Positions 1 to 64,000 of a DNA stretch of 64,000 nt are shown one piece after another. The stretch lies in the NCBI GenBank assembly GCA_964188305.1, contig OZ076892.1. One strand, written 5' to 3'. The translations under genes were made by a program, and so were the position numbers. The notes under the pieces were generated by a model that saw only the letters and a list, made by a program, of their open reading frames with translations, made no database searches and was not told the DNA's origin. Positions within the stretch are counted from its first letter, which is position 1; the number at the start of each line of letters is the position of its first letter. This DNA comes from Podarcis bocagei. Taxonomy: Eukaryota.

Positions 1-2186
1 TGCTGGATTATTTACCATAAACCAGCTTGTGACTCCCTTGGGAAAAATCCAAGGGTTTTACACCTGCTGTACACCGAGAGAAATAAGCGGCAACCATCCT
101 TTTAAAATGAGCATATTAGGCAGCTGTGTAATAATACTTAACACAATCTCAGAGCTAGATCTGATTCTGCATCTTAGATAAAAATGAATTTGGTATATAA
201 AGGGGCAACTGTCATTACAAATGCTACCAAGCTCTATGCCATAGGTACTACTGCAATTTTAAAGCAGCAGTAGTTTCATTTCTGTTAGAAAACAATAACT
301 GCCATGCAGAGTGAAGGTCTAACTCCTACTGTTTAACAGAAATTTCATCATGATAATGAGTTCCAACCCCAATAGCACCTATCCTCTGGTCATCCAAAAC
401 AGAGTCTGCAGTTTTGGCTACCATGGTTAGTAGCCATAAGTTATTTACACAAGTGACCACTAGTGCTGTACACCAAGTACAGGAAAAGTAAGACAAATTC
501 CTAGAGGTGTATGCATGCTTTCTGGGGAGATAATTCCTACTTGCTTCCTACTTGCAGACTAGAAACCAGTTACATGCAAAATGGAAAGGTCAATTCTTTC
601 TTGTACTGGCTGCAACTCTTGTGTTCCTTCTGTTCAGAATGCAAGATCTGCCAGGGGGCAAACACTTTTCAGGGAGGTGACACATCTATATGATGAATTA
701 TCCTCTTCAGGAATGTCTACCAAGCTACTCAACTGTGCACTTTGAATTTCTTTGATTGCCAAGGTTTTTAACATGACATTACTTTTGCTGATTTATTTTT
801 GTGTTTGAAACATTTAAAATATATATATACATGCTGCACTGAACTGGGGTGAAGAATTATATAAAGTTTCCCAATGTCATATTTTTTCCAGAGAAAATTT
901 CCCATTTTCAGACATTTGTTGTTTCATAAATGAACTAGTAATTTAATGGGCCAGCATGGAAGCAATGCTAAACCACAAGGCAGCACAACTTGAGGTCTTG
1001 AAGAGTCTGTGGAACTACAACTTCCATCAATCCTAACCACCCACCATGACAGCTGGGGTTGATGGGAGTTGAACATCACATGGAGGGCCACAGGCTGTCC
1101 AATCCTTGGTTTAGGTTATTTGTACAATCTACAGACTTGTATACCAATTTCATGTTTCATGTTGAAAGATTCCACTTACAGATTTAAACTAATCAAAACT
1201 CTCCATTATATCAAACTCTAGGAACTTAGATTGGTTCAAGCAATCCAAGACCAAACTGTGCCTTAAGATCTAACCATAGTTAGACTAACAAGAACTACCA
1301 GAGTTTAGACATAATCAGGATTTTTTGTTAGTTTAAAACTGGAACTGGATACTTCCAATCACCTTCTCCCCACACCTCAGAGGGGAGGGCGTGGCATACA
1401 ACAGCTCATGCATGTAACAGTAAACTATGGTTTAATAAGTTGTATAATTTAGCCCAATGAATAAACAGAAGCCAAATTGTGGAATGGACACCTTACTAGT
1501 AAAATTCAAAATCGAAGTTGTAATTCACTTTTCAGTTAACTATCTCTTGGAAGTGCATATTCTTACACACACCACTTCAGGTATGGTAAAATTAATCTTT
1601 AAAAAATTCAATTAATAATAATTGCCAAGTAAAGCTATGCACTAGGTCAAATACAACATTAAAATGCACCAAGTATATTTATTTAATTCCTCCCACAATA
1701 AAATATTTCAGTTCAACTACCTTTGGCTACTAAAAGATCTCTTCAGATATGTATGTAGCAAATACATTAGCATGGCATGGTTTACTTTTTGTTTTGTTTT
1801 GTTTAGTACATTATAAATCAAATAGCCATCTTAAATCTTCTCTGAAGCTCTAAGAAATTGTACAAAAACCCCACATGACTATTTTTATCTTGTATGCCAC
1901 CTTGAGTAATACTCCATTAAAAAATCAGAGATTGAAAAATAGTGTTAATAATAGTATCTCACATACCACAGCAATTAATACAATACTTAATAAAAACAAT
2001 ACTTTTACCACTATTACGTAAGTCTGCTTTTTATTATTTTCACAACAGATTTTTGCAACTTCTGACTACCTGAGACTAAACTTTTTACATTACTTATGGC
2101 TAGCCTAATTGTGCCAATCTAACAGTCAGCTGAAAGTCAGAAAAACATCAATCAAACAATCAATTTTAGGAATGAAGACAACTTGC

Positions 2187-3074
2187 CTTTTGGAGAAGGC
2201 TATCCCCATTTCCTCCTTCTGAGATGCCCCATAAATGGAACTGATTGTTGTGGGGCTTTTGCACACAGGACTTTTCCTTGTTGGGCTCAGGCCTGCTAAA
2301 TTATGCTCAAACTGATGTGAGCCTGCCTGGAAGGAGCTGCTGCTCTGCAGAGTCGAGCCCAGCTGTGAAGGGTTGGAAGATGTAGGACTGGGCTTCTGAA
2401 GTGGGCTTGGCCTAGGTGAACGGCGCCTCACGACAACTGACTGGAGAGGGCTCTTTAGTGCTGGGCTTCGCTCTTTTGGACTCAACTCTGTCACAGCAGA
2501 GGCCCTTGATGCTGAACCTGTGCCATAAGCACCCACTTCTTGCCAAGATTTCGATCCCTCTGAGGATTTGGCATCCTGTGCAGTTCCTCCTGAGAAGGGC
2601 TGTTCCTTGGTGTCATCCCCTTGGTTGTCTCCAGCACCCTGAGACCCCCGGGCATCCTTGGAAGAAGACTTCTTCTCCTTCAATGACCGACGTTTGGAGG
2701 ACTCGCCTCTGCTGTGATTAGAGGAGGATCGAGATGATGAAGACCTCCTTGACCTATCAGATGAGGACTTGTCAGAATTTCTTGAATGGCTTCTGGATCT
2801 TGGGGATGGAGATCTCCTCTTGGGTGACCGAGAACGTGAGCGTCCCCTACGAGGGCTATAGGCTTGGCGGTAGTTTTGCCAGTTGGACCTGTAATTTCCA
2901 TAGCCACCTCGGTTATATTGACCCCATGGGTAGAACCCTCTGTTCCTTCCACGGAAATAATAGGGTCTCCGATAACCTCTGTTATGCCCTCGGAAATCCC
3001 GGTTCTGGTAGACCCGCTGGTGGTTCCTCTCCCTGTTATGAGATGGAGAGTATGATCTCGAACGGGACCTAGAA
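2187..3074 (-). CDS. THRAP3: THRAP3 (TRAP150) large second coding exon, RS-rich
   Basis: Acceptor ttcctcAG|T at 3075-3076. Translates [91 protein letters not shown]...[29 protein letters not shown], typical of THRAP3. 888 nt, phase 2/2. Ends at probable GC donor AAAAG|GCAAGT. Confidence 0.93.
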
Positions 3075-6000
3075 CTGAGGAAAAAGAAAAATGTATTTGG
3101 AAATTGCTACACACAGTACTACAGCATTCTGATTGCAATACAAAGACATTAACCTGTTTTCATAATGATGCATAGGTTTTCCTTTAGCTCATCTCCAGCT
3201 TCTATCTCATAATGATAAGTATGCACTCCTTCCTTAAAAACAACCCTCAGCAATGCAGGGCAATGCAGATGGAACAAAGTTGCTATTGCTAGGATGAGCG
3301 TTTTCCTACAAAACCACTTCAGACACAGAGGAAGCAGCATTTTCTCCCTCAGAAGGCCATCCTCAGAGCACCCACCTTCCAGAGCTCAATTTGCAGCATG
3401 GGGCAAATGTACCCAATAGGGTAAAGAGGGAAACGTTATTTGTAACCTTTCAGTTTTATCTACTATAACCCACCAAGATTCCACTTGATGGATGATTTGT
3501 TTTTGTTTTTAAAAGGCAACATAAAGCTCTCTTCCCCCACACGTGACAGAAAAATTGAACAAGAAATGGAGTATCAGACATTATTCTGTCTTCCAATAAG
3601 GGAGTTAAATGGCCAGCAACTTTCTGCCATCAGGGCACACTACTCAAACAAACAGATCTTTTTTAGGTTCAAGTCTTTTGTGTTTGTGGATTTTTAAAGC
3701 AATATTATGTGACTGATTATATTTTTATATTTAATACACCACATTAAATAGACGTATCTAGTATGAGGGGCATGATGTGGAAGATACAATTTCAGGATTA
3801 AGTTCCCTTTGTTTGGGTTATAGTGTGTCAGACTAGGATCAGACAGATCCAGGTTTAAGTCCCCACTTAGCCATGAAGTTCAGAGAGTGATGTTGGCTAG
3901 GTCACTACTCTTGCAGTCTATTCACTTCATGTAACAACTGATACAAAGCTACTAATAAATCCCATTGGTGCTTACAAATGGGGTGCAGCTGCCCATGAAT
4001 GCTGGAGTGAGACCTGAAATAGCAAGTGCTTTGCAGGAAAAAGAAGGCCAGACGCTGCATCTCCCAACTGAAGGATTGAGGTGGGGAGATGACCGAGCAG
4101 GGAACAAAACTGCAACTGAAGCCCCGAAGAACCACAAACCAGAACAGCCCAAATGGATGACTAATCTGAGATTAGGCAAGGATTATGTAACAAGAAGTTG
4201 TGCTGGTGAGGAGCTACACAATCAAATGAAAACAGGTTTAAAAACAGAAAAGCAAGGTCTGCAGGAAAAGCAAGGTCTGGTACAATTTCTACACAAAGAG
4301 AAGTTGCTGTCTTGTTTCTTCCGTGAATCCAGCCTCTTTTACTATTAAGAAAAAAAACCAGAGCATCTTACCTTGGATTCTGTCTCATTCGCAAACAGTT
4401 TCAGCAACGTTAAGAAGGAATAGACATGCACACAGCCTGGTGCAGACAGTGAAAATGAGCTAATTATGAGGTGTTCCACAGCCCACGTAGGAGCCAGTCC
4501 CTAGACAGCTACTGCATTTTGTTATCAATTAACAGCTGAGGGACCTGTTGCCTGATCCTTCCAAAATCCATTTTGCCATTTTAAGAGGCATGGAAAATGA
4601 AAAGTTTCCCTTCAAAGATCTGTGGAGGCTGTTCATGAGAAATCATTTGAAAAGACACAGCACATGAAATGCAGCTGAGGTTGTGCAGCTGGGGGGCGGG
4701 GGGAGAACATGCAAGTTATTTCTCCCCAAAGCTTGCAGCTGAGTAACTGCATGGGTTCAAAGCCACTACAGAAAATAGAGCTACTGGGGTGGAATGACTC
4801 CTACAAAGAACTAAATAGATTATGACTAGAGCTGAGGCAGAGAAGGGGAATTCCCTGGAGAAAGACACAAATGTAATACAAGCCACATTCTCTGCAGTCG
4901 AGACACCAAACGCAACCAGCTGCCCAAGCTGCTTCCCTCTACCACAACATGATTCTGACCAGCAAGCCTATTATCCCTAAGAAATGAAGCCAACGTAAGG
5001 CAGGAAACCTACCTCAGTGAGTTTTCTATACTTTTCCTAGATTTGCATTCCCCAGCCTCTTCCATTTTACTTCTCCAGCCAAGTCATATGCATAATCAAA
5101 GTTTCTCCAAAAGCTGTCTGTAACCAGCGACATTTTGCATGCTGGGCTCATTCTCCATTGGCAGAGCTCCCCTCAATGAAGCCGGACATTCCCAGCCTAC
5201 TGGTAAGCCCTTCCTAATGCTTTTACCCTCTGTAAGGAGATCGTTTGTGCTTTGGCTCCTCTCCTCTTTCTGGCATTGTCCTTTTCTCCACCCCCTGTTG
5301 CATTTTACTGTTCCCTTTCTGTATCTTTCTCAGAAACCACACACACTAATTATTAACAGCCACTTATGCTTCTGTCCCAACAGTTACAGAAAATCTGCGA
5401 GCCTTTTACCATTATTTTTAAAAGGTAACAAAATAAATGGCTGATATAAACAAAATCTAACTAGAGACTCAAAATCTTCTGAAAAGTAAAGCAACACAAT
5501 GAACAGGCAAGTGGGCTTTGGTTCTGCAGGATGTGCCAATAAACAGATCCCAGAAATTATTCAGAATGTTGTTGTTCTTGTTAACAGTCCAGGTTTAAAT
5601 AACCAACTGGAAAAGCACAGAATTAGTACCCTTTCCTAACTTTCAATAGCGAAAATCTTCATCAATCTTTCTCTGCAATATAGCTCTCTGCTGCATCATT
5701 CTTAGATATATATCCTGAGCAGTGAGTTAAGATCAGTAACTTTTCATTAGAGACAAATTACAAATCTAATCACAAGGACATTTAAAGAGATAGAATAGAA
5801 ATCCAAATGTAAAATCTTGGGCAGACTTCACTATGATTGCTGAAGAACAGGTAAAGATACACCTCCTCTGTTCTGCTCCCTCTGCAATTTTAGGCATTTC
5901 TCAAAGTCAGAATAATTCCAGAGGCAACTGGCCAGTTGCTCAGAACGTTTGACAATAACCAACTTCAAAAACAACAACTCAAAAGGGCCTAGTACAACCA

Positions 6001-6236
6001 AAACACAGAGAACACTGGGTTAAAAAAGCTACCCACTTCATGGCCGAGCAAGAGCTATTTGGATGGTAAGGTTATAAAAATAGAACTGGTTGGCAGACAA
6101 AGGAAGTAACTTAAGATGGTAGAATAAATTGGAATCTAGCAAAAGCTTTCCGCAGGAGAATTCCCATTTGTGCAGGGCTCCCCTCAGGTAAAAAGAAAAG
6201 AACACACCACCATCAGAAGCAAGCAATGGCACTTAC

Positions 6237-6373
6237 CTGAGCCTGCGTTTTCTTGATCGAGAAACAGACCGGGATCTGGACCGAGATTTTGAGAAAGACC
6301 GGGACCGGGATCGAGAACCAGATCTTGAACGAGAGGAACGGGACCCCGATTTGGATTTATTTGTTTTTGACAT
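6237..6373 (-). CDS. THRAP3: THRAP3 first coding exon (exon starts at 6398 with 5'UTR)
   Basis: ATG at 6373-6371. [46 protein letters not shown], 137 coding nt. Donor AG|GTAAGT at 6236, acceptor tgttgacAG at 6399-6400. Joins in frame to the 3074 exon. Confidence 0.95.
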
Positions 6374-7545
6374 TTTTTCTCACTCCTTTCACTTAATTCT
6401 GTCAACATAGAGGGGAAAATAAAAACAACAAATGAATCAATTTCCAGATTCTTTCCTTGGTTGTTTGAAGATGTCCAAGAATAGCAAAATTCTCTTTGCA
6501 AAGCAAATAACGGATATCCAACAGCCTTTGCAAGTTAGCTCTAAAAAGAACACCAGAAAACTTGAGAAGTCTCTGGACTAGTTTAGACACCCTTTTATTC
6601 AACAACAATTCCAATCCTGCTTTTGATTTAAGTCTACTAACCACAAAGCCTATACATGTCCAGGTTCCTGTAACTATTCCTTTATGTGGTGAGAATGGAG
6701 TCCTAACAGTCACCAACTAACGCACTTAAGACGAAAGAACACTTACATACTATCTCCCATGGATGAGGTGCCGACTCTTTGAAAAGCCCTGCTGCTGGTA
6801 AACCAAGTTATACACTTGTTACAATCAAGCAGCCACTAGGGACTCTTGTTGCAGCCAAAATAAATCAGGAACCCTTCCAAATATTTCAAGGGTTCAAATG
6901 TTGGTGATGGAAAAGAAGTTTCTCTATAGCACTCAACAGCTTTGAATAATCAATTAATAATTTTAAGAGGAAGAAATGTAGCAAAATTATCTCAAACGGA
7001 AACCCCACGATTATAGAAAAAAGCAGGGGCAAATCAACCATCAGCATGACGCAGTTGTAACAAAGCAGAGAATGATTAGGTGGTTTCTCAATGACGATTT
7101 TGTGTGTGTCCAGTTTTACACCCAGGGAAAAACCCAGCACGTGACAGAAAAACACACAATTTTAAAGAGAAAACATCAAATACTAATACAAATGAGAAGC
7201 AACTTTATTCAATGCCACTCAAAATATCCTAATTCAAAATAGAAAAAAGCATTATCTTTTTAATTGGTTTTATAAAGTACTACAAACATAAAACACTTGC
7301 AGAAACCCTATAAAAAGCAACTTACTACAAATCTGTTTATTTCTGCAAACGTTTTCCATAAATCATATTTGGAATTTTTGCTTTCAAAATTGGCAACTTT
7401 AACATAATCCACAAAACAGCTCTTGGTACAAGACTCGTTTCACCCTCAACCCAGCACAGTTCTAATTCAGGGTAGCAATAAAAAGAGTGAGTGCTCCCTT
7501 TCATTCCCAAGCCATTTTTGAAATGTAACGGGTAAAGTGGCATAC

Positions 7546-7652
7546 CTCAAGTAATCCTGAGTGAGGACCTGAAATCCTCCCTCTACTTCTGCCAGGACTG
7601 TTTAGTAGACCTAACTCCATAAGCTAACACCTGGCCTGGCCCATCACTTTCA
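7546..7652 (-). other. THRAP3: Candidate non-coding 5'UTR exon of THRAP3
   Basis: 107 nt bounded by ctctttgtacAG acceptor and GAG|GTATGC donor, ~1.15 kb upstream of the ATG exon. Mammalian THRAP3 has a similar ~100-nt UTR exon (recalled). Confidence 0.5.
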
Positions 7653-8137
7653 CTGTACAAAGAGCAAACTGAAGCTCAAGTTCTGTTCAGCAAAGTAGGT
7701 TTTGACTTCATTCATCAGTCACCCCTTAACTGGGAATACTTTTGCTTCTTAGAAACTAAGGACAAATTCAGTTGTTGTTTCTGCCACACACTCTCCTATA
7801 CACATTCCAAGCAATTAAATAGAGTGAAGCAACAACACAATTGAGTTCCAGACAGTGTGGTCTCAAGGGTTAACACTTCACCCTCCTCCCACTCCAGCAG
7901 AAGTGCTCCTATTTCAGAGTCAGCTGTGTTCTGAGCATTCAAGAAGCCCTAGATTAGATTTTAAAGATTTCAGCCTCTGCTGACATGTACCCAACAGGAT
8001 ATAAATGTCGGAAGAGATAAAAAAAGAGATGACAATCAGAACAGGCTCCAAAGAGCACATATTTCAGTGGCATGCGCGCGCGCGCACACACGCCACTGAA
8101 ATATGTGCTCTTTGGAGCCTGTTCATTCATTCTCTCA

Positions 8138-8140
<3 letters not shown>

Positions 8141-8184
<44 letters not shown>
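8141..8184. repeat. (TA)n microsatellite, left flank of the PLE
   Basis: Direct reading. A matching (TA)n then (CA)n tract lies at 9346-9397. Confidence 0.95.
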
Positions 8185-8187
<3 letters not shown>

Positions 8188-8238
8188 GGTTTTGGTGTCT
8201 TCGGGTGTCTTCCCGTGTAAGAGTTGGGGTGTCTAGGC

Positions 8239-8272
8239 GACGTTTCGACGAGGTCTCACTCGTCATCTTCAG
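8239..8272 (-). ncRNA. Minimal hammerhead ribozyme core (copy 1, sense to THRAP3 pre-mRNA)
   Basis: On the - strand: CUGAAGA-U-[GACGAG ugagac CUCGUC]-GAAAC-GUC. Conserved CUGANGA and GAAA boxes, 6-bp helix II, palindromic ACGU helix III, GUC cleavage triplet. Confidence 0.78.
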
Positions 8273-9225
8273 GCTGGTGCTTTCGGCTTCTTGTTACTAG
8301 AACAGAGCAGGGTCTCAGTGTTTGAGTTCCTATAAATACTGTTGAGGGGGTGTGGTGTATAGCCTCCAACGTTCTGGGCAGAGAGGAAGTTCCCAGGTTA
8401 ATGTGCCTTTTCTTCTTTTGTTCATTAATTACTTGAGGGATATCTTGAGTGATTACTTGAGTGATATTCTGAGTACCACTTAGGAGGGTCATTAGGTGTG
8501 GATTAGTTGCTAAAGCTTTTGTGTCTTGATCTCCTGAGCTTGAAGAGTTTTTCTGAGAAGATGGCTGTACTGCACTTAGTTGTGCTCTGGCTTGGCTTCG
8601 TGTATAGGGGCGAGCTGTGGTTTTGTGCCCTGTGCCAGCCAGATCTGTGTAGGGATTGCAGGGGGGTGCAGCATCCGGAGGTGCCACTATGGTTTGGCTA
8701 CTGGATGGTGTCTGTAATTTATCTGTGGAGAGGGTCTGGGTTTGGGTCTGGTGTGGTTGATTGGAGATGGCGTTCTGTGTGCCTCTGGTTCTGGTGTCGG
8801 TTTTTGTGGGGTGGCACCTCCGGATGCTGCACCCCCCTGCAATCCCTACACAGATCTGGCTGGCACAGGGCACAAAACCACAGCTCGCCCCTATACACGA
8901 AGCCAAGCCAGAGCACAACTAAGTGCAGTACAGCCATCTTCTCAGAAAAACTCTTCAAGCTCAGGAGATCAAGACACAAAAGCTTTAGCAACTAATCCAC
9001 ACCTAATGACCCTCCTAAGTGGTACTCAGAATATCACTCAAGTAATCACTCAAGATATCCCTCAAGTAATTAATGAACAAAAGAAGAAAAGGCACATTAA
9101 CCTGGGAACTTCCTCTCTGCCCAGAACGTTGGAGGCTATACACCACACCCCCTCAACAGTATTTATAGGAACTCAAACACTGAGACCCTGCTCTGTTCTA
9201 GTAACAAGAAGCCGAAAGCACCAGC

Positions 9226-9259
9226 CTGAAGATGACGAGTGAGACCTCGTCGAAACGTC
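9226..9259 (+). ncRNA. Minimal hammerhead ribozyme core (copy 2)
   Basis: CTGAAGA 9226-9232, helix II GACGAG/CTCGTC 9234-9251, GAAAC 9252-9256, GTC 9257-9259. Predicted cut after C9259. Confidence 0.78.
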
Positions 9260-9342
9260 GCCTAGACACCCCAACTCTTACACGGGAAGACACCCGAAGA
9301 CACCAAAACCTGCATTCCTGTACCCGTGAAAATCTACGAAAG

Positions 9343-9384
<42 letters not shown>

Positions 9385-9643
9385 CACACACACACACCGT
9401 TTAGTTCTTCCTTGAAATGTGCCAGAAAAATCTACAACTTTTACAGATGCATACCTCTCATGCATGATGCTATTTAGATTTGTACATATAAATCAGGAAA
9501 AGGGAACATTTGCAGCCTTCCAGATGTTATTGGACTTCAACTCACAACAGTCCCAGGCATCATTGGTAAATGACTGCAGTCCCGCAACATCTGAAGGGCC
9601 ACATGTCCCCCCCCCAATAAAAACAGGGGTGTAGTGGTAAAAT

Positions 9644-9789
9644 NNNNNNNNNNNNNNNNNNNNNNNNNNNNNNNNNNNNNNNNNNNNNNNNNNNNNNNNN
9701 NNNNNNNNNNNNNNNNNNNNNNNNNNNNNNNNNNNNNNNNNNNNNNNNNNNNNNNNNNNNNNNNNNNNNNNNNNNNNNNNNNNNNNNNN
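9644..9789. other. Assembly gap (146 N)
   Basis: Run of N. Confidence 1.
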
Positions 9790-9790
9790 T

Positions 9791-9911
9791 CGGCCCTCCA
9801 GCTGTTTTGGGACTACATTTCCCATCATCCCTGACCACTGGTCCTGTTAGCTAGGGATGATGGGAGTTGTAATTCCAAAAACACCTGGAGGGCTGAGTTT
9901 GGCCACCACTG
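9791..9911. mobile_element. Palindromic hAT-type MITE (left end lost in gap)
   Basis: ccagctgttttgggactacatttcccatcatccct...agggatgatgggagttgtaattccaaaaacacctgg, ending ccaccactg. Same family as 30108, 51543 and 52572. Confidence 0.7.
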
Positions 9912-11458
9912 GTTTACACTAAACTGTAGTCTATTAAGCCAGGCCCCCCAGGCTGCAGGGGTGGAAGGGGAAAAACCTGGTTCCAGCCCTAGCCAGCTCC
10001 ACTCTCGTGGTCAGAAGAGGGACAGTGGCAGCAGGAGGCTTCCTTCCCCTGGAAATGGCCAGGCTGCCTGTAGTTGCACCCGCACCCTCCTAAGGAGCAA
10101 TATCTGCTAAGTGCAATAAAGCAAGGTATGCCTGTACAAACACACATAATGACAGCCCTCATTGCTATCGCCCCCCTCCCCGCAAGGAGAATTCAATAAT
10201 GCAGGCACAACAAAGAGCAACAGAACACAGCATAATACCCAATTTATTAAGATTATATAGGAAATCATGAGCATGGAAATTCCTAAACATATGGAGTTTT
10301 TCTAAACATTTGGCTGTCAATTAACTGCTGCATTTCTACAAATTCTGACCCACAGCTCTCTACTTTTAAAAAATATATTTTTCTAGAAATGTTTTCAGAA
10401 TTGTACAAAACAGTAAAATAAACATGAAGAATCTCTTAAATGTAATGTACATCTCATTCTTTGCCAAAAAAGAATGAGCACTTTTTATGGAAACAAGACC
10501 TTTAAAACAATTTTCAGAGGGGTGTGACTCTACCAGCAGTAATAGGAACTTTAAAAAAACAAGGCCCTAAATATAGTTGAGCACGTATAATGAACTCACA
10601 CAATGTAAAAAATAAACAAAGAAGTCAAAGAAACAGAATTGGAAGAACATAAAATGGTTTAGTCCGATGCCCTGCTGATGCAAGATATCCACTACCACAG
10701 AATCCCTGACAGCTGGCCATTCAGCCTCTACTTAAAAACTTCTAAGGATGCAGCCCTATGATGAAACCCATTTGCTGATTTGCCGTGGACTGAGTCCATA
10801 ACAAGAATTAGTGTTACACGGTATTTAAGATAGAAGTTGTATCCAACATTACTTGGATCACTGAAATTAATGGGCATGACTAAATCAGGTCCATTAATTT
10901 CAATGGGTCTACTTGGAGTATGACTAATGCAGGATACAAGCCACTGGTTTTTTTTTGGCATGTTTTTAAAAACTGTGTTCTACCCTGCCTGGTCAGAAAG
11001 TGGTCTATAAATATTTTAAATAAATTTGCATAAAGGTTATGCAACACACACACTCAAGCCCTGTGGGCAACCTACCTTAATTGGACTGCTTTGTCACAAC
11101 TTGATGGTTGCCTGGCACTGTCTCCTTCCACTTGAAATAAAAAAATTCTGCAAAATAAAAGTAATTGTTAATATTGCAACTGCTCACATGAGAACATCCA
11201 CAATAACCATTCTACCTTGAAGAAAGGTGTCAAGGCAGTGCTACTCTAATTAAGCCTTCCTCAAATCTGTTACTCTAGCACAAACCACTTTGTTTTCTCA
11301 AGTAACTGTGTCCATGTATAAACCTACCAAACTTGAACACACCTCAGTGGTAATCTCACACTTCTCCAGTCCCTGCAAGGAGAGACAACCAGCAAAATTT
11401 ACAGAGACTATGACTGTGAAAACATTCAGTTAGTTGTCTACTGGTTGGTCTCCTAGTA

Positions 11459-11777
11459 CAGTGGTGCCTCGCAAGACGAAAAGAATCCGTTCTGTGATTC
11501 TCTTTGTCTAGTGGTTTTTTCGTCTTGCGAAGCAAGCCCATTGACGGATTAGCGGATTAGCGCTATTAGCAACTTTTCGGATCAGCTGATAAGCAGCTTA
11601 GCGGCTTAGAAAAAGGGGGAGGGAAGGGAAAAAAACCTGAAGGAACTCGCAAGACATTTTCGTCTTGCGAAGTAAGCACATAGGAGATTCGTTTTGCGAA
11701 GCACCTCCAAAACGGAAAACTCTTTCGTCTAGCGAGTTTTCCGTCTTGCGAGGCATTCGTCTTGCGGGGCACCACTG
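11459..11777 (-). mobile_element. Tc1/mariner-pogo (Tigger-like) MITE, family A
   Basis: TA|CAGTGGTGCCTCGCAAGACGAA...TTCGTCTTGCGGGGCACCACTG|TA: terminal inverted repeats with TA duplication. Confidence 0.88.
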
Positions 11778-12343
11778 TATCATCATATGGCTTTCTGACT
11801 GACAAACAAACAAACAAACAAACCTGAGGACAAAGACTGTGAATGTTTTTATTAAACTGCAAGCTGCTGGAGAGCCCTTCTGGATGAAGGGCAGGGGAAA
11901 AGTCAGCTTGAATTGTCAGCCTCACAAGCAAGCACTAGATATAGGTTATTATGTTCCTGCTATGTCCTCACGGCTTTAAAAAGATTTTCAAAAAGTAACA
12001 CGAAAATTTTTATGCTGTCTGGGGTGGCTTTATAGCTTATACAAATAATGAGACATAAGGTAGTACTATTTAAATTATTTTAATATATTTAAATTATTAT
12101 TATTTGTTCTTTCCTCCCACCTTCATATGAACTCCTGTCAATCAAAATATTTATTTCTTTGTGGTAAACCATCCAAGCAATATGTTGCTATGCATCATTT
12201 TGTGTCTGTTAAAATTGTAGTGGTTTTGGAATATACACTCTGACATAACTTTGTTAGTGTGCTTGGAGAAGTTCTCTGAGTGTTCGCTGTTGTTGTGTTT
12301 TATTTTTATTTTCATCTTGTGTAATTGTTGCATACCATATGTA

Positions 12344-12599
12344 CCGTATTTTTGCTCTATAAGAAGCACCAGACCATGAGACGCACCTAGTTTTTGAAGG
12401 AGGAAAACAAGAAAAAAAATATATTCTGAATCTCAGAAGCCGGAACAACAAGAGGGATCGCTGCACAGCGAAAGCAGCGATCTCTCTTGCTATTCTGGCT
12501 TCTGGGATAGCTGCGCAGCCTGCATTCGCTCCATAAGATGCACACACATTTCCCCTTTTTAGGAAGGAAAAAGTGAGTCTTATAGAGCAAAAAATACGG
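12344..12599. mobile_element. Tc2/pogo-like MITE
   Basis: TA|CCGTATTTTTTGCTCTATAAGA...TCTTATAGAGCAAAAAATACGG|TA, perfect TIR with TA TSD. A related partial end lies near 59150-59175. Confidence 0.85.
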
Positions 12600-14487
12600 T
12601 AATTAAAAGTAAATAAATAATGTTTTGAGAGGCATTTAAGTTAAAAAAGAGAAAGGTAGACAGAAAGTATAAAACAAATATGTGAATAGGTACCATCTGT
12701 ACCCATATCCTGCATAAGGTCCACCAAACCCTAGCACGGGGTAAGGAACCTCTGGCCCATGGGCCAATCCAGGCTTAGCATGGGTCCCAATTTGAACTGC
12801 AAACAGTGTCCACCTGCCCCACACATGACATCATTTGTGTGGTCAGGTGTGTAGCAGGAAGAGACATGGCAGGATTGGGCACATGAGTGAGATCCCCATG
12901 TGGAACTCAACTATGCAGCTGGTGTCTGCAGAAAAAAGCTTTGTGCTCCAGGCTTTGCCAAGCAAAGGGCTGGCAAAGCCCCTTGCACTTTGGTTCCCAA
13001 GTGCCTGACAACCAGTGTTATGCAAGGGACTTTTGAGAGGTTAGCAGGACAATCTACCTATCAAAGTTGGCCTGTGGGGGTGGGAAGGGATTATGACCTG
13101 CTGGGCCAGAAAGATTTCCCACCCAGGCCTTCGAATGAGCCACTGCTCTCGTTCCTCTTCCTGCTACCCACACATTGATCGCAGAAGCTGGAGTCTCTGT
13201 CTAGAATTGCTGTGCTCAACAATCATATATGCCAAGACAAATAAAGCTTTAACTGCCACATAAATCTGTCAGCAGAAATTTCCAGGGGGGGGGGGTAAGC
13301 TGTGCTAGTTTGTTGCAGCAAAAACAATAAAGAGCCTTGTCACCTTAGAAGGCAACCACAATTTCATGAACCAGTCTTTAAGTTGCCACAAAACTCATTG
13401 GTTTGAATCCTTAGACAAATCCCCCAACCCATCCTACACTGTTCAAGAGCCCTCCCCCCAACAAGGCATTTGGGGGGGGGTAGGTCCACTGCAGAGAAGA
13501 GATGGGAATAGGAAACGTTCTGTCCATGCACTTCCTGAAGTTAACTAATCTTGGGGTTTGCTGTTATGCTGCATTTGCTGTTATGCTGATAACAGAAGTA
13601 AGCTTATCAAATGCTGGATTTTTTCAATTCCTGTTGCTTTAGCTTGGCTGAAATTGCTCTTAAATGCTAATGATTAACCAAGAATGGGAGCTGAAGAACA
13701 GAATTTCTGCAGAGAAGCACTGGTCTTAAAAATGAAGGGTGCAAAACTATAATGGTCTCAAATGCTTAAAAAATCTGTGCTGCAGACTGTTATACTTGTT
13801 TTCTGGAGTTGGGAAGAAAATGTGAATGCAAGACAGCTTTCATGGGTGAAACTTAATAATACTTACGATCCAACAACTTTATTTTTATTATGAAACAAAG
13901 AGCTAACTACCATACCTTCATAAACTACCAATAGACAGAGTTTTGTTGTTTTGTTTTGTTTGCTAGAGAGGCTTAACTTCTGCTTGGGAGCACAATGAAA
14001 TCAGAACAAAGCAGATTAGAAAAAGTGTGCCCCAGTTAGAAAGGACCAGAACTGCCTTGCCTGCTAGGCAACCCCCGTTGCCTGCAATCAATTCACAAGA
14101 GGAAAACCATAGCGTGGCATACACAAAGAGCAGGTGCTTAGCAGAAAGGTACTGGCAAACCAAATGCAGGCAGCAACTGTTTTAGGCACGTCCAATATGT
14201 GTGTGACTGCACATTCGTTCATCATGCTGACCTGGAAGTGACCTGAAATCATCACAAAAGGAGTAGAACGGGGCAGAACAGGCTTATACAGGCCCTGTCA
14301 ATGTATGTATGGGGGGGGGGGCTTCCTGGAACGTTACCCCCATGCAAATTGGTCATTGCCTGTAGCTGTAGATGATGTACATGGACAAGCCAAGTGCAGG
14401 GTCACCTCTCTAGATGTACCATGAGAACACTATCTCAACTCCAAAAATGGCAGTCTGTTGAAGACCTCAGCAAGGTATAATTAAATG

Positions 14488-14922
14488 CAGTGCTTTTTTT
14501 CTAAAACAAAATTTAGGAGTACAGTGGACGCTCGGGTTGTGAACGTGATCCGTGCAGGAGGCACATTCGCAACCTGCAGAGCCGTGTCTGCACACGCATG
14601 GGTTGCGATTCAATGCTTCTGCGCATGCGCTACTGCCGAAACCCAGAAGTAACCTGTTCCGGTACTTCTGGGTTTCGGCACGTCCGTAACCCGAAAAAAC
14701 GCAACCTGAAGCGTCTGTAACCCGAGGTATGACTGTACTCTCATTCCGTCTGAGACTTAGGAAACACCATGACAGGAAATGAGGCCGCCATCGGGAGTAA
14801 CTGACGATTCACTGTGCTAAAGAAATGAAAAATGTTAAAAACTTTAGTTTCTTCTCCTGTTACAATTCACAAAATGTTTAGGGGTGTGTGTACCCCTGCG
14901 TACTCCCAGACAAAAGGCACTG
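14488..14922. mobile_element. hAT-like non-autonomous element containing a nested MITE
   Basis: CAGTGCTTTT...AAAAGGCACTG termini, 8-bp TSD attaaatg/attaaatt. Related copy at ~62796-62945. Confidence 0.65.
14522..14735. mobile_element. Tigger-like MITE, family B (nested in the hAT element)
   Basis: TA|CAGTGGACGCTCGGGTT...AACCCGAGGTATGACTG|TA, internal TGCGCATGCGC. Confidence 0.75.
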
Positions 14923-15695
14923 ATTAAATTAAAACATACATATTGAAAAATTATATACTGATTAGAAAAATATGATTCCCTGTTTTAACTATGTTCCATG
15001 ATTCAAAATAAGCCATAAGAAATATCAGGTGTTGGAAACAAAAGCAGTTTTTGCACATACTGTGACCCTCAAATCATCTTAATCCCTGAGCCACTCATTT
15101 TCCACTGTTAATCAGGTGCAGTAAACAAGTTCCACTTTCCCGCAAAAAGTTGCTCTGTGCATAGAAAGATTTTACACCAGGCTCTTTTTGTCCACAAATC
15201 AAATCACTTGCATGCTGTAGTGTAAAGTTATCAATAACACAGATATAAAAGGATATGTTGCTTTATATTTTACACTTCTGAAGTGTTTGGGGAGGGAAAC
15301 CTGGGACTCTGCAATTGGAAGTTGTTTGCTTTGCTTTTCTACTGCCACGACTGCAAACCAAAGGCAAGTAAGGCTTCAATTTTTATGCTATTTTTTAAGC
15401 TGGAGAGGAAAACATACCTTTTGTTCAACACAACAAAGCCCAGAAGTCCCTCGCCAGCAGGTGTGGCAGTAAAGTGAGCACTCCTCAATGTAGTCAGTCC
15501 TATCAATCCACCTGCAATTTTTTAAAAACAAGAAGTCACCACCTGTTCCATCTCAATCTCAAAGCACTGAGGGCACAGTATGCAATCTCAAAGGATGTTT
15601 TAATTGTATTGCACCTAAAAACAGACCATTTATTATCTTCACACCTTGCCATAATTAAGCAGCGATTAACACTTAGCCACTAGCTTTGGGCTATA

Positions 15696-15843
15696 CAGTC
15701 ATACCTCGGGTTAAAGTAGCTTCGGGTTGAGCGTTTTCGGATTGCGCTCTGCGACAACCGTGTTCCGTTACTTCTGGGTATCGCCACTCGCGCATGCGCA
15801 GATGCTCAAAATGACATCACACGCATGCAAAATGACATCACAC
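15696..15843. mobile_element. Truncated Tigger-like MITE, family B
   Basis: TA|CAGTCATACCTCGGGTT start and CGCGCATGCGCA internal motif. Only one end present. Confidence 0.6.
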
Positions 15844-15914
15844 CCCAGGAGAGGCCTATTGCCTTTGAAGTCTGTCCTAACCAGATAGGAGTCTGCTGTA
15901 TTTCTCTCTCTCTC

Positions 15915-16501
15915 TTTTGCATAATATTTTATTAAAGCATTTTCATAATACAATAAGGGGGGGGGGACTAATTTAAATGAAAAGGAAAAAGGAAAAGGAA
16001 AAGGAAAGAAAACCTAGAGTTCTCTCTCAAAGGAAGCTCTTAACCTTTGTCTGATGCAGAAAGTGGTGGACCCTCCCAGCTCTCACCCGGAAGCTTTCCT
16101 TTCTTCTCCCAGTCTCTCACCTATCACCTTCATATTTGTGCAATCCTAGGCCCCCATAATGGCCTAGAGCAGAGGACACCAGGGAAAACAAATGGGGGAA
16201 GAGAGAAAAAAGACGTTAAAAAGAACAGAAGAAAAAGGAAAACTAAATAAATAAAATGGACTTCTGCTTTTCTGACCTCATTTACATAAAAGAAATTATT
16301 CAAAATATTCACTCTAGGATGACATCCAACTGTTCTACTTTCTGCTAAGCAATATTTTCCCAATTTTTAGACACAAATGTCTCAAATTCATTCATTTTCC
16401 TTTCCACACAAAAAGTCCAAAAGGGGTTTTCTATTATTAATAAATATCAACCATGCTTTTTTTCTCTAGTCAAACATATCAGCTTTGCCTCCAATAACTT
16501 C
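15915..16501 (-). mobile_element. Old L1-clade LINE 3' fragment (downstream half of the L1 split by the L2)
   Basis: - strand reads degenerate LKLLE..AKLICLTREK...FINN.KPLLDFL, resembling a reptile L1 ORF2 C-terminus, followed by a T-rich 3'UTR and AATAAA near 15930. Confidence 0.55.
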
Positions 16502-16610
16502 AATAATAATAATAATAATAATAATTTATTATTTATACCCCGCCCATCTGGCTGGGTTTCCACAGCCACTCTGGGCGGCTTCCAAAAGAATATTAAAATA
16601 CTATGGTACA

Positions 16611-19600
16611 TCAAACATTAAAAGCTTCCCTAAACAGGGCTGCCTTCAGATGTCTTCTAAAAGTCTGGTAGTTGTTGTTCTCTTTGACATCTGGTGGGAG
16701 GGCATTCCACAGGGAGGGCGCCACTACCGAGAAGGCCCTCTGCCTGGTTCCCTGTAACTTGGCTTCTCGCAGTGAGGGAACCGCCAGAAGGCCCTCGGTG
16801 CTGGACCTCAGTGTCCGGGTAGAACGATGGAGGTGGAGACGCTCCTTCAGGTATACTAGACCGAGGCCGTTTAGGGCTTTAAAGGTCAGCACCAACACTT
16901 TGAATTGTGCTCGGAAACGTACTGGGAGCCAATGTAAGTCTTTCAAGACCGGTGTTATATGGTCTCGGCGGCCGCTCCCAGTCACCAGTCTGGCTGCTGC
17001 ATTCTGGATTAGTTGTAGTTTCCGGGTCACCTTCAAAGGTAGCCCCACGTAGAGCGCATTGCAGTAGTCCAAGCGGGAGATAACCAGAGCATGCACCACT
17101 CTGGCGAGGCAGTCCGCGGGCAGATAGGGTCTCAGCCTACGTACCAGATGGAGCTGATACACAGCTGCCCTGGACACGGATTTAACCTGTGCCTCCATGG
17201 ACAGCTGTGAGTCCAAAATGACTCCCAGGCTGCGCACCTGGTCCTTCAGGGGCACGGTTACCCCATTCAGGACCAGGGAATCCCCCACACCTGCCCGCCT
17301 CCTGTCCCCCAGAAACAGTACTTCTGTCTTGTCAGGATTCAATCTCAATCTGTTTGCCGCCATCCATCCTCCAACCGCCTCCAGACACTCACACAGGACT
17401 GTCACCGCCTTCACTGGTTCTGATTTGAAAGAAAGGTAGAGCTGGGTATCATCCGCATACTGATGAACACCCAGCCCAAACCCCCTGATGATCTCTCCCA
17501 GCGGCTGCATGTAGATGTTGAAAAGCATGGGGGAGAGGACAGAACCCTGAGGCACCCCACAAGTGAGAGCCCAGGGGTCTGAACACTCATCCCCCACCAC
17601 CACTTTCTGAACACGGCCCAGGAGGAAGGAGCGGAACCACTGTATGACAGTGCCCCCAGCTCCCAGCCCCTCAAGACGGTCCAGAAGGATGTTATGGTCG
17701 ATGGTATCAAACGCCGCTGAGAGATCCAGCAGAACTAGGAAGCAGCTCTCACCTTTGTCCCTAGCCCGCCGGAGATCATCAACCAGTGCGACCAAGGCAG
17801 TTTCAGTCCCGCGATGAGGCCTGAATCCCGATTGGAAGGGATCCAAATGGTCCGCTTCTTCCAGGCGTGCCTGGAGTTGTTCGGCAACCACTCGCTCAAT
17901 CACCTTGCCCAAGAATGGAAGATTTGAGACTGGGCGATAGTTGGCCATCGTGGCCGCATCTAAAGATGGTTTTTTAAGAAGCGGTTTAATAACCGCCTCT
18001 TTCAGCGGGTCTGGGAAGGCTCCCTCACGGAGGGAAGCATTCACCACCCCACGAAGCCCATCGCCCAGCCCTTCCCGGCTAGCTTTTATAAGCCAGGATG
18101 GGCAAGGATCAAGGAGACAGGTGGTTGGTTTCACTCGTCCAAGCAGCCTGTCCACATCCTCGGAGGTAACAGATTGGAATTGATCCCACGCAATTTGACT
18201 AGACAGGACTCTAGCACTCTCCCGCCCCGGCCCTGCTCCCACGGTGGCGTCTACCTCTTCCCGAATCTGAGCGACTTTATCTGCAAAAAACTTTGCAAAA
18301 TCATTGCAGGAGATCATGTGGCCCGTAATGGGCCCCGATGTAGCAGGTGGTTCCGCTAAATTGCGGACCACCTGAAAAAGTCTCCTGCTGCTGTTTTCTG
18401 CAGATGCAATAGAGGCGGCGAAGAAAGCCTTCTTCGCCGTCGCTACCGCCACTTGGTAGGCTCGACACTGAGCTCTAACCTGTGTCCGGTCAGCTTCAGA
18501 ATGGGTCATCCGCCACCGGCGCTCTAGCCGTCTCAACGATTGTTTCATTGCCCTCAGATCCGTGGAAAACCACGGGGCTGTCCGGGCTCCATGCAATCGG
18601 AGAGGGCGCTTCGGAGCCAAACAGTCAATAGCCCTGGTTAACTCCACATTCCAGCGGGCCACCAGGGAATCAGCTGAAAGGCCATCAACATGGGATAAAG
18701 CATCCCCTACCACTCTCTGGAAACCATTTGGATCCATTAAGTGGCGGGGGCGGACCATCCGAATCGGTCCCACCTCCCTGCAGAGGGGAAGGGTCGCGGA
18801 GAAGTCAAGTTGCACCAGGAAGTGGTCTGACCATGGCACTTCTTTTGTTTCGCTTTTACTTAGTGTCAGAACACCAACATCCATGGAGGTAAACACCAGG
18901 TCCAAGGCATGTCCGCGGCTATGGGTTGGGCCAAACTTATTCAGGGACAGCCCCATGGAGGCCATGCTTTCCACGAAGTCCCGAGCGGCCCCTTGTAAGG
19001 TCGTGTCGGCATGGATATTAAAATCCCCTAGGACAACCAAACTAGGTGTCTCCAGGAGAACATCCGCCACGACCTGAAGCAGCTCGGGCAGGGAATCCTT
19101 GGTGCAGCGGGGAGGTCGGTACACCAAAAGGAATCCTGTACTGCCCCTATTGCCCAACTTCCAGAACATGCACTCAGAAAACTGGGTCTTCCCAATAGGA
19201 CGCCTGGTGCAAACTAATGACTTCCTAAAAATCACTGCAACCCCCCCTCCCCGCCCACAAGGCCTGGGTTGCTGTGCGTAAGAGAAACCTGGTGGACAAG
19301 CAGCGGCAAGAACAGGCCCATCTGCTTCATCCAACCAAGTCTCTGTTACACAAGCCAGGTCAAATCCTTCATCCATGATCAAGTCATGGATGGCAGTGGT
19401 CTTACGAATCATTGACCTGGCATTGCACAGCAGCACCTTCAGGCTATGTGGGTATCCCTTGCTGATTCTAGTATCCGTCCGGACAGGACCAGACCCGGAG
19501 GCAGGGATAGTCCTCAGACAACGACTAAACCTGCCTCCTCTGTAATGACATGGTCTGGTCTTAGCGTAACTCCTCCTCCTACCCGTGATCACCGAGATCG

Positions 19601-19643
19601 GTTGTCCCAGCGCATCCCCCTCTGTGGAACATGCCCCAGCCAT
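16611..19643 (-). CDS. L2 LINE ORF2: APE endonuclease + reverse transcriptase (1010 aa from first ATG)
   Basis: APE motifs CNARS, VTETW, GDFN, SDH. RT motifs YRPVS, QSGFR, LDLSAAFD, GVPQGSVLSP, YADD. L2-type C-terminus HITPVLKDLHWLPV...FRRHLKAALFREAF. No stops or frameshifts. Confidence 0.95.
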   Translation of the reverse strand: MAGACSTEGDALGQPISVITGRRRSYAKTRPCHYRGGRFSRCLRTIPASGSGPVRTDTRISKGYPHSLKVLLCNARSMIRKTTAIHDLIMDEGFDLACVTETWLDEADGPVLAAACPPGFSYAQQPRPCGRGGGVAVIFRKSLVCTRRPIGKTQFSECMFWKLGNRGSTGFLLVYRPPRCTKDSLPELLQVVADVLLETPSLVVLGDFNIHADTTLQGAARDFVESMASMGLSLNKFGPTHSRGHALDLVFTSMDVGVLTLSKSETKEVPWSDHFLVQLDFSATLPLCREVGPIRMVRPRHLMDPNGFQRVVGDALSHVDGLSADSLVARWNVELTRAIDCLAPKRPLRLHGARTAPWFSTDLRAMKQSLRRLERRWRMTHSEADRTQVRAQCRAYQVAVATAKKAFFAASIASAENSSRRLFQVVRNLAEPPATSGPITGHMISCNDFAKFFADKVAQIREEVDATVGAGPGRESARVLSSQIAWDQFQSVTSEDVDRLLGRVKPTTCLLDPCPSWLIKASREGLGDGLRGVVNASLREGAFPDPLKEAVIKPLLKKPSLDAATMANYRPVSNLPFLGKVIERVVAEQLQARLEEADHLDPFQSGFRPHRGTETALVALVDDLRRARDKGESCFLVLLDLSAAFDTIDHNILLDRLEGLGAGGTVIQWFRSFLLGRVQKVVVGDECSDPWALTCGVPQGSVLSPMLFNIYMQPLGEIIRGFGLGVHQYADDTQLYLSFKSEPVKAVTVLCECLEAVGGWMAANRLRLNPDKTEVLFLGDRRRAGVGDSLVLNGVTVPLKDQVRSLGVILDSQLSMEAQVKSVSRAAVYQLHLVRRLRPYLPADCLARVVHALVISRLDYCNALYVGLPLKVTRKLQLIQNAAARLVTGSGRRDHITPVLKDLHWLPVRFRAQFKVLVLTFKALNGLGLVYLKERLHLHRSTRTLRSSTEGLLAVPSLREAKLQGTRQRAFSVVAPSLWNALPPDVKENNNYQTFRRHLKAALFREAFNV

Positions 19644-19944
19644 TTTGTTGGCTGGGACCCACTCCCCGGCAGCCCTGACCCTTCCCCTTAAGAACAAAAT
19701 AAGACCTTAAAACAATAAAAAACCCCAGAAAACAAAAAACAATACAGATGAAAAACTATAAAAATTACAAATCCATTAAAATCAAACAAATTCCCAACTA
19801 AACATCCATCCCACCCCCATCCCCGTCCCCGCAAATACAAAAAAATAAAAGAAAAAGGAAAAGGAACATTTTAAAACATTTTAAAAAGTACTCTGCGCCC
19901 CTCCGGATCCCCCTGGGCCGCAGCAGCAGTGACAGCAACCATCC

Positions 19945-20737
19945 CTGTGAGGCCTGTCAGGCCCTGCCCTGGGCCAGGTGGTGAGTGGCAGGAAGGAGCA
20001 GGGCCCTCAAACACTCACACAGGAGAGTCCTCCTGGGCAGCAGAGCACAGCAGTCCCTGTAAGTCCTTCAGGCCCTGCCCTGGGCCAGGTGGTGAGTGGC
20101 AGGAAGGAGCAGGGCCCTCAGACACCCACACAGGAGAGTCCTCCTGGGCAGCAGAGCACAGCAGTCCCTGTAAGTCCTTCAGGCCCTGCCCTGGGCCAGA
20201 TGGTGAGTGGCAGGAAGGAGCAGGGCCCTCAAACACTCACACAGGAGAGTCCTCCTGGGCAGCAGAGTGCAGCAGTCCCTGTGAGTCCTTCAGGCCCCGC
20301 CCTGGGCCAGATGGTGAGTGGCAGGAAGGAGCAGGAAGGAGCAGGGCCCTCAAACACTCACACAGGAGAGTCCTCCTGGGCAGCAGAGCGCAGCAGTCCC
20401 TGTGAGTCCTTCAGGCCCCGCCCTGGGCCAGATGGTGAGTGGCAGGAAGGAGCAGGAAGGAGCAGGGCCCTCAGACACCCACACAGGAGAGTCCTCCTGG
20501 GCAGCAGAACGCAGCAGTCCCTGTGAGTCCTTCAGGCCCTGCCCCAGGCCAGATGGTGAGTGGCAGGAAGGAGCAGGAAGGAGCAGGGCCCTCAGACACC
20601 CACACAGGAGAGTCCTCCTGGGCAGCAGAACGCAGCAGTCCTTATGAGGCCTCAGGCCCCGCCCTGGGCCAGATGGTGAATGGCAGGAAGAAGCAGGGCC
20701 CTCAGACACCCACACAGGAGAGTCCTCCTGGGCAGCA
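19945..20737. repeat. Minisatellite-like array, ~7 units (111, 111, 111, 121, 121, 120, partial)
   Basis: Unit anchor CAGGCCC at 19958, 20069, 20180, 20291, 20412, 20533 and 20653. Longer units carry a 10-bp GGAAGGAGCA duplication. Confidence 0.95.
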
Positions 20738-21290
20738 TTCCTCCATGTTAAACAATACTGTGAATGTTTTCATCTTTGTGCACACAAGAATCTCTTCACT
20801 CTGATGCATCCATAATTATTTTCATATTATGTATTCATTTGCACCTAGTTCGGTATCTTACAATCCAATTTCCTGTTGCATTTGCCATGATTTCCCATCC
20901 TTTAAAAAAATCCTTCCATTTAAGCTTCTTCCATTCTTTTTCCAAGAAATGAGTCTGTTGTATTTCTCAATGAATTCTAAATTCCTATTCAGAACAAGCC
21001 TCTTTTATTAAGGATAAGAAAAGGCGGAACATGTGGATTCGGTCAATTTTGTATGTGACTCAGCACACATATATTCAAATAACAACTCTGCTGTATTATA
21101 ATTTTCAATTTATGGGCCAGAGCAATTTCTTCTGCTTTGTGAAACCACTCTTTTTTAGTGTCCTTGCAGATGTTTACAAGGGACCAAATAGAAATCATTA
21201 ATATCATAATTTCAGTCTCTGAGCAGCTATATATAATCATTGATTTTATTTGTATGCTGCTTTTCCATGGTAAACTCTGCTCAAAGTAGT
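20738..21290 (-). mobile_element. Old L1-clade fragment (upstream half of the split L1; far boundary approximate)
   Basis: - strand ends ...TGTGCACAAAGATGAAAA...ATGGAGGAATG (degenerate AQR[W]K...MEEW), which continues naturally into TTATTGAAGTTATTGGAG at 16506-16489. Confidence 0.5.
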
Positions 21291-21375
21291 TCACAACATC
21301 AAAAAGGGTTATATAATAAAATATAAGATTTCAAGATAATTAATGAACAATTACGAAACAAAATTTAAATAAATA

Positions 21376-21565
21376 CAGAGGCCCCCCAGCTTGCGTTACC
21401 CTCGGGTAACGTAAACTTCGGGTTGCGAAAGCGGCAAACCCGGAAGTATTTTTCCAGGTTTCGCTGCAGAAGCACTAAACCGCGCCACGCGCATGTGCAG
21501 AAGCTGTCCTCCGGGTGCGGCCGGACCTCCGGAATGAATCCCATTCGCAACCGGAGGTACCACTG
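21376..21565. mobile_element. Tigger-like MITE, family B
   Basis: TA-flanked, ends CCGGAGGTACCACTG|TA, internal AACCCGGAAGT and CGCGCATGTGCA. Confidence 0.75.
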
Positions 21566-23184
21566 TATCATGGCATGCATAACCAGTGGTTTTTAATTAC
21601 GGTATACTACTGAGGAGCATAAGCATCTAGTTGAAAACTGATGGGTATGGTGTTAGAAAGACATCTATCATTAAAATGTACAAAAATATATCTACAGAAG
21701 AAATTTTATTTCTTCAATAAAAGTTTGTTTTCTTTAAAAGAGAAAAAGACCCACTCCACGTACGCTCTGATGCACCAGCAACTTAGGGAAAGGGACTCTG
21801 TCTGTTGTGTCTGCAGGGACACGTAGTCATTGCTGGAGCCATACAAACAGCAGTTGCCAAACTAACAATTGTGGACCATTGCTCTTATTAGCCAAGCCAG
21901 AACCAGCAAGAAACAAGCAAGAGGGAGCAGTGTGCTAGAGTTAAACCCAAGTTATGCAGAAGCAGTGCTAGAAACTGAGATATGAAAGCTAGGAGCTAAA
22001 TGGCACCTTAAACCTAGGTTATGGGCGCAACAATGGAATGTCTAGGTGTGCTTTTTTATAACAATACAAAGCTAAAAATGAATGAACTGCAGCTAAAGTA
22101 TTATGTTCATTTTTCACATGGTCTGGTCCTTCCTCTGCCCACCCCGTAATATTCTTAAGGGAGTCTCTTCTCCAGTTTTCAGAGAGTAGCTGGAAGTAGG
22201 GAGGCAGAAAAAGGTCCTCCTTTCCTTCTACTCTGCAGTTTTAATCTGAACTCTTAGGCACAGTGCTACGCTCAGAGCTCAGAAACTGCTCACGCTAATG
22301 AAATTCCTTGTCACAAAATGTGCCTAGCACAATGGGAGTTTTGAACACTACGCAGAAGTACTACACGCACACAGAGGGAAACACCTCGCCAGAAAAGAAA
22401 AAAGCAGCACAGTGAGAACTTAGTGCTTCTAGAAGCCACAATACTGCAATATCTTTTTCATCTGAATGTATGAACTGAAGCATGTGAAGTTGTTATGCGC
22501 ATGAACAAATTAAACTATCAAATCTCTTATTTGGATTATATAACAGACACACATCTTTCATTTTAGCCTAAGGGCAATTTTTTCTCCAGGAGAGACAAGC
22601 ACACACACTGCTCTTTTGAGGTTCTAGCCTTATAAGGAGAGCAGGACATACCCTCAGATATACATCATCTAAATTTATATAAATTTATATCTTGCCCTTA
22701 CTTCCAAAGGAGTCCAGAATCACGTCATGCTTTAAGGATAGGTGTAAGATGTCAAGGGTTTCAAACCAGGGTGTCCAGCACCTTATTGTGTGACCAGCAT
22801 TCTTAGTTCTTAGGTAGCCTTTGAGTGTTAAGATTGGATTGCTACCACAACCTGCTTTTGACACTACACCTGCCCCTTCAACCTACTGCTGTCTTGGAAC
22901 TCAGCCTTCTGCCTGGATCTACCTCCTACTGCTAACCCTTTGATCCTCATCTGCTTGATGCACTGCCAGACTCCCAGCCTGCCAAGTGGCCATATCTATT
23001 GCTTTTCTGATTTTTACCCACCTGCACCTGAATTGGATCCCAGCTACAGCTCCTCTCAGAGGTAAACCAAGGCCTAACAATACCATATGTGCTACATTTG
23101 GCAAGCTGTCCTTAAAAAGGAAAGAAAGAACAGACTTGCTCAAATCCCAGCAAAGGGAGAGAGCCAAAACAGGATTCAGTATTA

Positions 23185-23521
23185 CAGTGGTGCCCCGCAA
23201 GACGAATGCATTGCAAGACGAATAACTCGCTAGACGAAAGGGTTTTGCGTTTTTTGAGCTGCTTCGCAATACAAATTTCCCTATGGGCTTGCTTCGCAAG
23301 ACGAAAACGTCTTGCAAGTTTGTTTCCTTTTTCTTAACACCGTTAATACAGTTGCGACTTGACTTCGAGGAGCAACTCATAGAACGCGGTGTGGTAGCCT
23401 TTTTTGAGGTTTTTGAAGACTTTGGTGATTTTTGAAGCTTTTCCAAAACTTTCCCGACACCGTGCTTCGCAAGACGAAAAAACTCGCGGAAGGATTAATT
23501 TCGTCTTGCGAGGCACCACTG
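23185..23521 (+). mobile_element. Tigger-like MITE, family A
   Basis: TA|CAGTGGTGCCCCGCAAGACGAA...TTCGTCTTGCGAGGCACCACTG|TA. Confidence 0.88.
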
Positions 23522-24206
23522 TACTTAGAATCTTGCTATAGATTTAATCCTTCCACCTCAATTTGGTGAAGAGAGATTAATCTTGCCATGTAGATAACTT
23601 GCTGCCAACTTCTCATCTGCTTTCATTTTATGGGATAGAGTTCAGAATTTTCAGACCAGATTTACTGTTAACGCCTGCTCTTAAACACTAGATTAGAAGT
23701 AACCCATTTTGGTTCATTTTAATTAAACAATAAGCATAGGTCCAAGTATGGACTAATGAGGTGGCTGACTTTGCCTATGTCACTGTTTCTCCCTTGCAAA
23801 TATTTTGAACACTTTGCTTGGCAAAATAAAATATTGCAATTAAACTCAAACATACAACACCTGTATTTATATAATCCACATTTCTGAGTATCTAATTATT
23901 ATTATTTATTCTATTTAAAGACCAACAACAAAACAGCAATATACATTAAAAGCAAGAGTTTAAAATGCATTAATAATAAAGCAGCAGATAAATCAGATCA
24001 AGTAGTCTAGCACCAGGCACTGATCTCCCAAAAGCTTGGGTGAACAATTGTCTTAAGGAACCCTGCATGTGCCTCCAAATCTTCTCTGAAGAGCATGGGG
24101 AAACCTTAGAACAGATTTAGGGGAGCACAAGAGGACGAGAGGAGAAGACTATTCACTGTGCATGCAGAAATCCTTATGCTGACAGAACGATCTGCTTAAT
24201 GCTATA

Positions 24207-24419
24207 GAGTGGTACCTCTACTTACGTTCACCTCTGGTTACATATCCTTCGGGATATGTACGCGGCAAACCCGAAAGCATTTTTCCGGGTTTCGCCTCGC
24301 ACACATGCGCAGAAGCGCTCTACTCCGCCATGAGCAGAAGCGGTCCCTCCGGTTGCGGAAATCTCAGGATCCGACCTGAGCTCCGGAACGGATCCTGTCT
24401 GCAACCGGAGGTATCACTG
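24207..24419. mobile_element. Tigger-like MITE, family B
   Basis: TA-flanked GAGTGGTACCTC...GAGGTATCACTG, similar to the 21376 copy. Confidence 0.7.
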
Positions 24420-25122
24420 TATTGAATGCAAATCAGGGTCAGGGAGTCAAGGTGCCACCACTGAGAAGCCCTATCCCAGGATACTGTACAATGGGCAATG
24501 CACATTGATAGGACCACAGAAGCAATGAAGTCCTGTATTACTTGTAGCCATGAAAACCTGTGCCTAAAAATACTTTCAAATGAGACCTATCAGCCCAAAA
24601 CAGAGACAGCAATCCCAGATCTCTTAAAAACTTGAGGACCACAGGCTTAGCAACACGGCCCACTGCCAGAAACGATAGGATAGAGAAAAGATAGAGGGCC
24701 ATGCAGCTCAGATAGGACTTGTGCTTTAGTAAGGACTTCAGAAGTTACTATCACAGAAAGCAGAGAAAGAACAAAAGGTAAGTGAATGAATGTCTGATGA
24801 GTAACTTCCTGTGTTCCTCAAAATGCAGTTTAGAACCAACCCAAGGTTTCTAATCCTCAAACCTGAGGTCAGATATGTGTACAGAAGCAAACAAGCAAAA
24901 TTGAAGTTACCTCTCTATCCCTGGATCTACAAGGCCTTGAGAAGTGAGGAGGTCAAGTTTGCTGAAGATACTGTGATTTAGTAGATTTCCAAAAAGATTC
25001 CTCCACACTGGGAGATATTGGAGTCATGACGTATAGCTCAATAAACCCAGAATGTAGAAACTGTGAAAGATGTTACAAAATCACTAGAAAAGTGATTTAA
25101 AATGTAACTACCAATATCATTA

Positions 25123-25475
25123 GGGACGCGGGTGGCGCTGTGGTCTAAACCACAGAGCCTAGGACTTGCCGATCAGAAGGTCGATGGTTCGAATCCCCGC
25201 AATGGGCTGAGCTCCCATTGCTCGGTCCCTGCTCCTGCCAACCTAGCAGTTTGAAAGCACGCCAAAGTGCAAATAAATAAACAGGCACTGCTCTGGCGGG
25301 AAGGTAAACGGCATTTCCGTGCACTGCCCTGGTTTGCCAGAAGCGGCTTAGTCATGCTGGCCACATGACCCAGAAGCTGTACGCCGGCTCCCTTGGTCAA
25401 TAAAGCAAGATGAGCGCTGCAACCCCAGAGTCGGCCACGACTGGACCTAATGCTCAGGGGTCCCTTTACCTTTAC
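25123..25475 (+). mobile_element. Sauria SINE
   Basis: GGGACGCGGGTGGCGCTGTGG head, B-box GGTTCGAATCC, (ACCTTT)n-type tail. Confidence 0.9.
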
Positions 25476-25544
25476 AAATATGCATAGTGTGGAAGGGAAG
25501 GTAGGTTGTTCTTCCTCTCATATAGAACTCGGGATTATCTAATG

Positions 25545-25846
25545 CAGGGGTGTCAAACTCAAATTCATCGGGGGCCGCATCAGCAGTTTGGTCACCCTCA
25601 AAGGGCCGGTTGTATCTGTAGGACTATGTAAAGGACATGTAAAGTGGAGGTTTCCTGTGTAGAACGGCCGGCGCCGCTAGAGGGCAGACGTTCTCTGGCT
25701 TGTAGGCTGCCGCGCATGCGCTGAAGAGGCGGCTTTCTTGTGTAAAAAAAAAAAAAAAGCGAGAATAAAAGGTGAAGGCTGGCGGGCCACATGACGAGGT
25801 CTGGCGGGCCAGATTCGGCCCGCGGGCCTTGTGTTTGACACCCGTG
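25545..25846. mobile_element. hAT (Charlie-like) non-autonomous transposon
   Basis: TIR CAGGGGTGTCAAAC / GTTTGACACCCGTG, perfect 8-bp TSD ATCTAATG at 25537-25544 and 25847-25854. Confidence 0.92.
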
Positions 25847-25959
25847 ATCTAATGGAATAGATTGTCAGATACAGGACACACAGGACACACAAAAGATAGT
25901 ACTTTACTTGGCACTTAATTAACATATGGAATGACATGCTGATGGTCACTGATTATGTA

Positions 25960-26109
25960 CAGTTAAACCTTGGTTTTCGAAAGTCTCGGCTGCCGAACAT
26001 TTCGGAAGCTGAACTCCGAAAACCTGGAAGTAAAACCCTGGATTTCGAACATTTCGGAAGTCAAACAGACTTCTGGAACGGATTACATTCGAAAACCGGG
26101 GTTCCACTG
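25960..26109. mobile_element. Short Tigger-like MITE
   Basis: TA|CAGTTAAACCTTGGTTTTCGAA...TTCGAAAACCGGGGTTCCACTG|TA. Confidence 0.75.
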
Positions 26110-28829
26110 TATTCAGCTGCTTGGGAGCAACAGAACACTCTCATCTCTATTTCGGTTCCACAAAATAATTAAGAACAGCCACAGTACAAAAGACTGAAGA
26201 CACTCTTCTTTCTCCTGATTATATCTACTACATATAGTTCACTATGAATTATCCAGATAACCAAGTGCACTTAACAGACACTTTTGAAATATGGGGAGGA
26301 GACCTTGCCAAATCAGCAGGAAAGAGCATTTGTTCTCAAACTCCTTAAAGGACACATTACACATGCTGGCAAGAAGGAAAGAATTAGAACTGTAAATTCA
26401 GTCCATCACTGAAAAACAAAATTTGTGCCCAAGATATGACACACCAAGGAGGAATTTTGAAACTGAGTGCTTTATAGCAAAGAGACACCCAAAACTTGAA
26501 ATAGTAAATCATTCAACCAATCAGAAGAAGCACACTGTTTTGAGTATGATATGAGACCTAGGCTGTGATGGGGTCTCAGCTTTTTGCACTGCTGCCAGTT
26601 AACTCTTACATCACACTCATTTTCTCTGTCACAGCCAAACAGAACTGTGTCTCTCTACTTCCCACCACAATGAAAAACAATTACTTCTGAAAATGGCAAT
26701 GAGCCACCTTAAGAAATAACAGTTTTTTGGATTAGGTTTGCAGTTCTGTAACAGTTCCAGTAATGCCTATGGGACATCAGAATGTTAATGTATTTTTACA
26801 CAAGAAAAGAATTAAGTTTGTGGTGATCCAAGACAAGCTGACCAATACACACAATTGCAACTCCAGCATATAAAGACTACTATGCTATGTATTTAGAATT
26901 CTACATTAGTTGCAAGGTCACATGTTAATGCTTTACAAATCCTTTAAAAAAAGATGTCTAGACAGTCTTGAAGACATTTTTTAAAAATTAAGAAGAAAAA
27001 TGTGGCAGACCTTTTGGGGAACAATTTTCAGTAATTCACTGGTGCTGCTACCTTTAATCACAGCAATTGTTATACTAGACTATCTTGTTAAATGAGCCAG
27101 AACTAGTACTAAAATAGTTTTTGTGTAATGGGCAAATACAAACTGTGATCATGGTGACTTAAATCACATGCTGGTGATAACAGGTAATATTTTTTTAAAG
27201 TGTCCCTTGCATAAGTAAAAAATTGGCTGAGAATTGCATTTCTTATTAAATTAAAACTGGCCTGCTTCTTTGTTCTGAATTTAATATAGGATGTCAGTTT
27301 AATAAAAGTTTTAATAATTCACACTTGAAGATAAGGATCATAATCTTTCAAAACTCAGATGCATAGTATCCTCGGAGAGTCACCTTTGTACCTACTGTAT
27401 TTATCATGGGCCTCTTAAAACTGAAGGTATGCCCAGATTGAAACAAACTGGAAAGATCTGGTCATCGTGCTGCAGGAGGGATGTGCAGAATCCCAGACTG
27501 CATTACTTGGCCAAATACATAAATATAATTCTGCTCTCTGTAACCTTTGAAGGTACCTTTCAAATATCAAACCCTAAGAATGCTGCTTGTTTTGTAATCT
27601 AGTCAAATGAAGAAGCAGTACTATCACTTACATTTATCCCTTTGAATCTTTGATCCAATTGATTTGCAGCAGTTTGAATTGGATGGCAACAAAATTATGT
27701 TGCTCTGTACTTTTTCCTGCTCGCAGTCCTTTGAGGCTTAGTCAAGAGGACAGAAACAGATCCAACAAGAAAGCTACAAGCAAAGAATGAACTGAATCCT
27801 TTATTCTCTTTTAACAATGACAGTGCCTCCCAAGAGGCAAAAATGTATCTTACTCTTGCTTTTTAGAATTGTACTCTATGTACAGCTCAGGACCTGCTTG
27901 TCCTCAGTGTATAAGAACTGTAATGATTTGATACTGTACAAAGCCTTATATAACAGTCTTTCTGTTAACAGAGCTTTAGAAATAATTTTGGGAGACTAAA
28001 TTTATGAACACTGTGTCTTAAAACATTTTGTTCATCATTCTAAAAGAAAACATTTCATTTTCTGGGCCTTCACATCTCTATAAACAAGATCTGACCATCA
28101 CAAGGGATTTAAGATTAAATCTCTGACTATCAGATAACCGAATTTGTTTGAATATAATTATTCACGTCATTGTATTATTTTTTCTTATTTAAATATCTCA
28201 TTTCAACTACTACATTTAAACATACATTGGAAATAAACTTTTAAGATAAAGAAAGAGGAACTGATAGCAATAATTTAGAACATGGGACAATGAACACTGC
28301 ATGTAATTTAATGAGTTTTGTTCCCCCTCCCCTTTTCTCAGCTCTTTTAATGGAAATGAATGCTTTATGTCTGCTTAACTGTTATTTTCTGAATAATAAT
28401 TTGTTTTACTATAATATTGGTTTTCAATATGGAGTAGTTATAATATTGGTTTTCAATAGTGATTTTCAATATGGAGCACTGGAAACAAAACAAAAAATTG
28501 CATTTCCCCCAGAAAAGTTGTTTCTCCCCCCCCCCCATCACCCCCCAAGAAACCTGTCTCCCTCTCCATGGCTTCAAAATTTCTGGAAATTTTACGTATC
28601 TGCTCAAGTTAAACTTTAGGCATTCAATGGCATTAATCCATCTCCAAGGGTGGAGTGTGAGGACTCCTTGGAATCAGTCTTAGTCTTAGATGACAGGGGA
28701 GGCAGGGTGTTTCTAACTTCCACTTCAGAAGTTATAATACTGGTCATAAAGAAACCTAGCATGCATCTAGAAAATGCCAACAATTATAGGCTGGTTGACA
28801 TGTCCTGAGTAAAGTGCTTCGATAAAAGT

Positions 28830-29510
28830 GTTTCTCTATATCCATTTAAATCAGGCTACAGGCAAGGTTTTAGGACAGAAACTGCCTTGAGCAATTTGTA
28901 GGATGGCTTTTTCTGAAAACCAAAGGGTTCAAAACCCTGTTGATTCTCTTGGACCTCTCAGGTGCTTTTGATGTCATTGACCATCTGGATAATATATCTG
29001 AACAGTGTGCTTGAGATACCACATAGTGGTGGTTCTCCTATTTGGATGGCTAATTCCAGAGAGTTCTGCTGCGGAACTGTGGCTCAGCCCCTTAGTTATT
29101 ACACTCCAGGGGTCTACACAATTCTATTCCCCTCCCTGCCCCTAACGCTGTTTAACATAAAACTGCTGGGAGAGGTCTGCAGAGATTTTTCTTGAGGGAT
29201 CATCAATACACAAAAAGGCATCCAGCTGTTTCTCTTTTTCATCTTTTAGGTGAGACTTTTGTGCCCTGAATCAGTGCCTAGGTGTGGTAGAGGATTGGAT
29301 AAGGGTTTATTGACTGATATTCAATCAAGATTGAGGTACCTTGGTAAGTGGTTTATCTGACCAGATGATGGTGTTAAATTTGTTCTGGAAAAATTGCATT
29401 CTCTTATGCATTAGGGCCACAGTTTAGGGGCTAGTATTAACTCAATATTGTCACCCAATATTTACGTGACCTCTACGGTTCAAAATGCCTTGTATCAACT
29501 TGCACTGTAA
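28830..29510 (+). mobile_element. Degenerate old L2 RT fragment
   Basis: Decayed PF.SG.R.G..TETAL and LILLDLSGAFD motifs (28840-28985), with stops and frameshifts. Confidence 0.65.
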
Positions 29511-30107
29511 GAAAGCTCTTCCTAATGTTTAACCTAAAACCCTTTTCATGTAATATGATCCCAATGGTTTGAGTTCTATTCTCAGAAGTAAAAGTAGTAA
29601 ATAAATAGTTTTATGAACTATGCCAGGGGTGGGGAACCTCTGGCCCACAGGCTAAATCTGGCCAACCAGGGTCTAAACTTTCATTTGCTAGGCCACTTTT
29701 CCCAAATCATGCCCACTTACTAGGCCCTACGATGTGAGGAAGACAGAGATGCAGCTGTCAATGCACAATTAGGAGCATCATTGAAGTGCACTCCTAATAT
29801 TACATTGGTAAAGGAAAGCAGGCTTCAGCTGTACCACCTAACAGCTGGTGTGTGGCAGAACCAAAGCCTGCTCAACAGTCTGCACAAGTGACCTACCCAA
29901 GGGAGTTTTTAGAACAGAAAGCCCCTAATTTCCATGCCCTACTGAAACCAGACTTAACTACAACATTCTCTTCTCTTTTTGGGTCCTGTAAAGTCCTACT
30001 GGCAGGGGTAGGTAAGCTGCAGTCCTGCAGTGTCCTTGGACTACAAGGCCACGTGGAGTGGGAGCTGCAGCTACAAAGAGCTAGGAATTAATCGTCATCA
30101 TCCAAAT

Positions 30108-30248
30108 CAGTGTTTCCCAACCTTGGGTTCTCCAGCTGTTTTCGGATTACAATCTCCCCCCCCCCCCCCGACCACTGGTCTTGCTAGCTAGGTATGATGG
30201 GTGTTGTAGCCCAAAAACAGCTGGAGAACCCAAGGTTGGGAAACATTG
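30108..30248. mobile_element. Palindromic hAT-type MITE
   Basis: CAGTGTTTCCCAACCTTGGGTTCTCCAGCTGTTTT...AAAACAGCTGGAGAACCCAAGGTTGGGAAACATTG. Followed by ATCTAGA, resembling the Charlie-type target preference. Confidence 0.85.
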
Positions 30249-30399
30249 ATCTAGAGGACCACTCCTCACACTATGTAGACACAAGCTAATTCGTATCTAA
30301 TTGTGAATTAATTTGCAGCTCCCTTTTAGAGAAAGAAAAGCAGAATGCCGATGGGGAAGACGGAATGGACAGATAATAAACACTGCACGCAAGGGGGGT

Positions 30400-31360
30400 T
30401 GGGTGCCGTGGCACCTGACTCAAGAGGGGAAGCGGCCCCCTCACCCGATCGCGCGCAGACTTCTTTTTAAAAAAATATGTCGGCATCCATTCAATCGCGA
30501 AAGGAGAGGACAGGACCAGAGGCCGCCTTCCCGGTACCTCTCCCGCCAACACTTCTAGGTGGATTTGCCAAAACCCCGTCTGGTTTTCGGGGGCGATTTT
30601 TTAAAAAGCCCCGATTCAGCTCTGCTATCAGAAATAACGGCCCCCTCCATTTACCCCTTGGCCTACTCGCGAACCGACCTCCTCCCAGGGCACGCGATAC
30701 CCCTCCCCCACTCGCCCCTCCCCCCCAGCTCCACCTCAGCACCCCCCTGCCTGGGGTATGTGAGGTAGAAACATAATCCTTCGCCATCTTTTTCGATCTT
30801 AAGGGAGGGGAAACCAAAAACAACAACAATCCGCAGGCCGCGGCCTCCTCCTCACCGTTCAGACGCGGCCTTCTTCTCTCGCCCGCCTTTGCCTACCTCA
30901 CAGCTCACCACCGCAGCAGTAGCAGCAGGCCCAGACGTCCTGCGCGCGCAGCACTACCAGCCAGGCGCGAACTAATTGAAGCCGCTGGGAGATGTAGTTC
31001 TTCCGCCCACCCTGGCCTATTTGTACCGCGGACGCCTTTCACGTCATATACTACAAGAACCGGCATGCCTCTGCAGGAGCCCGTCATCGACTATCTTCCG
31101 CCCCGCCGACTCTCGCGCTCTCTCTCCTCCCCCTTTTCCCGCTCGCGCTCTCTACGTCCGCAGGAGCCACTCTTAGGCCTGACGGGAGGTGGAGTCTTTT
31201 TCAGCCCCAGCTAGACTAGTTGGCATAGAAGTATCGCCGAGGGGGGACTACAACTCCCAACGTTGGCGAGAAAGACTTTAGGGTGATACGCTCTCGAAAT
31301 GCTGGCGCAGGATGTTGTCTTCTGTAAAATATAGTGAGGCGCCCTGTGCGGGCTTCGAAA
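30400..31360 (-). promoter_or_regulatory. THRAP3: CpG island / THRAP3 promoter and non-coding exon 1
   Basis: CpG-dense. ZNF143-type ACTACAnnTCCCA at 30986-30998 (-) and 31247-31259 (+), YY1 CGCCATCTT at 30782-30790, CRE-like CACGTCA near 31040. Candidate - strand donors near 30855, 30896 and 30909. Confidence 0.8.
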
Positions 31361-31454
31361 AAAAGTGGCATTTTACGAGGGGCCAAGAGGAGGATTTATA
31401 TGAGGGCAGTCTTTCCGTATCATGCTTGGTTGCTTAATTTGATTTTTTTATTCT

Positions 31455-32170
31455 TATGATTCCTTGCATTTATATCCCACCTTTTTCTCAAAGGAGCTCT
31501 AATGTAGCATGCATGGTTCACCTCCTCATTTAACCCCCATAACCACCCTGTGAGGTAGGCTAGGCCCAAAGCCAGCCAGAGAGCTTCATGGCCTAATGGG
31601 GATTTGAAGCTTGGTCTCTCCCAGGTCCTAGTCTGATACTGTATAAGCATTATACCACACTAACCCTCAAGTGTCTCAGAGTAATAAACAACAGCATTAA
31701 AGTAGGTAAGAAAGGGCAATAAGGTCACCCCAAAATATGTACATTTCAAAGCCCTTCCCGCTAAACTCAGGTCTGTGGCCTTTGCTGTGTTCATCCTTTA
31801 TCTACCTGCCCTCCCAAAAAACAAAGCCTGGGTAAATAATAATGTGTTCCCTCATGGGTAGGCTGAGTGAGCCAGATTCACTCCATTTGTTCTTTCAAGT
31901 TTGTCTTATTTATTACATTTATACAGTTTACCAACTTTTCCTCCATGCTGTTCAAGGTAGCGTAATGGTGCTCTCCCTCCACATTTTATCCTCACAACAA
32001 CCCTGTGTAGTAGGTTAGGCTGAGAGACAGTGACTGGCCTGAGGTCATCCAGTGAGCTTCATGACTGTGTGGGGTTTATGAACCCTGTTATCCCAGACCT
32101 TAGGTCAGCACTCTTTTCTTCTTCTTCTTCTTAGGTCAGCACTCATAAGCACTACACTATACTGGCTCTA
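31455..32170 (-). mobile_element. Two tandem MIR/CORE-like SINE copies
   Basis: Both read ...tttatcctcacaacaaccctgtgaggtagg...gagcttcatg...gaaccc...actacac. Further copies near 3820, 33960, 49000, 51330 and 52255. Confidence 0.6.
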
Positions 32171-32273
32171 AAAAGAGGCATGGACAAAAATGTGGACAAA
32201 AGTGCCACACAAATCCATAGCAGCAATGACCAGAGAAAGACTACTTAAAATTGCACAGAGCTGGAACCTAATA

Positions 32274-33079
32274 CAGTGGTACCCCGCAAGACGAACGCCT
32301 CGCGAGACGAAAAACTCGCAAAACGAAAGGTTTTTTCGTTTTCGAGTTGCCTCGCAAGACGAATTTCCCTATGGGCTTGCTTCGCAAAACGAAGCTTGCC
32401 CCGGGGACAGCGGGTCTTCTCTTTTGAAGCAAGGGGCAGCGGGGAGAAGCGATCTTCTCCCCGCAGCCCCAGGTCCGGGGACAGCGGGAAGCGCTTCCCG
32501 CTGCCCCCGGACCTCTTTTGAAGCAAGGGGCTGCGGGGAGATCGCTTCTCCTCACCTGCCCCCACCGCCCGGCTTCGGAACGCTGCTCCGAAGCGGGGCG
32601 GGGGGGAGGGAACACCTGCCCCCACCGCCTGGCTTCGGAACGCTGCTCCGAAGCGGGGCGGGGGGGAGGGAACACCTTCTGAAGGCGGGCGGGGGGCGAA
32701 AGTCTTTGTCCCCCCTGCCTGCCTTCCCAGGGGCTTTTAAATCGCCCCGGACAGCGGAGAAGTCCTCCGCTGTCCCGGGGCGATTTTAAAATGCCGCCCG
32801 CCAGCATTTTAAGATCGCCCGGACAGCGGAGAAGTCCTCCGCTGTCCCGGGGTTTTTTAAAATGCTGGGGGTGGGAAGAAAAGCCCTTGCCCCCCCCCAG
32901 CCTTCAGAAGAGGTCCGGGGACAGACTGTCCCCGGACCTGGTCTGAAGGCGGTTTCCCTAGGAACGCATTAATTGATTTTCAATGCATTCCTATGGGAAA
33001 CCGTGCATCGCAAGACGAAAAACTCGCAAGACGAAGAGACTTGCGGAACGAATTAATTTCGTCTTGCGAGGCACCACTG
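32274..33079 (+). mobile_element. 806-bp Tigger-like non-autonomous element, family A
   Basis: TA|CAGTGGTACCCCGCAAGACGAA...TTCGTCTTGCGAGGCACCACTG|TA. GC-rich interior with 60-bp direct repeats and hairpins. Confidence 0.9.
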
Positions 33080-33316
33080 TACCTAGAAGCCTAGGCTATA
33101 TAAAACCGATGAGTTCTCCCATGTGTTGGAGAGGATGTCCCGCTATAAGGACATATCAGCAAATGTGGTGGAGTGTCCAAAAATTGAAAAGTTCTGGAAA
33201 AATGTATTTACAAAAAAAAATTGATTACAGAAATATCTTTAATTACAATTACAAGGCAGACGGTCCTCATGACCCCAGGACTGGCTCTACTTAACTCATG
33301 TCATCACAATACAGTA

Positions 33317-33371
33317 TGTATTGTATTGTATTGTATTGTATTGTATTGTATTGTATTGTATTGTATTGTAT
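33317..33371. repeat. (TGTAT)n microsatellite
   Basis: Direct reading. Confidence 0.95.
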
Positions 33372-36015
33372 AAGAACTCAACACATCTGTTAACTGCTGC
33401 AACAACTATTGCCAGGATGTGGGAATCATTACAATTAACTATGGACCAATGGTATAATGCAATCTGACAAACAGCATTATTGGAAAAACTGACATAAAAA
33501 TTAAAAGTTACAAGAGGCCAAAAGAAAATCATTTATTTATTTTTATGCATTCTGGTGTGACTTTACTGATTACACAAATACAGTAATGAGGCATATGATA
33601 GAACACCCATATTTTATAGCAGTCTGGCGTACATGAAGTACATATTTTTCCCTCCACCGCTTGATGTTTTACAAATATATAAATCTATATAAATATAGAT
33701 ATATGAACTGCAAAGAGTATCAGCACATAGAATAACCCAGTTTATTAGAATCAAGTTAGTCATATTAGTTCATGCTGATTTTAATAACATTTTGTACAGT
33801 AAATCTGTTTAAACTGGTTTTCAAACTATACAATGATTTGTGTATATTTTTGGAAACCACTTTTGGAAACAATTTGTTCAAAAAGGAGTCTATACACATT
33901 TTAAATAAACAGAATAGTGAGACTGCAAATTGCACTGTTAGTGGTCACCATGTTGGGACTTCACATCCTTGATCTGCTATAAACCTCACTAGGTGACATT
34001 GAGCTAGTCAGTGCCTGAGTGAAGCCTACTTCACAATTTATTATGAGGATAAAGTGAGGTAGCCCACATACTTGTGTATGCCATGCTAAGCTCAATAGAG
34101 AAAGGATGGAACACTAAGGTAAACAACAGTAGAATCAATGCCAGCGTCCGTTTGATGGTGGCTTGGGGAGGGAGTGCTTGTAAAAATTATGAGGATCCAT
34201 GAAGGTCCTGGTCCAGTGCCCTAACTGCTGCAGCACGCTGACTCTCATTTTGGCAACACATTGGAGCAGTATAGCAAAAAGCATTTTAGAAGCTAGCCTA
34301 CAGTGCCATTCTGGGCAGCAAAAACAATTGAGTGCAGCCTATTACTAGCAACTGCTTTGCAAGGAGTTTGGCTCCCCCATCCCCTTTGAGTTTGAAGCTT
34401 CCAATGTAGCAAATTTTCCCAGTGCAATGCCATCAAGTCACCAGACGATGGTAGCATTGAACAGTGAGTTAAACTTCAGCACCCTAAACAATTCATTGGC
34501 ATCCATTGACATGCTAGTGCTAATCAAACCAAATCAAAACTATTGTTATTTTGGGGTGAGATTTAATCACATACCCGCAATGCATGTAGTACAATTAAAG
34601 CTGATCTGGAGCTCCTGCGAAACAAACCTTAACTTGAAAACTGGGCTTTTTATGATAAGGAAAGTGGTGGGGAAATACGCTGGAAAGTTTGGGATAACAC
34701 TTGCTCAATGCAACTTAATCTAATTTCCTCACAAACAAATCAGGATGAATGTTCATTAAATAGCCAAGATCCTCTATGCTCTCTGCAAACAAATAAAGCT
34801 ATAGATTCATTAAACAACTCAGGTTACTCTGTTACTGTTTTTTAAAACACACAACAACAACAACAACAGGAACAGGAACATAAAGAATACTATCTCACAT
34901 TTAAGACCATGACTCCCTGGGTTGTGAGTGAGCTTTTAAGTTACTCAGAATCTTTTATCAAACAGTATGCTAAAAAGAAAAGCAAAATACTGTAATAAGA
35001 TGAAAGCAAACACCCGCCTTGGGGTGGGATGGGATTCGGCACTGCCTGCAGTTTGTTTCAAGTCTAAGATGCTGTTGGAGGAAGTTTGTGCAGATGAATA
35101 GGATCAAAATCATGCCTTACCAAGTTACGGTTAACTTTAGAAACATGGGTGTCTTATGATTCCTATTCTTATTCTGCATACCATAGTATTAAATAATGGT
35201 TGAGTATTTCTCCATGATCCTAGTGCAGCCCAGTTATATGCTTGTAAGGTCACAGGAAGGAGCAGTGGTGCCAATCAGGTAGAGAGGGGCAACTACCTGG
35301 GGGTAGGGCCAGGACCTGATTGGCAGGCAACTGACCAGTCAGACTGGCATAGCCTGGAGCCTCCAGAAGCAGCCAGACCAATGGAAATGCTACATCAGGA
35401 ACCTTAGGAGAAGCACCACTCTCTGCCTCACCTGCTCTAATTTCCCCTGGCAGTATTTGAACCAGTGCTCCTGGGAGTATGTCTGCATCCTTGTTTTAGT
35501 GTATGCACAACCTAACTGACTATCCCCTTTTCAATTAATGATGGCTTGTGGGAAAGAAAGAAAGGAAGGAAGAAAGAAAGGAAGGAAGGAATAATTGAAT
35601 TGGCAGCCTCCTGTATATATTTATGTGGCTGTTTTGCAAACTACATGGTATCACATGAACCAGTAGCTTCCCCAAGTTGTTGATGGCTGCTTTAACAGAC
35701 ACAACCACAGGGCTCCTTTGGCTGTGCTGATGGTTGCTGCGTAGTTCTGTGTTTCTTGTCTGTTGTAGGTGTGGTGACTTGAAAGACATGGGGCCTCGGT
35801 TGGTTGGTTGGCTCCCTCCATCCATGTGTGGCATAAGCGACACAGTCCCTAATTGGTGGGCATGTATGCTTTCTTTACACAACTTGTGTACTTTCTGGTG
35901 GTGTTGTTTTTCCTGATCTGCCTGTGCTGAGCATGCAATGGATTTAGCAGCCATCCTGGTGTGGTATAGCTTTGGTCATAGAGTAATATGAATACTAGAG
36001 CTTAATTTCTGTCCC

Positions 36016-36368
36016 AAGGTAAAGGTAAAGGGACCCTTGACCATTAGGTCCAGTTGTGGCCGACTCTGGGGTTGCGGCGCTCATCTTGCTTTATTGGCCG
36101 AGGGAGCTGGAGTACAGCTTCCGGGTCATGTGGCCAGCATCATGACTAAGCCGCTTCTGGCAAAGCAGAACAACGCACGGAAATGGCGTTTACCTTCCCG
36201 CCGGAGGTATTTATCTACTTGCACTTTGACGTGCTTTTGAACTGCTAGGTTGGCAGGAGCAGGGACCGAGCAACGGGAGCTCACCCCGTCGCGGGGATTC
36301 GAACCACCGACCTTCTGATCGGCAAGTCCTAGGCTCTGTGGTTTAACCCACAGTGCCACCTGCGTCCC
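36016..36368 (-). mobile_element. Sauria SINE
   Basis: Reverse complement of the 25123 element. TSD TTAATTTCTGTCC at 36002-36014 and 36369-36381. Confidence 0.93.
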
Positions 36369-36729
36369 TTAATTTCTGTCCTGGAGCATGTAAATAACAG
36401 TACCACTGAGTATGTGCAGAGAGTCTTGCTTCCTGGTTATGCCTAAACTGCTCCCAATAGGAATGAGTGAAGCTGTCTTTTACTGGTCCATCTTGTTCAG
36501 CATCTTCCACACTGACTGGTAGCAGCTCTGCAGAATTTCAGGAAGGGAATTTCTCCCAGCCCTACCTGGAGATGTCAGGGATTGAACCTGGGATCTTTGC
36601 ATCTAGGATAGCAACAGGTTTGTTTTAGCCCAAAGGCTTTTTACCAGAAAGGATAAATATGGATTAAACAGGCTGGTATTTTGATGCCAGGTATGTGTAT
36701 GGGCATTGCACTTTTCTTCTTTTTTGTCT

Positions 36730-37224
36730 GCACGCAGAGCGCCGATTTCACAATAAACACCTGTCTAGAAGCCCTGGCACTTGTGCCCCAACAGCAGCAG
36801 CTCTGCACCTCCAGCTGGGCTCGCCCGCTCCCTTCGCAGCAAGGTGGGCCAACGCGAGCAGCTCCCGCGGAGCGAGCCGCTGTCTGCCCCCGCCCCCTTG
36901 TGCAAATCCAGCGCTCCTAATTGGTTCGGCTTGTGGCACGGGCGGGGCTCGAGGCGCCAGACGCGATATAAGGGAGCGAGCGAACAATGCGCCTCGATCC
37001 CGACTGGGTCGCGTTGGGGGGGCGGGGAAGCGGGAAAAGCCGCGCTTTCGGCAGCGGAGCGGGCGAGCGAGCGAGCACAGAAAGGCTAAGCTACCAAACC
37101 AGGCGGCGGCACCGCCTTCTTAGTTGAAAAAGCCCGGCGCTTGCACTTTTCCAGGCGGAGGAGCGCGCCCTACCGCGCGCTGCGCTCAGGTGAGCTCCCG
37201 TCGCAGGTGGGACGCGAGCAAGCC
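36730..37224 (+). promoter_or_regulatory. MYCL: MYCL CpG-island promoter / 5'UTR
   Basis: Octamer-like GTGCAAAT near 36900, inverted CCAAT (ATTGG) near 36920, TATAA at 36967-36971. AATGCGCCT at 36986 resembles the recalled human MYCL mRNA 5' end. Confidence 0.75.
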
Positions 37225-37699
37225 ATGGAGCTCGACCTGCCTCAGGCGCCGCCGGCGCCGCCCTACTTCTACGACCACCAAGAGTCGCCCGGCGACGACT
37301 TCCACCGCTCGAGCGCGCCCAGCGAGGACATCTGGAAGAAGTTCGAGCTGCTGCCCAGTCCGCCGGCCTCGCCGCTGGCGCCGGGCCCCGCCGAGGACGC
37401 GGCCGCCGACTACCTGCTGGAGCCCGGCCGGCTGCTGGGCAACCTGAGCGCATTCGTCCTCCGCGACTGCATGTGGAGCGGCTTCTCGGCCCGCGAGCGC
37501 CTGGAGAAAGCCATGGGCGAGAAGCTGACCGCCAAGCCGCCCGCCCAGGGCCCGCCAGCCGCCCCCGCCCCCACCGCCGCCCAAGCACCGCACGACGCCG
37601 CGCTAGGCGGGCTGTGCGTGGCCCCCGGCGCCGTCTTCGCCTGGCCCGCCGACTGCAAGCTCCCGCCCTCCTCCGGCTCCGAGAGCCAAAGCGAATCGG
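37225..37699 (+). CDS. MYCL: L-Myc first coding exon
   Basis: gccATGG Kozak context. YFYD...APSEDIWKKFELLPSPPASP (Myc box I), RDCMWSGFSARERLEKA (Myc box II). Donor TCGG|GTAAGG at 37700, phase 1. Confidence 0.95.
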
Positions 37700-38879
37700 G
37701 TAAGGCTGCCTCCGGGCCGGGGAGCGGGGCGGCGGACCGCACGGTACCCCCCAGGGGCACCCAGTCCTGCAGCTCTGGCTGGGCGCCGAAAGTTTCTCTC
37801 CCGGGACAAAAGGCTCCTCTCGCTCTTAATTTCCCGTGGCGCCCCTTGGACTGCGCCCCCTGTCTTCCCAGGTCTCCGTGCAGAATTCTGCAGTCCCCTT
37901 GGAGGGATCTTTTATTGCAAAATTCTCCGAGCTCTTGCATTTACTCTGCCCCCCTCCCGCCCCACTTCTTCACCAGAGGTTCTACTTTCAGGGGGAAGTG
38001 TGCATTGTCGTCCCGGCCCAGCTTCCCAAGGCTGCTGCTGGGACTTGCATAACGTGGTGAGCCCAACCCATCTGTCTTGCTTCCTCCTCCAACCTCTCCC
38101 AATTTAGCACCCTTTAGCACAGCCGGCGGGGGAGGGGGTGCCTGCCGCAGGACCGAAAAGAGAAGAAAAGGCGCCACTTGCGCAACTCCCTCCACCACTC
38201 CAGGAGGTTGGGTGGGGGGACCCAAGATACAGAGCATTTCTTTGAGAGGTTGCATTTCAGCAGGGCGGGCTTCTCCAGAGTTTCCTGGTTCAGGTTGTAA
38301 ACGCTGTCTATAAACCTGTGTTTATTGAAAAAGTTTGGCTTGGTTGGTGTTGCAGGCTGCTTATGCTTGTGGATTCTGGAGGGTTGCCACAGTAGACCTG
38401 TGATGGACAAAGGCTCTGGAAGGATTTGACCTGGGAAATACAAGAATTGTCTTGCAAACCCCCCTCCTCCCACAAAATGTTGAATGCAGTCTCAGGTCAG
38501 GTTCTGCAGCCAAGGGGAACCAGCCATATTATGCATGTTATAAAAGTTTTGTTGCATAAGTGCCCTCATCTATGCTTATAAGTGCATCAGTTGACATGTA
38601 ACCACTACTTTGCTGAGTTTGCTAACCTAGATCAGTCCAAAACAGCATCTCCACTGGCTGGTGCTGGTGGGAGTTGTAGTCCAAAACATCTGGAGGGCCC
38701 AAGGTTGGGGAAGCAAAGTCATTCCCATTTGATTATTGGCACATGACTTGCTGTTCAGCTATCCTCTGATGGAGGCATGCAAAGGCAGTGTGTGTGTGAA
38801 TGGGATCATAAAGACCACCTTTCTGTCTTTGAATCCAAAGAGTCATCAACCCCTTGCAATGCAGGAGTCAACATCAATG

Positions 38880-39057
38880 GGGAAGAACCGTAATTCTTTG
38901 GTAGAGCATCACCTTTGTATGGAGAAGGTTTGAAATTCGATCTCTGGCATCTCCAAGTAGAACTGAGAATCATCCTTTCAAATCCTAGTAAGCTGTTGCA
39001 AGTCAGTATAGAATCTAGACAATACTGACTTGGTACAGTATAAGGTAGCTTCCTATG
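38880..39057 (+). mobile_element. Degenerate tRNA-Ala-derived SINE (Squam3-like)
   Basis: Homologous to 62099-62293. Other decayed copies near 36445-36600 and 50290-50500 (-). Confidence 0.55.
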
Positions 39058-42000
39058 CAGGATTGAACTACTCACAGCTAGAAGCCTGCCTCTGTCTTTT
39101 CAAGTCTCTAAGGAAGGAAATTTCACAACCTCTTCCTTCTCCCCCAGCCCAGCCCAATTTGTTTGGCTAATCTGATCTCAATGCTTTTAAATCTTAAGTT
39201 TTTAAAAATGCTTTCATTCTGTTTGGATTGATGTACCTCGCTTGCACGTCCAGTCCTCATTTGTAGGCAGACCACAGAATAATAGCAGGACTTTCTGTAC
39301 ACACCAACATATTTAGGGGGCAACCTTCTTTGTGAGCCTCTAGCAACCTTTGCCAACCTGGTCCGTCCCCCTTGCAAACTCTCACCTGCTTCAGGTTGTT
39401 TGGACTGCAACTCCCAACAGCCCCAACTAGAACACCACATGAATATTGTGTTCAGGGTTAACATTGCTATAAATAAACTTGTGGCATGTGTTATCCCTTG
39501 AAAAACTGACATAGCCTTGAAATGGGCACACTTTCTAATACTCTGGCCTTGTTGTTAATCCTTGTAGGGCTGAGTCACTGGGTAAGCAGTGACTGCTTAT
39601 ATGACTCACTATAGAGCCTGAATAGGGCTTGGGTTGAGAAACAAATTGGGTATAAGATTTAATTACATTAGGAGAAGCAGGTCTTAATCTCAATTAGCAG
39701 AAGGGGCGGGGAATGTTATTGATTTATTTAATTGTGCTTGCCCTTGCTGACCTGGACTTTTCACCCCCATCAGCATCTAGGCTCCTCCTTCAGATGCTGT
39801 TTTTTTCAGCCAGTCACATGATTCCTGGGACAAAAAGCAACAGATGCAAGTGTTTGTGTGTGTGCACTCTCAATAGCTCACTATGCCAATGAGAGATGGA
39901 GGGTAGGTAACAGCAGTGTTTCAAGCACTGCTATTGGCTGATTGCCAGGATGCTTGGAGAAGGTTGTTCTCACGGAGTCACATTTTTTTTTATTAATGGG
40001 AAAGTGCTGATTGTTTGCCCAATGCAAGTTTTAGAAGGAGACCACTTAAAAATGCAAAGCAAGTGGGGGGAAGGCAAAGTGGGGGCATAGCTGGCCTGTG
40101 TTCTTTCTTTATAAATTAATGGAGGCAGAAACAAGGCTTAAACAATGCAATTGGGGGCACCAGATAGTGTGCACTGTGGATGAGAACTTATGTGGAGGGC
40201 TGGGAGGGTGTGGAGCACAAGCCTTGCTGAAACTGAGCCTGCTGCAGGAGACCTTTCCCTGTCCATAGAATTAAGCAGACGGAGCAAGCTGGAGTGTCCA
40301 CTGTATGCTCTGCTGCTACCATTGTCTGGCTGTGATTCTCCATTTGCCATGGGCTTTAATGGCTTGGAACCTCTGGCACAGAGATGGGATAAAATAACAC
40401 TGCTGAGTTCCGCTATGCCATTCTTCCCTAGCCTCGTGCTCTCCAGGTCTTTTGGACTACAACTCCCATCAGTGCAGGCATGCCAATTCTAGGGGGTCAA
40501 TGTGTCTCATTATTGGTTGGAAGGAGGTCAGTTGCACATCTCAGCTTCAGTGGCTGGCTTCTGCAGACGACAACGTTGCATGTGTGACATCACACAAGCA
40601 CAATACGCATCTGCACTCTCAGTCTTGGGTGTGGCTATGTGTGTGAGCAACTTGGCGCTTCTGCGTCAGTGCTGGCTATCATGAGCTGACTTGATAGAAG
40701 CAGTGAATTCCTTCCACCCATGTTTCTGAAGAGTTAAAAATTTTGACCCTTCCCCATTTGTGACATGAGGTGGTTTTCTTCTGCATATGATGGTGCTTAA
40801 GCTTTTGAAAAAGGAGGACAAGAGTATCTTGCACTCTCCTGGGGGCCTCATGGTAGTGAGCTGTCACAGAAGCTTGTAAAAATGGTTTTTAGACATGCGC
40901 CCCACAGAAGACTGTCTATGTGCCTTGTTCCTGAGAGCAAGCAAGAGGAGCCTTAGCAGGTGACATGTGAAATGCTGGAGACATGCTTTGAATGACTCCT
41001 ACTCTTAAGTAGGCACGACGCCACCTTCTGTGTAACTTGAAATCATTTTCATTGTGTATTTCTGTGAAAAATATGCCTCCTGTAGTTTTCTCCACAAGGG
41101 CCCTTGGTCAGTTTCTAGGAAACATTGTCTATGTGCAACCTGTCACAGGCTGTCTTAGGCATACAAGTTCCATTGTCCTCAGCAGAACTTAATTCCAGCC
41201 AACACAGATAGGGAGAAGCTTTCCTCTGAAAGCTGTTGCTGCAGTAAACCAGATGGCTGATTTCTTGCTCATGCAGACTAGCGGGACTTCGCTTTGTGAG
41301 TTCAGAACCGATCTCTTTGTTTTCTACTGTGATAACCTTTCCCCTTAAACTTCTTTCTTTAAAAAACTCTGACCACTTTGTCTGAAGGCTGTATAACTTG
41401 AATCTTTTGAAAGTCACTCAAGCCTTCTGTGCAAAGGCCTTTAAAGGACCTTCTCTTCCCACCCCCTTCCTGTATACTGGATGGGGAGGTGCCGAGATCC
41501 TTTCTGTGCATCTCTGGCTAAGTGGGGAGGGCTGCCCACTGTGTGTGTTGGGGAGGTTGTTTGTGCAGGGGAATGGAATCCTTTGAACAGGATTTACTAC
41601 TTCTGAAAAGTAGCAAATCCCTCCTGAAGTGTGAAGCTGTAGGGGCAAAGGCCATCTCTCCCCATTCCCTGCTTCATTTACAATTCCAATGGGCAATGAA
41701 AGAGCCTTGGGGGGTGGAGGTTGGGGGAGAGATAGAGCTTTAGCAGTAAACTTTGTTCCAGGCCAATGGTGACTATTGCCCCCAGTCTTTTTAATTGGGG
41801 ATGGGGAGCATAGGAATGCCTTGATGATGGCCTGGCCTTTTGTCCCTTACAATTGCCTTTGGGAAAGCCACCCCCTCCCCTCCAGGGACACAAAGACAAA
41901 AAACCTCCATTCCATTGCAATTGTTAACAGACCCTTGGGGACAGAAATGTTCATCCCTCCCCAGAATGAAGCTCCCAGTACCACAGGATTCCTGCAGGAA

Positions 42001-43602
42001 TTACATTTGCTCAGGACTTTGCAATAGCACCAAGTCAGACTGCTTGAGAGAAGGTAGATCAGACCGCTCATCCTTTCAGTAAATGCTAAAGGTTAAGAAT
42101 CTAGTCTTTGCCCTCAAAATAAAGCAGCTTACAGGGTGAGATTTGAATCTGGAACCATGCCCAACACTTTATGGAGTGGGCAATAAGTACATTAGGATGC
42201 TCTAGTAGTAGATTGGGAAGGACTTTTCAGTTTGCCTTTTAAAAAAAGAAATAAGTGAAAACCTTCTGGTCGGCCTTGAGCTAATGACTTATCTTTCATC
42301 TTGGGTGTTCTTCATACGAAAATGAGCACTACTTGGTGGATTTTGATGTGGTGTTTATAGCTCTGTTTACCAGTTTCTGAGTTGTGTAGCTTCACCGTTA
42401 ATTTAAAAGCATACTTATTCTGCTCTTTAGGCGAAAAGATAAATGAAAACAAGGAGGGGAAAAGAAAACAAGTGAACTTGATAATCAGTTCTTAAAGTTA
42501 GTTTTCATCTCTATATATGGCTTATGAGGTGCAGAAGGAACCTGGCTCAGCAGGTGCATCTTAAATAACCCCTTTGCCCTGCACTTCACCCCCTGGCTTG
42601 TGCATCTTCCTAGTCCTTTCCTACTTCAGCCTCTGCTGTGTGTGGTAGCTTCAGGAACCAAAAGAGATGAAGAGACCCACCTGTCCCCAGTTGGCCTCAG
42701 TGCTCAATAGTAAGACATCTGTAGACGAGCTCTTTGCTGATTCTGCAGAAACAGATTTCATAGCATCCCTGGAGCCAGGGATTAAAAGAAAGGTGGGGCT
42801 TTGCCTTGCCCTTTTGTTTTCAGTCCCCTCCCCCCCCCTCCACAACATTTGGTGCAGGTCCCCATCTCTTCTTCATCATTCTCCACTGATATTTGAGCAA
42901 CCTTTGTCACCACCCTGTGTGTGTGCAAGTTCTCCATTTGGGATTCAGGAAGGAGGAAAAGTAGAGAGGCTTCAGTAGTAATCTTTAGGAAGCCTTTGAT
43001 AGCTCAGGTCTGGGAAGGTGATGACTTGCCCCAAATGTGCTGCTCCTTCTGTGATGCAGCTGATGTTGGTTACTGCTTCCCAGATTCTTACTACTTCAAA
43101 TGGAGCTGCATGGTTTTATGTTCCTGAACACCTGCTCCCCTCAAAATGCTTGGACCACTACCTTGTTGCAACTTGCAATGGCATAGAAAGGTTGGTTCCT
43201 TCATTAGACACCTCATGCAGTTCTGTTTAGAATAAGGAACTGGGAATCGGTCCCAGACCCTTTGAGGAATCCAGTTCCACTTGATGTACAGAGCTGGCTT
43301 TGAAGCAAAGCAGGTTGAGTCTAGTCAGTGAGGCTGCCTTGTAACCTCAGTACAGCTTGAATGTATGTATGCTGCCTTGATTTTCGTGGTGGTAAAAAAG
43401 TGGGGTGATAAAAAAGTCAGCTACACTTCCCATCATCCCTGTCCATTGGCTAAGCTGGCTGAGGCTGATGGGAGCTGTAGTACAAAACATCTGGGGGGCA
43501 CCTGGTTGGCTGCATGAAACCCACCATGGTGTGCTAACTTGTGTGTTACTGCCTGAAGGTTTACCAAGGTTTAATGGCTTGTTCCCTCTTGTTTGTACAC
43601 AG

Positions 43603-44195
43603 AAGGGGAAGAAATTGACGTGGTGACGGTTGAGAAGAGGCAGTCGCTGGGTGTGAGGAAGCCGGTGACCATCACTGTGCGGGCTGACCCCTTGGACCCT
43701 TGCATGAAACGTTTCCACATATCCATCCACCAGCAGCAGCACAATTACGCAGCCCGCTCACCACCCGAGGCTTGTTCCTGCACCACTGCCTTGGAGAAAA
43801 GCAGTCAAGAGGAAGAGGAGGAGGAGGAGGAGGAGGATGGTGGTGCACAGTCCCTGAGGCAAGTGGCAGAGCCTTCCTCTCTTGAACCTTTCCTCCTGAA
43901 ATCCGGGAGCGCTCCCAGTTCGGACAGTGAAGACGTGACCAAGCGGAAAAACCACAACTACTTGGAGCGCAAGCGGCGCAACGACCTGCGCTCGCGTTTC
44001 CTGGCACTGAGGGACCAGGTCCCTGGTCTCGCCACCTGCCCCAAAACCCCCAAAGTGGTGGTGCTGAGCAAAGCGTCAGAGTATCTGCAGTCACTACTCA
44101 AAGCAGAGCAGCAGATGGTTGCTGAGAAGAAGCTGCTAAAATTGCATCAGCTTCAGCTGTTGAAACGGATTTCGTACCTCAAGAGTGCGCATTAG
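43603..44195 (+). CDS. MYCL: L-Myc last coding exon (bHLH-LZ)
   Basis: Acceptor tttgtacacAG at 43601-43602. EEIDVVTVEKRQSL...DPLDPCMKRFHISIHQQQHNYAA...KRKNHNYLERKRRNDLRSRFLALRDQVP...KTPKVVVLSKA, then TAG. Spliced CDS is 1068 nt = 355 aa. Confidence 0.96.
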
Positions 44196-47100
44196 CTGCC
44201 AGGAACTCCAAACTGCTTGCCAGCCTGATCTCTGCACTTTTTGTGGGGGGGGGGGGAACCAAACAAAAACAAATTGGTTTGTTGACTTGCAGATCCCAGA
44301 ATGCAATGCAGCTGGTGCACACAAATGGGGGCTTGCATTCCATACACTATTTTCCACCCTGGTCTTCTCTCTTAGCCAGTTATGGGTGCTGGAGAATCTC
44401 CTAAGTTGTGCAGGAGTGATGATGATCAGGGCAGTGGGGTTGAGCGGGGTTTAGCTACTCAGACTTCAGCTTCTACAGCAAAATGCTGACTTCTTCACAG
44501 GCTGAATGAGCCTCCATTCTGGTTGGGATCACCAGAGGCCTGAGTGTTTCTCTGGAAAAGCATCTTGTGGAATGCTTCACAGTACTTTCTGACAGAGGGG
44601 CCTGAGTCAACATTTCTAAAGCTGGGGCAAAGATGGACCCTTCAGTTGTCTCTCCCAAGAGGCTCCTTCTGTTTCCCCCAGTCAAAGTTGGATTGTAAAC
44701 ACTGGCTATGGATAGTTCTACATACCCTCTTTTCCCCCCAGGCTCTGCTTCTTGCCACTGGCATTTAAGAAGACAGATATCTTGTGCAATTTGTTTCTTT
44801 TTTTACAATGGTCCTACGCAATAGACTTTTTCCCACCCCCAAGCACACTCCCCCGCCCTATTTTCCAATGTTGTTTAGGATTGACAGCTCTCTTCCCTTC
44901 TTGGAATTTATTATGGGTGAATTTTTAAATGTCGCCACCTCTGATGTCCTGGCTAGGGCTTATAGGAGTTGTAGCCCAAAACATCTGGAGGGTACCAGGT
45001 GGAGAATGTCACATTATGTGAAGTTATTTCACAGCTGACACTTGAAGACAGCTTAAATCTGGCTTTTGCTTGAGATCTACAGCTAGATAACCCCTCAGGC
45101 TAAGATCAGTGCCTTTCACACTTGAGGTGGAAAAAAATATTGGGCAGATCTACACCATGCACTTAAAGCACATGACTTCCCCCACCCAATCCCCAAAGAA
45201 TCCTGGCATCTGTAGTTTCTCACAGAGCCAGAATTCCCAGCACCCTCAACAAACTAAAGTTCCCAGGATTCTTTGGGTGAAAACATGTGCTTTAAAATGT
45301 ATGGTGTGATTCTGCCCTTAATGGCATCAGCATAATAGACCCCAAAGTGGATTGATTTCAGTGGGATTAATTCAGGTGAACTTCCAATCAGTTGTGTCCA
45401 GTGATGATGCTGTCTTGCTGTGTCAACCTTGAATCTGCCCCTCGGGGGTAATTCCTCTTTCTGAGATGGAGGGGTGCAGAACCTTCTCTCAAGAACTGTT
45501 AGAGGCTTTATGTGTGCATTTAAGACATTCTCCCCCCCTCCCCCCCCACAACTGTTCCTTCACTGGAAATGCACTGAGATCACCTTGGATTTCATTTACC
45601 TCATACTTATTTTTCCACTTGGGCAATGCAGCTTCTTGTCTTTGGTTTTGTATATCCTAGAATCCATTGTTGTGACTGCCTGATTCTTTATACTGGATGA
45701 CTTTTTTTAAGATATACTATTTTTATACTTTTTTTAGAAATTATTTTGTAAAATACTTGTTCTTTTTTTCCTCCCAGCTTTTCAAAGATAAAACTGTGGG
45801 TAGAGGGCTCTCAGTACTGCTTTTGTAGATGAGATCGTTCAAACAGATTCAGCAGAAAAAAAATACTTCTGCTTTGACTAGAAAATGATTTCCTAAGTCA
45901 GGGGTCTGGTCCCAAGTTTCAAGCACCAATAATGAGACTATTAGACATCTTACGGGTGTTTTGGTAGAGTGGGTGGGTAAGGGAGTTCCTAGATGGGAAC
46001 ATTGTAATTTCAACTGCCCCCTATAGAGAAGTTTTCTACTGAAGGTGTCCTACTGATTCTTAAGACTAAGAGAAGCCTTTCCCCCTCCACCTTCCCTTTC
46101 TCTGGAAATAAAAGGGCTGCATGAATATATTTTGGGGGAAATGTGCAGTGTGGCGTTGTTAATTGATGTTTACTCACAGCTAGGTTCCACTGTGTCGCCC
46201 CCAGGAATGGGAGCACCTCAGTCCCATGCATAAAGAGAAAGAAAGCAGTGATAATGTGGTGATGTGTTTTTTGCTCTGGTTTTGCCAGGTCCTTAACAGC
46301 TTTTGTTGAGCTGGCTGGGGCTACCCCCCTCTCCCTCCTTCCCTTTTATGCAGATCCCTCCCACCCATCCTCCTTTGTCTCTTGGGTAGGGAGAGGCCAG
46401 AGCTGGAGGTGATGGATGACCCTTTATCTTGGCTTGCACACAGTTTGGTGGGCGCAGACTGGTCTCCCACAATGCATTGGGGGCTCCTTCAGGCGTTCTT
46501 TGACTGGCCCGCTGGAGCCTCAAGGCTGGGTGGTCAGACTTAGCACTTTCTTTGTTACCTCGCACTTCTTAAATAAACGGAATCTCAAAAAGGACAGGCT
46601 GAGTCTGCTTTTCCCCCCTCCCTTTTTGAGCCAAGGGATATATGTGAGACCCTTATCTGCAAAGATAAATCAGTCTTCGTGTTTGTAATTTGGTTGAATG
46701 CATGTTCGTTTAGTTATGTAGAGGAGGGGAAGAGGAGAAAGTTTGGACAATATCCTGGAAAAAGAGAACCAGGGGAGCATGGTTCTGGCATGTGCTCCGA
46801 AGGAAGAGCATGGGAAATGAAGAAGTAGTAGGAGAGCTGTCATAGCCCGCAGCTGAATCAACCCATCCACATGCAGCTAATAAGAGAGTGTAGGCAGGAA
46901 TTCTTTCTCTGCTGCTCTTGATGTGTGGAGATTCTTTTATGTTTATATAGGACCTGGGGGGATTTTACAGTATTCTGTAGGCTTATGATGATCCTGGGAT
47001 AAGAAAAAGACATAAATGGAAGACAATATTTCAGCAGCAGTAGTAGAAAATGTAAAAAGCTGTGTATTTGAGGTGATTAACTGTATTTGCACATCATCTT

Positions 47101-48223
47101 TCCTCTGCTGGGAGATGGACCAGACCCTCTGAAGCACTGAGCTCACCTTCTCACCTGTCTGAAAGTCCTGCCCCTGCTTTCATTTCCCTCTTACTGGCTG
47201 CACATTTCCATATTCAGCAGTGTAGCTGAAAGATCTTTTTGTAGGAATTAATGCACCCTAAATCTTTTGGCCCCCTTAGAGTTGGATTCAGTTCTCTGCA
47301 GCAAGCATTCCTTTCTGTGTCTGCCTGCCACTGGGAGCCATCAGAAGTGGAGGCAATGTATCAGCAGAGCCCCTCAGGAATCCTGGCAAAACAGACTTCT
47401 TGCCTCTGTAGCAGGTTGGGCTAGATGAACTTTGGGATGCTTTCAGCTCTGATTCTGTCAGAGCCATCCTGGTTCTGCTTGGCTCAACAACCTCTAATAA
47501 AAAAGAAAAACCCATCCCTATCAGAGGCAGGCTCTTTCACGGAGAATCAGCTTGCACCTTTAGGAAGTTCATCCTTGTGTTTAGTCTATACAGTATTTCT
47601 CTACCAGTTCAGGTCCTATCATTGGAACCAACAGATGGTGACAAATTGTTTCTATATGACAGCCACCTTCACAGTTTTGAAAGGCTCTCCTGTCACAACT
47701 TTACTTCAGACTTCACCTACCCACTTTCTTCAACATTTCCTCACAGGACTGTCTCCAGGCCTCTCACCATCTTTGTTGATATTCTCTGGGCACATTTAAC
47801 ATTGCTGATATCCTAAAACCATTGTGTCCAGACAGAAAGCAGAAGAGGTTGGCTAACCAGGTGACCCGGAATCATAGTCTTTAAATAGCTGTTCTTGCAT
47901 AGAAAATAATGGTAAGATAAGAGGACTTTTACTTGAGGGGGTGTTTTTAAACAAGGCAAATGGGCCTAAGAACATTTGGGTTTTACTCATATCTCAACAC
48001 AATGCATTAAGAAGCAAGTTTTCTTCCCCTCATTCTGAGAAGTTTTAGAACAAGCTGAACGGGTCGCACTTCTAGAACAGCAGCTATATCAGTGTGTTGT
48101 ACTAAAGGAAAATCCCCTCTGCATATGTAATTTGAGAATGGACCTGTCTAGGATTGAGCACTCCAATCTGAGGTGCCAGGATGAAAGGGTCTTTGGGCTG
48201 TATCCCACTAAGTTCTCTGTAGA

Positions 48224-48579
48224 GTAAAGGTAAAGGGACCCCTGACCATTAGGTCCAGTCGTGACCGACTCTGGGGTTGCGGCGCTCATCTCGCTCTATG
48301 GGCCGAGGGAGCCAGCGTTTGTCCGCAGGCAGCTTCCGGGTCATGTGGTCAGCATGACTAAGCCACTTCTGGCGAACCAGAGTAGCGCACGGAAACGCCG
48401 TTTACCTTCCCGCCGGAGCGGTTCCGATTTATCTACTTGCACTTTGACGTGCTTTCAAACTGCTGGTGGGCAGGAGCAGGGACCGAGCAACGGGAGCTCA
48501 CCCCGTCACAGGGATTCGAACCGCCGACCTTCTGATCGGCAAGTCCTAGGCTCTGTGGTTTAACCCACACCTGTGTCCC
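48224..48579 (-). mobile_element. Sauria SINE
   Basis: Same family as 25123. TSD CTCTGTAGAGTA at 48215-48226 and 48582-48593. Confidence 0.92.
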
Positions 48580-51542
48580 TCCTCTGTAGAGTAGATCCAT
48601 TGAAATAAATGGATCTGAGTCATGTTCATTATCTTCAGTGGCTCTACTCTGAGTAGGAGTAGCATTAACTACACCCCTTCATGCCTGGCTCATTAAACTA
48701 CACCCCTGCCGTCTCCTGGCATTTGGCCCTCAATCCTGAGGGAAGGTGGCCCTCGGCATGAAAACATTGCCTACCCTTGCAGTAGACGATGACTAAGCAC
48801 TTTAGGAAAATCAAAGCATGAATCCTCCACAAGCAGATGGGAAAAGGTTTCTCTTTTATCGGGATTAAGGAGAGGCTGGGGCATGTCTGAGTCCCATTGC
48901 AAAATCAGGTATGTAGGTCAGGTGCCTCAGGACTTCAGTAGCTCTGTGGCTTCTAAAAATAGGCACCGCTGATGAAACAGACTTATTAATAAGTGCTTTA
49001 CAATTCTGTTTGCTCTCAGTGTGAGGTAGATTACTGATATTCCCATTTTACAGATGGGGTATTGGGTAGGAGGTTGTGATTTACCTGAGCCTCCCAGTGG
49101 CAGAGCTGGAATTTGGATCAAGGTCCAAAACAAAATGAAATAATGTCTTATTAATGAAGACTGACAATTCATTTTTCAATGGCACAATAAATGTTCATGC
49201 TAATATGTTGCATAGTGACTACTAACAATAAATTATCTTAGTAGCATGAATTGCACCTTGGGACCTATGAAGTACAAAGTTAGGCTGGCCAACTGAACAC
49301 TATGTTGCTGGCTCTGGTTAGCAGCTCATAAACTGAACATGCTGGGAACTGAACCTGAGACCTTCTGCATGTAAACCACATGTAGCACGGAGCAAAAGAA
49401 CCTTAAACATCCAGCTTTCTCTTGTCATTCCATGGGCTTGTGTGGGTTTTCAGCTTGGGCAGATCATACCCTAATAGGAAGAAGAAAGCAACAGGATTCT
49501 CATGAAATGAACTCTCTTAAAGTGGAGCTTTATTTGCAGGGTTTCTTCCTGCCTTTACATGCCAAAGTGGAGTACTTAAGGCTGTCAAACATGAAATAAA
49601 ACCACACCTCTACTCGTAACCAAAAACAGCATCATAATTCCAAAGGGAGGAAACTATAGATGGGTAGCCCTGTCGGAATCCTACCTAGCAGTCGTCACAT
49701 GAGAGCAGAACAGCATCCAGGGTGGTAGTGTTGGATGTTAGAAGAAAGAAGACACCTCTATGTGGCAGGGAGGAAGAAAATGGCTTTACATTAATCAGCC
49801 ATTGGTAGGTGATCTAGCCAGGTGTTGGCCCTTTTGACTGGCAGCTTCCTAAGCTCTGGGGTAGAGGAAGGGTGGTGGTAAAAGTGTCAGATATGGTTAG
49901 ACACCCACCACTGCCATGAGCCCCCCCCCCACCATTGTAACCAGCTTTTTAACCTGCCTCCTGCTTGCCCTAACCCAGAAGGGATGTGCAAGCAAACAGG
50001 AGTGATGGCGAGGAAGAGGAGCTGCCAATACTTGCTCGCTCATTGATTCTGGCAAGCCAGCAAGCAGATTAAAAGCATGTATGCGGCAGATACCACAATG
50101 GCGAGGGGTGGTGGAGGGATCCTTCCCAAGGGCCTTCCAAAACCTGGAGCCAGCACTGGGCACTGAAAGCTGGCTTATACCAAGCTGGGCCATTGAGTTC
50201 AGTGTTGTCTACACAGTGGCCATCCAGATGTTTCAAGGATGTTGGGGATGGTTGATAAACTCTGGAAGGCTGCAGGCTTCCTAGCCTTGGTCAACACTGA
50301 CTAGTAGCAATCTCCAGAGTTTCAGAAGGGACATTCTCAACCCTACCTGGAGATGGGATCTTCTGCATGCAAAACAGGTAGTCTACCACTGAGATATAAT
50401 TCATTTTCTCAGTCCAGGTACCTGCCTTCCTAAAGTTTAACTGGACACACCAGTGAGGATTGAACCTGGGAACTTTTTGTGTGCCAAACCTATGCTCTAC
50501 AAGGTAGTCTTTGAACCTCTTTTGTTTTGACTTCAAAGTGTAACCAGACCAGAAGCCCATTTTTAAAAATCTAGCACAGATCTTCCTTATAATACTACCC
50601 CAAACATACTGCATGTGTAGGCATATACACATAAACAAAGAAAGCCTAGTTCAAAGTCTTCCTCTAACATCTTGAATGATTTTTCAGAAAGCATTGTTAC
50701 TTATTTTCAGACAGCAGTGTTATTTATTTTGGACACATGTGTGAGTAAAACTTCATGCATTTTTCATATCGCCTTGCATAAAGGGTGACGGGGAGGTGGG
50801 TTCGTGCCTGGGTTAGTAAATTATTGTGTCAGTTTGGCTGAGGCTGCTCTAATCCCATCTCTGCCAATGAGCTCTTCTGCTTTTGAAAAGGGATCCTTGC
50901 TCTCCCTCTGTTGCCATGGTAAGAGATGTGTGTTGCTAGGAGAAGAGCAGTCGCCTCCTCCCTCTGTTGTCATGGCAGAAAATCACAGAACCCCTTCTGT
51001 TACCCTGACGATAGCCTCCATCACCCTGGCAACTGTCTCCCTATCCTTTTTTTCTTCCTGACTCTGTTGCTACAGTAACAATTCCTTTTTCCCTATCTTT
51101 GGTCACAAGTTCATCTCTTTATGCTTCTGCAGAGCTGCTGCTTCCCACCCAGTTACCAATGTTAGATCCCCCACCTTCCAATATGGTTGCTATGGTAATA
51201 TTCCCTCCCTCAACCTTCATTTTCATCACCTTACATGTGGCTATAATCCCCATCAGCCCTCATCATAGACAGATGTGATTAAAAAGAACCTTTTGCAGGG
51301 ATGGGAAGCCTTTTTTATCATTGATTTATTTGATTTACTGATATCTCACCTTTCCTCCAAGGAACTCAAAGTGGTATGCATGATTTCTCCCAGTCCCCAT
51401 TTTATCCTTACAACAAACCTGTGAGGTAGGTTAGGCTGAAAGTGAGTGACTGTTCCAATATCACGCAACAAGCTTCATGGCTGAGTGGGGATCCAAACTC
51501 TGCCCCCCCCCCGGATCACAGTTCAAGACTTTTAACCACTAT

Positions 51543-51677
51543 CAAGGTTTCCCAAACTTGAGTCTCCAGCTCTTTGGGCTACAATTCCTATCATCCATGA
51601 CCACTGGTCCTGCTAGCTAGGGATGATGGGACTTGTAGTCCCCAAAACAGCTGGAGACCCAAGTTTGAGAAACCCTG
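51543..51677. mobile_element. Palindromic hAT-type MITE
   Basis: CAAGGTTTCCCAAACTTGAGTCTCCAGCT...AGCTGGAGACCCAAGTTTGAGAAACCCTG. Confidence 0.8.
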
Positions 51678-52571
51678 CACATCAAAGCTGTGGCCCTCCA
51701 GATGTTTTTGGATGACAGCTCCCCTCATTCCTAGCTATTGGCCATGTTGGCTGGGATTGATGGGACTTCAGTGACTCCCAGAGGGCCACAGGTTCCTCAT
51801 CCCTGGCTTAGCATATTGTTATGAGCTTTTCATATCCACTCAAGTGCCAAAATGCTGGGAAATCACAGGTTTTAAGGGCCACAGCCTTAACAGGCACATT
51901 ATTTAGACAATATTGGCAAGGTTCCCTATCCTGCGATTTGTTCCAGCTTCACCTCTTCTGCATGCCTGTCCATGGCACAGTTGGACCGAGCCCAGATTTG
52001 CTTGTTCATCGGAACAGACAAATGGAGTCCATGCAACTGAAGCCATCGTTCAACAGGAGGTGCCATTCTATGTTACAAATAGCCAACTGGCAACCAATAC
52101 CATCTGTAGACAATGATAAAGAGTTTAAGGGAGTCCTGAAGCTCACCCAGCCCACCCCCTGCTCAGAGCAGGATACTGTGGTCACAGTGAATCCTTCCTT
52201 TGCAAAGGGTATTAGCTTCTCTCCCCCCCCCCCCATTAATGCATCTGAGAGGAGAGCCGGTGTGGATTGATGGTTAGCGTGTCAGGCTAGGACTTGGGAG
52301 ATCAGGGTTCAAATCCCCACTCAGCCATGAGGCTCCTTGGGTGACCTTGGGGCAGTGGAACTATGTGCATCACCTTGAGCCTAAGTACATCAGAACAGCG
52401 GGCTGGATCAAGCCAAAGGAGGCCCACCTTGGCCAGCATCCTGTTCTCACAGAGCTCAATGGGAAGCCGCAAGCAGGACCCAAGTACAAGAGCTCTCTTC
52501 ACCCTCCAGCACCCTTGGCTTCATTTACTGCCTCCTCTGAGAAAAAGGTGGGATTTTAAAAATGCAATAAA

Positions 52572-52698
52572 CAAGGGTTTTGCAAACTTGTATCTCCAGC
52601 TGTTTTTGGACTGCAAGTCCTACCATCCTCACATAGCAGGGCCTGTGGTCAGGGATTATGGGAATTGTAGTCTTGAGACCCAAGTTGTGGAACTCTTG
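52572..52698. mobile_element. Palindromic hAT-type MITE abutting the TRIT1 CpG island
   Basis: Same family, more diverged. Contains TGGGAATTGTAGT at 52659-52671. Confidence 0.65.
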
Positions 52699-52719
52699 AA
52701 ATAAACAGCCCGTTAGCCT

Positions 52720-53470
52720 CGACCACACAAGAAGACGCTTGTGCTGCTGCAGGCTATCAGAGAAGCGGCGCCCTGGACGCTGGGAATGTGCAGAGTATTA
52801 TTATTATTTTTGCAAAAGGAGGGCCCGTTTTTGCTGCTTTACGGAGGGCGACGCACATGCGCGGCCCTCCAGATCTTCCTGCTCCCCTCGGCAGGACCAG
52901 CGGCGATGGCCATGGATGCTCTCTGCCCGCGCTGGGCCGGCTTGCCGCGAGGGAGGCGGGCACGGCGAAGGCACAGGCAGCAGCTGGTTGGGGCCCGGCA
53001 GGCGGGCGTCCCGGCCCCCTCGGCCGCGGCCCCGCCTCCTCGCGGCCTGCTTCTTCCTCCTCCTCCTCCGGCTACCGCAAAGCGGCCGAGGCCTTGCAGC
53101 GCATGGCGAGTTAGCCGCCCGCCTCGCTCGCCCGCCAGCCACAATGGCGTCTGCCGCGCGGCCGCTGCCCCTGGTGGTGATCCTGGGCGCGACGGGCACC
53201 GGCAAATCCCGCCTGGCGCTGCAGCTGGGCCGCCGCCTCGGCGGGGAGATCATCAGCGCCGACTCCATGCAGGTAGGGAGGGAGGGAGGCAGGCAGGCAA
53301 CAGAGGGAAGGAGACCCCGTCCCTGCCTGGTACTAATTGGGAGGCGAGGGGATCAGCAAGCGCGTGCAGAGCTCATTGCTCGCAACAGCCGGGCCAGCCC
53401 AGGGCCAGCAAGAAGGAAGCGCCTCTGGTGGCAAGGGAAGAGGGGAGGCAGGGCTTAGCCTCGGAACCTC
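52720..53470 (+). promoter_or_regulatory. TRIT1: TRIT1 CpG island / promoter
   Basis: CpG- and GC-rich stretch overlapping exon 1. Confidence 0.75.
53144..53272 (+). CDS. TRIT1: tRNA dimethylallyltransferase exon 1
   Basis: [43 protein letters not shown] (MiaA/IPT P-loop and DSMQ motif). Donor CAG|GTAGGG. Exact start codon uncertain. Confidence 0.9.
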
Positions 53471-53593
53471 TTTTCTGTGCCAGGACTCAACCCTGGGTCA
53501 GCAGCATTGCGATCCTTGGATGAAGGGATGTTATGACAGATAGATAGATAGATAAATTCTAATCTATCTATCTATCTATCTGTCAGTCATGTA

Positions 53594-53819
53594 CAGCGGT
53601 ACCTCAGGTTACATACACTTCAGGTTGCAGACTCCGCTAACCCAGAAATAGTGCTTCAGGTTAAGAACTTTGCTTCAGGATAAGAACAGAAATCGTGCCC
53701 CTGCGGCGCAGCAGCAGCAGGAGGCCCCATTAGCTAAAGTGGTGCTTCAGGTTAAGAACAGTTTCAGGTTAAGAACGGACCTCCTGAACGAATTAAGTAC
53801 TTAACCCGAGGTACCACTG
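53594..53819. mobile_element. Tigger-like MITE
   Basis: TA|CAGCGGTACCTCAGGTTA...TAACCCGAGGTACCACTG|TA, internal repeated TTCAGGTTAAGAAC. Confidence 0.85.
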
Positions 53820-54990
53820 TATAGTAATGGAGAGAGTGCTTCTGAGCATGCATGGAATGTGAAGGCCTGCACTGGCTCCTAATGCCAAGCATCACCTGCA
53901 GATTAAGTTGGGCTGAAGAGGTAAAGAGTTGTCATAGTAGGGAATTTGGGGCACTGGTGACCTTTGCCCCCAGTATCACATGCCAACAGGGCACAAACCT
54001 GCCCGGGCTCTGAGATTTTTGCGGGAGGCCCTTCTCCCAGTCTTGTTTGGTGGGGAAAGATCCTTCTCAGTGGCTGCTCAGTGACTTTGAAACTACCTTC
54101 CTACAAAAGTTAGACTGACTGTGTTGATTAAGAGCCACTTCCAATCAACCAGGGGTCTGGCACCTTCGTTATACAGCTTCCAAAGGATGCTGAAGACACA
54201 CCTCTTTACTCTGGCTTTTGACATACCAGCTGGTGAGCCTTAGGGCTGGGCTGTGGATTTGTGCAAGAGTGGACTAAGACAGTAAACTCTTCTTCAGTTC
54301 TTTGCACTTCCATAGTTTTGCCTTCTCCTTTTACATTTATGTCTGTCAATAATGGGGTCAGGGGGAAGGTTCTCCATCCCTACCTTGTACATGATGTCGT
54401 CTATAAGCTGGAACATCTGGTAACATGGTCAGGTGAAATTTGCATATCTGCAAACTTGAAAATGTCAAAATTAATCTCTCTGCTAATTTATAATTTCTGT
54501 TAGACAGTTTTTGTCCACTGAGATAGAGACTGTAACCATGAACCTTCTTCAGGCATTGCAGTTAGGGCAGAGTAAACATGGGGGGGCAGTAAGGCTCAGC
54601 ACACTAGCTCTGCCCCGATCACTATTCTATTGTCTTCCAACTCCCTATGCTCTCATCTGCACACACACACACACAAAAAAACCCTCCATGACCCTGATAC
54701 TCCCCCTGTGCCCGCCAAACTTGCTGTTGAGTTTTCTTTACAGGTGATGCAGAAAATGATAAAGTCCTCACTCACTCCACACAAATAACAAAAACACAGT
54801 CACTATTGGTCAATTTTTAATGATGCTGGGGTTTTTAATGGCAAAAAATGGAAATTGGGCACAAGGAAAAGGAAACATGACACATGTACACCTCTTGAAA
54901 AAAATTGGCTCATAGTTTGTTAGAAGACGGTCATGCAATGGCAGAGAGGCAGGTGTTAGTGGAGGAGAAGCAAAGCCAGGATAGGTCAGG

Positions 54991-55323
54991 AAAGGTAAAG
55001 GGGCCCCTAACCATTAGGTCCAGTCGTGACCGACTCTGGGGTTGCGGCGCTCATCTTGCTTTATTGGCCGAGGGAGCCGGCGTACAGCTTCCGAGTCATG
55101 TGGCCAGCATGACAAAGCCGCTTCTGGCGAACCAGAGCAGCGCACAGAAACGCCGTTTACCTTCCCACCGGAGCGGTACCTATTTATCTACTTGCACTTT
55201 GACGTGCTTTCGAACTGCTAGGTTGGCAGGAACAGGGACTGAGCAATGGGAGCTCACCCCGTCGTGGGGATTCGAACCGCCGACCTTCTGATCGGCAAGT
55301 CCTAGGCTCTGTGGTTTAACCCA
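54991..55323 (-). mobile_element. Sauria SINE (slightly 5' truncated)
   Basis: Near-identical to the 36016 and 48224 copies. Confidence 0.9.
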
Positions 55324-57579
55324 AAGAGAAGAGAGCTAAATCTGCTTTAAGTTTTCTTCCTCTGATTTACTTTGTTTTGCTCTGATAATGTGTTCACGTC
55401 CTGTAAATTGCAGAAACCATCCTGTATGCTAGCCATATCTGCCCCAGGAGCCTCAAAGTTACGCAGCAGAGCACAAGCCTGCCCCACACAAAGGAGGCCT
55501 CATCCTGTTCTCAGCTCTGACACAGGCACCCTTTGCACATCATGTGCTTGGCTGGGTTTCCTGTGGAGGCTCCTTCTGACTTGCATTTTTCTCCGGGGAC
55601 CTCTCAGAGCAGCCCTGGCAGATGCTGCCCGTTGTGCCCTGCCAGTGGCACCAGAGCCTTTTGTGCAAGGCCGGTATCAGGGACTACAGCACTAAAGAGA
55701 TCTGTGTTGGTGAGAATGAATGCTGGGGCAAAGGCCTGTCGGTGGGACAATGGCGCTCTTTGGAAGAACTGCCTTGGTGGGTGTGGCAGAGAGCTGGCTG
55801 GCTTGTCCTTGCCAACTTCTCTTTCAGCCAGGGTAGATGGGGAGGGAAGGGGTCACGAACACGACAACAGTGATGAAACAGGAGCAGCTGTTCCCCAAAA
55901 TCTTTTGTAACTTATCAATGAATCCCTTTCCCCTCCCCTGATTTACTTGCCTAACATAAATTGCAAGCTCTATGAACACGATGGGGCTGCCCCAGTGCGG
56001 TGCCCAGTGCTCTATAACTGGGGGCTACTTAAATCTCATGCAGTTTCCTCCCTTCTGTCCTAGGGAGTCTCTTGTAGCTGAACTCCTTCTTCAGGCTAAA
56101 TACTGGTTAACAACTGTGTTTTAGCTGATAAAAGGGGGGAGCTCAAAATGTACACAGAGTTGTGCCAATCTTGGACATAGTCTGGATCCAGAACGAGCAT
56201 AATAAAACTGTCTCTTCAATAGAGATGGAAGGTTCTGTCAATGTTGGTCCTCTCAATTTCTCTTTATTCCAGTCATGAATTCAGTTCTCCACATTGCTGC
56301 ACCAATTTGTGAAAGTCTTGGGTATTTTAGTGTGGATTTCTTGGAATAAACACAAAACCTCCTAATGCAGTGCATTTTTCCCCACAGATATATCCATTTT
56401 TATGCACTTTCCCCTAGTACATGCATGCACTACATGCATTTTTGTAAACATTCTTTAGTGAACTACATTGCAAAATTGGGATAAGAGCAAATTTTGATGG
56501 AGGGCTGCATTTTGGTTCTCGTGTTGTTTTGGAAAGTGAAAATTTGCTGGATTCAGCTTCAAATGCAAACTGAATGGCATTTATCCCCCACCCTCTACAT
56601 CTCCAGCATCATTCCTCCCCCTCCCACATTGTCCTCTTATTGCTGATGTTTGGGAGCTCAAACTCCCGGCTGCCTTGGGCACGAAATGCCTACTGGCTTG
56701 CCCTGATGACATGCACAAATAGCGGCTTAAAAGTAAGCCTGCCTTATTAGGTTCTATTATAAGGGCCTCTAATCTGCTGCGAGAATGTAAAGCCTTTTCC
56801 GAAAGGGGCTGTCTGGCCAGCCCTCTGAAGTGGCTCTCCCTTTCTTTGCTCTGCTGTGCCTGGCTGCCCAGAGGTGCCTTCCTGCTTGCCTTTGCCTTCC
56901 TCCGTTCCTCTCCCTGCTCACTGTACCTGTTTGATCACCACAGTGAGAGTGGGTAGGACACCAAGCTCTCTGACAGACCCTGACCCACAATGGCACTCCC
57001 AAGCTCAGATAAGCACAACTTAGTTGTGGTTCCTTAATGGTGAGGGACTCTACATGCTCAGGATCGCCATGTTTGTGTTTGCTGTGTTCTGAGGCTTGCG
57101 ACTATTTCTAGGGCACACCCTCAGACATTGTAGGGGAGAATACCAGGTCTCGGTTAATTGCACCAGAAAGAGATTGTGAAAACAATTGTGGGTTTGGGGT
57201 ACCTGCCTGCTCTCTGTGTGGCTTGTGGCTCTGTCTGCAGACTCAACTCCAGATCGAACACAAGGGCACATGCCTCTTTTTCTGGGTCTGCCCCACCAAG
57301 CACCCAAGAAGATGCTGTTTTCACATGGTCAGAGGGAGAAAAGGAGAGCCGTGTTGCCCGAACGGTGAACTTTGGGTTTTAAGCAGAGCAGGCTGACCCG
57401 GGCAAGCTGTGCTGTGTTGAAGCACTGGGTCATTAGGGCACATGTAAACTCATTGTGAGCAGCAGTGCCAAGTCTTGCAGCTTGTGCTATGATTGTCTCC
57501 AGTGTTGGTGCATCCCCCACTTGTGATGTCAAGAGACCCCCGCAGACAAAGATTTGACAGAGGAAATGTGGCTTCAAGC

Positions 57580-58340
57580 ATTTCATAGTTTCTAGTGAGT
57601 CAAACCTCCTACAGTACAGGATTCACAACAAAAGCATCCCTGACAGATGGCCATCCAACCCTCCAGTGAAGGATCGTCCACCAACTTCTGAGGGAGTCAG
57701 TTCCATTGCTGGACAGCGCTTACTGTCGGAAAGTTCTTAATGCTTAGGAAGGGATCTCCTTTCTTGTGATTTGAATCCGTGGGTTCAGGGCCTACCCTCT
57801 GGAGCAGCAGAAAACAAGCTTGGTTCTTTCTTCCTCTCTGGTTTCTCAGCCTGCAGAGCTTCCCTGCCTGCTTGCAAACAGCTCAGACCCCAGCCAGTGT
57901 GCCCCATGGCCAGCGATGATGGGAGTTGGAGTCTAACAACATCTGGAGGGACCCAGGGGTTGCTCACCCCAGGATTAGACCATAGGTGATGATTTTTCTC
58001 TTGGCACTTCCTGCCGCTTTGCCTTCCTTTCTTGCCACCCCAGGTGCCTCCAGACCGTTTTCCCCATTTTACGGCCCAGTGTCATCTTCTCTGACTGCCA
58101 GTAGCCCTCAAGGGTCTTGGGCATAAGAACACAAGAAGTTCCTGGCTGCTGGATCAAGGCAAAGGGAGCTCCTCTAGTCCAGCATCCTGTTTGCATGGTG
58201 GCCAGCTAGATGACTGCAGCTGTGCTTTCCACACTTCTGACTCCCAGCAGCTGGTATACAGAGAGATACTGCCTCCAACAGTGAAGATGCAACATTGCTA
58301 TCATGGCTTGCAGCTGTTGGGAGGTCCATTGCCTATCACT
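57580..58340 (-). mobile_element. CR1-type LINE 3' fragments mixed with a MITE remnant
   Basis: ...catccctgacagatggccatccaacc...ttccattgctggacagcgcttactgtcggaaagttc... and cataagaacacaagaag...ctggatcaagg, typical inverted CR1 3' ends. Similar pieces near 52385, 60700-60867 and 63495. Confidence 0.55.
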
Positions 58341-58425
58341 TATTATTATTTTATTTTAGAGGTATAGGCAAGTGACCTGCTGCCACCTTCTGTAAGTGTG
58401 TGCTGTGCTCCCCTAGGAACCCAGC

Positions 58426-58495
58426 CCTTCCTTCCTTCCCTCCTTCCTTCCTTCCTTCCTTCCTTCCTTCCTTCCTTCCTTCCTTCCTTCCTTCC
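58426..58495. repeat. (CCTT)n microsatellite
   Basis: Direct reading. Confidence 0.95.
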
Positions 58496-59364
58496 AGTGG
58501 ACCACAGTCCATCCTGTCCAGGAGCATCAGGAACCAGCCCAAAGACCCCAAAGTCTTACTCACACATGAAGTCTGGTTCACAACCTGCATCTGGGCTGTC
58601 CCACTTCAGATTTCACATGAAGAAATGCTTCTCTGTAGGTACATGCAGGTTAACCCCCCCTGCAACACACACCTCCCCATCCATCAACCTCCAACTCCAC
58701 GCACCTGCCCACAGAGACACAGCAAGTCAGGGTGCTGGCTTGGCTCACTTCCTTCTTCCTGACATGCTAGTTTCCTGTGAAATGGATGTTTTGTATTGGG
58801 GAGCCTTCAGCCCTGGGTGACCTGCAGCTCTGCAGTGGGATGGTCCAAACAGCAGCTGACTGCCCCTTCTGTGAGAACTGTGTAACATGCCCCCATGTAT
58901 AACACGCCCCCTATTCTGAGGAATTTAAAATTAAGAAAATGGGCGGGAGATTCCCCAGAATTGCTGAGCTTTTTTATAGAGCCTTTTTTTTGGGGGGGCA
59001 GAGCAAATCACCCGTCCGAAAACCAATCAACACCAGCCCTTGCCACAGCCACCAATAACAATCTCCAACTCGCGGCAGCAACCAATCCCACGTCCCCACA
59101 ATGCACTACCCATGTATATTTTGAACATGATTTTTGAATAAAAATAAAATAGTCTTATACACAGAAAAGTACGGTAATCAATTTTTTAAACTTACTAGTC
59201 ACTTCTTTTTTCTTTTCTTTCCAAACAAAAGCAGCTTACAATAAGCAAGCAAACATATGCATTGAAACCAGTATAAAACAAAATGGGGGGATCTTATTTT
59301 ATCTATAAAACTAAGCCCAAAGTGAGTGTGAAAGTCTGCCTGTCTCTTTATCTCCCTCTCTCAG

Positions 59365-59505
59365 GTGTATCAAGGCCTGGACATCATCACCAACAAAGCC
59401 TCTCCTCAGGAGCAGCGGCTGTGCAGGCATCACATGATCAGCTTTGTGGACCCCTTGGTCACCAACTACACCGTGATAGACTTCCGCAACAAGGCCACGG
59501 CCCTC
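59365..59505 (+). CDS. TRIT1: TRIT1 exon 2
   Basis: Acceptor ctctctc[49 protein letters not shown], 141 nt. Followed by U12 donor ATATCCTTT. Confidence 0.95.
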
Positions 59506-61258
59506 ATATCCTTTCACAGGGAGTGTGTCTTTCTGGGGTGTAGTACAGGACAGCGACTAGGCGGTATCATTTGCCTTTGAGCAGGCAAGCGGAATTGGGG
59601 AATGATGAGATGGTGAGGGGCTGATAATGGATGTAAGAGAACGAAAAGGAAAAAGCTGGAAAATGCTCATTTCCAGCTGAGATGGGCAGCAAATAGTCTG
59701 TGCCCTTCCTGGTGGATTCTTGTTAAGATTCTGTGAATCAGGGAAGTCAGCAGAGGAGGCAGAAATGCCTTTGATGAACCATTTGTGGCCGGAAGCAGGA
59801 TCTAGTAGGAAGGAGGTTATAGAAAGATCTAACATCAGTATATAGTGTCTGGTACAAATTGAAAAGTGAACTAAGTCACGCTAAGTCACCACTGACCTTG
59901 ATCTTTTATAATGCAATACCAAGAGATCATGAGTCATGCTTTGTTTCTGGTCTAGACCAGCTGAGAAATTATGGAGAGATAATGCCAAAATTACATGACC
60001 AGGAAGTTCTGGGAGATGAAATCTGCATATTCTAATACTTACAAATAAAAAATAACACTAATTAAGAAACACTAATTAAGCACTTAAAAAAGAAGTTTGG
60101 AAAATGACAGAAGCATTTAATGCATGCCTTTAGTAGTAGAGGAATCTCAGTCGGATGGCATGAAATATTATTAAATCTAGACCAGACTGACTTTAAATTT
60201 GAAGAAGGATGGCAAGAATGATTCAGTTACTAAGAAGGAATGGACCTGGTTATATAAGAAGAATGCAAAAAAAAAAGTTATCTCAATCACATTGAAGGAA
60301 AATGCCCACGAAATGCCCTTCAGATGATATCTTGTACCTGCTTTCCTGAAGAAGTAGAGTTTACAAGACCATAATTGTGGAAGATTGTGAAATATGGGAG
60401 CAGGTATTATACATGTATTTTGGACCTGCTCCAAGGTTAGAACTCTTTGGCAGGAAATATTGGAGATAACAGAGGAAATTAAGAGTCTATAAAGTAAGCT
60501 AGGGTGGTCTGTTTGAAAGAAATAATGGATGGAAGTAGATTTAGAACTTACAGTAGCCTTCTTGACTGCAGTTAGATTGGTGATTTTAAAATAAATGGAA
60601 ATCTGAGAGCACACAGTTGTGCTGTGCACTTCCAGCTTCAACTGCCTGTTGTTCTTGTCCCAGTCTTGCTGATGGTACAGACTCTGCTCTGCCTGCCCTG
60701 TTCTGAATGCCACTTGTTGGGAAAACACAGGAGGGGAGAGGGCTCTTGTGCTCAGGTCCTGCTTTGGGTACTTCCCATTGGGGCATCTGATTGGCCGCCA
60801 TGAGAGCAGGATACAGGACTAGGTGGGCCATTGACCTGATCCCACAGGGCTCTTCTTATCTTCTTAGGCCCATGCAAAAGCACCATCATTTTTAGAGATG
60901 CAGAGGCTGACACAAGGGTGCCAGCAAGTACCATGAGCAGCTGAGGACGACGAAGGCAGCTGCACTGAATGCGGGGAGAATAGAGAGGCTCACTGGCCTG
61001 TGTGATGAGGAGAGGGCTCAAGAGACAAAGTGTGACTTTAGTTGTCAGGAATCTGCCATGCTCTGCTGCAAGGAATGTTCAATGCCTGCAGCTCAGAGAT
61101 ACAGCGTAGCTCATAGCCTCTGCTCCCAGGGCGGCCCTTGAGGGCAAGGCAAATTGCCCAATTGTCCTCAGGGCTGCCTTTTTTCCTTGTTAAATGCAGC
61201 ACTTGTTTTTCCTGGGGTTGTTCCTTGCCATTCTCGCTTGTAATCCTCAATGGCCTAC
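59506..61258 (+). other. TRIT1: U12-type (minor spliceosome) AT-AC intron of TRIT1
   Basis: 5'ss ATATCCTTT at 59506, branch-like ATCCTCAAT at 61243-61251, 3'ss tggcctAC| at 61257-61258. Splicing gives in-frame ATAL|IEDIF. Confidence 0.92.
59780..60610 (+). mobile_element. Degenerate L1-clade ORF2 fragment
   Basis: A-rich. Reads ...IHVFWTCSKVRTLWQEI (CCHC region) near 60410-60460. Confidence 0.6.
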
Positions 61259-61357
61259 ATTGAAGACATCTTCGCTTGCAAGAAGATCCCCATTGTGGTT
61301 GGAGGGACCAACTATTACATCGAGTCCCTGCTCTGGAAGATTCTGATTGACACCAAG
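61259..61357 (+). CDS. TRIT1: TRIT1 exon 3
   Basis: [33 protein letters not shown] (GGTxxY motif), 99 nt, donor AAG|GTATCT. Not in the ORF track. Confidence 0.95.
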
Positions 61358-62098
61358 GTATCTGTGGCATCTTCTGCTGGCCCTGGGTTCAGGGGCTGAT
61401 GCCACGCTCAGCAACAGCAGCAGGGGCTTTTTCAATAAGATGAGGGGTGTCGGATAGTACGGATAAAGTGTGCTCAGTAAAATTATCACTTTATAGAAGG
61501 GCTTCTGGTCCACTCTTGGGGCCTCGCTGAGCAGCACATTTGGGATGAGAGAGGATTTTCACCAAGTATCCTTTTGCTCTCAGATATTTGGCTTACTTGC
61601 TTGAGCTATTTATTCCACAAGCACCTTCTTGCAGGGCATTCTGTCAGCAGCATGCTGTGGCCTCTTGATAGGAGTTTTGACCCTTTCAGTTTTACTTTTG
61701 TAACATGCCCCCAGGTCCTATAAAATCCGCAGTTACAGAATTATTTGCAAAATCTCTCCATTTTCTTGCAGAATTTTGTGACTGCAGAATATCAAAATAC
61801 TGATACTGCAGTTTATTCTCCTCCAATGCAAGTTTTACCCCAGATTCTCCTATCTTAAAGAAGTGTTTTGTTCATTTGTTTGTGAGCCAATCAAATGTTC
61901 ATTATTCATTCAGCTGTTCATAATACTTTCTGATTGCTGATGTTAAGCTCCTTTGTGAGCCTGTTGCTCAACTTCTGTCACAAGAAGAGGATGCAAGCTT
62001 CCAATTCGCATAGACATTTTTGACAGCTCCATGTATTTAGAGAGATTTGCAAGGTCATGAGTGGTATTCAGTTAAGTCCTACTCAGAGCAGACCCATT

Positions 62099-62293
62099 GG
62101 GGAAGGGCCATAGCTCAGTGGTAGAGAATCTGCCTTGCAAGCAGAAGGTCCCAGGTTCAATCCTGAGCACCTCCAGTAGGGTTGGGAGAGAGTCCTGCCC
62201 GAAATCCTGGAGAACCACTGCCAGTCAGGGTAGTCGGTACTGAGCTAGATGGACTAAAGGTCTGACTCAGTATAAGGAATTTTCCTATGTTCC
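62099..62293 (+). mobile_element. tRNA-Ala-derived SINE (Squam3-like)
   Basis: A-box TAGCTCAGTGG at 62111-62121, TGC anticodon remnant, B-box GGTTCAATCC at 62154-62163, CR1-like tail ...CAGTATAAGG...TTCCTATGTTCC. Confidence 0.8.
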
Positions 62294-63219
62294 CAATGAA
62301 ATTCATGTTGGGTGCAACTCAGCTTGCAGAAAGGTGTTTGCATGGTATTTAAACAGATAGAGCATGAGACCTCCAGATTCCCAGACTATCCCTGTACCTT
62401 TAACCTCTGTGTTGACCTCTCTGTCCTTTAAAGTTTAGACTGATAATCTTAGGTTGCATCCTGTTTACAATTTCCTCCTCCTGCTCACACTTCCTCTGGA
62501 CCTTGAGGCATGAGGTCATCTTGGATGTATTTTCTGAGAACAAAGGAGCAAGTAGGGCTTATTTGTTTCTCCCTAGTTAGTTAGGAAAGAATTCTATAGT
62601 ACTTCCTTGAATAAACTAAGCATTCTTTTTTCATACCAAGTCTCCTCCTGAATGCTTTTCAGTTATAAAGGTGTGCTCCAAGTAAGGATTCATTTCATTC
62701 AAGTTAACTTCTGCTATTGCATACTAACTCTATATGCTCTATCAGCTTGAGTTAGTTGTGTCCGTTAACTTCACTGGGTCAGTCCTGAGTAGGACCAGTG
62801 CTTTTTTTCTGGGGGGACTCAGGGGTATGCATACCCCTAAACATTTTGTGAATCTAAATTTGGTCTCATTGAGGGGCAGTATTTCAGTATGAGTAGGAAA
62901 ATGAGAATACCCCTAAACATATTTTTTTAGGGGGGGAAAGCACAGAAGGAGCAACCTTGGAAACCATCCCATGCTGGTGAAATTCTCTCACCGTTGCAAC
63001 TGGCTCTGGGGGCCCCTTTTGCCCAGCCATTGGCCCTTCAGCAGGACAGCCTGCTAATCCCTGAGGTGGGCGTAAGGAAGGGCCCTTTCCTTTTGGGTCA
63101 GCTGCCCCCTCCCGGCCCGCCTTGCCAAGAGTGGGAGGGCACCCCCTTGCAAGCTGCAGGTTACCTGGTTCTGTAGTGACGTTCAGAAGCTTTGGTGAAC
63201 ATGGTTTATAATCTTGCAG

Positions 63220-63374
63220 GAGGTGGCCAGGAGTACAGGCTCCGCAGAGGGGACTATGGATCGGAAAATGGAGCTGGAGAAACTGGATGGCGAAGAGCTC
63301 CATCGCCGACTGAGCCAGGTGGACCCCAGAATGGCAGCCAAACTGCACCCCCATGATAAGCGCAAGATGGCCAG
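63220..63374 (+). CDS. TRIT1: TRIT1 exon 4 (gene continues beyond window)
   Basis: Acceptor tcttgc[54 protein letters not shown]. Donor AG|GTCTGT. Confidence 0.93.
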
Positions 63375-64000
63375 GTCTGTTTCTCCAGCTGGTAGCCACA
63401 GTTGCCAGGTAGACTTTGTTACCCCCTTCACCTGGTCACCTGTGGTCAGTGCAAAAGGGTGACTAACGGACACAGCTTTCTGTAAGAATGTAGCATCAGG
63501 AAAGGCCTGCTGGATGATACCCAAAGGTCTGTTTAGCATTCTGTTCCCCAAACTGGTCAGTCAAAGGCCTCTGGGAAGCCCTTGCCCTCCACTGATGCTT
63601 TTCCCCAGCTTCTCTTATTCCCAGGTACACTGCCTCTGAGCACGGAGGCTCTGTTTCCTTGTTGCTATTAATAGCCATTTTAATCACGTATCTTATTCAC
63701 TACGCCATGCAAGCCCGCAGCAATTATATGCTTTGTGTTAATCCCTTGGTGTCTGCAAAAAAACCAGAGAGTTGCACACACTGCCTTACATGTCTCCTCT
63801 CCTTTACAGGCTCTGGAGTTGAGCCTAAGTGGGAATCCCAGCTCCGCTCTCCCTGCCTGCATAGCCGTGACCACAAAGCCAGCTGTGGGGTTCTGCACTC
63901 TTCCTGCCTGGCCTACAGCGAATGCTCTTTCTTTTTTTACAGTCAGTTCTTCCTTCCCCGGTTGCAGAGCCTGCTCCCTCCAGGGCTTCAAGCAGGCTGC

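Follow-up and report, generated by a model that had tools for sequence, protein, structure and literature searches.

In a THRAP3 intron of the lizard Podarcis bocagei, a (TA)n microsatellite contains a young insertion of a lizard Penelope-like retrotransposon: two truncated copies joined head to head, each with a minimal hammerhead ribozyme motif. The insertion lies at positions 8183-9345 of the window, by which we mean the whole stretch of 64,000 nucleotides that was analysed. In our view this is very probably a Penelope-like element (PLE) insertion that was primed twice and left a dead palindrome with inert ribozymes. The components of such a locus, namely minimal PLE hammerheads, inverted truncated copies, tails and (TA)n targets, have all been published already.

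The insertion is built around two arms, 8183-8687 and 8811-9315, which a repeat search found to be 505 nt each, 100% complementary and spaced by 123 nt. The earlier note had described a (TA)n-flanked inverted repeat, and the target microsatellite does indeed lie on both sides, as (TA)n at 8140-8186, where it adjoins the 3' end of the minus strand copy, and as its other half, (AT)n, at 9346-9380. Copy 1 occupies 8183-8811 on the minus strand; its 5' part is truncated, its length is about 628 nt, and its 3' end, at 8183, bears no tail. The spacer at 8688-8810 (123 nt) is the additional 5' length of this copy, and the minus strand reading frame continues uninterrupted through it. Copy 2 occupies 8811-9345 on the plus strand and is likewise 5'-truncated, with the same 505 nt followed by a 30-nt tail (9316-9345). 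This tail is an optional 3' extension found only on the arm of copy 2, and the N-terminal reading frame of the element stays open through it. The main 3' end of the family corresponds to 9315 and is followed by (AT)n in all four sequencing runs and in L125, a related locus from a public assembly; further copies of the same family likewise terminate in (AT)n.

On the minus strand, 8256-8810 encodes part of the PLE polyprotein, namely the low-complexity C-terminal tail that follows the GIY-YIG domain and ends in HQPEDDE; the stop codon (8256-8258) falls within loop 2 of the hammerhead. Besides the hammerhead, each arm keeps 184 (or 143) codons from the end of the polyprotein tail and 28-38 codons from the beginning of the next unit. 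DNA contigs (29 in X10) and RNA reads (27 in X23) continue past 8811 into sequence encoding RLPDIWKLAL, the end of the endonuclease region. PLE insertions are known for 5' truncation, for an inverted 5'-truncated copy placed head to head, for (TA)n targets (Craig et al., 2021, PMC8557442), and for a tail of 30-40 bp at one end only (PMC8557442; the tail also in PMC11167929). The same signature is present here, with 5' truncation, an inverted adjacent copy, a tail at one end and a (TA)n target, so the inverted partial duplicate anticipated by the earlier note is borne out as a 5'-truncated double copy. The difference from the canonical insertion is that no full-length unit lies between the arms; since both copies are short 3' fragments, the locus has no coding capacity for reverse transcriptase (RT) or endonuclease. 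To the right of the insertion, a run of N begins at 9644.

The 34-nt motif CTGAAGA-T-GACGAG-TGAGAC-CTCGTC-GAAAC-GTC occurs exactly twice, at 9226-9259 on the plus strand and at 8239-8272 on the minus strand, and none was found in 100 shuffles, either as the exact string with up to three mismatches or as a relaxed core pattern. The two mirror copies had been reported at these same coordinates, and the cut predicted for them was also correctly placed: after C9259 in the plus copy and between 8239 and 8238 in the minus copy. In the plus copy, the core segment C3-A9 is 9226-9232 (CUGAAGA), G12-A14 is 9252-9254 (GAA) and C17 is 9259, which satisfies the conserved core of the hammerhead (C3 U4 G5 A6 N7 G8 A9 / G12 A13 A14 / H17). 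The unpaired nucleotide between A9 and 10.1 is a bulged U9233. Helix II is predicted by folding as six base pairs between 9234-9239 and 9246-9251, with G9234-C9251 as G10.1-C11.1 and loop 2 at 9240-9245. In place of a closed helix III there is an ACGU palindrome (15.1-16.1) at 9255-9258. Only two base pairs of helix I adjoin the core, 9224-9225 (GC) with 9260-9261 (GC), as had been suspected when helix I was called weak, and the distal pairing proposed to extend it is not clearly preserved in L001, a more distant locus. The reading frames of the element meet inside the motif: in the plus copy the start codon ATG is 9232-9234 (A9, the bulged U and G10.1) and the stop codon TGA is 9240-9242. With the stop of one ORF and the start of the next both inside the hammerhead, the motif sits at the junction of pseudo-LTR units.

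None of the Rfam hammerhead models (Hammerhead_1, _3, _II, HH9, HH10) matched at the gathering score, and none matched 8100-9400 even at E<=10. The model search suggested in the earlier note therefore came back empty, as is to be expected for the minimal type, which lacks a closed helix III and has almost no helix I. The Rfam matches to miRNA hairpins and to (TA)n were spurious, being caused by the palindrome, and were rejected.

Conservation of the motif was examined in related copies. The hammerhead core is the same in L125 and L001. L001 is 54% identical to the locus in nucleotides, and the comparison shows just one long stretch of identity, 44 nt covering the hammerhead, with no other above 12 nt. 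No other block of the pseudo-LTR comes near the hammerhead in conservation on this sequence comparison. In an alignment of eight sequences from several families, helix II has an invariant G-C at 10.1-11.1 and covariation at the next two pairs. Its three outer pairs covary across families and are 100% paired, a score reached in 0 of 500 shuffles with loci that were chosen after their pairing was seen. Core conservation and helix II covariation, both looked for as a check on the ribozyme claim, were thus found. Pattern scans of metagenome and viral data gave mostly a different minimal hammerhead family from another host, which was set aside as a source of relatives, and no long RT ORF beside hammerhead motifs; these loci were of use only in assessing helix II covariation and how dual copies are oriented. 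Outward-facing motifs, in the same layout as here, are common to five dual-hammerhead loci that belong to another family and come from unrelated assemblies.

The earlier note had proposed a Penelope-like identity and had looked to other genomic copies for a link to RT and GIY-YIG coding sequence. Such a link exists. L125, with its protein P0005, is 84% identical in amino acids and 93.8% in nucleotides to the minus strand copy, and it joins the arm sequence upstream to a GIY-YIG domain (Pfam PF01541, E 6e-4, just under the Pfam cut-off) and to the C-terminal end of an RT. L125 has the same hammerhead and ends in CCAAAACCTGC followed by (AT)n, as does the minus strand copy. Two further proteins complete the chain: P0004 has a GIY-YIG match above the Pfam cut-off, and P0006 contains the end of the RT region (YVDN motif) and GIY-YIG within one protein. 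The endonuclease end of L001 aligns with Poseidon_Ac with an E-value of 4e-12. By these homologies, the insertion is a Penelope-like element of the endonuclease-bearing (EN+) Penelope/Poseidon type, with the RT seen here as its C-terminal end only.

Direct searches with the locus itself were less informative. Pfam found no match on the arm ORF or on the short N-terminal ORF, and nothing useful on L001; the blank result on the arm ORF reflects its nature as a low-complexity tail. A phmmer search of the polyprotein tail against 1.8 billion representatives gave three matches only, none with an RT. Word-indexed protein searches returned only a Podarcis TSNAX gene model with the arm tail, and P0004-P0006 with L001.

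The closest well-studied system is Poseidon_Ac (PAc), a PLE of Anolis carolinensis, which was compared here through 71 aa and 40 nt of its published record. Its protein cuts and extends both DNA strands and uses two RT start sites; its hammerhead shows no cleavage without this protein and cleaves with it (PMC11167929). Several details are common to both elements: the start codon formed by A9, the bulged U and G10.1, with the cut 25-26 nt after the ATG; the core end GAAAC-GUC with an ACGU palindrome instead of helix III; the position of the hammerhead at the unit junction; AT-rich targets; and a homologous endonuclease end. Like Poseidon_Ac, the family has two 3' ends about 30 nt apart that define the tail, and they lie 84 and 114 nt after the ATG here; the corresponding distance in Poseidon_Ac is 111-118 nt. 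The differences lie in helix II (GACGAG/CUCGUC here, GCCUGC/GUGGGC with wobbles in Poseidon_Ac), in N7 (A here, G in Poseidon_Ac), and in the ORF, which here has a low-complexity tail of about 185 aa and a stop inside loop 2, whereas the PAc ORF stops about 125 nt upstream. Finally, the present locus is a truncated inverted pair and Poseidon_Ac a tandem array.

Minimal hammerhead ribozymes (min-HHR) have been described from the PLE pseudo-LTRs of metazoans, reptiles included (Cervera and De la Pena, 2014, PMC4209133). Their published features are a bulge after A9, G10.1-C11.1, a long helix II, a palindromic 15.2-16.2 and a short, poorly defined helix I, and dual motifs occur on opposite strands 100-700 bp apart (PMC4209133). 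The motif here matches the sequence features of the type, with a type-I core, the unpaired nucleotide, a 6-bp helix II and a palindrome that predicts use as a dimer, so that the classification as a minimal, dimer-type hammerhead with an ACGU palindrome agrees with the literature. Helix I is very short, and its two base pairs next to the core recall the D. virilis variant. The motifs are 954 nt apart here compared with 100-700 bp in the published pairs; nothing essential differs. Animal non-LTR retrozymes, which are hammerhead-bearing, non-autonomous and related to PLE pseudo-LTRs (Cervera and De la Pena, 2020, PMC7229834; Li et al., 2026 preprint), were also considered. They are direct tandem repeats in which dimeric ribozymes and circular RNA are possible, and we rejected this identity for the locus because its copies are inverted rather than tandem.

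The insertion had been placed in a THRAP3 intron upstream of the exon with the ATG, with the minus strand hammerhead in the sense direction, and both the exon match in Pfam and RNA junction reads bear this out. A minus strand exon at 2126-2683 matches the THRAP3/BCLAF1 Pfam entry, and an exon recognised by its encoded peptide lies at 6236-6379. The intron holding the insertion runs from 6399 to 11075 on the minus strand; its neighbours are the ATG exon, 6237-6398, and an upstream exon whose end is 11076. The junction in RNA reads from a related species connects 6400 with 11078, to within 2 nt, and the sites are GT..AG. Splicing of the ATG exon to its upstream neighbour is normal in this run, which comes from a species that may lack the insertion. 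The minus strand hammerhead is therefore in sense with THRAP3, in the intron just upstream of the ATG exon.

The arrangement of the copies has direct consequences for their folding. RNA reading through the locus forms a perfect 505-bp hairpin with a predicted minimum free energy of -1104.8 kcal/mol; the duplex between the hammerhead and its antisense has -66.6 kcal/mol, compared with -7.1 kcal/mol for the helix II hairpin. Because the 505-bp hairpin is far more stable than the hammerhead's own fold, the ribozyme would be buried in duplex. In addition, helix III consists of the ACGU palindrome only, so a second sense copy is required, and the mirror arrangement of the copies leaves every transcript with only one sense ribozyme. 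The expectation of one sense ribozyme per transcript was therefore sound. A two-copy cofold under the Turner model did not form the ACGU helix III by itself, which neither supports nor refutes use as a dimer, since the ribozyme depends on tertiary structure. The sense hammerhead may also have a brief free window, as thermodynamic folding ignores co-transcriptional kinetics and helicases.

In the RNA run of the related species no pile of read ends was seen on the arms or at the cut site, including 8238/8239, where the earlier note had suggested looking for them; this is a weak test, with the arms covered only about 25-45x by reads that come from other copies, in a species that may lack the insertion. 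A loose RNA end at 9223 has upstream sequence that is absent from the 64-kb window and from the retrieved loci. With mirror copies, one sense ribozyme per transcript and a hairpin that hides it, the hammerheads at this locus are most likely inert passengers, and we infer that they do not cleave in vivo. The idea that cleavage severs the nascent intron or releases element RNA is not supported, given the hairpin, the single sense copy, a relative whose ribozyme depends on protein, and the lack of an end pile-up.

How the palindrome arose can be pictured from what is known of Poseidon_Ac. A Poseidon/Penelope-type endonuclease would have cut the (TA)n microsatellite in the THRAP3 intron preceding the ATG exon, and both DNA ends would then have primed cDNA synthesis, with copies of one element RNA as templates. 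The tailless 3' end at 8183 would mark a synthesis that began at the main RT start site, and the tailed 3' end at 9345 one that began about 30 nt downstream of it on the RNA. After only 628 and 505 nt of the element's 3' part, the two cDNAs would have stopped prematurely and been joined head to head at 8810/8811, leaving a dead, non-coding palindrome. The hammerhead is a feature of the element family and, according to published work, acts weakly, as a dimer and aided by the element's protein. We infer that priming probably took place from both ends, given the two differing 3' ends and the in vitro behaviour of the Anolis relative.

Other origins for the inverted repeat have to be weighed against this. 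The second copy could have arisen after a single insertion, through an RT template switch onto nascent cDNA or a later inverted duplication. The identity of the arms and a 1-nt overlap at the 8811 junction would suit such an event, and the source of tandem and inverted PLE structures has been described as undefined (PMC8557442). We nevertheless regard it as unlikely, since the arms have distinct ends, one tailed and one not, each at a known RT start site and directly against (TA)n, and snap-back copying of one cDNA gives no second authentic 3' end. The palindrome could also be an artefact, in which a chimeric long read or the assembler turned a single truncated copy back on itself. This too would make the arms 100% identical, and no independent contig crosses the junctions, including 8810/8811. 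In three runs the short-read contigs end at 8071-8091 and within the repeats; a search for junction support and for an empty site in related species likewise met contig breaks, at the palindrome 8039-8124 and at (TA)n; and PLE structures are known to trouble assemblies (PMC8557442). A fold-back does not explain why the outer flanks are different sequences that both continue the same intron, and the differences in arm length (123 nt in the centre, a 30-nt one-sided tail) fit PLE biology. The outward-facing layout recurs in the five dual loci of another family, and opposite-strand pairs have been published for min-HHRs (PMC4209133), which together make an artefact very unlikely.

The remaining alternatives concern what the locus does rather than how it was formed. 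The hairpin, not the ribozyme, might be its main consequence, with double-stranded RNA edited by ADAR or diced into small RNAs directed at the PLE family, and a fragile, deletion-prone palindrome in the DNA. Long perfect inverted repeats are substrates for editing, dicing and deletion pathways, a perfect hairpin is predicted, and the host intron is transcribed within an expressed gene. We hold this to be improbable: away from the repeat the RNA run has no coverage of the intron at all, the A>G/T>C excess is small (37 against 20 other transitions, with 28 against 25 in the DNA run), and the excess in RNA reads over the arms stems from other copies. Alternatively, the minus strand hammerhead might be active in THRAP3 pre-mRNA, pairing in trans through ACGU with PLE transcripts and cutting the nascent intron, possibly with help from the PLE protein, so that THRAP3 output would be coupled to PLE expression. 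Its core is intact and in sense with THRAP3, the PLE family is transcribed, mostly in sense, in a related species, the PAc ribozyme cleaves with its protein present (PMC11167929), and a reported depletion of retrozyme-type hammerhead repeats from introns suggests that genic copies are costly (Li et al., 2026 preprint). Against these points, the perfect hairpin competes overwhelmingly with the ribozyme fold, which would rely on 2 bp of helix I and 4 bp of helix III in trans, and min-HHR activity is low even as dimers (PMC4209133). No read ends appear at the cut site in the RNA run used here, and the PAc authors found none at the presumptive cleavage site in public RNA-seq (PMC11167929). The ATG exon also splices normally in a species that may lack the insertion, and we give an active ribozyme only the slightest chance. 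Just as improbable is a non-neutral intronic palindrome in a broader sense, with the hairpin from THRAP3 pre-mRNA feeding small-RNA or editing restraint of this very abundant, transcribed PLE family, or with PLE protein and RNA in trans activating the hammerhead; if the second branch were true, bursts of PLE expression would cut THRAP3 pre-mRNA.

Taken as a double-primed insertion, the locus illustrates PLE insertion cleanly, with two authentic 3' ends, one of them tailed, in (TA)n; such ends agree with the priming of cDNA on either side of a single cut. The hammerhead has been strongly kept, as a 44-nt block that is identical between lineages 54% identical overall and holds the stop and start codons of the ORFs. 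For THRAP3, a 1.1-kb perfect palindrome stands in the first coding-proximal intron and could be a fragile site and a source of double-stranded RNA. Beyond annotation the locus matters little. For annotation it carries a warning, as PLE arms can be exonised: the Podarcis muralis TSNAX gene model terminates in the tail of this PLE.

The paired hammerheads and the inverted Penelope-like element (PLE) that carries them are a real, correctly identified and ordinary feature, probably without ribozyme function at the THRAP3 site. Every part of the finding is already published: minimal PLE-type hammerheads (min-HHRs) in PLE pseudo-LTRs, including those of reptiles, and dual motifs on opposite strands, 100-700 bp apart (PMC4209133); inverted 5'-truncated copies, the tail and (TA)n targets (PMC8557442); and the start codon within the hammerhead, two reverse transcription start sites, both-strand cutting and protein-assisted cleavage (PMC11167929).

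A repeat search of the window returned two inverted arms, 8183-8687 and 8811-9315, of 505 nt each, 100% complementary and separated by 123 nt. The pair is bordered by (TA)n on the left (8140-8186) and (AT)n on the right (9346-9380). Only two copies of the 34-nt string CTGAAGA-T-GACGAG-TGAGAC-CTCGTC-GAAAC-GTC are present in the 64-kb window, on the + strand at 9226-9259 and on the - strand at 8239-8272; shuffling predicts no occurrence of this string, even with up to three mismatches, or of the relaxed core pattern. The earlier note had described mirror hammerheads in a (TA)n-flanked inverted repeat; this description is correct.

On the + strand, the 5' half of the core (C3-A9, 9226-9232) is followed by an unpaired U (9233), a 6-bp helix II (9234-9239 with 9246-9251, closing pair G10.1-C11.1) around loop 2 (9240-9245), G12 A13 A14 (9252-9254), the palindrome ACGU (A15.1-C-G-U16.1, 9255-9258) and C17 (9259), after which the cut is predicted (9259/9260). 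Only 2 bp of helix I (9224-9225 with 9260-9261) adjoin the core. Every published sequence feature of the min-HHRs (PMC4209133) is found in this motif. The Rfam hammerhead models gave no match at the gathering score, nor at E<=10 on the insertion region alone, where the only Rfam matches were hairpin and (TA)n artefacts. This silence is expected because the class lacks a closed helix III and has a short helix I, for which reasons a special relaxed descriptor had to be written for min-HHRs (Cervera and De la Pena, PMC4209133).

The - copy contains an open reading frame that runs from 8810 down to a stop codon at 8256-8258, located in hammerhead loop 2, and ends ...HQPEDDE. A second frame, MTSETSSKRR..., starts at an ATG built from A9, the bulged U and G10.1. 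The first frame passes uninterrupted through the 123-nt spacer on the - strand only, and the spacer is therefore extra 5' length of the - copy. The tail of this protein, queried against 1.8 billion representative proteins, gave three matches: P0001 (UniRef A0A670HLY4), a Podarcis muralis TSNAX gene model in which the final 105 residues match the PLE tail at 89% identity; the 223-aa product of ENA contig L001 (35% identity); and a Micrurus fragment. L001 opens with the last part of a GIY-YIG endonuclease region, and this stretch aligns with the protein of the Anolis PLE Poseidon_Ac (E 4e-12); L001 also has a 34-nt hammerhead identical to that of the window. A second search, seeded with L001, led to protein P0005 from the 1,436-nt Logan contig L125, which is 84% identical to the - copy across all 184 residues and 93.8% identical as DNA. 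Upstream of the tail, L125 encodes a GIY-YIG domain (PF01541, E 6e-4, slightly under the Pfam cut-off) and, further upstream, the C-terminal portion of the RT; the contig has the identical hammerhead and a 3' end of ...CCAAAACCTGC then (AT)n, exactly as in the - copy. In P0004 of Phrynocephalus the GIY-YIG match clears the Pfam cut-off, and P0006 unites the end of the RT region (YVDN motif) with GIY-YIG in a single protein. These sequence links are direct enough to assign the arms to the 3' part of a Penelope/Poseidon-type EN+ PLE, the linked RT sequence being the C-terminal part only. The PLE-derived end of the TSNAX (translin-associated factor X) model P0001 runs as far as ...HQPEDDE and the hammerhead's stop codon; it is either an exonised arm or an annotation artefact.

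Four public sequencing runs, all from related species, were mapped on 6100-9640: an RNA run as raw reads, and DNA runs of three species as Logan contigs. The arms are hugely multi-copy, with a summed contig depth of 10^5-10^6 versus 13-58 on the unique flanks. Beyond 8811, 29 contigs of DNA run X10 and 27 reads of RNA run X23 continue into sequence whose reverse complement encodes RLPDIWKLAL, the motif preceding the tail in P0005 and L001, which shows that the - copy is cut short on its 5' side at 8810/8811, where it overlaps the + copy by 1 nt. Many records, in all four runs, match up to 9315 and then enter (AT)n, so that 9315 is the main 3' end of the family and (TA)n its usual target. The + copy alone has 30 extra nucleotides (9316-9345), through which the N-terminal frame stays open. 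They correspond to the 30-40-bp PLE 'tail', which insertions often carry at just one of their ends (PMC8557442).

Two reverse transcription start sites bound the tail in Poseidon_Ac, and the distal one lies 111-118 nt into the ORF (PMC11167929); in the window, counted from the A of the ATG, the two 3' ends are 84 and 114 nt downstream. The ribozyme layout is also common to both, since the Poseidon_Ac unit junction reads CUGAGGA-U-G... and its AUG likewise consists of A9, the bulged U and G10.1. The distance from start codon to cut is 26 nt in Poseidon_Ac, by the authors' placement (PMC11167929), and 25 nt in the window. The one feature not seen in Poseidon_Ac is the position of the ORF stop within loop 2, by which the ribozyme covers the stop codon as well as the start codon; this is a property of the PLE family and not of the THRAP3 locus.

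The two arms end at the two alternative start sites, each abutting (TA)n, and in vitro both DNA strands are cleaved and then extended by the Poseidon_Ac protein (PMC11167929). On the simplest reading, cDNA would have been primed at the two ends of a single break, with identical RNA as template, and both cDNAs would have terminated early before end joining at 8810/8811. The absence of any difference between the arms points to an insertion that is recent, or else to homogenisation of the arms afterwards. That the palindrome arose in assembly is very improbable: although no independent short-read contig spans its junctions, with breaks at 8071-8091 and within the repeats, only one arm has a tail and the arms differ in their 5' ends, which speaks against such an artefact. 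A separate palindrome (43-nt arms without spacer, 93% complementary, centred on (CG)n/(CA)n) occupies 8039-8124, immediately to the left of the (TA)n target, with 15 nt and (TA)n between it and the element. Short-read contigs of three species break there, and one related-species contig crosses it with a 6-nt insertion at 8091.

The hammerhead is the most conserved block. It lies within the longest difference-free stretch (77 nt) between the - copy and L125, at 6.2% divergence, and against L001 (54% identity) there is a single long identical run, of 44 nt, which takes in the hammerhead with 7 nt on its upstream side and 3 nt on its downstream side; the runs next in length measure 12 nt. Some of this conservation may stem from the overlapping stop and start codons. 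We compared helix II among the window's family, Poseidon_Ac, a large metagenome-contig family of another host and three singletons; the three outer pairs are Watson-Crick in every family, with four pair types at 10.2-11.2 and three at 10.3-11.3. The covariation score was reached by none of 500 shuffles, the singletons having been selected after the pairing was seen and the flanks fixed by the search pattern. In the metagenome family, all five contigs with two motifs on opposite strands have them facing outward, as in the window. Over 100 JGI metagenome contigs (within L002-L121, mainly Ga0209149, Ga0209339 and Ga0209338) share one min-HHR family, CUGAUGA-A-GCUCGCC-GUU-GGCGAGC-GAAACGUC; its motifs frequently form inverted pairs that face outward, 270-490 nt apart, and no long ORF lies nearby. 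These are presumably host (animal) DNA of host-associated samples, mostly non-autonomous or decayed PLE copies.

THRAP3 is encoded on the - strand, with one exon at 2126-2683 (Pfam THRAP3_BCLAF1, E 1.9e-16) and a coding ATG exon at 6236-6379, which we examined separately from the other exons. RNA reads cover the ATG exon on the strand expected of a - strand gene and run from 6400 into sequence present once in the window, at 11078, giving an intron of 6399-11075 with GT..AG ends, given a 2-nt ambiguity. The insertion thus lies just upstream of the ATG exon with the - copy in sense, and the Pfam exon and junction reads bear out the placement proposed in the earlier note.

The further suggestion that cleavage could act at this locus is probably wrong. 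A transcript in either direction carries one hammerhead in sense and one in antisense, so no cis dimer is possible, and the region is predicted to fold as a single perfect 505-bp hairpin (-1104.8 kcal/mol). The predicted energy of the 34-mer with its antisense is -66.6 kcal/mol versus -7.1 for the helix II hairpin; in the isolated monomer fold, helix II forms and helices I and III do not. In the THRAP3 pre-mRNA the antisense arm would be made first, and the sense motif would emerge beside an already zipping duplex. Published relatives point the same way: min-HHRs cleave weakly even as dimers (PMC4209133), and the Poseidon_Ac hammerhead is inactive without the element's protein, is dispensable for in vitro insertion and, in the public RNA-seq data that the authors examined, has no detectable read ends where it presumably cleaves (PMC11167929). 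In X23, no position on the arms had piled read starts or ends, a weak test at a depth of 25-45 with reads from other copies; the intron flanks had zero depth, and the species may lack the insertion.

Seven X23 reads match from 9223 (+) (AGCCTGAAGA...) onward and are preceded by unrelated sequence ending ...CTGGATAGGG, found neither in the window nor in any fetched locus. They may represent another PLE or retrozyme family with only the conserved hammerhead block in common, or a splice onto the CAG directly 5' of the ribozyme; a splice of this kind has reportedly been described for the D. virilis Penelope intron.

The right flank, 9432-9640, is repetitive too: its DNA depth is 50-300x the value on the single-copy flank, and many contigs break at 9511 and 9543. 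It has a related inverted repeat past an N run, at 9805-9880, and is probably a SINE or MITE of the lizard lineage. Downstream in the window are ORFs at 37141-38052, 43593-44195 (+) and 52739-53458 (+). They resemble MYCL exons (APSEDIWKKFELLPSPP...; bHLH-zip KRKNHNYLERKRRNDLR...) and the start of TRIT1, and on this reading THRAP3, MYCL and TRIT1 would be neighbours. A truncated tRNA-like Rfam match at 62111-62166 (+) (37.5 bits, model positions 8-63) is probably the head of a tRNA-derived SINE.

Follow-up and report, generated by a model that had tools for sequence, protein, structure and literature searches.

Does a tandem array upstream of a LINE reading frame belong to the element that it heads, and could it act as that element's promoter? 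Both questions arise at a locus of the lizard Podarcis bocagei, where we analysed a window of 64,000 nucleotides (the whole stretch of contig OZ076892.1 under study). One complete LINE lies at 16502–20737 on the minus strand, the strand of all window features described here, and comprises, in 5′ to 3′ order, seven tandem units of 110–121 bp, a 298-bp T-rich tether, a 1010-aa open reading frame (ORF), a 3′ hairpin and an (ATT)8 tail. The LINE is young and intact, and a blastn search detected no further copies inside the window.

A single-ORF, L2-type element in Podarcis

The ORF spans 16611–19643 and encodes an endonuclease–reverse transcriptase (EN–RT) polyprotein of 1010 aa plus stop, running uninterrupted from an ATG at 19643 down to 16614 with the stop codon at 16611–16613. 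Pfam places an apurinic-type endonuclease domain at 18813–19421 (PF03372, Exo_endo_phos, E = 1.5e-12; PF14529, E = 4.7e-08) and a reverse transcriptase domain at 17217–17975 (PF00078, RVT_1, E = 2.9e-37). Downstream, the 3′ UTR (16526–16610) folds into a predicted stem-loop of −31.8 kcal/mol (z = −3.75), a stability matched by 0 of 200 shuffles, and the element closes with the (ATT)8 microsatellite tail at 16502–16525, reported by TRF as (AAT)8 on the given strand. An Rfam scan of the element returned nothing, and the 3′ hairpin has no matching family there. EN followed by RT in one polyprotein, and a 3′ stem-loop with a microsatellite tail rather than poly(A), are L2-type traits; from this structure and the L2 C-terminal motif, we take the element to belong to the L2 clade. 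Judged by sequence, it is a single-ORF LINE, probably of the L2 clade (CR1 group), that represents a Podarcis family of lacertid lizards. The ORF shares 95% identity with a Podarcis muralis cluster of 76 proteins, and its nearest relatives are unnamed squamate RT proteins (49–58% identity) and fish RT proteins (about 38–40%).

The original prediction of a single-ORF element with no recognisable ORF1 agrees with the intact EN–RT frame and with what lies upstream of it. Each sense frame of a unit contains one stop, and upstream of the array in a second full-length copy, L001 (P. muralis OZ076956.1), we found L1 sequence only and no further part of the L2 element. The lack of ORF1 matches the pattern reported for lepidosaur L2 elements, which are without ORF1 (PMC13343379). 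Two open antisense frames in the array were considered as coding sequence and are taken as chance, because a unit length of 111 bp is divisible by three and the frames have no homologue.

Tandem units and tether at the 5′ end

The array occupies 19942–20737 and was delimited by TRF (period 111–121, 6.9 copies, 92% matches), repeat search and unit splitting, in line with the approximately seven units of 111–121 bp that had been expected. Read in element orientation, the seven units begin at 20729, 20619, 20498, 20377, 20256, 20145 and 20034 and measure 110, 121, 121, 121, 111 and 111 bp, with the last unit fading into unique sequence; the extreme 5′ end (20730–20737) consists of 8 nt of one more unit. 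Whether the element is truncated mid-monomer, as originally proposed, hinges on the choice of unit boundary. The anticipated T-rich spacer of about 300 bp measures 298 bp (19644–19941); it opens as a decayed unit end and then becomes T-rich (42% T on the element strand).

Each unit carries one GC-box-like motif in a motif scan. The sequence GGGCGGGGCC is intact at 20655–20664, 20414–20423 and 20293–20302, and the motif has decayed in four of the seven units of the window array, where the variant GGGCAGGGCC occurs at 20535–20544, 20182–20191, 20071–20080 and 19960–19969. From the end of the motif to the next unit start, which serves as our anchor, the distance is 36–37 nt. The motif looks similar to an Sp1 site, a likeness of sequence only. 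No TATA box was found in the units. The array is 64% GC and sharply unlike the ORF in composition, with a CpG observed/expected ratio of 0.07 in the window array and 0.17 in the L001 array versus 0.52–0.55 in the ORF. A search with the translated array against 5.8 billion proteins, aimed at locating arrays elsewhere, gave no match.

An independent insertion carries the same array

We compared two full-length copies (the window element and L001) and three 5′-truncated copies, with four cluster members placed by NCBI. L001 aligns across all 4236 nt at 96.5% identity, array included, and is headed by the same type of array (10 units, L001 4897–6021) and closed by the same type of tail. It sits in unrelated flanks, within an L1 ORF1 that it interrupts cleanly: the L1 frame picks up again immediately behind the tail. 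L001, an independent insertion with the same array–tether–ORF succession, shows that array, tether and ORF form one retrotransposed unit. The three other copies are ordinary 5′ truncations, beginning at element positions 1089, 1182 and 2952. The RNA of the element starts within the tandem array of about 111-bp units, runs on through the unique T-rich tether and the EN–RT ORF, and closes with the 3′ hairpin and an (AUU)n tail, which overlaps the T/A-rich target; it follows that the transcribed element includes the array.

The insertion of array and ORF as one unit had been predicted from an old L1 frame thought to be split in the window, and it is L001 rather than the window flanks that bears the prediction out. 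In the window, the flanks of the element bear no resemblance to L1: a nearly complete Podarcis L1 from the L001 locus gave no match to them by blastn, tblastx or tblastn, Pfam detected nothing in the flanks, no repeat was found to span the joined flanks, and a flank ORF searched against 1.84 billion representative proteins matched translated tandem-repeat junk only. The junctions in the window can be read equally well as a 2-bp CA microhomology or a 3-bp GAA duplication. The proposed overlap between tail and target recurs in L001.

Comparison of the two full-length copies also reveals how the array changes. Identity between the window element and L001 is 98.6% in the ORF, 95.6% in the tether (298 nt in the window, 319 nt in L001) and about 91% between the units of the two arrays, and neighbouring-unit blocks within the window array are 97–98% alike. 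The arrays differ in unit number (7 in the window versus 10 in L001), and the 121-bp unit type is present in the window copy only; an odd 110-bp unit near the 5′ end is common to both. On this comparison the array evolves more quickly than the ORF, as adjacent units are duplicated or lost.

Element 5′ ends and RNA reads

The 5′ end of the element lies 8 nt before a unit anchor in the window and 0–2 nt before the same anchor in L001, a coincidence with a chance probability of about 0.14 for these two copies. The start of both full-length copies falls 29–37 nt downstream of the GC-box-like motif. In mouse L1, the point at which the first monomer begins has been taken as the transcription start of the parent element (PMC6454616). 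Stranded RNA reads of unspecified tissue cover the array thinly, at 0–7× in both directions, with no pile-up of starts and little information on where transcription begins. The RNA/DNA ratio stays roughly level along the element, a profile that read-through transcription would give. A joint from 19711 to 19947 in contig X15 was considered as splicing; this reading was discarded, since the skipped stretch is not bounded by GT..AG on either strand.

Origin and function of the array

The array might have been a satellite or other repeat, separate from the L2 and lying beside a 5′-truncated copy by chance or through nested insertion. The window flanks alone leave room for such an arrangement, since the claimed L1 target is not recognisable and they cannot prove a single insertion. 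L001 already contradicts it, as the array–tether–ORF junctions recur there at an unrelated locus and are cleanly bounded by the split L1 ORF1. In DNA contigs of a related organism, word depth is 2400–4200 in the array bins versus about 4000 in the 5′-most ORF bin, and reaches up to 1.2 million at the 3′ end of the element; array abundance in DNA reads parallels the 5′ end of the ORF and follows full-length L2 copies, not a satellite. A separate origin of array and L2 at this locus is hardly credible. An improbable but less remote history is that the array derives from a host minisatellite or promoter fragment, gained by 5′ transduction in one recent master copy, and that it marks a sub-lineage rather than a designed feature of L2. 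In its favour, related L2 lineages (two Varanus copies, one Hemicordylus copy and two other P. muralis families) have no tandem units in the 2 kb that precede the ORF, and the GC-rich, CpG-depleted array is far from the ORF in composition. However, the array is now passed on together with the element, in copies that differ in unit number and type, and a host source is an account of origin that is compatible with promoter function.

The alternative that bears on function accepts the array as part of the element and denies that it is a promoter. The array would be a by-product of template switching or slippage by the reverse transcriptase at the 5′ end of the RNA, or a repeated RNA element that acts after transcription (for example through structure, protein binding or translation), and transcription would be driven from the tether or by read-through. 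The CpG-poor units without a TATA box, the lack of starts in the units among the RNA reads and the quick change in unit number and type are all in keeping with such a role. Each unit can also form a long imperfect hairpin, although this folds no better than shuffled sequence (z = −1.62; 12 of 200 shuffles fold as well). Against a non-promoter role, an element of this kind needs a promoter inside its own RNA and there is no other obvious candidate upstream of the ORF, and the starts of the two full-length copies almost coincide relative to the unit, downstream of the GC-box-like motif. We regard a non-promoter array as rather unlikely, if still to be taken seriously.

The account we favour, and consider reasonably probable, is that 16502–20737 is one recent insertion of a Podarcis L2 by target-primed reverse transcription, with the units as its putative internal Pol II promoter. 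The units would drive transcription from within the element, with starts about 29–37 nt downstream of the GC-box-like motif of each unit and near the unit junction. Several units may then, by their redundancy, safeguard the element against 5′ truncation, a role proposed for mouse L1. An extended form of this model, which we put forward tentatively and at somewhat under an even chance, holds that every 111-bp unit suffices by itself as a CpG-poor GC-box promoter with its start at the unit junction, and that between cycles of retrotransposition the array is restored by duplication of units. Lacertid L2 families would thereby have reached independently the answer of rodent L1 to 5′ truncation, while offering few CpGs to DNA methylation.

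Relation to known LINEs

The predicted parallel to the rodent L1 layout holds in that both have monomers followed by a tether. As in rodent L1 (mouse A, Tf and Gf monomers; rat L1), promoter-sized units stand head to tail at the extreme 5′ end (PMC5381506, PMC6454616), a unique tether of about 250–300 bp separates them from the first ORF, unit number varies among copies with neighbouring units most alike, and the 5′ ends of elements fall inside a unit. By contrast, the lizard element is an L2 with no ORF1 and a microsatellite tail, whereas the L1 clade has ORF1, ORF2 and poly(A). The lizard units are half the size (111 versus about 200 bp) and unrelated in sequence, and they are CpG-depleted where rodent L1 monomers form a CpG island, so that they do not closely copy the L1 design. 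Promoter activity has been documented for L1, whereas for the lizard L2 units we infer it. The lizard L2 at most works like the rodent monomeric L1 family and is not a member of it. Lizard (Anolis) L1 elements share the host group, and both they and the Podarcis L2 need an internal promoter, but tandem duplication is present in none of the Anolis L1 5′ UTRs (PMC5381506); among lizards, then, it is L2 and not L1 that shows the monomer design.

Among closer relatives, the fish L2 elements ZfL2-2 and UnaL2 demonstrate that one EN–RT ORF suffices for retrotransposition, with the element's own 3′ UTR and tail needed (PMC3880073). The lizard L2 likewise has a single EN–RT ORF, a 3′ hairpin and a short-repeat tail, but protein identity to its fish relatives is low, as given above, and we came across no description of a 5′ monomer array in ZfL2-2 or UnaL2. 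Front-end repeats in ORF1-less CR1-group LINEs are already in print: a figure legend describes 5′ repeating subunits in such elements, with no functional study (PMC13343379; GBE 2026, Fig. 4). The published elements resemble the one described here in being single-ORF CR1-group/L2 elements with species-specific units of 100–500 bp near the 5′ UTR. They differ in carrying 1–5 subunits, a range exceeded by the 7 units of the window and the 10 of L001, and that report contains no lacertid sequences, junction analysis or functional reading. The present finding is structural and overlaps the published remark.

If the units are promoters, the Podarcis L2 would be a second, independent case of a LINE with stacked, redundant internal promoters, and the idea of the array as insurance against 5′ truncation would become testable outside rodents, in a LINE clade that lacks ORF1. 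The intact copy, the 98.6% ORF identity between loci and the 76-protein P. muralis cluster point to a family that is still active in wall lizards or was so until recently, and such recent activity would make it useful for studies of insertion polymorphism in Podarcis.

Structure and relatives of the window L2

The minus strand of window 16502-20737 holds a complete LINE, a real and well-bounded element, assigned by its structure to L2, with a monomer-plus-tether 5′ UTR. Its 5′ end is a tandem array (19942-20737; Tandem Repeats Finder: period 111-121, 6.9 copies, 92% matches), for which a separate repeat search returned an identical register. Splitting the array at one fixed anchor yields units of 110, 121, 121, 121, 111 and 111 bp and a last unit that fades into unique sequence, with 8 nt of one more unit at the extreme 5′ end; an internal duplication of 10 bp is common to all units of 121 bp, three in number. 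A unique tether of 298 nt (19644-19941; 42% T) links the array to a single intact ORF of 1010 amino acids (ATG at 19643, stop at 16611-16613) with Exo_endo_phos (E 1.5e-12) and RVT_1 (E 2.9e-37) domains, followed by an 85-nt 3′ UTR with a strong hairpin (-31.8 kcal/mol, z -3.75) and, in Tandem Repeats Finder, a perfect (ATT)8 tail. Each sense frame of a unit contains one stop, so the array has no sense coding, and ORF1 is absent from the element. These features bear out the original observation of about seven units of 111-121 bp, a T-rich spacer of about 300 bp and no ORF1. Read in antisense, the 111-bp unit has two open frames out of three, both in the window array (19942-20737, plus strand) and in L001, a second full-length copy from Podarcis muralis (L001:4864-6000, minus strand), where a 378-amino-acid antisense ORF spans the array. 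This ORF has no homolog among 5.8 billion proteins; with a unit length divisible by three, the open frames are probably due to chance. Elsewhere, 146 consecutive N (an assembly gap or masked sequence) occupy 9644-9789 of the window.

Single-ORF L2 elements are established (PMC3880073), and a 2026 survey of CR1-group elements reports that the L2 of lepidosaurs have no ORF1 (PMC13343379). The window ORF is 95% identical to a P. muralis protein representing a 76-sequence cluster, several members of which are 1004-1010 amino acids long; the host is therefore a lacertid, probably a Podarcis, and the family is young. Relatives in Varanus and Anolis are about 54% identical to the ORF, and those in fish 38-40%. 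The window L2 is probably still competent.

The array was inserted together with the ORF

Over its entire 4236 nt, array included, the window element aligns at 96.5% to L001 (OZ076956.1), which carries 10 units (L001 4897-6021). The flanks of L001 are unrelated to those of the window copy and place the insertion inside an L1 ORF1, whose frame ends at the first unit and picks up immediately past the (ATT)n tail; L1 ORF2 lies further downstream. L001 is thus a clean single insertion of array, tether and ORF, demonstrating that the array belongs to the element. The surrounding L1 is almost complete (L001:4638-4896 and 9448-12800), with ORF1 split exactly by the L2 and downstream ORF2 pieces in the same orientation; the L2 ORF of L001 itself has lost 5 bp and lies in three pieces.

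Insertion of array and ORF as one unit had originally been argued from an old L1 frame split by the window copy; the claim holds through L001, not through the window flanks. Compared by blastn, tblastx and tblastn with a Podarcis L1 that is almost complete, these flanks gave no hit, nor did they match any Pfam family. A repeat search of the available DNA found nothing spanning the joined flanks, and a flank ORF matched only translated tandem-repeat junk among 1.84 billion representative proteins. A 3-bp GAA duplication at the two junctions is a reading equally possible as the proposed CA microhomology. Stranded RNA reads cover the flank at window 20869-20949 (53x and 20x, all with first mate on the plus strand). 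They carry two fixed differences (20923 A>C and 20924 G>A) and share a loose end at 20949, where splice-site dinucleotides are missing; they seem to come from a paralogous copy that is transcribed elsewhere in the related organism rather than from the window locus.

Abundance argues against an independently amplified satellite. In DNA contigs of a related organism, word depth, which is not a copy number and serves as an order of magnitude only, is 2400-4200 in array bins, matching the 5′-most ORF bin (about 4000) and far below the 1.2 million at the element 3′ end. Truncated copies inflate the latter figure, as probably do SINEs sharing the tail (PMC7983390). Three further copies (L002, L003 and L004) have lost their 5′ parts by ordinary truncation, at element positions 1089, 2952 and 1182. 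The 500 nt nearest the element's 3′ end (window 16522-17000) are about 300 times commoner in the DNA contigs than the 5′ end, consistent with heavy 5′ truncation and SINEs borrowing the L2 3′ end; Squam-type SINEs with (ATT)n tails are on record (PMC7983390).

Turnover and origin of the array

Window copy and L001 are 98.6% identical in the ORF and 95.6% in the tether, and their units average only 91% identity. Within the window array, neighbouring blocks (units 2-4 and 5-6) are 97-98% identical and other pairs 83-90%; L001 units are 98% alike among themselves. An odd 110-bp unit near the 5′ end is common to both arrays (unit 1 in the window, unit 2 in L001). Neighbouring units are thus duplicated and lost within the arrays, and this turnover outpaces divergence of the ORF. 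One X15-run contig (depth 206) joins 19711 to 19947, omitting the T-rich tether; its ends are not splice-like, which rejects splicing, and the joint may stem from a subfamily whose tether is shorter or otherwise different.

Tandem units were absent within 2 kb upstream of the ORF in two Varanus copies, one from Hemicordylus and one from each of two further P. muralis L2 families; some of these copies may be truncated, and the two from Varanus share only about 340 bp of upstream sequence. This lacertid L2 family seems to have acquired its array recently, and the foreign composition of the array fits capture of outside sequence. A P. muralis array at L008:885-3197 (84-bp period, 27.5 copies) was rejected as a LINE feature: it translates to C2H2 zinc-finger linkers and is a KZNF-type gene. 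Lizard L1 5′ UTRs lack tandem duplication (PMC5381506). In some ORF1(-) CR1-group elements, a subunit of 100-500 bp is repeated near the 5′ UTR, 1-5 units per element (Fig. 4 legend of PMC13343379), whereas the window copy has 7 units and L001 has 10; that survey contains no functional study.

Candidate promoter function

Three points favour a promoter. Each unit contains GGGCGGGGCC, a putative GC-box-like motif that ends 36-37 nt before the anchor. Both full-length copies start at nearly equal phase, one 8 nt and the other 0-2 nt ahead of an anchor (n = 2; chance probability of agreement about 0.14), and the transcription start of a parental mouse L1 has been read off the 5′ end of the first monomer (PMC6454616). 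Against a close analogy with mouse L1, the array is 64% GC yet strongly CpG-depleted (CpG observed/expected 0.07 in the window array and 0.17 in L001, versus 0.52-0.55 in the ORFs), the motif has decayed to GGGCAGGGCC in four of seven window units, and the units have no TATA box. A long hairpin is possible in each unit, but is no better than in shuffles (z -1.62). In two stranded RNA runs from a related organism, array coverage is 0-7x, reads run in both directions and their starts do not pile up; along the element the ratio of RNA to DNA stays roughly constant, consistent with read-through of scattered copies. As evidence this is weak, and it neither supports nor refutes germline promoter use. 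The monomer-plus-tether structure is demonstrated, and it is reasonable to infer that the array would act as a promoter and renew itself.
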